Source: an uncultured bacterium
GTDB lineage: Bacteria > Gemmatimonadota > Gemmatimonadetes > Gemmatimonadales > Gemmatimonadaceae
Assembly (NCBI GenBank): GCA_963978095.1
Contig: CAXBQP010000014.1
Span: 1-54,166, forward strand
Direction of reading: 5' to 3'
Length of the DNA: 54,166 nucleotides
Positions 1 to 54,166 of the stretch are shown here, piece by piece. The translations under genes were made by a program, and so were the position numbers. Position 1 is the first letter of the stretch. Each line of letters starts with the position of its first letter. Below the pieces are notes generated by a model. That model saw nothing but the letters and a program-made list of their open reading frames with translations, had not been told where the DNA came from and ran no database searches.

Positions 1-1931
1 CCCCGGGTGTCCGATGACGCCGATGCGCATGATGCTCCCCCCGCCACGGCGTCCGACCGGTGCAGCGCGCGCACCTTGTCGGCGATCCCGGCCGCGTCGA
101 GCCCGCAGAGCGCAAGCTGACGCGCACGGGGTGCCGCGTACACGATGCGATCCGGCACGCCATGAACCGTCACCCGCACGCCGGGGTCGCGGCCACTGAT
201 CACCGAAGCCATGTACGAGCCGAACCCATTCACCACCGTTCCCTCCTCCACCACCAGCACCTGCCGGTGATGTTGGAGCAACGCCGCGAGCGTCGCCTCG
301 TCATGCGGCTTCAGGAATCGGCAGTTCACCACCGTCACCTGCAGGCCGTCGGCCGCCAACAGATCGGCCGCCGCGAGTGACTGACCGACCATCGTCCCGA
401 CGGCGAGGATCGCGAAATCCGCGCCGGGCCGCACCACGTCCCACGTCCCGTATGGCACGGCCGGGATCTCCGCGATCGCGGGGACGACATCGGGCGACGT
501 ATCGCGGGGATAGCGAATCGCGAAGGGTCCGGCATCGTGTGCCATCGCGGAGCGCAGCAGCCCCAGGAGCTCGCTCCCGTTCTTCGGGGCGGTGACCGTC
601 ATCGAGGGAATGGCCAGCATGTAGGCGATGTCATACAGCCCCGCATGCGTCTCTCCGTCCTCGCCGACGAGCCCAGCCCGGTCCATGCAGAACGTCACCG
701 GGAGATGCTGGATCGCCACGTCGTGGACGATGCCGTCGTACCCGCGCTGCAGGAACGTCGAGTAGATGGCGACGACCGGACGCACACCGCGCGTCGCCAT
801 CCCCGCCGCCATGGTCACCGCGTGTCCCTCGGCGATTCCCACATCGAAGAAGCGCGAGGCGAACTGCTTGGCCGCACCACCCGTTCCGGTTCCGCTCGGC
901 ATGGCGGCCGTGATGACCGCCAGACGATCGTCCTCGGCCATCAGCTCCACCAAGCCCTTGCCGAATACCGTGGTGTAGTTCGCGTTGCCCGTCACGGCCT
1001 TGAGCGGCTTTCCGGTGGCCGGGTCGTGGCCCGGCGGAAGCGCGTGCCACTTCTCCACATGTTCACCCGCGGGGAATCCCTTCCCCTTCTGCGTGATCAC
1101 GTGCACGAGCCGCGGCCCCTTCATGTCCCGCACGGCCGCGAAGGTCTCATTGAGCTGTTTGAGGTCGTGACCGTCGATCGGCCCGAAGTACCGGAAGCCG
1201 AGTTCCTCGAAGAGCACACCGGGGGTGAGGAAGGTCTTGACGCTCTCCTCCCAGCGGCGCAGCAGCTTCCCGGCATCGTGCAGAACGCCCGGCGCATGAT
1301 CCGCGATGTCGCCGATGGCGCTGCGAATGCGGTTGTAGATCGGGTTGCGCTGCACCGACGTCAGATACTTGTGCATGGCGCCGACGTTCGGCGCGATCGA
1401 CATTTCATTGTCGTTGAGGACGACGACGAAATCCTTGTCCGAGGCGCCAGCGTTGTTCAATCCCTCGTACGCGAGCCCGCTGCCCAGCGATCCGTCACCG
1501 ATGATCGCCACCACCTTGAAGTGTTCACCACGGAGGTCACGACCGACCGCCATGCCATAGGCGGCGCTGATCGAGGTGGCCGCGTGGCCGGCCCCGAAGG
1601 CGTCGTAGTCGCTCTCGGCACGCTTCAGGAATCCGGACAATCCATCTTCCTGGCGCAACGTGCGCATCCGGTCAGCCCGGCCCGTGAGCACCTTGTGCGG
1701 ATACCCCTGGTGGCCGACGTCCCACACGAGCTGGTCGCGCGGGGTCTCGAACACATGGTGCAAGGCGATGCTCAGCTCAACGACTCCAAGCCCCGCGCCG
1801 ATGTGCCCGCCGGTCACGGAGCAGCTCTCGATCAAGAACGCACGCACTTCGGCAGCGAGCGCGACCTGCTCCTCGAGGGTGAAGGAACGCAGGTCGGTCG
1901 GTGAAGCGGTCAGGCGGCTGAGGAGGGTCAT
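1..1931 (-). CDS. dxs: 1-deoxy-D-xylulose-5-phosphate synthase (3' end runs off window)
   Basis: Not in ORF track (no stop in window). Manual translation from ATG at 1931: MTLLSRLTASPTDLRSF...TGGHIGAGLGVVELSIALHHVFETPRDQLVWDVGHQGYPHK, the DXS N-terminal signature; follows xseB-ispA. Confidence 0.97.
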   Translation of the reverse strand, partial: MTLLSRLTASPTDLRSFTLEEQVALAAEVRAFLIESCSVTGGHIGAGLGVVELSIALHHVFETPRDQLVWDVGHQGYPHKVLTGRADRMRTLRQEDGLSGFLKRAESDYDAFGAGHAATSISAAYGMAVGRDLRGEHFKVVAIIGDGSLGSGLAYEGLNNAGASDKDFVVVLNDNEMSIAPNVGAMHKYLTSVQRNPIYNRIRSAIGDIADHAPGVLHDAGKLLRRWEESVKTFLTPGVLFEELGFRYFGPIDGHDLKQLNETFAAVRDMKGPRLVHVITQKGKGFPAGEHVEKWHALPPGHDPATGKPLKAVTGNANYTTVFGKGLVELMAEDDRLAVITAAMPSGTGTGGAAKQFASRFFDVGIAEGHAVTMAAGMATRGVRPVVAIYSTFLQRGYDGIVHDVAIQHLPVTFCMDRAGLVGEDGETHAGLYDIAYMLAIPSMTVTAPKNGSELLGLLRSAMAHDAGPFAIRYPRDTSPDVVPAIAEIPAVPYGTWDVVRPGADFAILAVGTMVGQSLAAADLLAADGLQVTVVNCRFLKPHDEATLAALLQHHRQVLVVEEGTVVNGFGSYMASVISGRDPGVRVTVHGVPDRIVYAAPRARQLALCGLDAAGIADKVRALHRSDAVAGGASCASASSDTR

Positions 1932-1994
1932 CGGCAGCAATGGGGGGACAGGAAACCTACTGCAAGCGTCCGAGCGGAATGGTCAGGCATGGGA

Positions 1995-2897
1995 TCAGGA
2001 ACGACGGGCAACGATGAAGCGTGCGAGGTAGTCCAGCGCCGGCGACATGATCCCCGCGTCGTGCAACGCCCGACAGGCCTCCTCGCTCAAGGCGGCGGCG
2101 CGTTGGCGGGCCCCGACCAGGCCCAGCAGCGCCGGGTACGTGCTCTTCTGCAACTCCAGATCACGACCGGCGGTCTTGCCCAACTGGTCCGTGGTAGCCG
2201 TGATGTCGAGCACGTCGTCGGCGATCTGAAATGCCAAACCGATCGCGGCGCCGTACTGTTCCAGCGCGACCAGACAGGACTCGCTCGCGCCAGCCGCGAG
2301 TCCGCCGATGCGGACGGATGCATTGATGAGCGCGCCCGTCTTGAGACGGTGCACGCGCTCGAGCTGAGTGAGGTCCAGCGCCGTTCCCTCGCCTTCGAGA
2401 TCGAGCAGCTGCCCGCCGATCATCCCGCCGGCCCCCGAGGCCGACATCAGCGTCCGCACGATCTCGCCTGCCACGCGCGGGTCCCCGACCAAAGCCATCG
2501 CGGCGTCCGACGCGGCGCGCGCGGCCATCGGCACCATCGCGAGCCCCGCGGCTGTGGCCGCGGGAACGGAGAACGCCTTGTGCACGGTGGGACGACCGCG
2601 GCGAACGTCGTCATCATCCATGCACGGCAAGTCATCATGCACGAGGGAGTACGCGTGCACGACCTCCACCGCCGCCGCGAGACCGCTGGCATCACCACTC
2701 CCCCCAGAGGCACGATAGGCCGCGATCAGCAAAATGGCCCGCAACCGCTTGCCTTCACCCATCAGCGCATAGCGCACCGCGTCGGCGACCGTCGGTTCCA
2801 TGCCGTCGAGGTAACGATCGGCCACCTGTTGCAACGCCGCGGCGACCGCCGCGCGGTCGCCGGAAAAACTCACCGTGCCGGAATCAATCGGCGTCAT
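1995..2897 (-). CDS. ispA: Polyprenyl (farnesyl/geranylgeranyl) diphosphate synthase
   Basis: GKRLR, HAYSLVHDDLPCMDDDDVRRG, GQLLDL, KTG, FQIADDVLD motifs; start taken at MTPIDS (2897). Confidence 0.95.
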   Translation of the reverse strand: MTPIDSGTVSFSGDRAAVAAALQQVADRYLDGMEPTVADAVRYALMGEGKRLRAILLIAAYRASGGSGDASGLAAAVEVVHAYSLVHDDLPCMDDDDVRRGRPTVHKAFSVPAATAAGLAMVPMAARAASDAAMALVGDPRVAGEIVRTLMSASGAGGMIGGQLLDLEGEGTALDLTQLERVHRLKTGALINASVRIGGLAAGASESCLVALEQYGAAIGLAFQIADDVLDITATTDQLGKTAGRDLELQKSTYPALLGLVGARQRAAALSEEACRALHDAGIMSPALDYLARFIVARRS

Positions 2898-3096
2898 GCG
2901 CGACCTCGAGCACCCCGTTCGCCCGCTCGACGAGCGTCGCCACCCGTGCCTCGGCCCGCGACAACGCTTCAGTCGCGCCCTTGAGCACCGTGATCCCCTC
3001 CTCGAACAGGACCAGGGCTTTTTCCAGCGGGAGGTCATCGCGCTCCAGTGACTGCGCGATCGCCTCGAGGCGCGCGAGATTCTCTTCGAAGGTCAT
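2884..3096 (-). CDS. xseB: Exodeoxyribonuclease VII small subunit
   Basis: [34 protein letters not shown]; lies between xseA and ispA. Confidence 0.95.
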   Translation of the reverse strand: MTFEENLARLEAIAQSLERDDLPLEKALVLFEEGITVLKGATEALSRAEARVATLVERANGVLEVAHDAD

Positions 3097-4298
3097 ACCG
3101 AGGTGCCCGTGGAAGGGGTCGCATCCCGAAGCCGGATGGCCTCGGCACGTGCCGAAATGGTCCCGTCGCGGAGTTGCAGATCGAACTCCTGCCCGGCCTG
3201 GAAACTCGCGGCGGCAGGCAGCGCTCCACCATCACGGCGGCGGGCCACCGCGTAGCCGCGGGCCAAGGTGGCGAGCGGACTCAACGCGTCGACGCGCGCC
3301 GCGCACTGTTGCACCCGCGCACGACGTCGTTCAACGCTGCGTTCCGCCCGCAGCGCCAGCTCCCGAGACAGCTGTCGCATGGAACGAGACGCGTCGCGCA
3401 CGATGCCGTCGACCGCGTTGCGCATTCGCCCGCCCAACATCATGACCTCGGCCCGGACCTCATCGAGCACCGGGACCGCGGCTTCGGCCGCCGCGCTCGG
3501 GGTCGCGGCGCGCAGGTCGGCGACCAGATCCGCGATCGTGACGTCCACCTCATGCCCGACGGCGGAGATCGTGGGAATCGGGCACGCCGCGATCGCGCGC
3601 GCCACCCGCTCGTCGTTGAAGCACCAGAGATCCTCGCGTGATCCGCCGCCGCGTCCGACGATCACCGTGTCCACGCGGTGCGCCGGGTCCGCCTGATGCC
3701 ACCGCACCAGACGGTCCAGCGCCGCGACGATCGACGCCGGCGCCGCCTCGCCCTGCACCGTCGCGCCGACCGCAAGCAGTTCCACCGTTGGATCGCGACG
3801 AGCCAACACGGACCGTACGTCGTGCAACGCGGCGCCATCGAGGCTGGTCACCATCGCCACACGCCGCGGGAATCGGGGCAACGGACGCCTCCGCGCCGGA
3901 TCCAGCAGTCCATCCCGCTCGAGGAGGGCGCGCGTGGCCTCGAACGCCTTGCGCCACAGTCCCTCCCCCTCCGCTTCCATGCGGGTGACCATGAACTGCA
4001 CCTGCCCCCGCGCGGGATACATCGAAAGCTGACCGAAGGCCGTGACCGACATCCCGTCGTCCGGCTTGGCGGGAATGCGGGGGACGTCCCGCGACCACAC
4101 CACGCAGGCGAGTTGGGCACGTGCGTCCTTCAGGGCGAAGTACCAGTGCCCATTGCTGTGCGCGGTCAGTTTCGAGACCTCTCCCTTCACCCAGAGCGGC
4201 TGGAAGGCACCCTCGAGAACATCCTTCGTCGCGGTGTTCAGCGCGAGAATGGAGAGCGCCGTCTCCGGCGTCGTTCCCGGGTATGCCCCTGTGCTCAC
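3093..4298 (-). CDS. xseA: Exodeoxyribonuclease VII large subunit
   Basis: [20 protein letters not shown] fold, [40 protein letters not shown] start at 4298 overlaps folD stop (GTGA). Confidence 0.95.
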
Positions 4299-5173
4299 GC
4301 CGACACCATCGACGCGGCACGCACCGTGTTCTTCATCAGCATCGCGATGGTCATGCGGCCCACGCCGCCTGGCACCGGCGTGATCAGCGACGCGACCTCG
4401 CGCGCACTCGGGAAATGCACATCCCCGTACAGGGTGTATCCCGCCTTGGCCGCGGCATCGTCCACGCGATTGATCCCCACGTCGATGACCACCGCCCCGG
4501 GCTTGAGCATGTCGCCGGTGACGAACTCCGCCTTGCCGATCGCCGCCACGACGATATCGGCACGACGCAGGTGGCTCGCGAGATCCTTCGTGCGACTGTG
4601 GCAAACCGTGACCGTCGCATCGACCCCGGGCTGCACCATCAGCGATGCCATCGGCTTGCCGACGATGTTGCTGCGACCGAGGATCACGCACTCCTTGCCT
4701 GCCGTACTGACGTTGTACGCCTGCATGAGCACGAGCGCGCCCCACGGGGTGCACGGCGCGAACGCATCCTGGTCGCCGATCAGCACCTTGCCCACGTTGA
4801 CCGGATGGAATCCGTCCACGTCCTTGTGCGGCGCAATCCGTCGGATGATGGCTTGCGGATCGATCTGCTTGGGCAGCGGCATCTGCACCAGAATGCCGTG
4901 GATCGCGGGATCCGCATTCAAGCGATCGACCACCGCGAGCAGTTCCCCTTGCGTCGTGGACGCGGGCATGCGGATGGTCTCGCCGTGCATTCCGGCTTCG
5001 TGACAGGCCTTCTCCTTGGCCTTCACATACACCGCACTGGCGCCGTCGTCCCCGACGAGCACCACGGTCAATCCGGGAATGATGCCCCGCGTCGCGAGGG
5101 CGGCGGCGTCGCGTGCGACCTCGGCACGTACCGTGGCGGCGACGGCAGCGCCGTCAATGAGTTCAGCGGGCAA
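4295..5173 (-). CDS. folD: Bifunctional methylene-THF dehydrogenase/cyclohydrolase
   Basis: [51 protein letters not shown]; probable TTG start at 5173 (alternative 5194). Confidence 0.96.
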
Positions 5174-6752
5174 TGTCCATCGCTCTCTTTTCACGGATGG
5201 CTACAACCTTGATCTGTCCCGGATACTGCAACTCCGACTCCACGCGACGCGCGATCTCCTCGGTGAGCGACTGCATCCGCGCGTCGTCCACCGACTCGGG
5301 ATTCACGATCACGCGGATCTCGCGGCCCGCCTGGATGGCGAAGACCCGATCCACGCCGCGGTAGCTCGACGCGATCTTCTCGAGTCCTTCCAGGCGCTTC
5401 ACGTACGTCTCGAATGCTTCGCGGCGCGCGCCGGGGCGCGAGCCGGAGATCGCATCCGCCGCCTGCACCAGCACGCTGACCTCACTCTCGTGCGGGACAT
5501 CGTCATGATGGGCCGCGATGCAGTTGACGACCAACGGGTTCTCCCCGTACTTGGTCGCGACCTCCACGCCAAGCTGCACGTGCGTCCCCTCGTGCTCGTG
5601 CGTCAGCACCTTGCCGATGTCATGCAACAACGCCCCGCGACGCGCCATCACCGCATCCAGGCCGAGTTCGCTCGCCATCGTGCTGGCGAGCCACGCCACT
5701 TCCTTGGAATGCTGCAGGATGTTCTGCCCGTAGCTCGTGCGCCACTTCATGCGCCCGATGAGCTTGATCAGCTCCGGGTGGAGGCCATGCACGTTGGCGT
5801 CGTAGGCCGCCTGCTCACCCGTCTCCACGATCCCGGCATCGACCTCACGGCGCGACTTCTCGACGACTTCCTCGATGCGCCCGGGATGAATGCGTCCGTC
5901 CGCCACCAGCTTCTCGAGCGCCAGTCGCGCGACCTCGCGCCGCACCGGATCGAAGCAGCTCACCACGACGGTGTCCGGCGTGTCGTCAATGATGACGTCC
6001 ACGCCCGTGGCCAGCTCGAAGGCGCGGATGTTGCGCCCCTCGCGGCCAATGATGCGCCCCTTCATCTCGTCCTTGGGGAGCGACACCGCGCTGACGGTGA
6101 TCTCGGCCGTGTGTTCGGCGGCGATCCGCTGCACGGCCAGCGCCACGATCTTCTTCGCCTCGCGATCCGCGGTGCGCTTGGCGGTGTCACGAATCTCACG
6201 CAGGCGGTTCGCCGCGTCCGCGTGCGCCTCCTCCTCCATCCGGCGCACCAACTCGGCCTTGGCTTCCGTGGCGGACAAGCCGGCCAACTGTTCGAGCCGA
6301 CGCCGCTCATCCGCCACCAGCTTGTCGAGTTCGGCCTGCCGCTCCTCGACCGTCTTCTCCTTGCGGCCCAGATCGCTGGCGCGGCGCGACAGGTCCTTGT
6401 CGCGGCTTTCGATCACTTCGAACTTCCGGTCCAGCACCCCCTCGCGCTCCTGGAGGCGCTTTTCCTCGCGCTCGACCTCGTCGCGGCGCTTGCGGGCCTC
6501 CGCCTCCCACGTCTCGCGGGCACGCATGGCCTCTTCCTTGCCCGAGAGCACGGCCGCCTTCCGCAGCCCATCCGCCTCGCGCTCCGCCTCGCCTACGATC
6601 CGCTTCCCCAGCTTTTCCGCCGTATCCCCAGCGGCCTTGCGTGCTTCCAACTCCGCCGAGCGCCCCGCGCCGCGTCCGGCACGGAATGCCACCGCACTGC
6701 CGACCGCGCCCAACACACCGAGCGCGATCGCGAGCATCAACATCGGATCCAT
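5163..6752 (-). CDS. rny: Ribonuclease Y
   Basis: N-terminal TM helix, coiled coil, KH domain ([14 protein letters not shown]), HD domain ([20 protein letters not shown]); start at MDPMLM. Confidence 0.97.
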
Positions 6753-6808
6753 TGTCTCTATACTCCAAGGCAGCGCCGCCACGCCGACAGGGCCGGGCGC
6801 GCCGCGGT

Positions 6809-6949
6809 ATTCAAGGACCTTCCCGGAAATCGGCGACGCAGACCGCACAACGGGGTCGGACCGTCCGGTCGAGCGCCGTCGAAGGGCACTGAACGGGGCG
6901 GGCTAACTCCTCTTGTGGCTTGGACCTACGTCAGCCGACTTCCTCGAAT
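6809..6949 (-). ncRNA. Candidate 6S RNA or structured rny 5' leader
   Basis: Nested minus-strand pairings (TTCGAGGA/TCCTTGAA, AGTCGGC/GCCGATT, GACGTAGGTC/GGTCTGCGTC, CACAA/TTGTG, AGTGCC/GGCGCT) form a ~140-nt rod right after a sigma70-like promoter, between zapA and rny. Confidence 0.45.
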
Positions 6950-6951
6950 GG

Positions 6952-6980
6952 AAAGTACCGTTTCGGCAACAGGTTGGCAA
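6952..6980 (-). promoter_or_regulatory. Sigma70-type promoter for the rod RNA/rny
   Basis: TTGCCA-17 bp-TACTTT on minus strand. Confidence 0.6.
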
Positions 6981-6985
6981 TGCGC

Positions 6986-7020
6986 AAAACGGGGTGCCCA
7001 GCCCATGGCTGGACACCCCG
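6986..7020 (-). terminator. Intrinsic terminator after zapA
   Basis: CGGGGTGTCCAGCC-ATG-GGCTGGGCACCCCG hairpin followed by TTTT on minus strand. Confidence 0.75.
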
Positions 7021-7058
7021 AACTGCCACCCGATTTCGCAAGCCCGCCCCCAAAAGTG

Positions 7059-7361
7059 CTACCGTCCCTCGCCGCGCTTCCCCGGCGGTAACCACCGTCT
7101 GAGTTCGCTACTGAGCCCTGCCATCTGCGACGCCACCTCAGCGGCCGCGTCACGCTCGCGGAACAGTTCCTCCGTGATGGACAGCGCCGCCAGGATGGCC
7201 GCCTTGTGCGACTCCGTCAGACTGGCGCTGCCGATCACCTTGCGAATGGTGGCGTCCACGTGCGCGGCCACCTCACGCGTCCGCTCCGGGGGCACTTCAC
7301 TCTTGATCGTGTACTCTTCGCCGCAGATCGTGACCTTGGTGCTGTGCTTGACCGCGCTCAT
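7059..7361 (-). CDS. zapA: Cell division protein ZapA
   Basis: VTICGEEYTIKS...VAAHVDATIRKV...AAILAALSITEELF; downstream of pheT. Confidence 0.92.
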   Translation of the reverse strand: MSAVKHSTKVTICGEEYTIKSEVPPERTREVAAHVDATIRKVIGSASLTESHKAAILAALSITEELFRERDAAAEVASQMAGLSSELRRWLPPGKRGEGR

Positions 7362-7651
7362 CGTCCCTCTCCCGCGTGTTGCTGGCGAAGGAACCGGACC
7401 CGATCCAACAACGCCCGCGTGCGCTCCGCCGACGTCTCGAGTCGCGCCTTCAGGAGGGCATTCTCCTGTTCCAACATCGACACCCGCTCCTCGGCGCGGG
7501 CGTCTCCGCCACCCCCACTGGTGGCAATCGCCTTCAATCGCGCCTCCGCGGTCTGCGCCCGTTTCCGGAACGCCGCCAGCTCCTCGCCCAGGTTGCGGAC
7601 GAGCACCTCCAACTCGCGGAATGCCGCGTCAGGCCGTACGGGGGACGACAC
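7358..7651 (-). CDS. Small coiled-coil protein, ZapB-like
   Basis: Heptad-rich (LEQENALLKARLETSAERTRALLDRV); between pheT and zapA, ATGA overlap with zapA. Confidence 0.7.
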   Translation of the reverse strand: MSSPVRPDAAFRELEVLVRNLGEELAAFRKRAQTAEARLKAIATSGGGGDARAEERVSMLEQENALLKARLETSAERTRALLDRVRFLRQQHAGEGR

Positions 7652-10076
7652 CGAGTTCGGTCTCCAAGGTCTTGAGGAGCATGGCGCGACGACCGTCGAT
7701 CTCCTTGTCGCGTAGAGTGCGTTCCGGATGCCGGAAGGTCAACCGCCACCCGATGGACCGGGTCCCCCCGGGGAGTCCCTTCCCACGATATTCATCGAAG
7801 ACCACCAACGACTCCAGCAGCTCTCCCGCCGCGCTCCGCATCACGGCCTCGACGGTCGCGGCGGAGATCTGCATCGGCACCAATAGCGCCAGGTCGAACT
7901 CGGCCGCCGGCATCGCGGGCAGCGGGGCATAGCGCACTGGCGTCACGGCTGGGCCGCTGGCGGCCGCCGTCACATAGCGATGCTCCCCCTTGGGCGCCGC
8001 GAACTCCGCTGGCATCACCCCGAGGGTGAGTTCCACCCCGAAGGCCGCCGAGGCCCAGTTCGGCGCATCCAGGCGAGTGAGCGCACGAACATGACCACGC
8101 GTGTGGCCGTCCACGGACACGCGCCACAGGCAGTCGTCGGCCTCGTCGCGGGCGGCCTCCTCACACGCAACGGTCGCACCCGGCCAGGCCGCGTGCGCCA
8201 TCCGCGTCGCCAAGGCCTTGGCGTCCCAGGCATCGAACGCGGGAGGCTTGGGCTCGGTGAAATGCGGTGGTCGCGAGGCCCCCATCAGGAGCGCCGCCGC
8301 GCGGATCTCTTCCCCACCCACCGTCTCCGTGGCTTCCCGCGCGAGGAAGGCGGTCCCCACCTCGAACAACCGCACATTCCCCTGCATGCGGTTGAGATTG
8401 TACTCCGCGCGACGACACAGCGTATCGAGCAGGTCCAGCCGCAGATACGCCTCGTCCTGCGCCAACGGATTGAGCACCCGCGCCTGGAACTCCGCACGCT
8501 GCGGGGAGAACGGAAGCGGACGCACCTCAAGAAGCCCCTCCGCCACGAGGACATCGCGCACGCGACGCCCCATCGTGTGCAACGGATGATCCGGCACGTT
8601 ACCAGGTCGGGCGCCCACCAGCGTGTCCGGCAAGCGATCGTAGCCGCGCAATCGCGCGACCTCTTCCACCAGATCGACGTCGCGCGCCACATCGTGGCGC
8701 CACGACGGCACCGCCACGCTGCACGCCTCGCCGGCCCCCTGCACATCGAAACCGATGGACGTCAGCAGCGCCACGACCTCGTCCGCCGGCACGGTATCGC
8801 CCAACAGGCGCGCGACGCGCGACGGCGCAAAGTGCACGCGCGGCTTGGGCGCGGGTTCGGCGCCGACCAGGAGCGTCGCTTCGACCGTCCCGCCCGCGAT
8901 CTCGGCAACGTACGCCGCGCCGCGCGAGAGCAACGCGGGGAGCGCGGCATCGTCCACCCCGCGCTCGAACCGATAGCTCGCATCGGTCGACAGGCCGAGG
9001 GCCCGACGACCACGACGCACGACCCCGGCGTCAAAACTCGCCACTTCGAGCAGGATGTCGGTGGTGGCACCGGTGACTTCGCTGGCACGCCCGCCCATCA
9101 CGCCGGCGACCGCCGTCGCGTGCTCGGCGTCGGCGATCACCAGCATGGAGGGAGCCAGCGCACGCGCCGTCCCGTCGAGCGTCGTGAGTGTCTCGCCCAC
9201 GGTCGCGCGACGCACGACGATCGTCGAGCCCGACAACGTCGCCAGATCGAACGCGTGCATCGGATGGCCAAACCCGTGCAGCAGGTAGTTGGTGGCATCG
9301 ACCACGTTGTTGATCGACCGCGCGCCGATCGCCTCCAATCGCTTCACCAACCAGTCCGGGCTCGGCCCGACCGTCACGCCACGGATGATCGCCGCCCCGT
9401 AGCGCGGGCACCCCTCGCGATCCTCGATCCGCACCGTGACACCCCCGGCAGCGGCGGTCCACGCGCCCATCACCGGCGCGGGAACCGCGATCGACGCGCG
9501 CCAATCGGCGGGCTCGACCATCGCGACGCCGGTGAGCGCCGAGATCTCGCGCGCCACTCCGCGATGCGAGAGCAAGTCCGGACGATTCGGCAGCACGTCC
9601 ACCACCAGCCGCACATCGGAGATCGGCAACACGTCCAAGAGCGGCGTCCCCGGTGGCGCCGTGGTCTCGATGGGAAGGATCCCATCGTGGTCCTGACCGA
9701 GGCCCAACTCACGCGCCGAGCAGAGCATGCCGTTGGACGTGAAGCCGCGGATCTTGCGCTTTTCGATGACCAGTCCTGCCGGCATCGTTGTCCCGGTGCG
9801 CGCGAACGGGTACAGAGTGCCCACGGTGACATTCGGCGCACCGCACACGACGTCGAGCAATGTCCCGCTCCCGTCGTCGACCTTGTTGAACGACAGCTTG
9901 GTCTCGGGAATCTTCTCCGACTCCACCACGCGCGCGATCACGAACGCCGCCAGATCCGCGCGCGTGTGCTCGAACCCTTCCACGGTCGCCACATGTGCCG
10001 TCAGCAGCTCGCGCACCTGTTCCGGTGAACAGGAGTGCGGAACCAGCGTCTTGAGCCACTCGTGCGAGATGTTCAT
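7629..10076 (-). CDS. pheT: Phenylalanyl-tRNA synthetase beta subunit
   Basis: MNISHEWL, VVCGAPNV, SNGMLCSARELG, PNRPDLLSHRGVARE, INNVVDATNY, DASYRFERG, C-terminal FDEYRGK..ERTL. Confidence 0.97.
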   Translation of the reverse strand: MNISHEWLKTLVPHSCSPEQVRELLTAHVATVEGFEHTRADLAAFVIARVVESEKIPETKLSFNKVDDGSGTLLDVVCGAPNVTVGTLYPFARTGTTMPAGLVIEKRKIRGFTSNGMLCSARELGLGQDHDGILPIETTAPPGTPLLDVLPISDVRLVVDVLPNRPDLLSHRGVAREISALTGVAMVEPADWRASIAVPAPVMGAWTAAAGGVTVRIEDREGCPRYGAAIIRGVTVGPSPDWLVKRLEAIGARSINNVVDATNYLLHGFGHPMHAFDLATLSGSTIVVRRATVGETLTTLDGTARALAPSMLVIADAEHATAVAGVMGGRASEVTGATTDILLEVASFDAGVVRRGRRALGLSTDASYRFERGVDDAALPALLSRGAAYVAEIAGGTVEATLLVGAEPAPKPRVHFAPSRVARLLGDTVPADEVVALLTSIGFDVQGAGEACSVAVPSWRHDVARDVDLVEEVARLRGYDRLPDTLVGARPGNVPDHPLHTMGRRVRDVLVAEGLLEVRPLPFSPQRAEFQARVLNPLAQDEAYLRLDLLDTLCRRAEYNLNRMQGNVRLFEVGTAFLAREATETVGGEEIRAAALLMGASRPPHFTEPKPPAFDAWDAKALATRMAHAAWPGATVACEEAARDEADDCLWRVSVDGHTRGHVRALTRLDAPNWASAAFGVELTLGVMPAEFAAPKGEHRYVTAAASGPAVTPVRYAPLPAMPAAEFDLALLVPMQISAATVEAVMRSAAGELLESLVVFDEYRGKGLPGGTRSIGWRLTFRHPERTLRDKEIDGRRAMLLKTLETELGVVPRTA

Positions 10077-11101
10077 CGGGCGAACTGCTCCAGGAAGCGG
10101 ACATCCGAATCGTAGAGGATCCGGATGTCGGGAATACCGTGACGGGCGAGCGCGGTGCGCGCCGGACCGAGACCGAAGGCCCAGCCGGTGTACCGGGTGC
10201 TGTCGAGCCCCGCGGATTCGATCACGGCAGGATGCACCATGCCGCTGCCGAGGATCTCGACCCAGCCGGACTGCTTGCACACCGAGCATCCGCCGCCCTT
10301 GCACACGCCGCAGAGCACGTCCATCTCCGCGCTCGGCTCGGTGAAGGGAAAGTAGGACGGGCGGAAGCGCGTGCGCGTGGCGCCGAAGAAACGGTTCGCG
10401 AAATGAGTGAGCGTGGCCTTGAGGTCGGCGAAGGTGATCCCCTCGTCGACGACGAGCCCCTCGACCTGCGCGAATGTCGGCGCGTGGGACGCGTCGAAGG
10501 GATCGCGGCGATGCACGTTGCCCGGCGCGAGGATCCGGATCGGCGGCGCATATTGCTGGAGCGTGCGAACCTGCACGGGCGAGGTGTGCGTCCGCAGGAC
10601 GAGGTCGCCCTGCAGATAGAGGGTGTCGTGCAGATCCATGGCCGGATGATCATCCGGGAAGTTGAGCGCCTGGAAGTTGTACCAGGTGTGCTCCGCTTCC
10701 GGCCCCAGGGCGATCGTGAAGCCGAGCTCGCGGAAAATCTCCGTGATCTCGTCGATGACTTGCGACACCGGATGCGCCGCACCGATCCACCGGCGGCGCT
10801 CCGGCATGGTGAGGTCGAGATCACCGCCAGACCGCGCGGCGGCGGTGAGGGCGGATTCGCGCGCGGCAAGAAGGGCTTCGACCTCGACCTTGACGGCGTT
10901 CGCGGCTTGCCCCGCCTCGCGGCGGTCTTCCTTGGGGAGCTGGCCGAGCGTGCCCATGATGTCGGTCAGCCGCCCGCTGGCACGCCCCACCAGGGCATTC
11001 CGGAGGGCCGTCCAGGCATCCAAGTCGGCGACGGCCGCGATTTGCGCGGGGGCGTCGGCGGCGAGGGCGGCACACGCCGCTTTGAATTCGTCGAGTGTCA
11101 C
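10073..11101 (-). CDS. pheS: Phenylalanyl-tRNA synthetase alpha subunit
   Basis: LRTHTSPVQVR, FRPSYFPFTEPSAEMD, GWVEILGSGMVHP, GWAFGLG. Confidence 0.98.
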   Translation of the reverse strand: MTLDEFKAACAALAADAPAQIAAVADLDAWTALRNALVGRASGRLTDIMGTLGQLPKEDRREAGQAANAVKVEVEALLAARESALTAAARSGGDLDLTMPERRRWIGAAHPVSQVIDEITEIFRELGFTIALGPEAEHTWYNFQALNFPDDHPAMDLHDTLYLQGDLVLRTHTSPVQVRTLQQYAPPIRILAPGNVHRRDPFDASHAPTFAQVEGLVVDEGITFADLKATLTHFANRFFGATRTRFRPSYFPFTEPSAEMDVLCGVCKGGGCSVCKQSGWVEILGSGMVHPAVIESAGLDSTRYTGWAFGLGPARTALARHGIPDIRILYDSDVRFLEQFAR

Positions 11102-11139
11102 GGGGATCGCTCTGCGAGGGACGTGATGGGACCACGGTG

Positions 11140-11182
11140 AAAACTAACGAGCGGCAGTGCCCGTGGGGGCGCTGCCGCTCGT
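11140..11182 (-). terminator. Intrinsic terminator/attenuator between rplT and pheS
   Basis: ACGAGCGGCAGCGCCC-CCAC-GGGCACTGCCGCTCGT hairpin followed by TAGTTTT on minus strand. Confidence 0.75.
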
Positions 11183-11199
11183 GATCCTGCCCGATCCGC

Positions 11200-11565
11200 T
11201 TACGCCGTCACGAGGTTCGCGGCGCGCGCCTTGTCGGCGAGCAACGCGAAGGCCGTGGGGTCCTTGATCGCCAAGTCGGAGAGGATCTTGCGATCGACCT
11301 CGATCCCGGCCTTCTTGAGCCCGTGCATGAACACGTTGTACGACATGTCATGCTGGCGGGCCGCGGCGTTGATGCGGATGATCCACAACTTGCGGAAGTC
11401 GCGCTTCTTGGCCTTGCGATCCCGATACGCATAGACCCAACCGCGCTCGACGGTCTCCTTGGCGGCCTTCCAGAGCTTGCTGCGGCCGCCGAACGCTCCC
11501 TTGGCGGCCTTCATCACCTGCTTCTTGCGCTTCAGGCGCACGACATTCGATTTGACGCGAGGCAT
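11200..11565 (-). CDS. rplT: 50S ribosomal protein L20
   Basis: MPRVK...[26 protein letters not shown]. Confidence 0.99.
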
Positions 11566-11577
11566 CGGTCGGTCTCC

Positions 11578-11775
11578 TTAGGCCTGGAGCAGGCGCTTGA
11601 GGTTCTTGGCTTCACCGTTCGTCGCGACGGTGGTCGGGCGACGGAGGTTACGCTTCCGCTTCGCGGTCTTCTTGGTCAGGATGTGGCTCTTGTAGGCCTT
11701 GAGCCGGCGCACCTTGCCCTTCCCCGTCACGGAGAAGCGCTTCTTGGCGCCCTTGTGGGTCTTCATCTTCGGCAT
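11578..11775 (-). CDS. rpmI: 50S ribosomal protein L35
   Basis: [21 protein letters not shown]...HILTKK. Confidence 0.99.
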
Positions 11776-11787
11776 TGATCTAACTCG

Positions 11788-12306
11788 TCATTTCGGCGTG
11801 AGAATCATCGTCAGCGCTTTGCCTTCCAGGCGCGCGTCCGTTTCGATCTTCGCTACGTCCAGCAGTGCCTGGGCCACCCGATCCACCACCGCACGCCCCA
11901 ACTCGGGATGCGCGATCTGACGGCCCCGGAACATCAATGTCACCTTCACCTTGTTCCCTTCTTCGAGGAAGCGCCGCGCATGGCGGGTCTTGGTCTCGAA
12001 GTCGTGGTCCTCGATGCCGGGACGGTACTTCACTTCCTTGATCTGGATCACGTGCTGCTTCTTCTTGGCCTGCCGCGCCTGCTTGGCCATCTCGAACTTG
12101 TACTTGCCGTAGTCCATGATGCGGACCACCGGCGGGCGGGCCAGCGGAGCGACCTCCACCAGATCCAACCCGAGCTCGACGGCCTGTCCGAGCGCGACAT
12201 CCACTTCCATGATCCCGAGCTGTGCCCCGTCCGCGCCGATCACCCGGACCGGGCTGATGCGGATCTGCCGGTTGACGCGCGGCGGCCGCTTCGTCGTGTC
12301 CTGAAT
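11788..12306 (-). CDS. infC: Translation initiation factor IF-3 (ATT start)
   Basis: RVNRQIRISPVRVIG, LDLVEVAP, MDYGKYKFE, KEVKYRP, KVKVTLMFRGR; in-frame ATT at 12306 lies 6 nt after GGAGGAG. Confidence 0.97.
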   Translation of the reverse strand: MQDTTKRPPRVNRQIRISPVRVIGADGAQLGIMEVDVALGQAVELGLDLVEVAPLARPPVVRIMDYGKYKFEMAKQARQAKKKQHVIQIKEVKYRPGIEDHDFETKTRHARRFLEEGNKVKVTLMFRGRQIAHPELGRAVVDRVAQALLDVAKIETDARLEGKALTMILTPK

Positions 12307-12324
12307 ACTCGTCTCCTCCGTGGT

Positions 12325-12495
12325 CCCGCAAACACAAATCGCGAACCCCGATGCCGGAGTCCGCGACGCAAAGCCCACGTGCCCGGATGCAACCGGCGAC
12401 GTGTCGTGTCGGCGACTCCTGCAGCTCAACTCCGCGCCAAGCGAAGAGGCCTTCAGGGTGGATCCGGCAGCCAATCCGAATCACTTGTCCTGCGA
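12325..12495 (-). ncRNA. Structured infC operon leader (candidate L20-responsive leader or independent ncRNA)
   Basis: Nested pairings on minus strand: CGCAGGACAAGT/ATTTGTGTTTGCG, TGCCGGA/TCCGGCA, AAGGCCT/GGGCTTT, GCTTGG/CCGGGC. Confidence 0.4.
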
Positions 12496-12504
12496 TGTCC
12501 TCCA

Positions 12505-12533
12505 AAGCTAAGTCGGACGGACACTTAGGTCAA
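12505..12533 (-). promoter_or_regulatory. Sigma70-type promoter of the infC-rpmI-rplT operon
   Basis: TTGACC-17 bp-TAGCTT. Confidence 0.65.
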
Positions 12534-12630
12534 GCGCCCTGGAAACCTCTTGACGGACATGTGCGCCGGAGGCTTCATGCATCCTCCTGCCGCACCACCT
12601 GAGACCACCCGTCCCCAGCCCGCCGACTCG

Positions 12631-14097
12631 ATGCGCCGAACGCTCGGAGCTCTCGTTGCTGTTTTGCTCGTCCTGCTCGCCGTCGTCGGTGTCCGAACGG
12701 CAACGCTGACCTCTCGGCAGATCAGCGTCCCCCCGCTTCGCGCGCTCCCGGTCGATACGGTCGCCGTCGCGCGACATTTGGCCGAGGCGGTACGCTTCCG
12801 CACGATCTCGACCAACGACGCCTCCGTGTCGGCGACGCCGGAGCTTGACGCGCTGCACCGGTGGATGGAATTGACGTACCCGAAACTTCACGCGGCACTG
12901 TCCCGCGAAGTCATCGACCGCTCGTCGCTGCTGTACACGTGGAACGGCTCCGATCCGTCGCTGAAGCCCCTGCTCCTCATGGCGCACCAGGATGTGGTCC
13001 CGGTGGACCCGGGGACCGATGCCGCGTGGACCCATCCGCCATTCGATGGCACGATCGCCCAAGGCACGGTCTGGGGCCGCGGCGCATTCGACGACAAGTC
13101 CGCCTTGGTCGGCATTCTGGAGGCCATGGAGCGCGTGGTGGCATCCGGTGTCACTCCGAAGCGCACCGTCATGCTCGCCTTCGGCCACAACGAAGAAGTG
13201 CTGGGGAGCGGCGCGGCCGCCATCGCCGACACGCTCGAACGTCGCGGGCAACTCCCGGCGCTGGTCCTCGACGAAGGCGCGGCCGTCGCCCAACACCTGT
13301 TCCCGGGGCTCGACCAACCCGTGGCCCTGATCGGTGTGGCCGAGAAAGGCTACCAGACCTTCGAGCTCGCCGCCGTGAGCGGCGGCGGGCATTCATCGAT
13401 GCCGCCGCGCCACTCGAGCGTGGGACGGATCGCCCGCGCGATCGTCGCGCTGGAGGATCATCCGATGCCGGCGCACCGCAACGGCGCGTCACGGGACCTG
13501 CTCGAATATCTCGCCCCCGAGATGCCGGTGGCCTCGCGCGCGGTGTTCGGGAATCTCTGGCTCTTCGCCCCGCTGGTCGAGCGCATCCTGGCGGGCAAGA
13601 ACACGACCGACGCGCTCCAACGCACGACCACGGCGCCGACGATGGTGCAAGGGAGTGCCAAGGACAACGTGCTCGCGGCCCGTGCCACGGCGCGCGTGAA
13701 CTTTCGGCTTGCCCCGGGGGAAACGGCGGATGACGTCGAACGGCACATCCGCGCGGTCGTGGCCGATGACAGCATCACCGTGACCCGCGTGGGGACCGGA
13801 CGCGCACCCTCTGCCGTGTCACGCACCGACAGTCCGGAGTTCCGCGTCCTGCAGGAAGCGGTCGCCGGCGCCTATCCGGGCGCGCTGGTCGCGCCATTCA
13901 TGGTCATGGCGGGAACGGACGCGCGGAACTTCTCGGGTCGGGTGGCGGCGGTCTTTCGCTTCGTTCCGGTGTCACTGACAGCCGCGGAGATCGCGGGTGC
14001 ACACGGCACCGATGAGCGGATGTCCGTCGCCAACATGGCTCACGCCGTGACATTCTACGAAGCGCTGGTCCGACGCTACGCGGTGGAGGCGAAATGA
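12631..14097 (+). CDS. M20 family metallopeptidase/amidohydrolase (carboxypeptidase S/PM20D1-like), N-terminal anchor or signal
   Basis: Hydrophobic N-terminus; LLMAHQDVVP, WGRGAFDDK, HNEE, DEG, GGHSSMPP, HGTDER metal-ligand motifs. Confidence 0.9.
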   Translation: MRRTLGALVAVLLVLLAVVGVRTATLTSRQISVPPLRALPVDTVAVARHLAEAVRFRTISTNDASVSATPELDALHRWMELTYPKLHAALSREVIDRSSLLYTWNGSDPSLKPLLLMAHQDVVPVDPGTDAAWTHPPFDGTIAQGTVWGRGAFDDKSALVGILEAMERVVASGVTPKRTVMLAFGHNEEVLGSGAAAIADTLERRGQLPALVLDEGAAVAQHLFPGLDQPVALIGVAEKGYQTFELAAVSGGGHSSMPPRHSSVGRIARAIVALEDHPMPAHRNGASRDLLEYLAPEMPVASRAVFGNLWLFAPLVERILAGKNTTDALQRTTTAPTMVQGSAKDNVLAARATARVNFRLAPGETADDVERHIRAVVADDSITVTRVGTGRAPSAVSRTDSPEFRVLQEAVAGAYPGALVAPFMVMAGTDARNFSGRVAAVFRFVPVSLTAAEIAGAHGTDERMSVANMAHAVTFYEALVRRYAVEAK

Positions 14098-14149
14098 TCC
14101 CGAGCGGACACACCAGCGCTGTGCCCGCGTTCACCGCAGCGATCGCGCG

Positions 14150-15040
14150 TTACTCGGCCTCGAGCGTGTAGCTCTTGCCGTCGTGTCCGACACGCCCGGC
14201 GGCGTGGGTGGCATCATGCTCGAACACCACGAGCCAGCGCTCCTCCTGCGCCCGCTTCAGGAGCCAGCGCTTCGACTCGAGGGTGACCAGCGGCTCCACG
14301 TCATAGCCCATGATCCATGGCAGGGGCAGATGGTACGCGGTCGGACACACATCGCCGAGGAAGCAGGCGATCTCTCCCCCGCCATCGATCAGCACACTCT
14401 GGTGATGCGGGACGTGGCCCGGCGTGCGGATGACGGAGATCCCGGCCACCAGCTCGCAGCCTCCGTCGATCAGGTCCAAGCGTCCGGCCTCGCGGATCGA
14501 GTCCCAGTTGCGCCCGAAATAGCTCGCGGCGGTTCGCTCGTTGGTGTGCGTCGCATAGTGGTACTCGCCCGCCTGGACCACGTACCGGGCGTTCGGAAAG
14601 GTCGGGCGCACGGCGCCGGCGGCGTCGAGAAAGGTGTTGCCGCCCGCATGATCGAAGTGCAGGTGCGTGTTGATCACGAGCGACACATCGCCGAGCCGAT
14701 GCCCGAGTTGGGTGAAGCCATCTTCGAGGGCCGTGCGCGCGACCCCGTCGATGGGCGCCCCTGCGTTCTCGATCCCGTAGATGTCCTGGAACTTCGCGGT
14801 TTCCTTGTTCCCCGAACCACTGTCGATCAGCACCAATCCGCTCTCGTGCTCCACCAGCAGCACGCGCATTCCCATGGGAATCCGGTTACGGGCGTCCGCC
14901 GGGAGGCGACGCTCCCAGAGCGTCTTGGGCACGACACCGAACATGGCACCGCCGTCGAGTTGCTGCCCGCCGGCCTGGATCTCGTGCACCGTGAAGCGTC
15001 CGATGCGACGCGTGTGGACCAACGGAGTCGGGGGAGTCAT
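14150..15040 (-). CDS. MBL-fold metallo-hydrolase (YtnP-like)
   Basis: LDGGAMFGVVPKTLW, THLHFDHAGG, TPGH..HHQ, WIMGYD, FEHD. Confidence 0.92.
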   Translation of the reverse strand: MTPPTPLVHTRRIGRFTVHEIQAGGQQLDGGAMFGVVPKTLWERRLPADARNRIPMGMRVLLVEHESGLVLIDSGSGNKETAKFQDIYGIENAGAPIDGVARTALEDGFTQLGHRLGDVSLVINTHLHFDHAGGNTFLDAAGAVRPTFPNARYVVQAGEYHYATHTNERTAASYFGRNWDSIREAGRLDLIDGGCELVAGISVIRTPGHVPHHQSVLIDGGGEIACFLGDVCPTAYHLPLPWIMGYDVEPLVTLESKRWLLKRAQEERWLVVFEHDATHAAGRVGHDGKSYTLEAE

Positions 15041-15080
15041 GTCGGAAAGTTAGGACGGGACGCACCCCGACGGAACAGCA

Positions 15081-15752
15081 TCACACGCCGTCAGCGCCGT
15101 TGGTGGCGCGCGGCAACCCGCTGCGCCCGCGACGCGCGGCCGCTGTTCGGCGCGCCAGCACGCCCTGCACCGCTTCCAGCGTGTGGATCCCGTCCCGCTC
15201 GGCGTCCCGCAGCAGCCCCAGTAGCACCTGCGCCGTAGCATGGGCATCTCCCGCAGCCCGGTGGCGGCCCTCGATGGTCACGCCGTAGTGCGCCGAGACC
15301 GCGTCCAGATTCCGCCGCGGCAGGTGCGCGAGGAGTCGGCGCGCGAGGCGAACGGTACAGAGCTGGCCGGTGGCCAGCGCGTCGAGCGGTACCGCGGAGA
15401 CACGGGCGAACTCCGCCGACAGGAACCCCCAGTCGAAGGCCGCGTTGTGGGCGACGAAGACGCGCCCCACCAGCTGCGCCGCCAAGTCACCCGCGATGTC
15501 GGCGAACCCCGGCGCGCCACGGACCATCGCGTCGCTGATTCCCGTCAGGCGCGTGATGTGCCACGGAATCGGCCGCCCGGGATTCACGAGGGCATGAAAC
15601 CCTTCGCGCACCGTGAGTACCGGTCGTGCCGGGTGACGCTCGACGATCACCGCCGCGACCTCGGTCACGCGGTCGCCGTGCAGCGGGCTCGTCCCGGTGG
15701 TCTCGACGTCCACCACCACGAAGGGGACGTCGAGGAATGGCGTGCCGTCCAT
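15081..15752 (-). CDS. DEDDh 3'-5' exonuclease (DNA Pol III epsilon-like)
   Basis: VVVDVETTG, VAHNAAFD, HRAAGDA. Confidence 0.9.
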   Translation of the reverse strand: MDGTPFLDVPFVVVDVETTGTSPLHGDRVTEVAAVIVERHPARPVLTVREGFHALVNPGRPIPWHITRLTGISDAMVRGAPGFADIAGDLAAQLVGRVFVAHNAAFDWGFLSAEFARVSAVPLDALATGQLCTVRLARRLLAHLPRRNLDAVSAHYGVTIEGRHRAAGDAHATAQVLLGLLRDAERDGIHTLEAVQGVLARRTAAARRGRSGLPRATNGADGV

Positions 15753-15811
15753 GGGAGCAAGATAGCATGGGACCACGAACCTTCTTCCCCCCTGTGGCCG
15801 GAGGCGTTACT

Positions 15812-15829
15812 TTGTGAAATCATTCACAA
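15812..15829. promoter_or_regulatory. Rex operator
   Basis: TTGTGAAATCATTCACAA matches TTGTGAA-N4-TTCACAA exactly; 12 bp before rex start, overlapping a TACTTT -10. Confidence 0.9.
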
Positions 15830-15841
15830 GCACCGAACGCC

Positions 15842-16468
15842 GTGAAGCATATCGCCGAATCAACGGTCCGACGTCTCTCCCTGTACTTGCGCTTCCTCGA
15901 GGAGTTCGAGGCGCACGGGCATCAGACGATCTCCAGTGGCGAACTCGCCTCCCAGGGGGGGACAACTTCGGCGCAGGTCCGGAAGGATCTGTCCTTCTTC
16001 GGTTCCTTCGGCAAGCGCGGGCTCGGCTATTCCGTCAGCGACCTCTCGTCGCGGCTGCGCCAGATCCTCGGCCTTGGGAGGCCGTGGAAGGTCGTGATCG
16101 TCGGCGCAGGGAAGATCGGCGCCGCGCTCGCCCAGTATCGCGGTTTCCGCGAACGCGGCTTCCGGATCGTGGGGATCTACGACGTGGACCCGCAGTCCAT
16201 CGGGCTCGCGCTCGATGGTGTCACGGTCCGTGACCAACGCGACATGGAGACGGACCTCGCGTCGTTGCACCCGGACATCGCACTGCTGGCGGTCCCGGCC
16301 GAGGTGGCGCAACCCCTCACCGACCGACTGGTCGCCGCGGGCATCGGCGCGATCCTCAACTTCGCATCCACTCCGCTCCATGTGCCGCCTCACGTGACGC
16401 TGCGCAGCGTGAACATGGCGCTGGAACTTGAGATCCTCTCCTACGCGCTCGTCAATCGCGACGCCTGA
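15842..16468 (+). CDS. rex: Redox-sensing transcriptional repressor Rex
   Basis: STVRRLSLYLR, ISSGELA, QVRKDLSFFGSFGKRGLGY, GAGKIG Rossmann motif, ILNFA. Confidence 0.97.
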   Translation: MKHIAESTVRRLSLYLRFLEEFEAHGHQTISSGELASQGGTTSAQVRKDLSFFGSFGKRGLGYSVSDLSSRLRQILGLGRPWKVVIVGAGKIGAALAQYRGFRERGFRIVGIYDVDPQSIGLALDGVTVRDQRDMETDLASLHPDIALLAVPAEVAQPLTDRLVAAGIGAILNFASTPLHVPPHVTLRSVNMALELEILSYALVNRDA

Positions 16469-17265
16469 AGGCGGGCCCGCAAGAGTCGCGCGAAATCCTC
16501 GGGACCGACGACCTCAGGTCGATCCGTCGGCGTAACACCCGCCGTCTCCAACAGGGTGCCCGCCGCGACGGGATCGAGCGACCACAGCTCACGAACGACG
16601 CGCAACATCTGCTTGCGCCGCATGCCGAACGCACCCTGTACCAGTTGCCGATACGGGAGCTCCTCCTCCGCCGAGATCATCGGTCGCTCCAGCGGAGTGA
16701 GTCGCAGCACGGCGCTCTCGACCTTCGGCGGCGGAATGAACGCGCCAGCGGGAACGGTGAAGAGCAACTCGGCCTTGGCCACGACCTGCACATTCGCGGT
16801 AAGGGCGCCGTAGGCCTCATCGCCCGCTCGCGCCACGACGCGTTCGGCGACCTCCTTTTGCACCAGATACACGGCGCGCGCGGCACGCGGCCGCGACAGC
16901 GCGTGAAAGAGAATCGGCGTCGTGATGTTGTATGGTACGTTCCCGACGACCAGATACGGGGATACTCCTGCGGCAGCGGCGAGGTCCACGGTCAGCACAT
17001 CCTGCGGGATGACGGCCAGCCGTGGATTGCCCGCGTGCCGACGCTCCAGCCTGGGTGCGAGGTCGCGATCCACCTCGATCGCCACGACGCGGAGCTGGCG
17101 CGCGAGCAGGATATCGGTCAGCGCCCCACGTCCCGGCCCGATCTCGACGACGGTGTCCCCCGCTGCCGACGCCAGCGCGTCGGCGATCCGGCCGAGAATC
17201 CGGGGATCCGTCAAGAAGTGCTGCCCAAGCGCCTTCCGAGGCCGAGGATAGAAGTCCGCGCTCAC
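16441..17265 (-). CDS. rsmA: 16S rRNA adenine dimethyltransferase
   Basis: KALGQHFL, VVEIGPGRGALT, VGNVPYNITTPIL, AFIPPPKVESAV. Confidence 0.97.
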   Translation of the reverse strand: MSADFYPRPRKALGQHFLTDPRILGRIADALASAAGDTVVEIGPGRGALTDILLARQLRVVAIEVDRDLAPRLERRHAGNPRLAVIPQDVLTVDLAAAAGVSPYLVVGNVPYNITTPILFHALSRPRAARAVYLVQKEVAERVVARAGDEAYGALTANVQVVAKAELLFTVPAGAFIPPPKVESAVLRLTPLERPMISAEEELPYRQLVQGAFGMRRKQMLRVVRELWSLDPVAAGTLLETAGVTPTDRPEVVGPEDFARLLRARLQASRLTSA

Positions 17266-18569
17266 GAGCGGAGCACGACGATGGCTTGGTCGTCCGCCGG
17301 GGCGGCACCGCTCATGTGCCCTTCCAGCAGGGAGAAGACGCCATCGACGACGCGCGTCGGGGCGTCATGTCGGCGCGCGCGCACGACGTCGAGGACACGG
17401 GTCTCGCCCAGGGCTGCCCCCGTCGCGTCGCGGGCATCGCTGATGCCGTCCGTGAAGAGGACCAGCAGATCCGAGGTCGGCGCCCACGGACGCGTCGCAG
17501 CGCGGGGCGCTGCGCCTCCGAGGCCGAGCGGCGGGTCGGTGGCGTCCAACCGGTGCACCGCCCCGTCCGCCGACATGAGGAAGGCGTGCGGATGCCCCGT
17601 GTTCGTGTAGCGGAGCGTGCGCGCCGCCGGATCGATCACCGCGTAGCAGAGGGAGAGGAACATCTCGGTTTGCTGCAACTCATCCGCCAGCGACGTGTAG
17701 AGCGCCTGCACCGCGACCGCGGGATCCACGGTCGCCTGCGCGTGGATCGCCATGGCGCTCATCGTGAGTGCCATGATCAATGCGGCTTGATAGCCGTGGC
17801 TCGACACGTCCCCGATCAGGACGCCGGTGCGGCCTCCCGACAACCGGAAGAGATGATAGAAATCTCCGCCCACGCTTTGCGCCGGCGCGACGCGTGCCGC
17901 GCAGGTCGCCTCGGGCGACACGACATTGGTCGCGGGAAGCAGGCGCATCTGGAGCTCATGTGCGAGCTGCATCTCATGCGCGAGTCGCTGCTGCGCCACG
18001 GACGCGCGTACGAGGCCCTCGATCTGGATCGCCGTGCCGATTTGCGCCGCAATGGCGCTCACGAGCTTCTCATCACTCGCGGTGAAGCCCGCGTCGCTGC
18101 GCTTGTCGCTGAGCACGACCACACCGAGGGCGACGGCGCCGTCCTGTGGTGATTTCCACATGACCGGCACGGCGAGGACCGGCCCGCGGCGCAAGGCGCG
18201 GTCGCTCATGTCCCCTGGCACCGACGACTCGAGCACGGCATGGCGGGCGCGATAGGTCCGTGCGACGAGGCTCGCGACATCGTCGATCGCGACCGGCGCG
18301 ACGTCCGACGGCGCGACCCCTTGAACGGTGAGGGGGCGCAGCAGCCCGCTGGAGGCGTCGTGCACGAAGATCGCCCCTCGACCGGCGCCCACCGTGTCGC
18401 TGATCGCGGCGAGGATCGTACCCGCGGCATCGCGCAGGTCGAGCGTGCGCCCGAGAATGTCGCCGATCGAGTACAGGAGATTGATCTCCTCCCAGCGCTC
18501 GAGGAGTTCGGCGTTGGCGGCCTGCGCCTCGAGCCGCGCCTGCGTCAGGGCGTCACGCGCCTCACCCAC
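17262..18569 (-). CDS. GAF + PP2C (SpoIIE/RsbU-like) serine phosphatase
   Basis: GAF region, then VGGDFY, IGDVSSHG, NTGHP, FTDGISD, DDQAIV. Confidence 0.93.
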   Translation of the reverse strand: MGEARDALTQARLEAQAANAELLERWEEINLLYSIGDILGRTLDLRDAAGTILAAISDTVGAGRGAIFVHDASSGLLRPLTVQGVAPSDVAPVAIDDVASLVARTYRARHAVLESSVPGDMSDRALRRGPVLAVPVMWKSPQDGAVALGVVVLSDKRSDAGFTASDEKLVSAIAAQIGTAIQIEGLVRASVAQQRLAHEMQLAHELQMRLLPATNVVSPEATCAARVAPAQSVGGDFYHLFRLSGGRTGVLIGDVSSHGYQAALIMALTMSAMAIHAQATVDPAVAVQALYTSLADELQQTEMFLSLCYAVIDPAARTLRYTNTGHPHAFLMSADGAVHRLDATDPPLGLGGAAPRAATRPWAPTSDLLVLFTDGISDARDATGAALGETRVLDVVRARRHDAPTRVVDGVFSLLEGHMSGAAPADDQAIVVLRS

Positions 18570-18999
18570 GATGGAGGACCAATCGCACCACGTTCCCGCC
18601 GTCGGTGAATCGCTCGACGCGCGTCATCAACTTCTGCATCAGGAACAGGCCACGCCCGTCCTCGCGCATGATGTTGCCGGCTGCGGTGGGATCGGCCGTA
18701 CAGGCCGCCAGATCGAAGCCGAGCCCTTCGTCGCTCACCTCGACGACCAGTCGCTCCGCGGTGAGTTCGGCACGTACCCGCACCGATTTCGCCGGATCCT
18801 CGCGGTTGCCGCGGAGAATCGCATTCGACAAGGCCTCGGTCAGCGCGACCGGCAGGTTGAGCGCCAGGTGCTTGCGCGAATACTCCCACGACTCGGCCAG
18901 GCGCACGACGTCCGCGACGACCACGTCGATATGCCGCACGTCGCTCGAGATCCGGACGTCCAACGTCTCCGCATCCCGCTCCATCTCGCCCGCGATCAT
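18562..18999 (-). CDS. Anti-sigma factor / Ser kinase, RsbW-like HATPase
   Basis: EALSNAILRG, DEGLGFD, EDGRGLFLM. Confidence 0.9.
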   Translation of the reverse strand: MIAGEMERDAETLDVRISSDVRHIDVVVADVVRLAESWEYSRKHLALNLPVALTEALSNAILRGNREDPAKSVRVRAELTAERLVVEVSDEGLGFDLAACTADPTAAGNIMREDGRGLFLMQKLMTRVERFTDGGNVVRLVLHRG

Positions 19000-19332
19000 T
19001 CAGAAGCTCGCGAGCGCGCCGTCTCGGGTCTCCGAGATCTGGAACAACGTGTCGAGCTTGGTGAGTTCGAAGAGCGTTTGCAGGTCGTCATTCAGGTTCG
19101 CGAGCCGCAGATCGCCCCCCGTCTCCCGGATCCGTTTCGCGAGCGAGACGAGGACGCCGAGCCCCGAACTGTCGATGTAGCCCGCATGCGCGAAATCAAC
19201 AAGCACCTTCGTCGTGCCCTTCTCGACCTCGTCGAGCACGCGCTGCTTGAGGTCCTGACGGTTGCTCACGACGAGCTGCCCTTCGACGTCGATGATGGCG
19301 ACGTCCCCGTGATGCGATACGGAAAAGCTCAT
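19000..19332 (-). CDS. STAS-domain anti-sigma antagonist, RsbV-like
   Basis: YIDSSGLGVLV with the phosphorylatable Ser; LFELTKLD. Confidence 0.93.
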   Translation of the reverse strand: MSFSVSHHGDVAIIDVEGQLVVSNRQDLKQRVLDEVEKGTTKVLVDFAHAGYIDSSGLGVLVSLAKRIRETGGDLRLANLNDDLQTLFELTKLDTLFQISETRDGALASF

Positions 19333-19387
19333 GACCGATGCGCTCCTGGCAGCTGAGAGTGCGAGAAGCCGACGAACGCCCCGAGGG

Positions 19388-20392
19388 TCACGATGCCGGC
19401 TGTGACTGCAGGGCCGCGATCGCGGCTGCGTGAAAGATGGCGTCCGCGTCGGCTCCGCGCGAGAGATCGGCGACAGGACGTGCGAGTCCCTGCAGGATCG
19501 GGCCGATGGCCGTCGCCCCAGCCAGCCGCTCGGTCAACTTGTAGGCGATGTTCCCGGCGTCCAGCGACGGGAAGACCAACACGTTCGCGTCGCCGGCGAT
19601 CATCCCGCCCGGGGCCTTGCGCATCGCGACTCCCGCGATGAGCGCGGCATCCGCCTGCAGTTCACCGTCGACGCGCAGCGCCGGCTCGCGCTCGCGGATC
19701 ATGGCGAGCGCGTCGCGCACGATGGCAATCGAGCCGCTCTCCCCCCCGGAGCCCAGGGTCGAGAACGAGAGCAACGCCACCCGAGGTTCGTCTCCCACGA
19801 TCCGCCGGCGTGCCTCAGCCGCTGCGATCGCGATGTCCGCGAGTTGCGCCGCCGTCGGCGTCGGGACCACCGCACAGTCCGTGTACGTGAGCACCTCCCC
19901 CTCCCCGGCGCTCGCCCCGCGGAACGCCGGGACACACATGTAGAACGCGCTCGAGACCGTGCGCACCGTGGGCGCGGGGCCGACCAGCCACAGGGCGTAG
20001 CGGATGACGTCCGAGGTCGTCCGGACCGCCCCCGCGACCACCGCGTCCACCTCGCCGTTCCGCAGGAGCCAGTTGGCGAAGACCAGCGGGTCGCGGGCGA
20101 GTCGGTGGGCGTCATCGCGGTCCAGCCCGTGCTTCGCGCGGACCGCGCAGAGCGTATCCGTCAACTCCCCGAGTCGCGGATCAACCGCGGGATTCACGCA
20201 GGCGAGCCCGGAGGACCGCGCGTGGTCCTGCCCGTGCGTCGCGCTCGGGTCAAGCACCAGCACCGGCCGGGCGACCCCCTGCTGCGCCAGTCGCACGGCC
20301 GCCTCGAGCACGCGCGGATCCGACGCCTCGGCAAAAGCGATCCGCGCCTGCAGCGTGCTGGCGCGGGCGCACACGCGCGCCAGAAAGGTCAC
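19388..20392 (-). CDS. pta: Phosphate acetyltransferase (short form)
   Basis: IAFAEASDPRVL, DCAVVP, ALLSFST, DGELQADAA, FPSLDAGNIAYKL, GPILQG..DLSRG. Confidence 0.9.
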   Translation of the reverse strand: MTFLARVCARASTLQARIAFAEASDPRVLEAAVRLAQQGVARPVLVLDPSATHGQDHARSSGLACVNPAVDPRLGELTDTLCAVRAKHGLDRDDAHRLARDPLVFANWLLRNGEVDAVVAGAVRTTSDVIRYALWLVGPAPTVRTVSSAFYMCVPAFRGASAGEGEVLTYTDCAVVPTPTAAQLADIAIAAAEARRRIVGDEPRVALLSFSTLGSGGESGSIAIVRDALAMIREREPALRVDGELQADAALIAGVAMRKAPGGMIAGDANVLVFPSLDAGNIAYKLTERLAGATAIGPILQGLARPVADLSRGADADAIFHAAAIAALQSQPAS

Positions 20393-20871
20393 CGGGCGAA
20401 CTTCTTCCGCAGCGCCGCCGCGGTATCCGCATGCACCAGGCCCGTGACGTCGCCGCCGAACTTGGCAATCTCGCGCACGAGACTCGAGCTGATGTACGTG
20501 GTATCCAGCGAAGGAACCATGAACACCGTTTCCAGTTCGGGGGCGAGATGGCGGTTCATGAGCGCCATCTGGTACTCGTACTCGAAGTCGCTCACGGCGC
20601 GGAGCCCGCGAATGATCATCCGGATGCCCGCGGCCTTGGCAAAATCCACCAGGAGCCCATCGAACTCGCGCACTTCGACGCGCGGGTCATGCTCGAGCGC
20701 GGCATGAATCATCGCCGTGCGCTCCGCGGTCGTGAACAGCGGCTGCTTGGCCACGTTCGTCGCGACCGCCACGACGATCTGATCCACGAAACTGAGGCTC
20801 CGTCGAATCAGGTCGGCGTGGCCGTTGGTGATCGGGTCGAAGCTTCCGGCGTACAACGCAAGTCTGGGCAT
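20389..20871 (-). CDS. coaD: Phosphopantetheine adenylyltransferase
   Basis: YAGSFDPITNGH, RGLRAVSDFEYE, ISSSLVRE. Confidence 0.98.
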   Translation of the reverse strand: MPRLALYAGSFDPITNGHADLIRRSLSFVDQIVVAVATNVAKQPLFTTAERTAMIHAALEHDPRVEVREFDGLLVDFAKAAGIRMIIRGLRAVSDFEYEYQMALMNRHLAPELETVFMVPSLDTTYISSSLVREIAKFGGDVTGLVHADTAAALRKKFAR

Positions 20872-20881
20872 CGGATGACCG

Positions 20882-21397
20882 TCAGGCTCGGTAGATGGTG
20901 ATTGCGGAAGCACCGTACGTCCGACGGTCCCCGCCCTCCGGAAGGGTGACGGACTTGGCGGTCTCGATCCCGAAGATCGCAGCGAAGGGCGCCGAGAGCC
21001 AGTGGTCGACGAGATGCCGGGCGATGTCCGTCTTGTACGGCGGATCCGCGAAGGCCAGATCGTATGCCAACGGGTCGAGCCCGGCAACGAACCGCTCGGC
21101 GTCCGCCCGATGGGTCGCGGAGCGTCCGCCGGCCCCGAGCCCGGCGATGTTCATCTGCAGCACGCGCAACGTCCGCACGTCCTGCTCGACGAAGTCCACG
21201 AATGCGGCCCCCCGCGACAGACTCTCGAGCCCGAGCGCGCCCGACCCCGCACACAGGTCCAGCACCCGCGCCTCAGGGATCTCCCTCTGGAGAATGCTCA
21301 TCCACGACTCGCGGACACGATCCGCGGTAGGGCGGACGTCCATCGTCGGCGGTGCCTCGAACCGCCGCCCGCGCCACTCGCCGGCGATGATCCGCAT
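20882..21397 (-). CDS. rsmD: 16S rRNA m2G966 methyltransferase
   Basis: MRIIAGEWRGR, RPTADRVRES, LDLCAGSGALGLESLSRGA, DPPY. Confidence 0.95.
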   Translation of the reverse strand: MRIIAGEWRGRRFEAPPTMDVRPTADRVRESWMSILQREIPEARVLDLCAGSGALGLESLSRGAAFVDFVEQDVRTLRVLQMNIAGLGAGGRSATHRADAERFVAGLDPLAYDLAFADPPYKTDIARHLVDHWLSAPFAAIFGIETAKSVTLPEGGDRRTYGASAITIYRA

Positions 21398-21398
21398 C

Positions 21399-23132
21399 TC
21401 AGCGCGCCTCCCGAAAATCGGAGAGCCCCAGCTGCAGTTTGCTCACCCCCCGGAACTCGTTCCGCTCCAGCTTGTAGGCGATATCCACAACACGGCCCGC
21501 CGCCAGCTCGCGAGCCCGATCGGCCATCCCCCACCCCACCGCTTCGATCGGTCCTGCAGGGCCGGCCATCTGCGCCTTGATCCCGTCGGTGCCGAGCTTC
21601 GTCGCGCCGACCGCCACTCGAACACCGCGCGCCACGAACATCGGTCCGGGATTACCCATCCCGAATGGCTCGAAGTGACGCAGGAGCTTCTCCAGGTCCG
21701 GTGTGGCCTCCTCGAGCGGCAACTCGAGATCCAGTTTGAGTTCGCGCACCAGATCATCCCTGACCAGACGCTCACGGGCCAGTGCATTGAAGCGCGCCGC
21801 GAACTCCGGGATTCGCGCGGCGTCAATGGTCAACCCGGCCGCGGCGCGATGGCCGCCGTGCTTGATCAGGAGGTCGTCGCACGCGACCAATGCCGCATGA
21901 AGATCGAAGGCGCCGATCGACCGCCCGGAGCCCTTCCCCACACCATCATGCACGGCAATCAGGAATGCGGGGCGCGACGTCTGTTCGACGATGCGCGAGG
22001 CCACGATGCCGATCACCCCCGGGTGCCACCCCTCCCCCGACACCGTGACCGCCCACGTCTCCTCGAGATCCATGGCATCCACGGCCCGCATCGCGGAATC
22101 CAGCAGCGCGCGATCCATGTCCTGACGCTCGCGATTGAGTTCCTCACACTGCCGCGCGAGACCGTTGGCCTCCGCATCCGTCTCCGCCAGCAGCAGGTCG
22201 ACGCCGCGCAACGCGCTGGCAAGTCGGCCAAGTGCATTGAGACGCGGCGCCAACGTGTACCCCACGCGGCCCGCGGTGATCGCCTTGCCCTCGAGCCCCG
22301 ACGACCGGATGAGCGCACGAAGCCCGGGGCTCCTCGATTCCGCCATCAGACCGAGGCCGCGACGGACCAGCACCCGATTCTCTCCGCGCAGCCGCGCGAC
22401 GTCCGCCACCGTCGCCAGCGCGACCAGATCGAGCATGTTCAGGACGACATTCTCGTTCCCGCCGCACGCCCGGGTGACTTGCAACGCCAACTTGAACGCG
22501 ACGCCGACCGCGGCAAGATCGCGCCCCACCTCGGCGTAGGGCTTGTCGGTGCGCTGTGGATTCAGCACCGCGACCGCGGGGGGCAACGGCCCCCCGGGCA
22601 GGTGATGATCGCTGATGATCAGGTCGATCCCCGCCGCCTGAAGGCGCCGCGCCGCAGCCATCGCACTCGTCCCGCAATCACAGGTCAGCACCAGCGAAGC
22701 ACCCGCGGCGATCGCGGCATTGACGCCGGCGTCCGTCAGATCGTAGCCGTCACTCCGTCGATCCGGAATGAAGGGGACGACCGTTCCCCCGAGCACGCGT
22801 AGCGCACGGGTCATCAGGGCAGTCGAGCACATGCCGTCCACGTCGTAATCGCCGTGGACCACAATCGTCTCCCGCCGCGCGATCGCTCGCGCGAGCCGGG
22901 CTGCGGCCACGTCCATGTCCGGCAACGCGAGCGGGTCGAGCAACTGTTCGAGTTGCGGCCGCAGGAACTGTTTGGCCGCCGCCGGATCGCCATGCCCGCG
23001 CGCCGCCAACAATGCCGCGAGTGGGCGCGGCAACCCGAGCGCTCCGGCCAATGCCTGCGCCTGGATCTCCTGGACCGGCGGGGGCTCCAACCAGCGGGTC
23101 GGCGCACGTCGCCGTGACGCGGCACTGGCCAC
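21399..23132 (-). CDS. recJ: Single-stranded DNA exonuclease RecJ
   Basis: HGDYDVDG, TCDCG, SDHH, ATVADV, PRLNALGR, GKGSGRS, GGHRAAAG, EPFGMGNP. Confidence 0.97.
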   Translation of the reverse strand: MASAASRRRAPTRWLEPPPVQEIQAQALAGALGLPRPLAALLAARGHGDPAAAKQFLRPQLEQLLDPLALPDMDVAAARLARAIARRETIVVHGDYDVDGMCSTALMTRALRVLGGTVVPFIPDRRSDGYDLTDAGVNAAIAAGASLVLTCDCGTSAMAAARRLQAAGIDLIISDHHLPGGPLPPAVAVLNPQRTDKPYAEVGRDLAAVGVAFKLALQVTRACGGNENVVLNMLDLVALATVADVARLRGENRVLVRRGLGLMAESRSPGLRALIRSSGLEGKAITAGRVGYTLAPRLNALGRLASALRGVDLLLAETDAEANGLARQCEELNRERQDMDRALLDSAMRAVDAMDLEETWAVTVSGEGWHPGVIGIVASRIVEQTSRPAFLIAVHDGVGKGSGRSIGAFDLHAALVACDDLLIKHGGHRAAAGLTIDAARIPEFAARFNALARERLVRDDLVRELKLDLELPLEEATPDLEKLLRHFEPFGMGNPGPMFVARGVRVAVGATKLGTDGIKAQMAGPAGPIEAVGWGMADRARELAAGRVVDIAYKLERNEFRGVSKLQLGLSDFREAR

Positions 23133-23178
23133 GTTCAGCAGAGCCCGGAGAAACCGTCAGGCGCGATCATCGGAGTCG

Positions 23179-23883
23179 TCAGGAGGGGAAGTACATCAAC
23201 ACTCCGCACCCCTCACAAACTTCGATCGCACCACTCGTGCTCATGACGTGGCGACGCTGCATCGGGATTGCGGTATCGCAGGCCCCGCACGAGAACCCGT
23301 TCATCGCAAACACGGCCTCCGGTTGACGGCGGACGCGAATGCGGTCGTACTTGGAGCGCAGTCCCGACGAGACGTTGTCGGCCAGTCGCGTGCGCTCGTC
23401 GCGCGCGACAGCGAGTGCACCATCGATTTCGGCCCGTTCGGCCGACACCTCAGCGCGCACGGTGTCCTGGGCCGCCGCGAGCGTCGAGAGCTCGCCCTGT
23501 TGCCCGGTGAGGACGGCGCTCAACTCCTCGAGCTTACGGTTGATCAGCACGAGGTCGCCCTCTTCCGCCACCACGATTGCCTTCGCCTGCTCCATCTGCG
23601 CCATGGCGGCGGTCGCCATCTTCATGTTCGTGACGGCATCCATCTGCGCCGCATTGCGCGCGATCAGCGCCTTGTGCTCCGCGATCTTGTCCCTGACCCA
23701 CGCTTGTTTCTTCTCCTCATCGCCGATCGCACGCTCGGAACGCGCGATCGCGTCCGCAACGCGCGCCCGACGCTGATCGAGTTCGCGGATGCGCGGTTCG
23801 AGCGCGGCAAGCCGAGTCTCGAGTCCATGCATCACCACATCGGCAGCCTGCAGGGCCAGCAGCGCTTCGAGTTCGTTGTGCAC
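23179..23883 (-). CDS. Coiled-coil protein with C4-type zinc ribbon (DUF164-like)
   Basis: LLALQAAD coiled coil, C-terminal CGAC...CEGCGVLMY; GTG start after AGGAGG. Confidence 0.88.
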   Translation of the reverse strand: MHNELEALLALQAADVVMHGLETRLAALEPRIRELDQRRARVADAIARSERAIGDEEKKQAWVRDKIAEHKALIARNAAQMDAVTNMKMATAAMAQMEQAKAIVVAEEGDLVLINRKLEELSAVLTGQQGELSTLAAAQDTVRAEVSAERAEIDGALAVARDERTRLADNVSSGLRSKYDRIRVRRQPEAVFAMNGFSCGACDTAIPMQRRHVMSTSGAIEVCEGCGVLMYFPS

Positions 23884-23923
23884 AACGCCTCCTGAGAGAT
23901 GCTTCAAAATAGTCGGGGGACCA

Positions 23924-25813
23924 TCACGCCGGGCCACGACGCCCGAGTTTCCATCCCGCGCGCGGATCCACGCGGACGAGCTCGGCGACGAGCGCGCGTT
24001 TCTGCATGTTCAACGCGCTCTTCTCCGCCTCGGATGCCAATGGCGTCATGCGCTCGATGTCGGCAATGCGCTCGGTCAACAACCGGGCTGACAGGACGGC
24101 GATCGCGGCCTCGACCGTCACCGCCTGATCGCCCACCTCCCCTGCCTCGGCGAGCAGTTCCTCGACGACCGCGATGCCTTGCGCGTCCAAGACCTCGGCG
24201 AGTCCCTCCACATCGAGCACGCCGTCCTGCATCAGCACGGCATCGAAGATGGCCCGATACACCGGATCACGAAGGGCACCGTGTCCCGACCCGGAGACCT
24301 CATCGATGTCCGGATGCTGTCCCCCCTCCTCCTCCAAGCGGGAGAGCCGCTCGTGCACCGCGTCAGCGGCGTCAGGGGCCGCCAGCACGAGCCGCACCAG
24401 CGAACGCTCCGCACCGCTCTCGGGCGTGCTCCCACGATACGGGCCGTTCGGTCGCGGGACCGGGACCGTCGCGCGTGCGATCTCCCGTGGCGTGGCCATC
24501 GGCGTGGACACCCGGTTGCGACGTGCCTCCGCGGCCGTCGCCGCGTGCATTTCCTGCAGCAACACCGACCGCTCGACCCCCGCGGCCTCGCTCAGGCGCG
24601 CGACGTACAGGTCGCGCGTGAGCGCATCGGTCGTTGCGCGGATCGTGGGCAACAGCGCGTCGAGCGCACGCCGCTTGCGCTGCAGGTCGGCAAACCATCC
24701 GCTCCGCTCCAGCAGCTGGACTTTCCGGTCGAACACGTCCATCGCCGCGCTGAGCAGCTTCTCCATCGCCGCGCCGCCATGCTTCTGCACGAACGTGTCG
24801 GGATCCTCACCCTCCGGCAAAGTGGCGACCCGGACGGACATCCCGCGCTTGAGAAGGAGTTCCGCCGCCCGGAAGCTCGCCTTTTGACCGGGGCCATCGG
24901 CATCGTAGAGGAGAAAGGCATGTTTGGTCAGCCGCTGCAACGCATCCGCTTGCTCCTCCGTGAGCGCGGTGCCCATCGGGGCCACCACGCACTCGATCCC
25001 GCCTTCGACCATCCGGACCACGTCGAAGTACCCCTCCACGAGCACCACGCGCTCTTCGCGCCGGATCGCACCCCGGGCCTGGTGCATGTTGTACAGGAGC
25101 TTTCCCTTCGAGAACGTCTCTGACTCCGCACTGTTCAGATACTTCGGTTCGCCGGGACCGATCAGGCGACCGCCGAACCCGACGGTGTGCCCCGACGCGT
25201 CCGCGATCGGAAAAATCAACCGGTCACGGAACCGAGGGCGCGGCTCGACCTGCTCCTCCCGTTGCACCAAGAGCCCGACGCTCAGGAGCCGGGCATCGTC
25301 GAAACCGAGCCCGTTGAGATAGCTCCGCATCAACCCGAGTTCACGGGGCGCGAACCCGATGCCGAATCGATCAGCGGTCTCCTTCTTGAGTCCACGCTGG
25401 GCGAGGTAACTGCGGGCATTCGCCCCGAGGTCGTTGTCCCACAGGACGTCGCGGAACCACGCGCCCGCGGTGCCGTTGAGTTCCCAGACGGGTTCTCGCG
25501 GATCGGGCCCTTCGCGCGAACGCTGCACCTCCTTGACCTCGATACCGGTCTTCCCGCCGACGAACTTCACCGCCTCGACGAAATTCAATCCGAGCCGCTT
25601 CTGGACGAAGGTGAAGACGCTCCCCTTCGCGCCGCACACGAAGCAGGTATAGCCCTTGCCCGGCACCACCGAGAAGTTGTTGTTCGTCCCTTGGTGGAAC
25701 GGACACGGACCGCGATAGACCGAGCCCATCTTCTTGAGTCGGACATGCTCGCCGATGATCGCGACGATGTCCGCCGCGTGCAGGATCTGCTCGACCTGTT
25801 CGTCGGGGATCAC
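23924..25813 (-). CDS. dnaG: DNA primase
   Basis: CPFH..CFVC zinc finger, RFRDRLIFPI, PKYLNS, VEGYFD, YDADGPG (TOPRIM), DPD. Confidence 0.97.
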   Translation of the reverse strand: MIPDEQVEQILHAADIVAIIGEHVRLKKMGSVYRGPCPFHQGTNNNFSVVPGKGYTCFVCGAKGSVFTFVQKRLGLNFVEAVKFVGGKTGIEVKEVQRSREGPDPREPVWELNGTAGAWFRDVLWDNDLGANARSYLAQRGLKKETADRFGIGFAPRELGLMRSYLNGLGFDDARLLSVGLLVQREEQVEPRPRFRDRLIFPIADASGHTVGFGGRLIGPGEPKYLNSAESETFSKGKLLYNMHQARGAIRREERVVLVEGYFDVVRMVEGGIECVVAPMGTALTEEQADALQRLTKHAFLLYDADGPGQKASFRAAELLLKRGMSVRVATLPEGEDPDTFVQKHGGAAMEKLLSAAMDVFDRKVQLLERSGWFADLQRKRRALDALLPTIRATTDALTRDLYVARLSEAAGVERSVLLQEMHAATAAEARRNRVSTPMATPREIARATVPVPRPNGPYRGSTPESGAERSLVRLVLAAPDAADAVHERLSRLEEEGGQHPDIDEVSGSGHGALRDPVYRAIFDAVLMQDGVLDVEGLAEVLDAQGIAVVEELLAEAGEVGDQAVTVEAAIAVLSARLLTERIADIERMTPLASEAEKSALNMQKRALVAELVRVDPRAGWKLGRRGPA

Positions 25814-28221
25814 GCGAGTTCCACGATGGTGACACCAGCGCCCCCTTCATTCCACGCACCCATCCGCGACGTCTTGACCCGGGGATCGGTCTTCAGAAGC
25901 ATCGTGACCCGCTCCCGGAGCGCCCCAGTCCCCTTGCCGTGGATCAACCGGATCGCGCGGAGGTCCGCACGCACCGCATCATCCACCGCGAGCAGCACGG
26001 CATCATCCACTTCCATGACCCGCATGCCGCGCAGATCCACCTCGGTGCGAACGACGATGTCCGGCTGATCGCCGATCAGGGGGGTCGCCTTCTCCACGGG
26101 CTCACGCTTCCGACGCGACACCACGCGCAGGCTGGCCACCGGCACCGAAATCTTCATCGCACCCACCAAGACGGTGGCGTCGCCCTGACGCACACTGATC
26201 ACTTCGCCGGCCTTGCCTCCAAGTGTGGACACGTTCACCGTCGCGCCGACGACGACCTCACCACCCGCGGAAGTCGTCTCACGTTCGTCGGCCGCCCCAC
26301 CATCGAGCGCCGCGATGGCCGCCGCCTGCGCGGCGGCCTCGCGTTCCACGGCCCGCCGGATCTCCAGCGCGGCGGCATCCAGCGCCTGCGTCCCGGCGTC
26401 CCGACCGGCTTCGCGAAGTTGCGTGATCAACCGTTCGATCTCCTGACGCGCATCGAGGACCAACCGACGTGCGTCCTGGCGCGCCGAGCGCTCGAGCTCT
26501 CGCTCCCGCTCCTTGACGGACCGCTCGCGCAGCGTCACGGAATCCGCACGCGCCGAGAGCGCCTCCGCACGGCTCGCGACCTCACGCTCGCGTTCGGCGA
26601 GGGCGTCATGGCGCAGTTCGAGATCCTCGAGCAACGCGGCGACGTCGCGCTCCCCGGTCGGCACCCGTTGCTCAGCGCGCGCGAGCACGGCTTCAGGCAG
26701 CGCGAGTCGGCGCGCGATGCTGATGCCGTACGAGCGGCCGGGGATCCCCTTCACCAGCCGATACGTCGGCGCGAGCCGCACCGCGTCGAACTGCAACGAT
26801 GCGTTGACCACGCCGGGCACCTCCTGCGCCAATTCCTTGAGCGCGCCCAAGTGCGTCGTCGCGACCGTGAAGGTCCCGCGCCGCGTCAGTTCCTCGAGGA
26901 TCGCACCACCGAGCGCCGCCCCCTCCACCGGATCGGTCCCCGAGCCGAGTTCGTCGATCAGCACCAGCGACGCCGCCGTCGCCTCCCGCAGGATCTCCCC
27001 GAGATTCCGGAGATGCGCACTGAACGTGGAGAGCGACGCCGCGATCGACTGCTCGTCCCCGATATCGCCGAAGAATCGATCGAAGATCGGCACGGTGCTC
27101 TCCGGACCCACGGGAGCAGGGATGCCCGATTGTACCAGCAGCGACAAGAGCGCCATCGCCTTCAGCAGGACCGTCTTGCCGCCGGTATTGGGACCCGACA
27201 CCAGCAAAGTCCGCTCCCCCGCGTCCATCGCGAGGTCGAACGGTACCACGGAGGCGGCGTCCTTCGCCAACAGCAGGGGATGACGTCCGGCGACAACGGA
27301 GAACCCATCGCCCACGCCCGCCAGTCGGGGGCGCATGCCACCGTGACTGCGCGCATACCGCGCACGCGCCGCCAAGGCGTCGAGTTCGGTCAACGCATCG
27401 AGCGCCCCCAGCAATGCCTCCCGCTCGGGGCGTAGCGTCTCCGTCACCTCGAGCAGCACCCGATGCACTTCGCGCGACTCCTCGGCCTCCAACTCGCGGA
27501 TCCGGTTCCCCGCCTCCACCGCTGCCGGCGGCTCCACGAACACCGTGGCCCCGCTGGCCGAGGTATCGTGCACGATGCCCCCCACCGCCCCCCGCCCTTC
27601 ACGGCGCACGGGAATCACGTAGCGCCCGTTGCGGAGCGAGACCGAGGCGTCATCGACGCGATGATGCGACTCGAGCTTGGACATCAACCGTTCCAGCATA
27701 CGCACCAAGTCACCCTCCGCACCGCGGAGATCACGCCGCACCTTGCGGAGGGCCGGCGATGCCTCGTCGCGAACGACGCCCTCTTCGTTCACCACGCGGT
27801 CCAGATCGCGCTCGAGCTGCGGCGCACGCAACAGGGCCCCGACGAGACCCGCGAGCGGGGCCACGAGATGCGCCTCACGCTCCGACCGCTGCAGCGCGTC
27901 ACGGGAGCGACGGGATGCGACCAGCAGCGTATGCGCGAGCCGGAGCTCCGGGCCGGTCCACGCTGTACCCGGCACGCGGAGGCGCGCGAGCGGCGCGTCG
28001 AGCTCGGGAACCGCCTCCGGAGCGAAACCGCCGTCCTCGTCCATGAGCCGGCGAATGGCGTCCACCTGATCCAGCGCGTGATTGATCGCGGCATGACTCG
28101 TGTGCGGCGTCAGCGAGCGCACACGACGAGCACCAGCCGGACTCCCGGCGTGTCCGGCGACCATGTCGAGCGCCGCCCCGAACTCCAGAACGGTGAGCGC
28201 GTGGTCGCTGCCCATGCTCAC
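25810..28221 (-). CDS. mutS2: Endonuclease MutS2
   Basis: HDTSASGATVFVEP, GPNTGGKT, DIGDEQSIAASLSTFS, DELGSGTDP, C-terminal Smr domain (DLRG..IHGKGTGALR..GGAGVT). Confidence 0.96.
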   Translation of the reverse strand: MSMGSDHALTVLEFGAALDMVAGHAGSPAGARRVRSLTPHTSHAAINHALDQVDAIRRLMDEDGGFAPEAVPELDAPLARLRVPGTAWTGPELRLAHTLLVASRRSRDALQRSEREAHLVAPLAGLVGALLRAPQLERDLDRVVNEEGVVRDEASPALRKVRRDLRGAEGDLVRMLERLMSKLESHHRVDDASVSLRNGRYVIPVRREGRGAVGGIVHDTSASGATVFVEPPAAVEAGNRIRELEAEESREVHRVLLEVTETLRPEREALLGALDALTELDALAARARYARSHGGMRPRLAGVGDGFSVVAGRHPLLLAKDAASVVPFDLAMDAGERTLLVSGPNTGGKTVLLKAMALLSLLVQSGIPAPVGPESTVPIFDRFFGDIGDEQSIAASLSTFSAHLRNLGEILREATAASLVLIDELGSGTDPVEGAALGGAILEELTRRGTFTVATTHLGALKELAQEVPGVVNASLQFDAVRLAPTYRLVKGIPGRSYGISIARRLALPEAVLARAEQRVPTGERDVAALLEDLELRHDALAEREREVASRAEALSARADSVTLRERSVKERERELERSARQDARRLVLDARQEIERLITQLREAGRDAGTQALDAAALEIRRAVEREAAAQAAAIAALDGGAADERETTSAGGEVVVGATVNVSTLGGKAGEVISVRQGDATVLVGAMKISVPVASLRVVSRRKREPVEKATPLIGDQPDIVVRTEVDLRGMRVMEVDDAVLLAVDDAVRADLRAIRLIHGKGTGALRERVTMLLKTDPRVKTSRMGAWNEGGAGVTIVELA

Positions 28222-28661
28222 GCGGTCGGGCCCAGCTCCTCGCGGGCGACGCGGTTGATCACGCCACCGTCGATCCGGCCCTTGAACTGGGGCATCACCT
28301 TCCCCATGAGGGCTCCGACATTCGTCGTCCCCGCCGCGATCGCCGCTCGCACGGCCGCGCGCACCTCCTCCTCGCTCGCCTCCGGCGGCAGGAATCGGCT
28401 GAGCATCGCCGCCTCGTCGCGTTCCTGCAATGCAAGCTCAGCGCGCCCTCCCTTCTCGTAGGCCTCCTGCGACTCGCGCCGACGCTTGATGCCCTTGCGA
28501 AGGACGTCGACGACATCGGCCTCGGTCAGGTCCCGCTTCGCCGCGATATGCGCGTTCTCGATGTCCGCGAGGATCGTGCCGAGCAGGAGCACGGCAGCCT
28601 TCTGCTGGGACTTCCGGGCGAGCGTGAGTTCGGCGCGAAGCTGGTCGTGGAGCGGAGCCAT
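28218..28661 (-). CDS. GatB/YqeY domain protein
   Basis: IKRRRESQEAYEKGGRAELA..E..FLP..MGKVMPQFKGRIDG. Confidence 0.93.
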   Translation of the reverse strand: MAPLHDQLRAELTLARKSQQKAAVLLLGTILADIENAHIAAKRDLTEADVVDVLRKGIKRRRESQEAYEKGGRAELALQERDEAAMLSRFLPPEASEEEVRAAVRAAIAAGTTNVGALMGKVMPQFKGRIDGGVINRVAREELGPTA

Positions 28662-28866
28662 TCGGGTCACCGGCTGGGAGGACGGGAGCCGACAAAGTTA
28701 CGGCCTCGGCGGCTTTTCGGGCAAGTTTCGGTGCCCGAGCGGCAACCCTGAATAGGCATGCAAAACGCACTCGCGTCAGGACATCGGGCGACCCCGCTCG
28801 CCGCGGACCGACGCCGAACGGGTGGGAGCGGCCTCGTCGACGGGGTACATTACACGCACCATACCG

Positions 28867-31800
28867 ATGACCCAGCACCCGAACCGATCCGTCTTCCTCG
28901 ACCCCAGCGGCAAGCGCTGGCGGAAGATTCAGCGCGTGTCGCTCGCCTTTGGCGTGCTGTCCACGCTCTTCGGGCTTGGCATCGTCATCAACTTCCTGAT
29001 CCCCCCCATTCTCCCAAAGCTGCAAGACGCTCGCGCCCAGGTGCGGGGAGCGGCACCGCCCGCCCAGCTCAGAATCACCCGGCGCGAACGTGAGAAGACC
29101 GCGGCGCAGCGACGCCTCGAGGCGGCCCTGAGCCGGTATGTGCACCCGCCGTCCATACTACCCAGCCAGTTGCCCGTTACGGTGAACCGCGCCGTCGAGG
29201 CCTCCCCGAGCAAACGCGCGGTCAGCATGAACAGCGACCGGCCGGGGATTGTGGCTGGGTTCTTCGTCAACTGGGACGACAACTCCCGCACCTCGCTCAA
29301 CGCCCACGTCCGCGATCTCGACTGGATCGTGGGCGAATGGTTCTTCATCAGTGCCAGCGGCGCGCGCTTCGACGACCGCACCGATGCCCGGGCGCTGTAC
29401 ACGGTCGGACAACTCCCCCCGAAGGACCGTCCGAAGCTCATGGCCATGGTCAGCAACTTCGATCGGGGCACTCAAAAATTCCATGCCGAGGCGCTCAGGA
29501 AACTGCTCGCTACGCCACAAACGCGGGCCGCGGCTGCCTTGCAGCTCGTCAACGCCTGCATCAAATACGGATTCGCCGGTGTCACGCTGGATTTCGAGGA
29601 AGTCCCCGACGACATGATACCCTCCGTCGTCGCCTTTTCGCGCATCCTGCGCGCGGCACTCGCCCCGGGGGGACGGGTGCTCTCGACGGCGTTGCCGGTC
29701 AGCACCGATGAGGAGACCGCGCGCCAATTCGCCGCCACCAATGACTTCCTCTTTCTCATGCTCTATGACGAGCATTACGGACGCGGCGATCCGGGACCGG
29801 TCGCAAGTCAGCGTTGGTTCGAGGAGCGGCTGGACCAGTTCCTCAAATGGATTCCCCCAGGGAAGGTGATCGTGACCCTCGGGGCCTACGGCTACGAGTG
29901 GAATGATGCCGACAACAAGGTGAACGGGTCGACCGTCACGTTCCAAGACGTGATGCGATTGTCGAAGGAGCACAACGCCACCGTGCGTTTCGATTCGACG
30001 ATGCTCAACCCGTTCGTCTCCTGGTCCGACAGCGAGGGGACGGACCATGTCTCCTGGTTCCTCGACGGCGTCACGGCGTGGAACCAGTCCAAAGCGTCGG
30101 TGCAGCGCAAGACCGCCGGCGCTGCGGTGTGGCGACTCGGGTCGGAGGACCCTTCGATTTGGGCGGCGATTTCGAACGACATTCCCCGTTCAGCCCCGGC
30201 AATGCTGGCGGAGATCCCCGCGGGATACGATCCGGAAATTCTGGGTGACGGAGAACTGCTGCGGCTCGCGAGTCGCCCGGTCACGGGACGGCGCACGATC
30301 GCCGCGTCCCCGCGCAGCGGGCTCATCGAGCACGAAAGCGTGATCGCCTTTCCCGCACCGTGGCGGGTACAGCGCTTCGGTGGGGAGGACACCACGAAAG
30401 TCGCCATCACCTTCGACGACGGCCCGGACCCGCGATACACGGCCGCGATTCTCGACACGCTCCGCTCACGCCATGCAAAAGCCACGTTCTTCGTCGTCGG
30501 CCGGCAAGTGGATCAGTACCCCGCGCTGCTGCGGCGCATTCTTCGCGAGGGGCACGAGATCGGCAGCCACACCTACACGCATCCGAATCTCGCCCTCACC
30601 AATCCGTTCCTGGCGAAACTCGAACTGGTCGCCTCGGGACGACTGATCGAAAGCATCCTCAATCGACGCACCGCCCTGTTCCGGCCGCCCTATTTCGGCG
30701 ACGCGGAGCCGACGACCACCGACGAACTCGTTCCCGTTGGCATCGCCACCGACCTGGGCTACCTCACGGTCGGTGTGCACATCGACAGCGAAGACTGGCG
30801 ACTGAACGAGCCGCAGGCGATCTACGACACCACCATGCTGCGGCTCGACAAGGGCAACATCCTGCTGATGCACGACTCCGGCGGCGACCGCAAGGCGACG
30901 GTCGAGGTCCTCGGCACGCTCATCGACTCCATGCGGGCGCACGGACGTGAGCCGGTGCTGGTCTCCGAGCTCGCCGGCATCACGCGCGACGAGGCGATGC
31001 CTCCGCTCAGCACGCACACGACGCTCGAGCGCGTGGTCGAGGTGGTGGCATTCACCGTCGTCGGACTGATGGACTGGGGGATCTACTGGGTCTTTCTCGT
31101 CGCCGTCATCCTCGGCGTGATTCGCCTGGCGTTCATCCTCTCGCTCGCGATCACGCAACGACGCAATGCCGCGGCACAGCAGCGGCGTACGGATGCGGCG
31201 CCCCGATTCGCGCCGCCCGTCACGATCATCGTCCCGGCATTCAACGAAGGTATGGTGATCGCCCGCACGGTGCAGAGCCTGCTCGACCAGAACTATGACG
31301 GCGACCTGCGCGTCATCGTCGTCGACGACGGTTCGCCGGACGACACGTACGCCATCGCCCGCGACACGTTCGCGGACGAACCACGGGTCGAGGTGTACAC
31401 GAAACCGAATGCAGGCAAGGCGTCGGCATTGAACGTCGGTATCGATCACGCCGAAACCGAGATCATCGTCTGCCTCGACGCCGATACCCTGTTCGAGCCG
31501 GTCACGGTACGTGAGCTCGTCCAACCGCTGGCCGACGAGCACGTCGGGGCAGTCGCGGGCAACGCCAAAGTCGGCAACCGCATCAACCTCGTCACGCGGT
31601 GGCAGGCACTCGAGTACGTCACCTCCCAGAACCTCGATCGCCGCGCCTTCTCCATGCTCAACTGCATCACCGTGATTCCGGGGGCCGTTGGCGCGTGGCG
31701 CCGGTCCGCGGTGCTCGCCGCTGGTGGATTCACCAGTGATACCCTCGCCGAGGACCAGGACCTGACCATCCGGATCCGCCGGCTGGGCCTCACGATCGCC

Positions 31801-32331
31801 TACGCCGAGCGGGCCATCGCGTGGACCGAAGCACCGGCGGACCTGTCCGCGCTCTCCAAGCAGCGATTCCGCTGGTCATTCGGAACGCTCCAGTGCGCAT
31901 GGAAGCACCGCGATACCCTGCTCCGACCCAAGTACGGCTCGCTCGGAACGATTGCGATGCCCAACACCTGGGTCTTCCAGCTCCTGCTCACGGCCCTCTC
32001 GCCGCTCGCCGACCTGCTCTTCGTGTATGGATTGGTCTCGGTCTGGCTGACCTGGACGGATCACGGCGCGAGCTATGCGCTCTCGGACCTCGAAAATCTG
32101 CTCGCCTTCTACGCGATCTTCCTGCTGAGCGATTGGCTCGGCGCCTTCATCGCGTTCGTGATGGAACCGGACGAGCAGCGCGGACTGTCCTGGCTCATCA
32201 TCGTGCAGCGATTCGTCTATCGCCAGATCATGTATTCGGTCGTGCTGCGCAGCTTCGTCGCCGCCGTGCGTGGACGGGTCGTCGGCTGGGGCTCGCTCGA
32301 GCGCAAGGCAACCGTCGAAATCGGTGTGTAG
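28867..32331 (+). CDS. GH18-like + CE4 polysaccharide deacetylase + GT2 processive glycosyltransferase fusion
   Basis: TM; GH18-like (GVTLDFEE, LMLYDEH, WRLGSED); NodB/CE4 (TFDDGP, HTYTHP, RPPY, LMHD); TM; GT2 (DDGS, GKA, DAD, AEDQD, QRFRW); C-terminal TMs. Confidence 0.92.
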   Translation: MTQHPNRSVFLDPSGKRWRKIQRVSLAFGVLSTLFGLGIVINFLIPPILPKLQDARAQVRGAAPPAQLRITRREREKTAAQRRLEAALSRYVHPPSILPSQLPVTVNRAVEASPSKRAVSMNSDRPGIVAGFFVNWDDNSRTSLNAHVRDLDWIVGEWFFISASGARFDDRTDARALYTVGQLPPKDRPKLMAMVSNFDRGTQKFHAEALRKLLATPQTRAAAALQLVNACIKYGFAGVTLDFEEVPDDMIPSVVAFSRILRAALAPGGRVLSTALPVSTDEETARQFAATNDFLFLMLYDEHYGRGDPGPVASQRWFEERLDQFLKWIPPGKVIVTLGAYGYEWNDADNKVNGSTVTFQDVMRLSKEHNATVRFDSTMLNPFVSWSDSEGTDHVSWFLDGVTAWNQSKASVQRKTAGAAVWRLGSEDPSIWAAISNDIPRSAPAMLAEIPAGYDPEILGDGELLRLASRPVTGRRTIAASPRSGLIEHESVIAFPAPWRVQRFGGEDTTKVAITFDDGPDPRYTAAILDTLRSRHAKATFFVVGRQVDQYPALLRRILREGHEIGSHTYTHPNLALTNPFLAKLELVASGRLIESILNRRTALFRPPYFGDAEPTTTDELVPVGIATDLGYLTVGVHIDSEDWRLNEPQAIYDTTMLRLDKGNILLMHDSGGDRKATVEVLGTLIDSMRAHGREPVLVSELAGITRDEAMPPLSTHTTLERVVEVVAFTVVGLMDWGIYWVFLVAVILGVIRLAFILSLAITQRRNAAAQQRRTDAAPRFAPPVTIIVPAFNEGMVIARTVQSLLDQNYDGDLRVIVVDDGSPDDTYAIARDTFADEPRVEVYTKPNAGKASALNVGIDHAETEIIVCLDADTLFEPVTVRELVQPLADEHVGAVAGNAKVGNRINLVTRWQALEYVTSQNLDRRAFSMLNCITVIPGAVGAWRRSAVLAAGGFTSDTLAEDQDLTIRIRRLGLTIAYAERAIAWTEAPADLSALSKQRFRWSFGTLQCAWKHRDTLLRPKYGSLGTIAMPNTWVFQLLLTALSPLADLLFVYGLVSVWLTWTDHGASYALSDLENLLAFYAIFLLSDWLGAFIAFVMEPDEQRGLSWLIIVQRFVYRQIMYSVVLRSFVAAVRGRVVGWGSLERKATVEIGV

Positions 32332-32388
32332 CAGCTAGACGCGCCTCGAGCTCCCCCACGGGGAGAACCTCGCCGGGCCATCGACGGC

Positions 32389-32733
32389 TCAGCCAGGTGG
32401 CCAGTGCAGAGCGCGGCCACCCAGCACGTGGAGATGCAGGTGCGCCACCGTCTGTCCGGCGTGGTCGTTGGTATTGACCACGACCCGATACCCGCTCTCC
32501 GCAACGCCCTCCTGCGCCGCGACATCGCGCGCGAGCGCCAACAGGTCCGCGAGCACCGGTTGCGCCGATACCTCGTTCAGCGACGACGCGTGCACCCGCG
32601 GAATGATGAGCACGTGGACCGGGGCCTGTGGGGCGATATCCCGGAACGCTACGCAGGTCGGACGCTCGGCAATGATCGCGGCCGGGATCTCCCCGGTCAC
32701 GATCCGGCAGAACACACAGCTGCTGATCTGCAT
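32389..32733 (-). CDS. HIT (histidine triad) nucleotide-binding protein
   Basis: CVFCRIV, FRDIAPQAPVHVLIIP, GQTVAHLHLHVLGGR. Confidence 0.95.
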   Translation of the reverse strand: MQISSCVFCRIVTGEIPAAIIAERPTCVAFRDIAPQAPVHVLIIPRVHASSLNEVSAQPVLADLLALARDVAAQEGVAESGYRVVVNTNDHAGQTVAHLHLHVLGGRALHWPPG

Positions 32734-32738
32734 CGATT

Positions 32739-33494
32739 TTACTCCGTCTTCGGGGTTGCCGCGTCCAACACGGCACGCGTGATGCCCAGTGCCGTAACCG
32801 CCGCGGTCTCGAATCGCAGGATGGTTCCCCCCATTCGGACCCGCACGAAGCCGGCAGCCTCCAATGCGGCGAGCTCTCCTTCCTCCAGGCCACCTTCCGG
32901 CCCGATGGCGACAGTGACGGCGGGCACTCGGTCGGCTCCATGAACTGCCCGCTCGAGTGCCGCTGCCATCGGAACACCGGTGCCGTCGCACACCAAACGA
33001 ATACCGTCGGGTGCCGCCGCGATCGCGCGATCCGGCGCCGCATCCGGGTACGCCACCGGCAAATAGGCCCCCCCGGACTGCCCCAGCGCGGCGCTCATCC
33101 GCGCCGCGACCTTCTGATGGAACTGCGGCCCCTCACCACGCGGATTCACACTCTTCGACCGCTTCCACAACACCGGACGCCAGCTGGTCGCGGCGAGTTC
33201 GGTCGCCTTCTCCGCCAACCAAAGCATCCGGTCTCGATCCGCCACCGGCAGCATCAGATGCACCGCCGGCATCGACGCGATGACCGCCGCATGCTCTACC
33301 TGAACGGTCGCATTCCGCTTGGCGATGCGTATCAGCACACCCTCGCCGCGCGTCCCCTGACCGTCGAGCAGTCCGACGCGCTGCCCCGCGTCCAGACGCC
33401 GCACCCGCATGTGGTGCGCCTCCTCCTCACCGAGCGTCACCACCTGCCCCGCCGTGAAGCCCTCACCCACAACGAAGGTCGGCAGAGAACTCAC
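32739..33494 (-). CDS. rsmE: 16S rRNA m3U1498 methyltransferase
   Basis: HHMRVRR, EKATEL, IGPEGG, ILRFETA; GTG start overlapping prmA stop. Confidence 0.93.
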   Translation of the reverse strand: MSSLPTFVVGEGFTAGQVVTLGEEEAHHMRVRRLDAGQRVGLLDGQGTRGEGVLIRIAKRNATVQVEHAAVIASMPAVHLMLPVADRDRMLWLAEKATELAATSWRPVLWKRSKSVNPRGEGPQFHQKVAARMSAALGQSGGAYLPVAYPDAAPDRAIAAAPDGIRLVCDGTGVPMAAALERAVHGADRVPAVTVAIGPEGGLEEGELAALEAAGFVRVRMGGTILRFETAAVTALGITRAVLDAATPKTE

Positions 33495-34327
33495 CTTGCG
33501 ATCACCACCGACCACCAACCATCCTCGGAGTCCTCGGCGCGCACGCGCCACCCACCGGCGGCGAGCGCCTCGAGCATCATTGTGCGCTCCTCGATCAAGA
33601 TGCCGCTCAGGATCGCACGCCCGTCGCCGCTGAGTGAAGCCGCGATGAGCGGAAGCAGCTCCAGCAGTACCGACGAGATGATGTTGGCGAGAATCACGCG
33701 TACCGGGGCGACGAGCGGCAGCAACACCCCGGCATCCCCCTCCAGAATCTGGACGCGGCCCCCCACTCCGTTGCGCTCGACATTCGCCAGTGCATTCGAC
33801 GTTGCATCTGGATCGATCTCGATGGCCGCCGCTCGGCTTGCACCGAGCTTGATCGCCGCGATCGACAGCACCGCCGTCCCCGACCCGAGATCCGCCACGA
33901 TGTCCCCTGACCGAATCACCGAGGGCAACAGCCGTACCACCCCGCGAGTCGTCGCGTGCTCGCCGGTGCCGAATGCCATCGCCGGGTCGATCACGATCGT
34001 CGTGGCGGCATCGTACTGCTCGGCCAACCAGGGAGGCACGATCGTCAGCGTGCCCACGGCATGAGCACCGACGCGCGCACGCCATTCGGACCAGTCCATG
34101 GGCGGCAACTCGCTGACCGCAATGTCCGCATCTGGATCGGCGCCACGGAGCACATCGGCGAACGCGCTGACGTCACTCCCCGGCTCGAGATGCGTCACGA
34201 GCAGCACCCCGTCCTCTTGCACGCCCTGCGCCCCCGCCGCGAACAACGCCCCGAGCAATGCCTCACGTCGGTCATCGACGGACGGTCGAACCGCCACGCG
34301 GAGCCACGGACCGGGGGAAGTCGTCAT
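33491..34327 (-). CDS. prmA: Ribosomal protein L11 methyltransferase
   Basis: [35 protein letters not shown]. Confidence 0.93.
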
Positions 34328-35460
34328 ACGTGCAACGCATCCTTCATCTTGTCCCAAAAGCTCCGCTCCCGCTTCCCGGGAGCTGGACGGTGCACCTTCG
34401 CCAACGCGTCGATCTGAGCGGATTCCTCGCTGGTCAGATCCGTCGGCGTCCAGATGTGCACGCGGACGTGCAGGTCGCCGGTCCCGCTCGCGTTCACGCG
34501 GGGGAGCCCCTTGCCCCGCAACTCGAACCGTTGGCCGCTCTGCGTCCCCGCGGGAACGCGGAGTTCCAGTGGTCCCAGCACCCCCGGGACTTCGATGTCC
34601 GCGCCGCGGACCGCCTGCGGAAAGGTGATCAACACGTCGGTGAGAAGATGCTCGCCATCGCGCTCGAAACGATCGTCTTCCTCGACCTCGAACATCACCA
34701 CCACATCACCACGCGGCCCGCCGCGCGCCCCGGCGTTGCCGATGCCGCGCATCTGCATATACTGCCCGCTCGACACGCCGGGAGGAATCTTGATCGGCAC
34801 CGTGTGCTCGCCACGCTGGCGTCCCTCGCCGCGGCAGCTCTTGCACGGCGTGGCGATCATGACCCCCTCGCCGTTGCAGGTCGGACACGGCGCTACGCTC
34901 ACAAACTGCCCGAAGAACGAGCGCTGCGCGCGCCGGACCTCCCCTTGCCCCGCACAGCTCGTGCACTTCGCCGGCTTCGTGCCAGGCTCCGACCCGGCGC
35001 CCGCACAGCGGTCACACGGATCGAGGAGTTTCATCTTGACCGTACGCGTCACACCGGTCGCCACCTCGGAGAGCGTCAGCTGGATATCGACGCGGACATC
35101 CGCTCCCGCCTGCGGACCGGCCGCCTGCCGCTGCTGGCCTCCGAACATGTCGCCGAGCCCGAAATCGCGCATGAAGATGTTGAGCGCTTCGGACAGGTCC
35201 ACGTGATGGAAGCCTCCGCCGCCGGTCCCGCCACCACCGCCGCGCAAGCCTGCCTCGCCGTAGCGGTCGTACGCGGCACGTTTTTGGGGATCGCGCAACA
35301 CGTCGTACGCCTCGCTGACCTCCTTGAACTTCTCCTCGGCCTCCTTCGAACCGCCGTTCTTGTCCGGATGGTACTGCATCGCCATCCGGCGATACGCGGT
35401 CTTGATGTCGTCATCGCTGGCGGTCTTTTCGATGCCCAGCGTCTTATAGAAATCAGCCAT
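34324..35460 (-). CDS. dnaJ: Chaperone DnaJ
   Basis: J domain with HPD, G/F-rich region, four CxxCxGxG repeats. Confidence 0.98.
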
Positions 35461-35463
35461 TCC

Positions 35464-36507
35464 CTATGCCAAGAGTTCCGTGACGAGCGTCGACGTATGT
35501 GTCACGAGTGAAATCACCTTTTCGTACGGCATGCGCGTCGGCCCGATCACACCGATCACCCCGGACAGCCCGCCCGCACGATACTCCGCCGTCACCAATG
35601 TCATCCCGCCGGGCAGCGCGTTGCCGTGCTCCGCGCCGATCGTGATCTGCACGCCGGCCGCCGCCTTCCGGGCGCGCAAAAGCGTCGCCAACTCGGTCCG
35701 CGTCTCCGTCAACTCGATCAGTCGACGCATCTGCTCCCCGCTGGCGAACTCGGGCTTGTCCGCCAATACCGACGCCTGCCCCAAGACCACGGCGTCCCCG
35801 CGCTCCGCGGCAGCCACGTCGAACAGTTGCTCCTGCTCCTGAACGAAGATATTCAGCAACTCCGTCGCATCGCCGCGAACCCCGGAATCGCGCACCCGTT
35901 CACCCAAGGAGAGCCGGATTTCGGCCAGCGTCACTCCTCCGAGTCGTTCATTGAGCACGCGCTGCACCTCGGCGAGCGCGTTGTCGGCAATCTCCCCCTT
36001 CACTTCAATGAACACGGTGCGAACCGCCCCGCCCCGGAGGGTCAGCACCAACATCAACTTCTCAAAACTGAGACGGACGATATCCAACCGCTCGAGAACG
36101 GTCTGGTCCATACGGGGGCCGAGCGCGATCCCCAGCTCCTGGGTCAGCACTCCGAGGCTCTGTGCGGCGCGCCGGAGAATCGACTCGATAGCTGACCCCG
36201 CGTGCGACAACTCATTGGCCAGCCGCTGCCGCTCCACCGGCTCGAGTGGAGGAATCCGCATCAACTCATCGACGTACACCCGATACGCCTTTTCGGTGGG
36301 AATACGTCCGGCGGAGGTATGGGGATGAAACAAGTACCCCTTCTCCTCCAGATCGCTCATCGTGTTACGGATCGTCGCCGGCGACACCCCGAATCCAAAG
36401 CGCCGGGCCAGCGTCCGAGACGCCGCCGGCTCAGCGGTCTCGACATACGATCGAATCACCGCCTGCAAGACCGACCGCTCGCGCTCCGAAAGCTCCGCCG
36501 ATGTCAT
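35464..36507 (-). CDS. hrcA: Heat-inducible transcription repressor HrcA
   Basis: SPATIRNTMSDLE..HPHTSAGRIPT..YVD; IGVIGPTRMPY. Confidence 0.97.
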   Translation of the reverse strand: MTSAELSERERSVLQAVIRSYVETAEPAASRTLARRFGFGVSPATIRNTMSDLEEKGYLFHPHTSAGRIPTEKAYRVYVDELMRIPPLEPVERQRLANELSHAGSAIESILRRAAQSLGVLTQELGIALGPRMDQTVLERLDIVRLSFEKLMLVLTLRGGAVRTVFIEVKGEIADNALAEVQRVLNERLGGVTLAEIRLSLGERVRDSGVRGDATELLNIFVQEQEQLFDVAAAERGDAVVLGQASVLADKPEFASGEQMRRLIELTETRTELATLLRARKAAAGVQITIGAEHGNALPGGMTLVTAEYRAGGLSGVIGVIGPTRMPYEKVISLVTHTSTLVTELLA

Positions 36508-36514
36508 AAGTTGA

Positions 36515-36544
36515 AGTATACTAACGACTTCGGCGTGCGGTCAA
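36515..36544 (-). promoter_or_regulatory. Promoter of a probably leaderless hrcA transcript
   Basis: TTGACC-18 bp-TATACT-7 nt-ATG, no Shine-Dalgarno. Confidence 0.6.
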
Positions 36545-37645
36545 GACGGCGGCGAGGGCGTCGAGACGCAGCCATCCCGCCGCCGTCAAGGAAAGGCGCA
36601 CCCCGTCAAGTACTGCCCAACCCGCCTCGACCCACTGCTCCACCGTGGCGAGCTCATCCGCGTCCAGTTGCAGCCCATCGACTGTTCGCAGTCCCAGGTA
36701 CACCTCTTCGGCGATCCGGTTCTCGCGGGTCAGCGCCTCGAACCCCGCCTCCGCACCTCTCCCCGCCATGACCGACGTTCGCCAGCGCTCGTATTCCGGG
36801 ATATTCCAGCGCCGATTCGTGCCATCAAACGAGTGCGCCGACGGTCCAAGCCCGCGATACGGAACCCGCCTCCAGTAGGCGGAGTTGTGCCGACTGCGCA
36901 TGCCGGGTTTGGCGAAATTCGACACCTCGTAGTGGTCGAAACCGCCGGCCACCATCCGATGGTGAGCCTCGAGGAACTCATCCGCGTATCGGTCTTCCGA
37001 GGCCTCCATGGTTTCCCCGCGGGCGGCCCACCGACCCAGCGGCGTGTGCGGCTCGACCGTCAGCCCGTACAACGACACATGATCCGGCCCCAGCGCCAAC
37101 GCTCGCTCGAGGTCGGCAGTCCAGGCGCGATTCAAGGCGTCCGGCAGCGCAAAGATGAGATCAAGCGAGATATCGCCGATCCCTGCGTTTCGGAGGTTAC
37201 TCATCGCGGCTTGAACGGTGGACATATCATGCGACCGGTGCATCCAACGTAACACGCCGTCGTCAAAACTTTGCACACCGAGGGACACCCGACGAACCCC
37301 CGCAGCCGCCCAGGCAATCGCCGCGTCAGCGGACACATCTTCCGGGTTCGCCTCGAGAGTGATCTCCGTGCCCCCCATCAACGCCGGCTGGTGCACCTCC
37401 GCGATTGTAGCGATTAGGTCTGCGACCCCAACCGCACCCAACCGACTCGGGGTACCGCCCCCCAAGTAGAGGGTGTCCACGGGTTCGGAACCAGCGGTAT
37501 GCGATGACGTTACGAGTTCTGCCTTTATGGCGTCTACGTACGGAGCCACGGGAATCGTGCGGCGGACCGCGATCGAAAAATCGCAGTAGCTGCAGCGCCG
37601 AGCACAGAAGGGGACGTGGACGTAGATGTGCCGCAGACCAGGCAC
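36521..37645 (-). CDS. hemW: Radical SAM heme chaperone HemW (HemN-like)
   Basis: YVHVPFCARRCSYCDF, GGGTPS, EANP, YEVSNF, HNSAYW; start uncertain (GTG 37645). Confidence 0.92.
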   Translation of the reverse strand: MPGLRHIYVHVPFCARRCSYCDFSIAVRRTIPVAPYVDAIKAELVTSSHTAGSEPVDTLYLGGGTPSRLGAVGVADLIATIAEVHQPALMGGTEITLEANPEDVSADAAIAWAAAGVRRVSLGVQSFDDGVLRWMHRSHDMSTVQAAMSNLRNAGIGDISLDLIFALPDALNRAWTADLERALALGPDHVSLYGLTVEPHTPLGRWAARGETMEASEDRYADEFLEAHHRMVAGGFDHYEVSNFAKPGMRSRHNSAYWRRVPYRGLGPSAHSFDGTNRRWNIPEYERWRTSVMAGRGAEAGFEALTRENRIAEEVYLGLRTVDGLQLDADELATVEQWVEAGWAVLDGVRLSLTAAGWLRLDALAAVLTARRSR

Positions 37646-37704
37646 TCCGTGGGAAAAGTTCAGTATCCTGAGACCACCGGCTCCAAAACCTGCCCAGAAC
37701 CAGC

Positions 37705-37896
37705 AGTTGAGAATCACTTAAAGTGGTTTGTCAAATCTATTTATTGCAACACTTGCGGCATTTCAAATACAAAATACTTTAACGTCAATCTGATTTTTTT
37801 CCACATAGAACACGGTGGGTCTTCCGGCGGCCCATCGCTCGCTGGAATGCGGTTTTCCACGCCCCTTTATCTGGCCGGCAGCTCTTATGTGGATAA
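37705..37896. other. Candidate replication origin (AT-rich element + DnaA boxes)
   Basis: Strikingly AT-rich tract ~37705-37810; TTTTCCACA 37797-37805, TTTTCCACG 37853-37861, TGTGGATAA 37888-37896. Confidence 0.5.
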
Positions 37897-38784
37897 AGCT
37901 AAAGCCCGTCGCAAAGAACCGTCGCTACCGCACTCGATCAAGCCGCGGATCTCAAGCCTCGAACACACGCTTAAAACCTGCCGAATCGACATTCCGAGTC
38001 GATCGGCAAGTGACTCAATACTCGACGACCCTCCCTCCAGCGACTCCCACACCCTGCCCTCGTCATATCCCAGTTCGGGCGCGGCCACCGGTCCATCCGC
38101 TACCACGCCAAACAGGCCAAGCGCATCCGACAGATCGGTGATGACCTGCGCCCCGTCACGGAGCAGCAGATTGCTCCCAGCGCTGCGCGCAGAATCAATC
38201 GGCCCGGGAACCGCCGCAACGACTCGGCCCAACTCGAGGGCCTGGGTCGCGGTATTTACCGCCCCGGACTTGAACGGCGCCTCGACAACGATGGTTACTT
38301 CTGCCAGCGCGGCGATTATCCGATTCCGTCGAGGGAAGCATCCGGGCGCCGCGCGACTCCCGGGCGCCCGCTCCGACAACACCAGCCCCGAGGCCGCAAT
38401 CTCCCGGTGCAACGCGCGGTGTCCGACGGGGTATGGCACGTCGACTCCGGTCCCCAGCACCGCAATCGTCTCACCGTTCGCCGCCAGCGCCCCACGGTGG
38501 GCCGCTGAATCGATCCCCCTAGCCAACCCACTCACCACCGCGATTCCGGCCCTCGCAAACGCCCTGGCGAGCTCGTCGGCCACACGCATGCCGTACGGGG
38601 ACGCATCCCGGGTCCCCACGATGGCGACAGATCGCCGCGGTGCACGCTGCAGCACCATCCCCCGGCCCAACAGGTAGAGTCCGCTGACCGGCTCCCGAAG
38701 TCCGTCAAAGGCGGCGGTTGGCCACCACGGGTCCCCGGGCCGAAGCCGCTCCGCGGGCCCCTCGGCACCATTTTCCCCAAGCAT
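37885..38784 (-). CDS. dprA: DNA-processing protein DprA
   Basis: VAIVGTR, VVSGLARGID..AHRGAL, FPRRNRIIAAL, VVEA..SGA..TA, GSNLLLRDGA, C-terminal winged helix. Confidence 0.95.
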   Translation of the reverse strand: MLGENGAEGPAERLRPGDPWWPTAAFDGLREPVSGLYLLGRGMVLQRAPRRSVAIVGTRDASPYGMRVADELARAFARAGIAVVSGLARGIDSAAHRGALAANGETIAVLGTGVDVPYPVGHRALHREIAASGLVLSERAPGSRAAPGCFPRRNRIIAALAEVTIVVEAPFKSGAVNTATQALELGRVVAAVPGPIDSARSAGSNLLLRDGAQVITDLSDALGLFGVVADGPVAAPELGYDEGRVWESLEGGSSSIESLADRLGMSIRQVLSVCSRLEIRGLIECGSDGSLRRALALST

Positions 38785-38791
38785 CCGGACC

Positions 38792-39814
38792 TCAGGGCGC
38801 CAGCGGTTCCCGAACAGTGGCTGCGAGCTCTCCCTTCTTGAGCTCAAGCAGCTTCCGCCACCAGGCGTCCTTCACGGCGTCGAGCCCAAGTCGTCCGGCC
38901 GCCGAAATCGATAGCTTGGCGAAGGCCCCCTGAGTCTCGATCTCCGGCACATATGACTCGCCCATCAGATCCAGCTTCGTGAACACCACGCAGTGAGGCT
39001 TGGCCGCAAGCTCCGCGGAATAACTGGCAATCTCCGCGCGAAGCTGGTCGTATTCAGCCTGCCAATCCATGGCGTCGATCGGAATCATGAACGCCAGGAC
39101 CCGCGTCCGCTCGATGTGCCGCAAGAACTTCAACCCCAGCCCCTTCCCCTCGTGCGCCCCCTCGATGATCCCGGGGATGTCGGCGACCACGAACGTGCGA
39201 TGATCCGACAACTGCACCACACCGAGGTTCGGCTGAAGCGTCGTGAACGGATAGTCCGCGATCTTGGGACGTGCGGCGGATATGACAGACAACAAGGTGC
39301 TCTTCCCAGCGTTCGGCTGTCCGACGAGGCCGATGTCGGCGATGAGCTTGAGTTCGAGCTCGATCGTCCGCTCCTCCCCTTCCTCCCCCGGCTGCCACTC
39401 GCGCGGCGTCTGGTGGGTGGCCGTCGCGAAGAAGGAGTTCCCCTTGCCGCCTCGTCCACCTCGGCAGATCACGACCTCTTGCCCTGATTCGAGGATCTCA
39501 GCGAGAATCTCGCCCGACTCGGCGTCCTTCACGACCGTTCCGGGCGGCACGGGGAGCACCACGCTCTCCCCCGACCGCCCCGTTTTGTTCGAGCCCATGC
39601 CATGCTCGCCGCGCTCGGCGGCCCACTTGTCGCGGTACGTATAGTCGAGCAGCGTGCCGAGGTTGGTGTCGCCACGGATCAGGACGTCGCCACCACGGCC
39701 TCCCTCCCCGCCGTCCGGGCCGCCAAGAGGCTCGCGCCACTCTCGGCGGAAGGAGGTGCAACCGCTCCCACCCGTACCGGCGGAAACGCGAACAGTAACG
39801 CGATCGATGAACAT
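38792..39814 (-). CDS. obgE: GTPase ObgE/CgtA
   Basis: MFIDRV, GGPDGGEGGRGG, GQPNAGKST, YPFTT, DIPG, TKLD. Confidence 0.98.
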   Translation of the reverse strand: MFIDRVTVRVSAGTGGSGCTSFRREWREPLGGPDGGEGGRGGDVLIRGDTNLGTLLDYTYRDKWAAERGEHGMGSNKTGRSGESVVLPVPPGTVVKDAESGEILAEILESGQEVVICRGGRGGKGNSFFATATHQTPREWQPGEEGEERTIELELKLIADIGLVGQPNAGKSTLLSVISAARPKIADYPFTTLQPNLGVVQLSDHRTFVVADIPGIIEGAHEGKGLGLKFLRHIERTRVLAFMIPIDAMDWQAEYDQLRAEIASYSAELAAKPHCVVFTKLDLMGESYVPEIETQGAFAKLSISAAGRLGLDAVKDAWWRKLLELKKGELAATVREPLAP

Positions 39815-39849
39815 CCCGGAAAGGTAACTAGTCGGGCGCCGCAGAGCCC

Positions 39850-40497
39850 CTATTTCCCGGCGACTCGCGCCCAGAGCATTGTGGCCCGTTCCAACAACTC
39901 GGGGCGAACGACCCCCGGCAACGCATCCAGCACCGCCCCAACTTCGGCGTGCGACGCCCCGGCGTTCAGCGCCCCCCGCAGGTGCGAGTGCAACTGGCGA
40001 TCCTGCCCCGCCGCCGCACACGCGGCCACGATGCACAACTCGCGGCGCTTCAAGTCCAGCCCGGGGCGCGACAATACCTTGCCGTAGCCCTCGACCACCA
40101 TCCAATCGTCCAGCGCGTCGTGCAACGCGCGGATGTTGCGCCGCAGGGGCGCATAGGAATCGCCGTACACTGTCGCGCATGTCACCTCGCCGCGCTCACG
40201 CCAATCGTGGACGGCCGCGTAACTCTCACCCGGCGGCAGGCCACCGACCGAAGTGCCGGCGCCAGCCGCCGACGCGTCAGACCCCGCCGCCGCCGATCGT
40301 CGCCACTCCCGCGCGGCATTCAACGCCCGAGGGAACCCGGCAAACAGATACGACTGCAACACGAGCTCCTCGAGCCATGCGGCGCTCACCCGCGCCTCGG
40401 CGCACTCAGCGAATCCATCACGAATCGCGCCCTCGTCGGACGACGTGATTCGCGCGGATTGGCGCACAAGCGCGACCGTGGGTCGGTCGAGCACCAT
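39850..40497 (-). CDS. Carboxymuconolactone decarboxylase (CMD/AhpD-like) family protein
   Basis: ELVLQSYLFAGFPRALNA; YGKVLSRPGLDLKRRELCIVA..LHSHLRGALNAG; start uncertain (up to 40608). Confidence 0.85.
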   Translation of the reverse strand: MVLDRPTVALVRQSARITSSDEGAIRDGFAECAEARVSAAWLEELVLQSYLFAGFPRALNAAREWRRSAAAGSDASAAGAGTSVGGLPPGESYAAVHDWRERGEVTCATVYGDSYAPLRRNIRALHDALDDWMVVEGYGKVLSRPGLDLKRRELCIVAACAAAGQDRQLHSHLRGALNAGASHAEVGAVLDALPGVVRPELLERATMLWARVAGK

Positions 40498-40604
40498 CAC
40501 TATGCCTTCGTCGTGTGCGATAGCTCCCATCATTTCCTCGCAATCCGGAGCCTTCGAGCGCGTGGGCTGTGCCAACAGGACCGTCGTGCGTCGCGATCCA
40601 CCCA

Positions 40605-41594
40605 TCACGCCGCCGGCCGGACCTCACCAACGATCTCGCCACGCGTGTTCTTGATCGGGCGCACCATCCAGTCGGCAAGCCGCTTCGGGAGCCCCCCCTG
40701 GAGCACACCTAGCTGCTGAAGAACCTGCACCACTGCGCAGTGCTGCGCGCGCTGCGAACCATCTTCCGCCTTCAGCGCGATTCCCAGCCCGATCGCCGGA
40801 ACCATCACCGTGTGAACCCCCTCGGCGCCGACTTTCGAAATCACCGCACCGTCGGTCTCCTCGATCAACACCGTGTCGAACCGATCCGTGCCGCCCAGCA
40901 ACATCGGGTGCTTCCGCACCGCCGCGAGCGTCCGCCCCGGCCATTCATCGCCGGAGCTCGCCGCGCGCCCCCACCGCGCGTACGCGAGCGCCATGCGATC
41001 CAGCGGCAGTGCCATCACCGTCACGCCGCAACCGTCCACCGCGATCGGCATGTCGTCGAGCGCGACCCCGCTCCAGCTCGACACTTCCGCCAAGCACGCC
41101 CGCTGAACGCTGTGGTCGGCACGTTCGTAGCCCCGTGTCGTCCACCCCGCGGTCCTCGCGCGGCCCAACATCGCCGCATGCTTGCCGGAGCAGTTGTTCA
41201 TCAACCGCGTGAACGGCAGCCCGCTCTCGCGTGCCAATCGGGCGCCGCGCGCCGACAACGGTTCATGCGGTCCGCAAGCCAAGTCGCCCTCCTCCAACCC
41301 CAGCGAAGCGAGCATGCGGCGCGCAACCGCGACATGCTCCGGCTCGCCCCCGTGCGACGCGCAGGCCAGCGCGAGTTCCTCGTCCCCCCAGCCCAGCTGC
41401 GCAAACCCACCCGAGGTCAGGAATGGCAGCACTTGAAAGAACTTGGCGCAGGAGCGCCACATCGTCACGAGACCGGGGTCACGAGCGCCAGCGAGCAGCG
41501 CGCCATCGGCGTTCACCACGGCCGCGTGCACACGATGCACGGATTCCGTGGTCGAGCCACGGGTCACGATCACGTCGAGAGAGAGCGGTTCCAT
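40605..41594 (-). CDS. L-asparaginase II (Rhizobium AnsA-type) family protein
   Basis: ESVH, RSCAK, CASHGGE, NNCSGKH, DGCG, SKVGAEG. Confidence 0.92.
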   Translation of the reverse strand: MEPLSLDVIVTRGSTTESVHRVHAAVVNADGALLAGARDPGLVTMWRSCAKFFQVLPFLTSGGFAQLGWGDEELALACASHGGEPEHVAVARRMLASLGLEEGDLACGPHEPLSARGARLARESGLPFTRLMNNCSGKHAAMLGRARTAGWTTRGYERADHSVQRACLAEVSSWSGVALDDMPIAVDGCGVTVMALPLDRMALAYARWGRAASSGDEWPGRTLAAVRKHPMLLGGTDRFDTVLIEETDGAVISKVGAEGVHTVMVPAIGLGIALKAEDGSQRAQHCAVVQVLQQLGVLQGGLPKRLADWMVRPIKNTRGEIVGEVRPAA

Positions 41595-41606
41595 AGACGG
41601 TGAAAT

Positions 41607-42530
41607 CTAGCGACGTTGCCGAGAGGCGAGGACGATCCCCGCCAGCACCACACCGCCACCGACGAGCGTCATCACGCTCGGTCGCTCTCCGATTCCCGGC
41701 AGGACAGCGGCGAGCGCCGTCGCACCGATCGGCTCGGCAATGGCGACCAGACTCACCACATACGCCGGGAGGTACCGCAAGGCCCAGTTGAATCCCGTAT
41801 GCCCCAGCAGCATCGGACCGAGCGCCATGCCGGTGAAGATCAGCACCTCCCGCTGAGGTTGCGGTCCGATGACCGTGCCGCGCGCCGTCGCGATCGACAA
41901 GACCGTGAGCAGGCACGCGCCGTAGACGAGTCCCACATACGGCCACAGGTCGAGCTTCTGCCGCACACGACGCCCTGTGAGCAGATACGCGGCAATGGTG
42001 ATGGCACCGACCACCGCGAGGAGGTCCCCGACCAGGGCATTGCCACCGTGCGCGTCCGACGGTGCCCCGGTGATATCCCCCCAGGCCAACACGCCCGCGC
42101 CCAGCAGCGAGACTGCGATTCCCACCGCCTGCGTGCGTGAAGGACGCTCTCCCAGAAATGCCGCGGATCCGGCCGCGACGATCACCGGATGGACGTTGAC
42201 CAGCACCACAGACGCCGCCACCGACGTGTAGCCGATGGATGCAATCCAACTCCAGAAGTGCAGCGCGAGCAACACCCCGGCCACGCCGGCTGCCATGAGA
42301 TCCCGGCGATCGAGCCCACGCCACTGACGCCAGCCGCCCCCGGCCACCAAGATCCCGGCCACCACGAGCATCGAGAGGAACAGGCGCCACAGCGCGATGG
42401 CCAGCGGCTCCGCGTGCGAGAGCCGCACGAGTGGCCCGGACCCGGAGATGCCGAGCACGGCGATCAACAGGACGACCGGCACGGTCCGGGGAATCATCTG
42501 GGCAGCAGGTTGCGCGGAATGTTCGGGCAT
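41607..42530 (-). CDS. DMT/EamA family transporter
   Basis: About 10 hydrophobic helices, ALHFWSW, GHTGFNWALRY, EPIGA. Confidence 0.92.
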   Translation of the reverse strand: MPEHSAQPAAQMIPRTVPVVLLIAVLGISGSGPLVRLSHAEPLAIALWRLFLSMLVVAGILVAGGGWRQWRGLDRRDLMAAGVAGVLLALHFWSWIASIGYTSVAASVVLVNVHPVIVAAGSAAFLGERPSRTQAVGIAVSLLGAGVLAWGDITGAPSDAHGGNALVGDLLAVVGAITIAAYLLTGRRVRQKLDLWPYVGLVYGACLLTVLSIATARGTVIGPQPQREVLIFTGMALGPMLLGHTGFNWALRYLPAYVVSLVAIAEPIGATALAAVLPGIGERPSVMTLVGGGVVLAGIVLASRQRR

Positions 42531-42587
42531 CGACGTATCCAAGCGTCAGACTCGCTCGCGGTCAATGGCCACGCTATCTTCCAGAAC

Positions 42588-43583
42588 ATGACACGACTTA
42601 TTCATCGCGCCCGCCTTGAGCATCTCCTGGCTGGCGCGCGCTCCCGCCGCATTGCGGTCGTCGGCGACGCCATGCTCGACGTCTACCTTCGCGGAGACGT
42701 CGACCGAATCTCCCCGGAAGCCCCGGTGCCGGTACACCGAGTGCGGGACCGCGTACTCGCCCTGGGCGGTGCGGCGAACGTGGCGCAGAACGTTGCCGCG
42801 ATCGGCTGTCGATCCGAACTTGTCGCGGTGACCGGCAACGACCCCTCGGCGCGGAACCTCGAAGAGTTGCTTGCCACCCAGGGGTGCGAGACTCGCGGAC
42901 TGGTGGCGGTCGACCGCCCGACGACCACGAAGACCCGTATCGTCGCCAGATCCCAGCAACTCCTGCGGATCGATGAGGAACACGATGAAGATTGCTCCCC
43001 GGCGGATGTCGCACGCATTCTCGATCATGTGCGCACCGCGATCCTCGATGCCGACGCACTGATTCTTGAGGACTACAACAAGGGGGTCCTCGTTCCCTCC
43101 GTGATCGACGCCAGCATCGCGCAGGCCCGCGCGAAGGGCATCCCGATCATCGTGGACCCGAAGTACCGCAACTTCTTCGGCTACCAGGGCTCGACGATCT
43201 TCAAACCGAACCGCCGGGAACTTGAGGCCGCACTCGGCGCGGCGGTCGATCTATCAGACGCCGAGGCCCTTCCTTCGCTTGTCGCACGGCTCGGGGTTGA
43301 ATCGGTACTTCTCACCTTGAGTGAGCATGGAATGGCACTCATCGAGCCCGGCGCCGTGGGCGGTGTACAGCGGATCGCGACCACCGCGCGCGAGGTCTAC
43401 GACGTGGTGGGCGCCGGCGACACGGTAACGGCCTACCTCGCGGCTATGCTGGCCGCCGGTGCGACCCGCCTGGAAGCAGCTGTCATTGCCAACTATGCCG
43501 CAGGAATCGAGGTCGGCAAGATGGGGGCTGCAACGGTCTCCGTCGAGGAGGTTCTGGCGGCGTTCGATACGCACGACTCCTGA
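42588..43583 (+). CDS. rfaE1: D-glycero-beta-D-manno-heptose-7-phosphate kinase (HldE/RfaE domain I)
   Basis: VVGDAMLD..RISPEAPVPV, GGAANVA, DYNKG, KPNRRE, DVVGAGDTV. Confidence 0.93.
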   Translation: MTRLIHRARLEHLLAGARSRRIAVVGDAMLDVYLRGDVDRISPEAPVPVHRVRDRVLALGGAANVAQNVAAIGCRSELVAVTGNDPSARNLEELLATQGCETRGLVAVDRPTTTKTRIVARSQQLLRIDEEHDEDCSPADVARILDHVRTAILDADALILEDYNKGVLVPSVIDASIAQARAKGIPIIVDPKYRNFFGYQGSTIFKPNRRELEAALGAAVDLSDAEALPSLVARLGVESVLLTLSEHGMALIEPGAVGGVQRIATTAREVYDVVGAGDTVTAYLAAMLAAGATRLEAAVIANYAAGIEVGKMGAATVSVEEVLAAFDTHDS

Positions 43584-43632
43584 GGCAACGCGTTGCGGGA
43601 ATCACGGCGTGTGTCGTGCCGCGCGACGACTG

Positions 43633-43676
43633 AAAGCAGAGCGGCCTCGGGCGATTGCCCGAGGCCGCTCTGCTTT
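43633..43676. terminator. Bidirectional intrinsic terminator
   Basis: Perfect 20-bp inverted repeat AAAGCAGAGCGGCCTCGGGC-GATT-GCCCGAGGCCGCTCTGCTTT between convergent genes. Confidence 0.85.
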
Positions 43677-43690
43677 ACTGGATGGACTGA

Positions 43691-44236
43691 TTACTTGGAG
43701 ATCAACGGCGCCGAGAACGCCACCAAGGCATGGTGCATGGCCAAGAGAACCTGCGGCGGGTTGGTCAAAAAAGCCGGGCTCGACGCAGCGATCATCGCAT
43801 TGAACTTCTCGACGGCACTCTTGACGGCAACCGGCGACGGGTTCGTTCCGAGCCCAGCCATCGCGGCCATGACCGCCGCAGTCTCCGCCGTCGGCGCTCC
43901 AGCAGCGTTCAGCTGCCCCTGAACCGTGGCGACCGCGCCCGCCGCGCCGCTGAGCAGCGCCGAGACCGCTGCACCAGCTGCAGCCGGGATCGCGGCGTTG
44001 GTGATGCTGGAGCGGGCGCTTCCCGACGATAGCGAAGTGGAAGCCGTGGCGCCGATCACGAGCATCGTCGGCGAGGCGGAGTTCACGCCGCCGCCACTGT
44101 TGCTCGGCGAGAACATCCCGCCGAGCGTGGAGTTGGTGATGCCCGGGCTGCTGTGGTCGCTGTTGTTGATGTTCTGAGCGGCCAGCGGCGCAGCGGCCAC
44201 CAGCGCGAGACCGAACGTGAGGAAAGTCTTCTTCAT
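43691..44236 (-). CDS. Secreted Ala/Ser/Gly-rich protein of unknown function
   Basis: Sec signal MKKTFLTFGLALVAAAPLAA-Q; GGAG RBS; strongly biased codons; helical C-terminus AVEKFNAMIAASSPAFLTNPP. Confidence 0.85.
   Translation of the reverse strand: MKKTFLTFGLALVAAAPLAAQNINNSDHSSPGITNSTLGGMFSPSNSGGGVNSASPTMLVIGATASTSLSSGSARSSITNAAIPAAAGAAVSALLSGAAGAVATVQGQLNAAGAPTAETAAVMAAMAGLGTNPSPVAVKSAVEKFNAMIAASSPAFLTNPPQVLLAMHHALVAFSAPLISK
44046..44073. repeat. 28-nt direct repeat, copy 1 (copy 2 at 44880-44907)
   Basis: GTGGCGCCGATCACGAGCATCGTCGGCG vs GTGGCGCTGATCACGAGCATCGACGGCG (2 mismatches). Confidence 0.85.
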
Positions 44237-44302
44237 GGTGAGTTATGCTCCGAAACTAGGGACGAGTCGAGAAATCGCGAGTGAATGATCGATCGTGTTG
44301 GA

Positions 44303-45796
44303 TCAACGCTGCGGCGCCTTGAGGCTCTCGCCACCCGCGGTGATCTCGAACTCGGCGCGGCGGTTCTTCGCCCACGCATCTTCCGTGTGGCCCGCATCAA
44401 CCGGACGCTCCTCACCGAAACCAACCGTCTCGATGCGATCAGCCGTGATGCCGCGGGACACGAGGTACCGCTTGGCCGACGCCGCACGACGCTGCGACAG
44501 CGCAAGGTTGTATTCATCGGAACCGCGCTCGTCGGTGTGGCCGGCGATGCGGATCTTGAGCGACGGATTGGCCTGGAGGACCGGGATCTTGGCATCGAGC
44601 GACGCCTTCTGGTCTTCGCGGATGTCGTCCTTGTCGAAGTCGTAGAAGACGATCTTGGCGACCGCGGCGCGCACGGCGTCGAGGGCGGCGTTGCTCTTGC
44701 TGCGGTCGGTTTCAGACGCAGCGGCCAAGGCCTTGTTCTTCTCGGCGGCGGCGGCGTCAGCCGCACGCTTGCGCTCTTCTTCCGCGCGGGCGCGCGCCGC
44801 TTCCGCCACTTGGCGGCGGCGTTCGTCTTCCGCACGGGCGGCGGCCATCGCGACACGCTCGGCTTCCGCCTGAGCGGCAGTGGCGCTGATCACGAGCATC
44901 GACGGCGCAGCGGCCGGGGCCGGAGCCGACGGATTGACCTTGAACGCGAAGCCAACGCCAAGCGTGAAGCGAGGACCCGTCTTCTTGACGCTCGGGCCAG
45001 TGGTGAGGTTCGAGTTGGACGAGCCCGTGAGGTCGGAAATCGCCGGCGAGAGCACGAGCGGAAGGTTCTTGAACGGCACGAAGGAGACGCCGAGGTTCAA
45101 ATCCTGGCCGGACCAGTCGAGAATCACCGAACTGGCTTCGTTCACCCGCAACGCGGCCGAGGTGAAGATGCCGACGCCGTGCTTGCCAGTGTTGAGGTCA
45201 CCCGCCATCTGGAAGGCCTCGGTGCCGATACCGCCGGACCACGTCAGGCCCTTGAACTGGCTGAGCGCGGTGCCCTCGAGGCTGAATGCCTTCGTGACGA
45301 CGCCGTAGATACTGTTGCGGTCGTCCGCGTTGCTGTTCAGCTGCACGCCCTGGACGCCGAGCGCGACGCCCCAGTTGTCGGCGAGGATCTTGTGCGCTTT
45401 GAAGCCGAATCCCACGCGATTGCCGACGCCCGAACGGACCGTCGAGAGCGCGTTGATGGCGACTTCGAGGCCCGCGATGTCGGAGGCGTTGCCGAGGCCG
45501 AAGCCCATGGACACGCTGCCATCGGCGTCGCCGTTGGCGCTGTAGCGCACCGGCGCTTGGAGGCCCGCCCCGATGAAGGCATCATTCCAGTTCGCGCCGA
45601 AGGCGATCGGTGAACCGGAGCTGGTGCCCGGCGCGCCGCGCGGGAAGCGGCCGGTCTCATTCGCCAGACCGACTTCCGGAACCGGAAGACGGAACTTCGC
45701 ACGCAGATCCTCGATAGACTGCTGTGCGCCCGCCGTACGCGAAACCGTCGTCGCGACGATTACGGAAGCAGCGAGGAGCTTGCGGAACGAACCCAT
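44303..45796 (-). CDS. Outer membrane protein: putative beta-barrel + Ala-rich linker + Pal/OmpA-like peptidoglycan-binding domain
   Basis: Signal peptide without lipobox Cys; amphipathic strands ending FTLGVGFAF; C-terminal FYDFDK..GHTDERGSDEYNLALSQRRA..GEERP..NRRAEF. Confidence 0.88.
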   Translation of the reverse strand: MGSFRKLLAASVIVATTVSRTAGAQQSIEDLRAKFRLPVPEVGLANETGRFPRGAPGTSSGSPIAFGANWNDAFIGAGLQAPVRYSANGDADGSVSMGFGLGNASDIAGLEVAINALSTVRSGVGNRVGFGFKAHKILADNWGVALGVQGVQLNSNADDRNSIYGVVTKAFSLEGTALSQFKGLTWSGGIGTEAFQMAGDLNTGKHGVGIFTSAALRVNEASSVILDWSGQDLNLGVSFVPFKNLPLVLSPAISDLTGSSNSNLTTGPSVKKTGPRFTLGVGFAFKVNPSAPAPAAAPSMLVISATAAQAEAERVAMAAARAEDERRRQVAEAARARAEEERKRAADAAAAEKNKALAAASETDRSKSNAALDAVRAAVAKIVFYDFDKDDIREDQKASLDAKIPVLQANPSLKIRIAGHTDERGSDEYNLALSQRRAASAKRYLVSRGITADRIETVGFGEERPVDAGHTEDAWAKNRRAEFEITAGGESLKAPQR

Positions 45797-45831
45797 ATTG
45801 TGGTCTCCGAGAGAATTCGTGAGCGAAAGAC

Positions 45832-45934
45832 AGTTGCAACCGATATACTCAGATGCGGGCGCGCCTGTGACACGACGTCACGTTCGCCCCGCCCCGTTTC
45901 TGATGCCTCGCCCTTAATGTCGGAGTTGCAACCG
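45832..45934. promoter_or_regulatory. Repeated palindromic operator candidates upstream of the OMP gene
   Basis: AGTTGCAACCG at 45832-45842 and 45924-45934 (core palindrome GTTGCAAC). Confidence 0.5.
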
Positions 45935-46044
45935 GCATTGTCAAGAGCCGTTCGTCGCAATCGCGTCACTGTCGCAAGACGTGCCACTGGCGCCAGGGTC
46001 CGGTTGCCGGTAGCCCGTCACGGTGTAGCTTTCCCGATGCACGC

Positions 46045-46117
46045 GGGCCCTTAGCTCAGCGGTCAGAGCAGCGGACTCATAATCCGACGTGCGGTGGTTC
46101 GAATCCACCAGGGCCCA
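46045..46117 (+). tRNA. tRNA with CAT anticodon, most likely tRNA-Ile2
   Basis: GGGCCCT acceptor stem, D arm, CT-CAT-AA loop, GGTGG-TTCGAAT-CCACC T arm, discriminator A; resembles ileX-type rather than initiator Met; CCA not encoded. Confidence 0.9.
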
Positions 46118-47327
46118 TTGATCGGTCGCTGCCGCGCGGCGGCGCGAGAATCGCCGCGCGGATTTCGTCGCGAAAACGGGGGCGTGCGAATCGCAGGGCA
46201 TTGGTGCGGCACGCCATCCAGGCGGTGCCCGACGACCGCCACGGCCTCCCCTCGAACCGCCGGATCGCCTCCGCGAGCGCCTCGGCGCTCTGCTCGAAGT
46301 AGAACTCACCCGTGGGGTCCGCCTGATCGGCCCCGCGGATCGTTTCGACGGCGCCCCCTCGTGCGTATGCGATCACCGGCACGCCGCACGCTTGGGCTTC
46401 GACCGGAGCAATCCCAAAATCCTCTTCGGCCGCGAAGACGAACCCGCGAGCGCCCTGCAGCCATCGCCGCAACTCTGCACGCGAGGTGTGCCCGACCAAC
46501 GTGACGTTCGGGCCGGCGGCCGCTCGAACCTTGGCCTCGTCGGGACCCGCGCCGACGATCACCAATCGCTTGTCGGGGAGGCGGCGAAACGCCGCCGCGA
46601 TCATATCGACCCGCTTGTACGGCACGAACCGACTTGCCGTGACGTAGTACTCCTCAGCCGACGACATCCCCTCCACCCGAACCGGACCAGTGTCCATATC
46701 CGCCGCGGCCGGTACGAAGAACTCGGTATCGACCGGCGGATAGACCACCGCTGCCGACCGGCCATACGCGCGCGCGATCCGGTCGGCGATGTACGACGAC
46801 AGGGTGAGAAATCGATCGACGCGCGCGCTCGTCGTTCGATCCCATCGACGTAGCGCGTTGAGCATGAGACGCGCCGGAGGGCCCAGCAGCGGTCCGTCGA
46901 GCGACGCTTCGCGCAGGTATTGCTCCCGCAAGTCCCAGGCGTAGCGCATCGGCGACAAGCAATAACAGACGTGCCGCTGGTCCCGGTGCGGGCGGATCCC
47001 CTTCGCGACCGCGTGTGAGTTCGAAATCACCAGATCGTACCCGCTCAGGTCGTGCCCAGAAACCGCCCACGGCATTACGGGGAGGTAGGCGCGATACTGG
47101 CGCGATATCCCCGGCACACCCTGCAGCCACGTCGTGCGCGTCGGAGGTAGCGCCAGTGCCGCGCGATCCTGATCGGCCATATGGTCGATGGTCGTGAAGA
47201 CGGTGGCGTCCGGAAACGCCAGCAACAGGTCGCGCAGGACCCACTCGGCACCCGCGAGGGTGACGAGCCAGTCGTGCACGATCGCCACGCGAAGCGGCGC
47301 GGCGGAGTCCGCAGCAACAGAGCTCAT
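46077..47327 (-). CDS. Glycosyltransferase family 4 (WbaZ-like)
   Basis: VAIVHDWLVTLAGAE, SPMRYAWD, SRFVPYKRVD, EEDFGIAPVEAQACG. Confidence 0.93.
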   Translation of the reverse strand: MSSVAADSAAPLRVAIVHDWLVTLAGAEWVLRDLLLAFPDATVFTTIDHMADQDRAALALPPTRTTWLQGVPGISRQYRAYLPVMPWAVSGHDLSGYDLVISNSHAVAKGIRPHRDQRHVCYCLSPMRYAWDLREQYLREASLDGPLLGPPARLMLNALRRWDRTTSARVDRFLTLSSYIADRIARAYGRSAAVVYPPVDTEFFVPAAADMDTGPVRVEGMSSAEEYYVTASRFVPYKRVDMIAAAFRRLPDKRLVIVGAGPDEAKVRAAAGPNVTLVGHTSRAELRRWLQGARGFVFAAEEDFGIAPVEAQACGVPVIAYARGGAVETIRGADQADPTGEFYFEQSAEALAEAIRRFEGRPWRSSGTAWMACRTNALRFARPRFRDEIRAAILAPPRGSDRSMGPGGFEPPHVGL

Positions 47328-47443
47328 AACGCCGTGCAATCTACAGCGGAACCTCGGCCGGCGGATACGGAAATGAACAGTGTCAAGACTTGTACGCTCC
47401 CCGCTTCCACCCAACGCGACCGGTGGTTATGATTCACGAGTCA

Positions 47444-47517
47444 GGACGCGTAGCTCAGCTGGTTAGAGCGCTGCTTTCACACAGCAGAGGTCCGGGGTTC
47501 GAGTCCCTGCGCGTCCA
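47444..47517 (+). tRNA. tRNA-Val(CAC)
   Basis: GGACGCG/CGCGTCC acceptor, CTGCT-TTCACAC-AGCAG anticodon arm, GGTTCGAGTCC T loop; CCA not encoded. Confidence 0.95.
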
Positions 47518-47711
47518 TGCAGTATCTTGCGATGTCGTTGATTAGGTAATGGTCAGAGGTTGAACCTGAAGCGGCGCGCGGCCATGACCGAGCGTCGCTT
47601 CGTGGTGTTGTGTCGTCGCTGCGGCGTGTGTAGGTCGGTGCGCTGCTCATGCATTGGGAACTGCATCCGGCCCCGACTGAAGTACTTGTCCCACGTTTTG
47701 AATGGAGCAGA

Positions 47712-50309
47712 ATGATGTCGAAGTCGCGACGTATTCTTGCACTTGCGCTATCACTGACTGCGTTCGCGATCTCGCGAGCAGCCGAGGCGCAGCAAACGAC
47801 CAAGCCGACGCCGCAAGAGGCGCAGGCTCTGATGGCCAATCGACCGGACCTTCTGGCGCAACTTCGCCAGCGGATCATGACCAGCGGCATGACGCCCGAG
47901 CAGGTTCGGGCTCGCCTCCGGGCGGAAGGCTACCCGGAGAACCTGTTGGACGCGTACCTCCCCGGCAGCACCGGTGGGACGGATGCAACACCTACCAACG
48001 ACGTCTTTGATGCCATCAAGGCGCTCGGTATCAGTGACTCCTCCGACGTCGAACTACTGCGGGGCATGTCCGTCCCCCAGCCCGCGAGAACTCGCGCCGG
48101 CGCACTGAATGTCGCGCCTGACCCGTACACCACCAATCCCTATCTGACCCAAGCTCAGCGCGACCGTGAGGACTCGCTGAGTCGACTGCAGTCCGCGGCT
48201 GGCCGCGCACGCATTGACATGCCGATTTTCGGCGCCAACCTCTTCCGATCGACGAATAGCGAGTTTCAGGCGAACCTCGATGGCCCCGTCGATGCGAGTT
48301 ACCGACTCGGGCCCGGCGACCGGTTGGTACTCATTCTCACCGGCGAAGTTGAGGCGGCGCATACACTCGACGTCACGCGCGAGGGGTTCGTCCTCATTCC
48401 GCAGGTCGGGCAGATTGCCGTGGCGAACCTGACCATCGCGCAACTCGAGGAAGTGCTGTACGTTCGCCTCGGGCGCGTGTACTCCGGGGTGCGCAAAGGG
48501 GCGGGCGCGACGACCCATTTTCAGCTTTCGGTCGCGAAGCTTCGAAGTAACCAGATCTTTGTCGTCGGGGACGTCGTGCGTCCCGGCAGCTATCGTGTAT
48601 CGAGCGCCGGCACCCTGATGACCGCTCTTTATGCTGCCGGGGGGCCGAGCGACAACGGTACGTTCCGGTCGGTCGTCGTGCGCCGCGCGGGCAAGGAAGT
48701 GGGGCGCATGGACGTGTACGATTATCTCCTGCGTGGAGATGCTTCTCGAGACGTGCGACTCGAGTCCGGGGACATCGTGTTTGTGGCCACCCACGGGCCA
48801 CGGGTTCGAATTGCCGGTGAGATCACCCGCGCGGCGATCTACGAGCTCAAGCCCGGTGAGACGTTGTCGGATCTCGTGACAGCCGCAGGTGGTCTCACGG
48901 CGTCGGCCTCTCGGCAAAGGATCCAAGTCGAGCGCGTTGTTCCCGCTGGACAGCGCGGAGCGAAGCAGGAGGCTCGAACGTTGATCGAGGTGACCAGCGA
49001 TGCCGCACTGGGGGCTTCCGCAACGTCCTTGCCGTTGGAGAACGGTGACTACGTTCGCGTCTTCGGCGTGGCGGAGCGAATTCGCAATCGCTTGGTCGTC
49101 AAAGGCAACGTTTGGCACGAGGGTGCGCAAGCTTTTGCCCCTGGCCTGACTCTCTCGGAGGTCTTGCGTCGCGCCGGCGGTGCCAAGCCTGATACTTACT
49201 TGGGCGAAGTGCTGGTGTCGCGACTTCGGGACGACTCGACCCGAGTGCAGCTACGCGCCATGCTTCGCGACACCACGGGTGCGGTGCTCGGTCCCGATTT
49301 CCCTTTGACGGACGATGACGAAATCATCGTCTTCTCTTTGACGGACTTCCGGCCAAGGTTGTACGTCGCCGTCGCCGGCGCCGTACGAAAGCCCGGCCAA
49401 ATTCCCTACCGCGAGGGGATGACGCTTCGAGACGCGCTGCTTTTGGCAGGCGGTCCGACCGAGCGTGCGTATCTCGGAGAAGTTGAAATTGCCCAACAGC
49501 CAAGCAATCGCCGCCTCGGGCAGCTTGCCGTGACAACCCGCGTTCCTCTGGACACGACTCGGCTACCTGGCGCCGGGGCAGCAGTAGCGGGAGGAAACGC
49601 GCAGGGGACAGGCGCCCAGGATGTCGTGTTGCGTCCTTTCGACAACGTGTTGGTCATGCAGCAAACCGAGTGGCGCCCTCTGCAATCGGTATGGATCACT
49701 GGTGAGGTTCGGCTGCCCGGGAAGTACGTGATTCGCGACAAGAATGAACGCGTTCGTGACTTGATCCTGCGAGCGGGTGGATTGCTGCCAGACGCGAGCA
49801 TCGAGGCCGCCTACTACGCCCGCAGTCGTGCGGCCACCACATACCAAAACGCTCAAGACAAGGCCTCGTCCGCTCTGACGCGATTGGGGGTTGACCTTCG
49901 GGGAGTTCTGCAGCGCCCGGAGGACGGAAACAATCTGTTGCTGGAAGGAGGGGACTCTTTGGACATCCCCGTCTCTCGCGGGACCGTCGAGGTTCGCGGC
50001 GCCGTCAACCTCCCAACCATTACCGTTGTCACACCTGGGGCTTCCCTCAGCTCGTACCTTCGCTCGGCAGGCGGAATATCGATTCTTGGCGACTTGAGCA
50101 GGGCGTACGTGATTCAGCCGAATGGCAAGATCGAAAGTCGGCGGAGCTTTCTGTTCTTCACAGTAGATCCGACCCCCCGCCCGGGTTCCACCGTTGTGGT
50201 TCCACCGCGCGACACGACGAACTCTTCCGCCGCAACACTGGCGACCGTCTCGACCATCACGCAAATCATTGCGGGCTTGCTCACTGCTTATGCTCTAATC
50301 AAGCGTTGA
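47712..50309 (+). CDS. Polysaccharide export protein with multiple SLBB domains (Wza/KpsD-like OPX)
   Basis: Signal peptide; YRLGPGDRL (Poly_export); repeated V.GEV..PG.Y / AGG SLBB units; C-terminal amphipathic helix. Confidence 0.92.
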   Translation: MMSKSRRILALALSLTAFAISRAAEAQQTTKPTPQEAQALMANRPDLLAQLRQRIMTSGMTPEQVRARLRAEGYPENLLDAYLPGSTGGTDATPTNDVFDAIKALGISDSSDVELLRGMSVPQPARTRAGALNVAPDPYTTNPYLTQAQRDREDSLSRLQSAAGRARIDMPIFGANLFRSTNSEFQANLDGPVDASYRLGPGDRLVLILTGEVEAAHTLDVTREGFVLIPQVGQIAVANLTIAQLEEVLYVRLGRVYSGVRKGAGATTHFQLSVAKLRSNQIFVVGDVVRPGSYRVSSAGTLMTALYAAGGPSDNGTFRSVVVRRAGKEVGRMDVYDYLLRGDASRDVRLESGDIVFVATHGPRVRIAGEITRAAIYELKPGETLSDLVTAAGGLTASASRQRIQVERVVPAGQRGAKQEARTLIEVTSDAALGASATSLPLENGDYVRVFGVAERIRNRLVVKGNVWHEGAQAFAPGLTLSEVLRRAGGAKPDTYLGEVLVSRLRDDSTRVQLRAMLRDTTGAVLGPDFPLTDDDEIIVFSLTDFRPRLYVAVAGAVRKPGQIPYREGMTLRDALLLAGGPTERAYLGEVEIAQQPSNRRLGQLAVTTRVPLDTTRLPGAGAAVAGGNAQGTGAQDVVLRPFDNVLVMQQTEWRPLQSVWITGEVRLPGKYVIRDKNERVRDLILRAGGLLPDASIEAAYYARSRAATTYQNAQDKASSALTRLGVDLRGVLQRPEDGNNLLLEGGDSLDIPVSRGTVEVRGAVNLPTITVVTPGASLSSYLRSAGGISILGDLSRAYVIQPNGKIESRRSFLFFTVDPTPRPGSTVVVPPRDTTNSSAATLATVSTITQIIAGLLTAYALIKR

Positions 50310-50396
50310 CTTCGGCGCGCCGTACCGTTGCGTCCGTTGTATCCATTTCATACATTTCCCAGGATCTAGCCACCTCTCCTTTCGTCCACGAACTGG

Positions 50397-51473
50397 ATGC
50401 CTCCAAAGCACAACTCGGCCGGAGCGCCCCCTGTCGATGCGCCACGGCCTGCGAAGGTTCGACGACCGTCTCCGGTGGCACCTGCGCCGGCGGGATCGGA
50501 TCGCCAACGTGTGGTGGTGGTCGGTTCTGCGTCCGACGTCCCTCGTGCCCTCGCTCACCCTGCCGTGCTCGCGAGGCGTTTCGATGTGGCATCAGTTGTC
50601 GCCGTAGACATCGAGGCGGATTCTCAGGAACGCGCGCGGCTGTTGGTTGGATCGGCGATTGAGGAGCATCAGCCCCGGACCATCTTGGTTGCCGGCCCTC
50701 TCGGCAGTCCCACGATGCGTCTGGTCGCTGATCTCGCGCTTCTGTTTCACTGCGACCTCCTTGCCGTCATGCCGGCGGAGGTGCTTGCTGGGCACGATCC
50801 GGTTGTAGTGTGGAGTGGGGATTTCCCGTTGGTGCAGTTGGCGAGCCCCCGTCGCACACGTTTCTCGACCCAGGTCAAGCGGTGTTTCGACATTTCTATC
50901 GCCGCAGCGGGAATCGGCATCGTCGCTCCGTTTGTTGCTTTGCTCGCCGGACTGATCACTTTGGAGTCGCGCGGAGCTCCGTTTTTTGAGCATGAGCGCA
51001 TCGGCTTCGCTGGACGCCGTTTCCGTTGCTTCAAACTGCGAACCATGAGAGCCGACGCGGAACGGGTTCTCGATGAAAGTCCGGCTCTTTACGATCTGTA
51101 TCGCAGGAATCACTTCAAGATTCCGGATCGCGCCGACCCGCGTGTTACGGTGCTGGGGAAGTTTCTCCGCCGCACGAGCTTGGACGAGCTCCCGCAACTT
51201 TGGAACGTTCTGATCGGCGACATGTCCCTCGTCGGCCCTCGGCCAGTCGTTGCCGAGGAGCTTGAGCTGTACGAGGCCGGCGAGCGGGAGGTGCTTCTTT
51301 CGGTTCGTCCGGGGATAACGGGGGCATGGGCTGTCAATGGTCGGCACGGCGTCGGCTATCCGGAACGTTGCGGGATGGAGCTTGGGTACGTCAGAAATTG
51401 GACCTTGCTTTCCGACGTCAGGATTCTGCTGGCAACGATCCGAGCGGTTTTGCGACCTGGCGGCGAAGACTGA
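50397..51473 (+). CDS. Initiating sugar-phosphate transferase (WcaJ/WbaP-type)
   Basis: [52 protein letters not shown]. Confidence 0.92.
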
Positions 51474-51542
51474 GAATGCGAGGGGTGGTGGCGTTACCAC
51501 CGCCCTGACCTCTCGCAGTGCCATTCTGACGAACATCCCAAC

Positions 51543-53444
51543 ATGCGAAACCGAGACTTCTTACTGATCGACATTCTGCTGCTCGCAGGACTTCCGTTGG
51601 CAGTCCTGCTCCTGCACACGGAATCGTGGAGCATCCCTCCGGGATACGCTCGCACGGCAGTTGCCTACTCCCTGCTTGCATTGCCGCTGCGATTGGCGGT
51701 GGCGTACTTTGTTGGACTGTACCGTTGCCTTTGGCAACACGCCAGCATCGCAGAGCTTCAGCGCTTGTTGATTGCGGGTTCCATCGCGGGCGTCGTGACG
51801 TGTGTTGCTGGAACCGCCGGACTGCGGATTCTTGGGCTACCGTCGATGCCGCTGGGAGCGCTGTTGCTCGACGCCTTTGGTGCACTCTGCGTGCTTGCCG
51901 GTTCCCGAATGGCCATCCGTCTCAGCGCGGCACGTCACCGCGGGGTGCACTCGGGTCGCCGAACGCTCATTGTCGGGGCGGGATCGGCCGGTCAGTCAAT
52001 CCTGCGCGAGACTCAGCTCCATCCCAAGCTGCGTGTGCAGGTGGTCGGATTTGCAGATGACGATGCCTCAAAGCAGCAACAGTTGCTCAGCAACGTTCCC
52101 GTGGTCGGCACGCTCGACGACCTGCCCGCAATAGTTGAACGACTCGCCGTCGAAGAGCTCATCATTGCCATTCCATCGGCACGTGGTGCAGTTGTGAGAA
52201 AAGTGCTGAAAGCCGCGAACGATGCTGGGATCAAAGCGCGGACCATTCCTGGGTTGCACGACCTTCTCTCGGGGAAGGTTCGGGTCAGCGCTCTCAGAAG
52301 CATTGAGATTCAGGACCTTCTTCGCCGCGAGCCGATTGTCACAGACTTCAATGCCGTGCGCGCACTCGCCACCGGCAAGACAGTCATGATCACTGGAGCC
52401 GGCGGTTCGATCGGCAGTGAACTCTGTCGTCAGATTGCTGCCCTTGAACCTTCGATGCTGGTGTTGGTCGATCACAGCGAAAACCAGGTTTTCGAGATCG
52501 AGGGTGAACTTCACCGGTCGTTCTCGGATCTCAAGATCGAGCCGGTCATTGCCGACATCCGCAACGCGGCGCGCGTGAACGTGGTGATGGCGGCCCATAA
52601 GCCATTTGCGATTTTCCACGCGGCGGCGCACAAGCACGTGCCTCTGATGGAGTGCAACATCGTTGAAGCGATCACGAACAACGTGATGGGAACTCAGAAT
52701 GTCGTGAACGCAGCGCTTGACGCTGACGTGCAGCATTTCGTCAACATCTCGACCGACAAGGCCGTACGACCGACGTCCATCATGGGGACGACCAAGCGCA
52801 TTGCGGAGCGCATCGTTTTGCACGCGGCCGTTGCCAACCACAAAAACTTCGTGTCGGTGCGATTCGGCAATGTGCTGGGCTCGCGTGGATCGGTGATCCC
52901 GACCTTCATGCGCCAGATCCAGGCAGGGGGCCCGGTGACGGTGACACACCCCGAGATGCGCCGGTATTTCATGACGATCCCCGAGGCGGTGCAGCTGGTT
53001 TTGCAGGCCGGGGCACTAGGGTCAGGTGGCGAGCTGTTCGTACTCGACATGGGAGAACCGGTGAAGATCGTGGACCTAGCGCGCGACCTTCTTCGCCTCT
53101 CTGGACTGGAGGAAGGGGTGGACATGGACATCGCGTTCACCGGCGTGCGCCCAGGCGAGAAGCTGTACGAGGAGGTGCTGTTCGGCGAGGAGGACATTCG
53201 GGCGACGAACCATCCCAAGGTGTTGCGCACGATCGAGTCGCCGGAGCAGCCGGAGTTCATGGACGGCGTGGCGAAGCTGATCCGCACCGCGCTGATGAGT
53301 GAAAGCGACGACGCCACTCTCCGCGACGGGCTGAGGAAACTGGTGCCCGAGTTCGCGCGGGAGGATGCGCGGACCGATCCGCGGAGTCGTCCTTCGCCGA
53401 CGATCGGAGGTCAGAAGGCCGAGCGCCCTTCCCTCTCGAGTTAA
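51543..53444 (+). CDS. Membrane-bound nucleoside-diphosphate sugar 4,6-dehydratase (CapD/PglF/WbpM family)
   Basis: Four N-terminal TMs; GAGSAG; TGAGGSIGSELCRQ; HAAAHKHVPLME; STDKAVRPTSIMGTTKR; RFGNVLGSRGSV. Confidence 0.95.
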   Translation: MRNRDFLLIDILLLAGLPLAVLLLHTESWSIPPGYARTAVAYSLLALPLRLAVAYFVGLYRCLWQHASIAELQRLLIAGSIAGVVTCVAGTAGLRILGLPSMPLGALLLDAFGALCVLAGSRMAIRLSAARHRGVHSGRRTLIVGAGSAGQSILRETQLHPKLRVQVVGFADDDASKQQQLLSNVPVVGTLDDLPAIVERLAVEELIIAIPSARGAVVRKVLKAANDAGIKARTIPGLHDLLSGKVRVSALRSIEIQDLLRREPIVTDFNAVRALATGKTVMITGAGGSIGSELCRQIAALEPSMLVLVDHSENQVFEIEGELHRSFSDLKIEPVIADIRNAARVNVVMAAHKPFAIFHAAAHKHVPLMECNIVEAITNNVMGTQNVVNAALDADVQHFVNISTDKAVRPTSIMGTTKRIAERIVLHAAVANHKNFVSVRFGNVLGSRGSVIPTFMRQIQAGGPVTVTHPEMRRYFMTIPEAVQLVLQAGALGSGGELFVLDMGEPVKIVDLARDLLRLSGLEEGVDMDIAFTGVRPGEKLYEEVLFGEEDIRATNHPKVLRTIESPEQPEFMDGVAKLIRTALMSESDDATLRDGLRKLVPEFAREDARTDPRSRPSPTIGGQKAERPSLSS

Positions 53445-53472
53445 CCGTTCCGGCTTCCGGTCGGCCGCAACT

Positions 53473-53506
53473 GACGAAGGGCGCCCCAAAACGGGCGCCC
53501 TTCGTC
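53473..53506. terminator. Hairpin terminator between convergent capD-like and hflX
   Basis: GACGAAGGGCGCCC-CAAAAC-GGGCGCCCTTCGTC perfect 14-bp stem. Confidence 0.75.
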
Positions 53507-53538
53507 GCATTCACCTTCTGGAGGGCTCGGAGGCTGGA

Positions 53539-54166
53539 TCAGGGGTCCAGGAGCCCCAAGCGGTACAAACGGCCTCTGAGGGCATCATCGACGCGGGCGC
53601 GGAGGATCGAGTCGCCGGTTTCGTCGTCCTGACGGACCGAGACCACTTCCGCGCTTCGATAGAGCTCGGCGAGCATGCGGCCGTCCGCGGCCGGGATGCG
53701 GATCCCGACTTCGGGGCGACGCTCGGCCATCCGGGCGACGAGCGCCGCGTGGAGCTCGGCCGTACCTCCAACGGCGCGGGCACTTACGAACACCGAGCCC
53801 GGGAGCAGATCGGCCATACGCTGCCTCAGCGCCTCAAGAGACTCGGATTCGAGCGCGTCGATCTTGTTCAAGACATGGATGACCGGCGTCTCCTGCACGC
53901 CGAGGTCCGCGAGGACCTCGTCCACGACAAGACGCTGCTCCTCCCACGTGGGGTGGCTCGCGTCGATCACGTGCAGCAGCACGTCGGCCTCACGCACCTC
54001 CTCGAGAGTGGCGCGGAAGCTCGCCACGAGATGGTGCGGCAACTTGCGGATGAATCCTACGGTGTCGGTGAGGAGAATCTTCTGCTGATCGCCGAGCATG
54101 ACGTCGCGCGTAAGCGGGTCGAGGGTGGCGAACAGACGATCCTCGACGAAGACGTCCTTCGCGCCG
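53539..54166 (-). CDS. hflX: GTPase HflX (5' part outside window)
   Basis: EDRLFATLDPLTR, LTDTVGFIRKLPHHLVASFRATLEEV, NKID, SAR. Confidence 0.96.
   Translation of the reverse strand, partial: GAKDVFVEDRLFATLDPLTRDVMLGDQQKILLTDTVGFIRKLPHHLVASFRATLEEVREADVLLHVIDASHPTWEEQRLVVDEVLADLGVQETPVIHVLNKIDALESESLEALRQRMADLLPGSVFVSARAVGGTAELHAALVARMAERRPEVGIRIPAADGRMLAELYRSAEVVSVRQDDETGDSILRARVDDALRGRLYRLGLLDP

Follow-up and report, generated by a model that had tools for sequence, protein, structure and literature searches.

A 12-stranded outer-membrane barrel with a Pal-type wall-binding domain and its secreted partner may form a two-subunit outer membrane–cell wall tether

The window analysed here, 54,166 nucleotides of a contig from an uncultured member of the Gemmatimonadaceae, carries two genes, which we call A and B, that both lie on the minus strand and are separated by the 66 bp given in the initial annotation (Table 1). 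Upstream of this module are a GT4 gene and a gene for an 886-aa OPX protein, and downstream is a PfkB kinase gene that converges on gene B. As had also been claimed, the module does not belong to a tol-pal operon: tol-pal genes are absent from the window, and the neighbours are GT4, tRNA and PfkB genes. The strong terminator that had been placed after gene B fared less simply. A strong hairpin does begin 15 nt past the gene B stop codon (-44.7 kcal/mol, z -7.95; 0 of 200 shuffles folded as well), but it is not followed by a U-tract or T-run, which is why a simple scan for terminators missed it. It is probably a two-way terminator shared by gene B and the convergent PfkB gene.

Table 1. Coordinates of the module and its parts within the window
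Feature	Positions	Strand	Basis
Gene A, barrel–helix–OmpA outer-membrane protein, 497 aa	44303..45796	-	ORF; Pfam/NCBIfam scans; AlphaFold2 model
Gene A signal peptide, aa 1-24, without lipobox	45725..45796	-	translation
Gene A pre-barrel segment, aa 25-71: short helix, LPxP, GRFPRGAPGTSSGSPIAFGANW	45584..45724	-	near-invariant alignment columns
Gene A 12-stranded beta-barrel, aa 72-286	44939..45583	-	AlphaFold2 single-domain model
Gene A Pro/Ala hinge, aa 287-306	44879..44938	-	sequence; low pLDDT
Gene A Ala/Glu/Arg helix, aa 307-380	44657..44878	-	DSSP on AlphaFold2 model
Gene A Pal-type OmpA-like peptidoglycan-binding domain, aa 384-487	44336..44647	-	PF00691, TIGR02802, Foldseek
A–B spacer, 66 bp	44237..44302	-	sequence
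Gene B, partner protein, 181 aa	43691..44236	-	ORF
Gene B N-terminal motif, aa 21-45, core N-x-S-D-x-S/T-G ... GG-x-F	44102..44176	-	alignment
Gene B Ala-rich C-terminal domain, aa 81-181, F/Y-N-A...FL..PP motif	43694..43996	-	alignment; hhalign
Hairpin after gene B, 20 bp perfect	43633..43676	-	folding energy

The biased codon use remarked on earlier is real for both genes: among 28 window ORFs, hand-picked from a GC3-filtered list with shadow ORFs removed, the effective codon number is lowest for gene A (31.7) and fourth lowest for gene B (36.4). The GC3 of the two genes, 0.83-0.84, is ordinary for the source genome. Metatranscriptome contigs from four runs of one study cover gene A and the 5′ part of gene B, and in three of the four runs they bridge the A–B spacer, although contigs cannot prove a single transcript. 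Beyond the start of gene A they extend as far as 45833-45848. Taken together, the codon bias and these contigs suggest that gene A encodes one of the main outer-membrane proteins of Gemmatimonadota in fresh water.

The translated signal peptide of gene A ends ...VSRTAGA/QQ (the slash marks the cleavage site). No Cys occurs within aa 1-30, and the peptide therefore has no lipobox, in agreement with the initial annotation; its N-terminal pattern is common to the homologs in our alignment. In the AlphaFold2 model (mean pLDDT 74), the segment that precedes the barrel has low pLDDT; it aligns with a cyanobacterial SLH-barrel protein and might serve as a plug. Beyond the barrel, the hinge falls below a pLDDT of 50 at aa 292-306, and DSSP assigns a continuous helix of 74 residues (pLDDT 72-90). 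The C-terminal domain was correctly recognized as a Pal-type domain that would bind gene A to peptidoglycan: PF00691 covers aa 384-479 and profile positions 1-98 of 98 with 80.7 bits (cutoff 27.2), and the Pal model TIGR02802, which extends over aa 383-483 only, reaches 125.3 bits, a little short of its curated cutoff of 125.35. Foldseek matches the domain to the Pal structures 2hqs and 1oap (TMt 0.85-0.86), and it contains the canonical stretch TD..G....N..LS..RRA, which we take to be the peptidoglycan-binding motif. The SLH family PF00395 is absent from gene A in the Pfam scan.

The N-terminal region had been proposed to be a true barrel other than that of OmpA, and this is what the models show: 12 strands, the last being RFTLGVGFAF, as opposed to the 8-stranded OmpA_membrane barrel of E. 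coli OmpA, and no OmpA_membrane match. Modeled alone, the barrel has a pLDDT of 79.9 and a pTM of 0.78, and 33 of 34 stand-alone barrel homologs terminate in F, W or Y. None of 41 barrel-family members matched a Pfam family, apart from OmpA on the 7 fused ones and weak chance matches; for aa 25-294 of gene A, there was no Pfam match at E<=5. A PDB sequence search with the barrel gave a match to an unrelated protein (E 0.05), which we rejected as weak. In structural comparison it most resembles other barrels of 12 strands, at VIA Z 15-16 and 6-15% sequence identity, and the fold matches include VhGalP (8xua, Z 16.1), the COG4313 channel (4rl8, Z 15.7), KdgM (4pr7, Z 15.7), FapF (5o65, Z 15.5), NanC (2wjr, Z 15.1) and NalP (1uyo, Z 14.5). 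Fold class and size are shared with 12-strand barrels as a class (KdgM/NanC/VhGalP, COG4313, FapF, autotransporters), with Z 13-16 over 164-196 residues.

Strand parity, rather than coordinates, was used to assign the 59 inward-facing residues of the barrel, which include only 5 K/R and 4 D/E along with nine conserved glycines; the lumen so described is glycine-lined and has no charged tracks. Porins of the KdgM/NanC family characteristically have a lumen with a basic track. The gene A barrel shares the fold of these porins (Z 15.1-16.1, rmsd 2.6-3.0, 164-184 aligned residues) but neither this track, again by strand parity, nor a sequence-family match. The invariant residues of the barrel are retained in paralogs that have no partner, so the conserved lumen is not there solely for gene B.

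Gene B encodes a protein with a signal peptide that ends ...PLAA/Q in the translation, and it matches no Pfam or NCBIfam family (for Pfam, none at E<=1). Searched as a single sequence, it found 4 proteins and 5 of 201 genomes, and a profile search showed this to be a limit of sensitivity: the partner family profile retrieves 614 cluster representatives at E<=1e-3. In the family alignment, A20 and Q21 are invariant and D27 is conserved in at least 90% of members. A regular expression for the N-terminal motif matches 131 of 150 partner representatives, and the motif recurs inside cyanobacterial partners. A hydrophobic signal-peptide core is present in 148 of the 150 representatives and a lipobox-like motif in only 5. 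The motifs that the initial annotation quoted from genes A and B prove to be conserved parts of both families. The Ala-rich C-terminal domain of gene B, which presumably has a helical fold, aligns with a cyanobacterial partner at an hhalign probability of 95.5%.

Several leads on gene B were followed and rejected. Its PDB matches (designed helical repeat proteins and AP-2 beta) were too weak, and DUF1400, an ESM Atlas lead that scored only 0.83, was not borne out by Pfam, which gave no match for gene B at E<=1 or for the cyanobacterial partner at E<=0.01. The Asn of a possible N-glycosylation sequon in the N-terminal motif is not conserved in the alignment. Gene B ends in Lys, which raised the idea of an Lpp-like covalent link, but a Lys end is found in only 16 of 150 representatives, Arg being commoner (49 of 150).

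That genes A and B form a conserved pair, as had been claimed, is clear from other genomes. Of 401 Gemmatimonadota genomes, 24 have the barrel; a profile search detected the partner in 21 of these 24 and in none of the 377 barrel-free genomes. All 30 partner places lie no more than about 2.2 kb from a barrel place and on the same strand, and 7 of 33 barrel places are without any partner. In an HMM tally of 30 loci from 24 genomes, the partner was adjacent in 24 (downstream in 23, upstream in 1), and a pattern scan of genome contigs, limited in reach, gave only 9 loci, all in Gemmatimonadota. Adjacency is obligate for the partner and not for the barrel. The initial annotation had further likened the two genes to adjacent cyanobacterial genes that lack the Pal domain, and such a pair does exist in the one lineage whose gene context was covered (L051, L052), where a barrel 42% identical to gene A (E 6e-51) is encoded 24 bp upstream of a three-domain partner; used as a query, this barrel returned 1,932 proteins. 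A plasmid search added one relative from Fusobacteriota, with a downstream 88-aa protein that has no partner C-terminal domain. The pairing is common to two distant phyla, and neither family appears in the open-access literature, as far as word searches reach.

The wall anchor, by comparison, moves. PF00691 is found on the barrel in L012, L013, L025 and L043, as in gene A, and, at orthologous loci, on the partner C-terminus, next to a barrel that stands alone, in L027 (37.4 bits), L028 (43.1), L049 (91.1) and P0186 (96.8): the OmpA-like domain has been swapped between barrel and partner. From its presence at the partner C-terminus, this part of the partner can be placed on the periplasmic side. 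L049, together with L048 and L050, shares the synteny of the window, with rml or GT4 genes followed by barrel, partner, and PfkB or EamA. On the cyanobacterial side, the SLH family PF00395 occurs on 63 of the best 120 listed relatives of the cyanobacterial barrel, and P0352 combines three SLH domains with a barrel 39% identical to gene A over aa 2-265. In most modules, neither protein carries a wall-binding domain, so tethering may be accessory to another core function.

Our tentative explanation, and one that we regard as quite possible, is that the module is a two-subunit tether between the outer membrane and the cell wall in which the partner faces the periplasm. Gene A would behave as an OmpA- or OmpM-like protein, the periplasmic end of its barrel being fixed non-covalently to peptidoglycan, and its helix, roughly 11 nm long, would span the distance from the barrel to the Pal-type OmpA domain. 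Mature gene B consists of a conserved peptide, ~20 residues long, at its N-terminus, a linker rich in Gly and Ser, and an Ala-rich domain of ~100 residues; it would stay in the periplasm and dock to the barrel through the N-terminal peptide, either at the periplasmic face or in the glycine-lined lumen, with its C-terminal end directed toward the wall. Barrel and partner would make up one functional unit, usually found within envelope polysaccharide synthesis clusters, whose wall anchor could sit on the barrel, on the partner, on neither, or, in cyanobacteria, at the barrel N-terminus in the form of SLH domains. A further proposal, which we think somewhat unlikely, is that the partner is a periplasmic strut with an Lpp-like role but no lipid anchor, gripped by the barrel through its N-terminal peptide, and that this is an old module that has been wired to the wall several times.

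The initial annotation had instead treated gene B as surface cargo, of an S-layer or filament type, exported by the barrel. In a reading of this kind, the barrel would be a dedicated exporter in the style of FapF or two-partner secretion, and gene B an unfolded substrate whose N-terminal peptide would target it for display or release at the cell surface. The best fold matches do include the FapF secretion channel, a lumen lined with glycine could let a polypeptide chain through, gene B is never found without the barrel, and its conserved N-terminal peptide, accompanied by a low-complexity Gly/Ser/Asn stretch, also fits a secretion signal (in the curli system, CsgA has an N-terminal 22-residue signal for export via CsgG). 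However, the C-terminal OmpA-like domain of the four fused partners works in the periplasm, even if such a partner could thread its N-terminus to the surface; the alignment shows no repeats in gene B, amyloid-type or other; its C-terminal part is a conserved Ala-rich domain, unlike filament sequence; and, as noted, some barrels have no partner to export. There are no fap genes here, the scanned flanks showed no further genes of Fap or two-partner secretion systems, and no third gene consistently accompanies the pair. We consider this export model distinctly unlikely, and the evidence does not support the claim of surface cargo, although part of gene B may still be exported. It is also conceivable that gene B is not a lasting subunit and instead assists the assembly or quality control of the barrel family in the periplasm, given the one-way dependence of partner on barrel and its fast divergence (25-43% identity among the more distant members of the alignment, versus 45-60% within the barrel family). 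This seems improbable to us: a wall-binding domain fused to a transient chaperone would be hard to explain, and the tandem or three-domain partners at L019, L021 and L051 suggest a structural role in set proportions.

The gene neighbourhoods hint at a role outside the tether model. Polysaccharide or sugar-nucleotide genes flank the module in 4 of 4 loci (L047-L050), and in 10 of 14 wider loci there are polysaccharide genes no more than about 6 kb away, counts that come from mutually related genomes with no random-locus control. A short OPX gene adjoins the module in L055, L056, L067 and L068, the first of which also has a Wzc-like gene; Bac_transf adjoins it in L062 and L066; and the relative from Fusobacteriota is followed by Wzz, CpsD and CpsB. 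Together with the GT4, OPX and PfkB genes that flank the module in the window, the oligosaccharide porins at the top of the fold matches, and the presence of YjbH in 32% of the members of an ESM Atlas neighbour cluster (score 0.92), this points toward a component of capsule or exopolysaccharide export, either a polymer exit channel or a Wzi-like surface anchor, for which gene B would be accessory and wall tethering secondary. We nevertheless judge such a primary role unlikely. The lumen has no basic track, polysaccharide neighbours are missing from 4 of the 14 wider loci and from the cyanobacterial locus, and we rejected YjbH/GfcD as an identification when hhalign comparison of the barrel and partner profiles with E. 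coli YjbH and YjbE gave probabilities of 0.2% and 0.6%, a weak test given the single-sequence templates. Composite translocons (EpsY/EpsX, WzaB/WzpB; PMC9601211, PMC9603273, PMC12819527) do have a barrel gene beside OPX and PCP genes, as do several of our relatives, but in the accessible text of these reports their barrels are AlgE- or PgaA-like with 18 strands, and their OPX proteins have no C-terminal helix (PMC9601211), whereas gene A has a barrel of 12 strands, and a hydrophobic segment ends each of the four short OPX proteins encoded beside the module as well as the long one of the window.

Among known tethers, those of the OmpA/OprF type resemble gene A in having a non-lipidated signal peptide, a barrel, a linker and a C-terminal PF00691 domain, and the codon bias of gene A suggests that it is likewise highly expressed. 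In place of their short hinge, gene A has its long helix, and it has a dedicated downstream partner as well. Autotransporter beta-domains have a fold similar to that of the gene A barrel (Z 13-14.5), but their passenger is part of the same chain, where gene A instead continues into the periplasmic helix and OmpA domain.

The accessible text of Witwinowski et al. (10.1101/2021.05.31.446380) defines OmpM by an SLH domain plus an outer-membrane barrel and reports a divide between Terrabacteria-type and Gracilicutes-type outer-membrane tethers. Many cyanobacterial members of the barrel family share this OmpM layout, with N-terminal SLH domains followed by the barrel, while gene A has no SLH domain and carries an OmpA domain at the opposite end. 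If the module is indeed an old one that was wired to the wall several times, one barrel family would straddle the divide, anchored by SLH domains in Cyanobacteria and by OmpA-like ones, on either subunit, in Gemmatimonadota; the barrel-partner module may also link the wall to a surface polysaccharide layer. That a single barrel is joined to SLH or OmpA according to phylum is relevant to how tethering came to differ between the two major clades of bacteria. Both the barrel and the partner family are large, and neither has a Pfam or NCBIfam model in our scans. None of OmpA, Pal and OmpM is known to combine a strictly barrel-dependent partner with a wall anchor that moves, and the idea of a two-subunit tether can be tested on this module.

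The C-terminal domain of gene A is closest, in both sequence and fold, to Pal of the Tol-Pal system, from which gene A differs in its lack of a lipobox and of a tol-pal context. A separate Pal-like ORF is found on contig C32, where it is followed by a gene for a CpoB/YbgF-like TPR protein.

The protein encoded by gene A is predicted by AlphaFold2 to contain a 12-stranded beta barrel, both in the full-length model (36-row alignment, mean pLDDT 74; strands within aa 72-286) and when aa 25-294 are modelled alone (41-row alignment, pLDDT 79.9, pTM 0.78). In the full model the barrel is followed by a disordered Pro/Ala hinge, a single helix (aa 307-380) and an OmpA fold. The OmpA domain (aa 384-479, 80.7 bits) is the sole Pfam match on A; the score of the NCBIfam Pal model, 125.3, falls just below its cutoff of 125.35, and whole-model Foldseek returns Pal and OmpA C-domains. 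Several features proposed in the initial annotation were recovered: genes A and B lie on the minus strand where it had placed them (see table), A has a signal peptide without a lipobox (cleavage ...TAGA/QQ, no Cys present), and its codon use is biased (in a selection of 28 window ORFs, the effective codon number is lowest for A, at 31.7, while B, at 36.4, ranks fourth from the bottom).

Features of the window and of its genome
Feature	Position	Strand	Remark
Low-G+C segment	36001-38000		G+C down to 0.61; ~0.67 around
Gene B	43691-44236	minus	181-aa ORF, 66 bp downstream of A
Gene A	44303-45796	minus	497-aa ORF
RNA-library contig ends	45848 (X4, X8); 45845 (X7); 45833 (X5)		37-52 nt upstream of A start codon
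tRNA-Met	46045-46117	plus	41-nt overlap with 3′ end of GT4 ORF
GT4 glycosyltransferase ORF	46077-47414	minus	
tRNA-Val	47444-47517		
OPX gene	47649-50309	plus	886 aa; Poly_export, several SLBB domains, hydrophobic C-terminal segment
Paralog of A (L002, L036)	C1:75159-76667		Pro/Ala/Lys-rich tail

In an all-against-representatives structure search, the top matches of the modelled barrel are 12-strand barrels, at 6-15% identity: VhGalP (Z 16.1), the COG4313 channel (15.7), KdgM (15.7), FapF (15.5), NanC (15.1) and autotransporter beta-domains (13-14.5); Foldseek is consistent with these. No member of the 41-row alignment matched a Pfam barrel family at E<=5, nor did NCBIfam yield a match, in keeping with the non-standard barrel that had been claimed. 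Outer-membrane barrels usually end in F, W or Y, as do 33 of 34 stand-alone homologs (~278 aa). By strand parity, the 59 lumen-facing residues are mostly small, with only 5 K/R and 4 D/E, and nine conserved glycines face the lumen; the pre-barrel segment is also conserved. Names carried by homologs assign the genome to Gemmatimonadota. Its relevant loci are three: gene A, a paralog on contig C1 (63% identical, with no partner), and a Pal-like ORF on contig C32 followed by a CpoB-like TPR protein. The C1 paralog belongs to a subfamily (L002, L036, L037, L044-L046) that combines barrel, helix and OmpA domain and ends in 50-100 aa rich in Pro, Ala and Lys. In this subfamily the partner is always absent and an adenosylhomocysteinase gene adjoins; at L045 and L046 an M19 dipeptidase gene lies downstream.

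B has a signal peptide (cleavage ...PLAA/Q), matches no Pfam or NCBIfam family, and seemed a near-orphan in single-sequence searches. Sequences read downstream of barrel homologs define a fast-diverging partner family. Its members start with a signal peptide in which A-Q is invariant, followed by a conserved motif (core S/T-D-x-S/T-G) at the N-terminus; a low-complexity linker then leads to an Ala-rich C-terminal domain closing with F/Y-N-A...FL..PP..L..I-H. With a 24-member profile, 614 cluster representatives are retrieved at E<=1e-3 (438 at E<=1e-10); among the 150 best, 148 have a hydrophobic signal-peptide core, 131 the N-terminal motif and 5 a lipobox-like motif. Partners at L026 (2346-3674), P0195 and P0272 are extended differently at the C-terminus, by a ~100-aa domain in single or double copy that has no Pfam match (motif ...TGDT...G.PF...), and P0261, on a short contig and possibly cut, runs into a CHAT (caspase-like) domain (29.5 bits). 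A perfect 20-bp hairpin (-44.7 kcal/mol, z -7.95) lies 15 nt past the B stop; a simple terminator scan skipped it because it has no U-tract.

Adjacency to a barrel is obligate for the partner, which bears out the two-gene module of the initial annotation. HMM scans place the partner next to the barrel at 24 of 30 loci (24 genomes), downstream at 23 and upstream at L034; it is absent at L016, L033, L035, L041 and the tailed paralogs L036 and L037. Of 401 Gemmatimonadota genomes searched, 24 contain the barrel (33 places) and 21 the partner (30 places), all 21 having the barrel; all 30 partner places are on the same strand as a barrel place and within ~2.2 kb, and the profile found none in the 377 barrel-negative genomes, although these counts are not independent events because the genomes are mutually related. 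Some loci are elaborated: two tandem partners (L019, L021/L064), two complete modules with a Bac_transf gene between (L062), two tandem barrels (L033), and an additional 662-aa partner-like OmpA protein (L060).

The module extends across phyla. Three-domain proteins named from two cyanobacteria also match the partner profile. The metagenome locus L051, 88% identical to one of them, has an ORF 24 bp upstream that shares 42% identity with the A barrel over its C-terminal half (E 6e-51); the partner match has an hhalign probability of 95.5%. L052 has the same arrangement, so the adjacent cyanobacterial pair mentioned in the initial annotation was real. The cyanobacterial barrel retrieves 1,932 proteins at E<=1e-5, and SLH domains occur on 63 of the 120 relatives listed. 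In P0352, three SLH domains precede a barrel that shares 39% identity with A, pre-barrel segment included. OmpM tethers are defined by an SLH-plus-barrel architecture, and the paper that does so also describes SLH-porin combinations in cyanobacteria as plastic (10.1101/2021.05.31.446380). Downstream of a Fusobacteriota relative lie genes for an 88-aa protein with a signal peptide and for Wzz, CpsD and CpsB.

Loci syntenic with the window (rml or GT4 genes, barrel, partner, PfkB or EamA) show three forms of the module: plain barrel with plain partner (L047, L048, L050); barrel-OmpA with partner (window, L042, L043; also L025); and plain barrel with partner-OmpA (L049, 91.1 bits; also L027, L028, P0186). 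The wall anchor is thus movable between the two proteins, and many modules have no wall-binding domain on either. OmpA-like domains work on peptidoglycan, so the partner's C-terminus is periplasmic where it carries one. This is the chief argument against B as free surface cargo; we rank the exporter-cargo model of the initial annotation behind the polysaccharide alternative below. We favor a reading in which B would lie on the periplasmic side, its N-terminal motif docked onto the barrel, the two forming a unit that connects outer membrane and wall. At L059 (G140 C3) and L060 (G108 C22), both with partner-OmpA, the module sits amid MacB-type ABC permeases, an HlyD-like adaptor and a TolC-like gene, with no polysaccharide genes nearby.

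The main rival to this periplasmic link is a role in polysaccharide export or anchoring. Genes of polysaccharide or sugar-nucleotide pathways lie on the flanks of the module in the window, at all four of L047-L050 and at 10 of 14 wider loci, and short OPX genes adjoin it at L055, L056, L067 and L068. The module does not match the composite OPX/barrel translocons: those published pair 18-stranded barrels with OPX proteins lacking a C-terminal helix (PMC9601211, PMC9603273, PMC12819527), whereas the A barrel is predicted to have 12 strands and the adjoining OPX proteins have hydrophobic C-terminal segments.

Contigs at >=95% identity cover A together with the 5′ portion of B in four metatranscriptome runs of a single study, and in three they bridge the spacer; contigs cannot prove one transcript, and the libraries may contain DNA. 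In all four runs they end upstream of A (45833-45848), which may mark a transcript 5′ end. The two tRNA genes flank the module on one side, and the window's OPX gene has atypical codon use (GC3 0.70, effective codon number 50.6).
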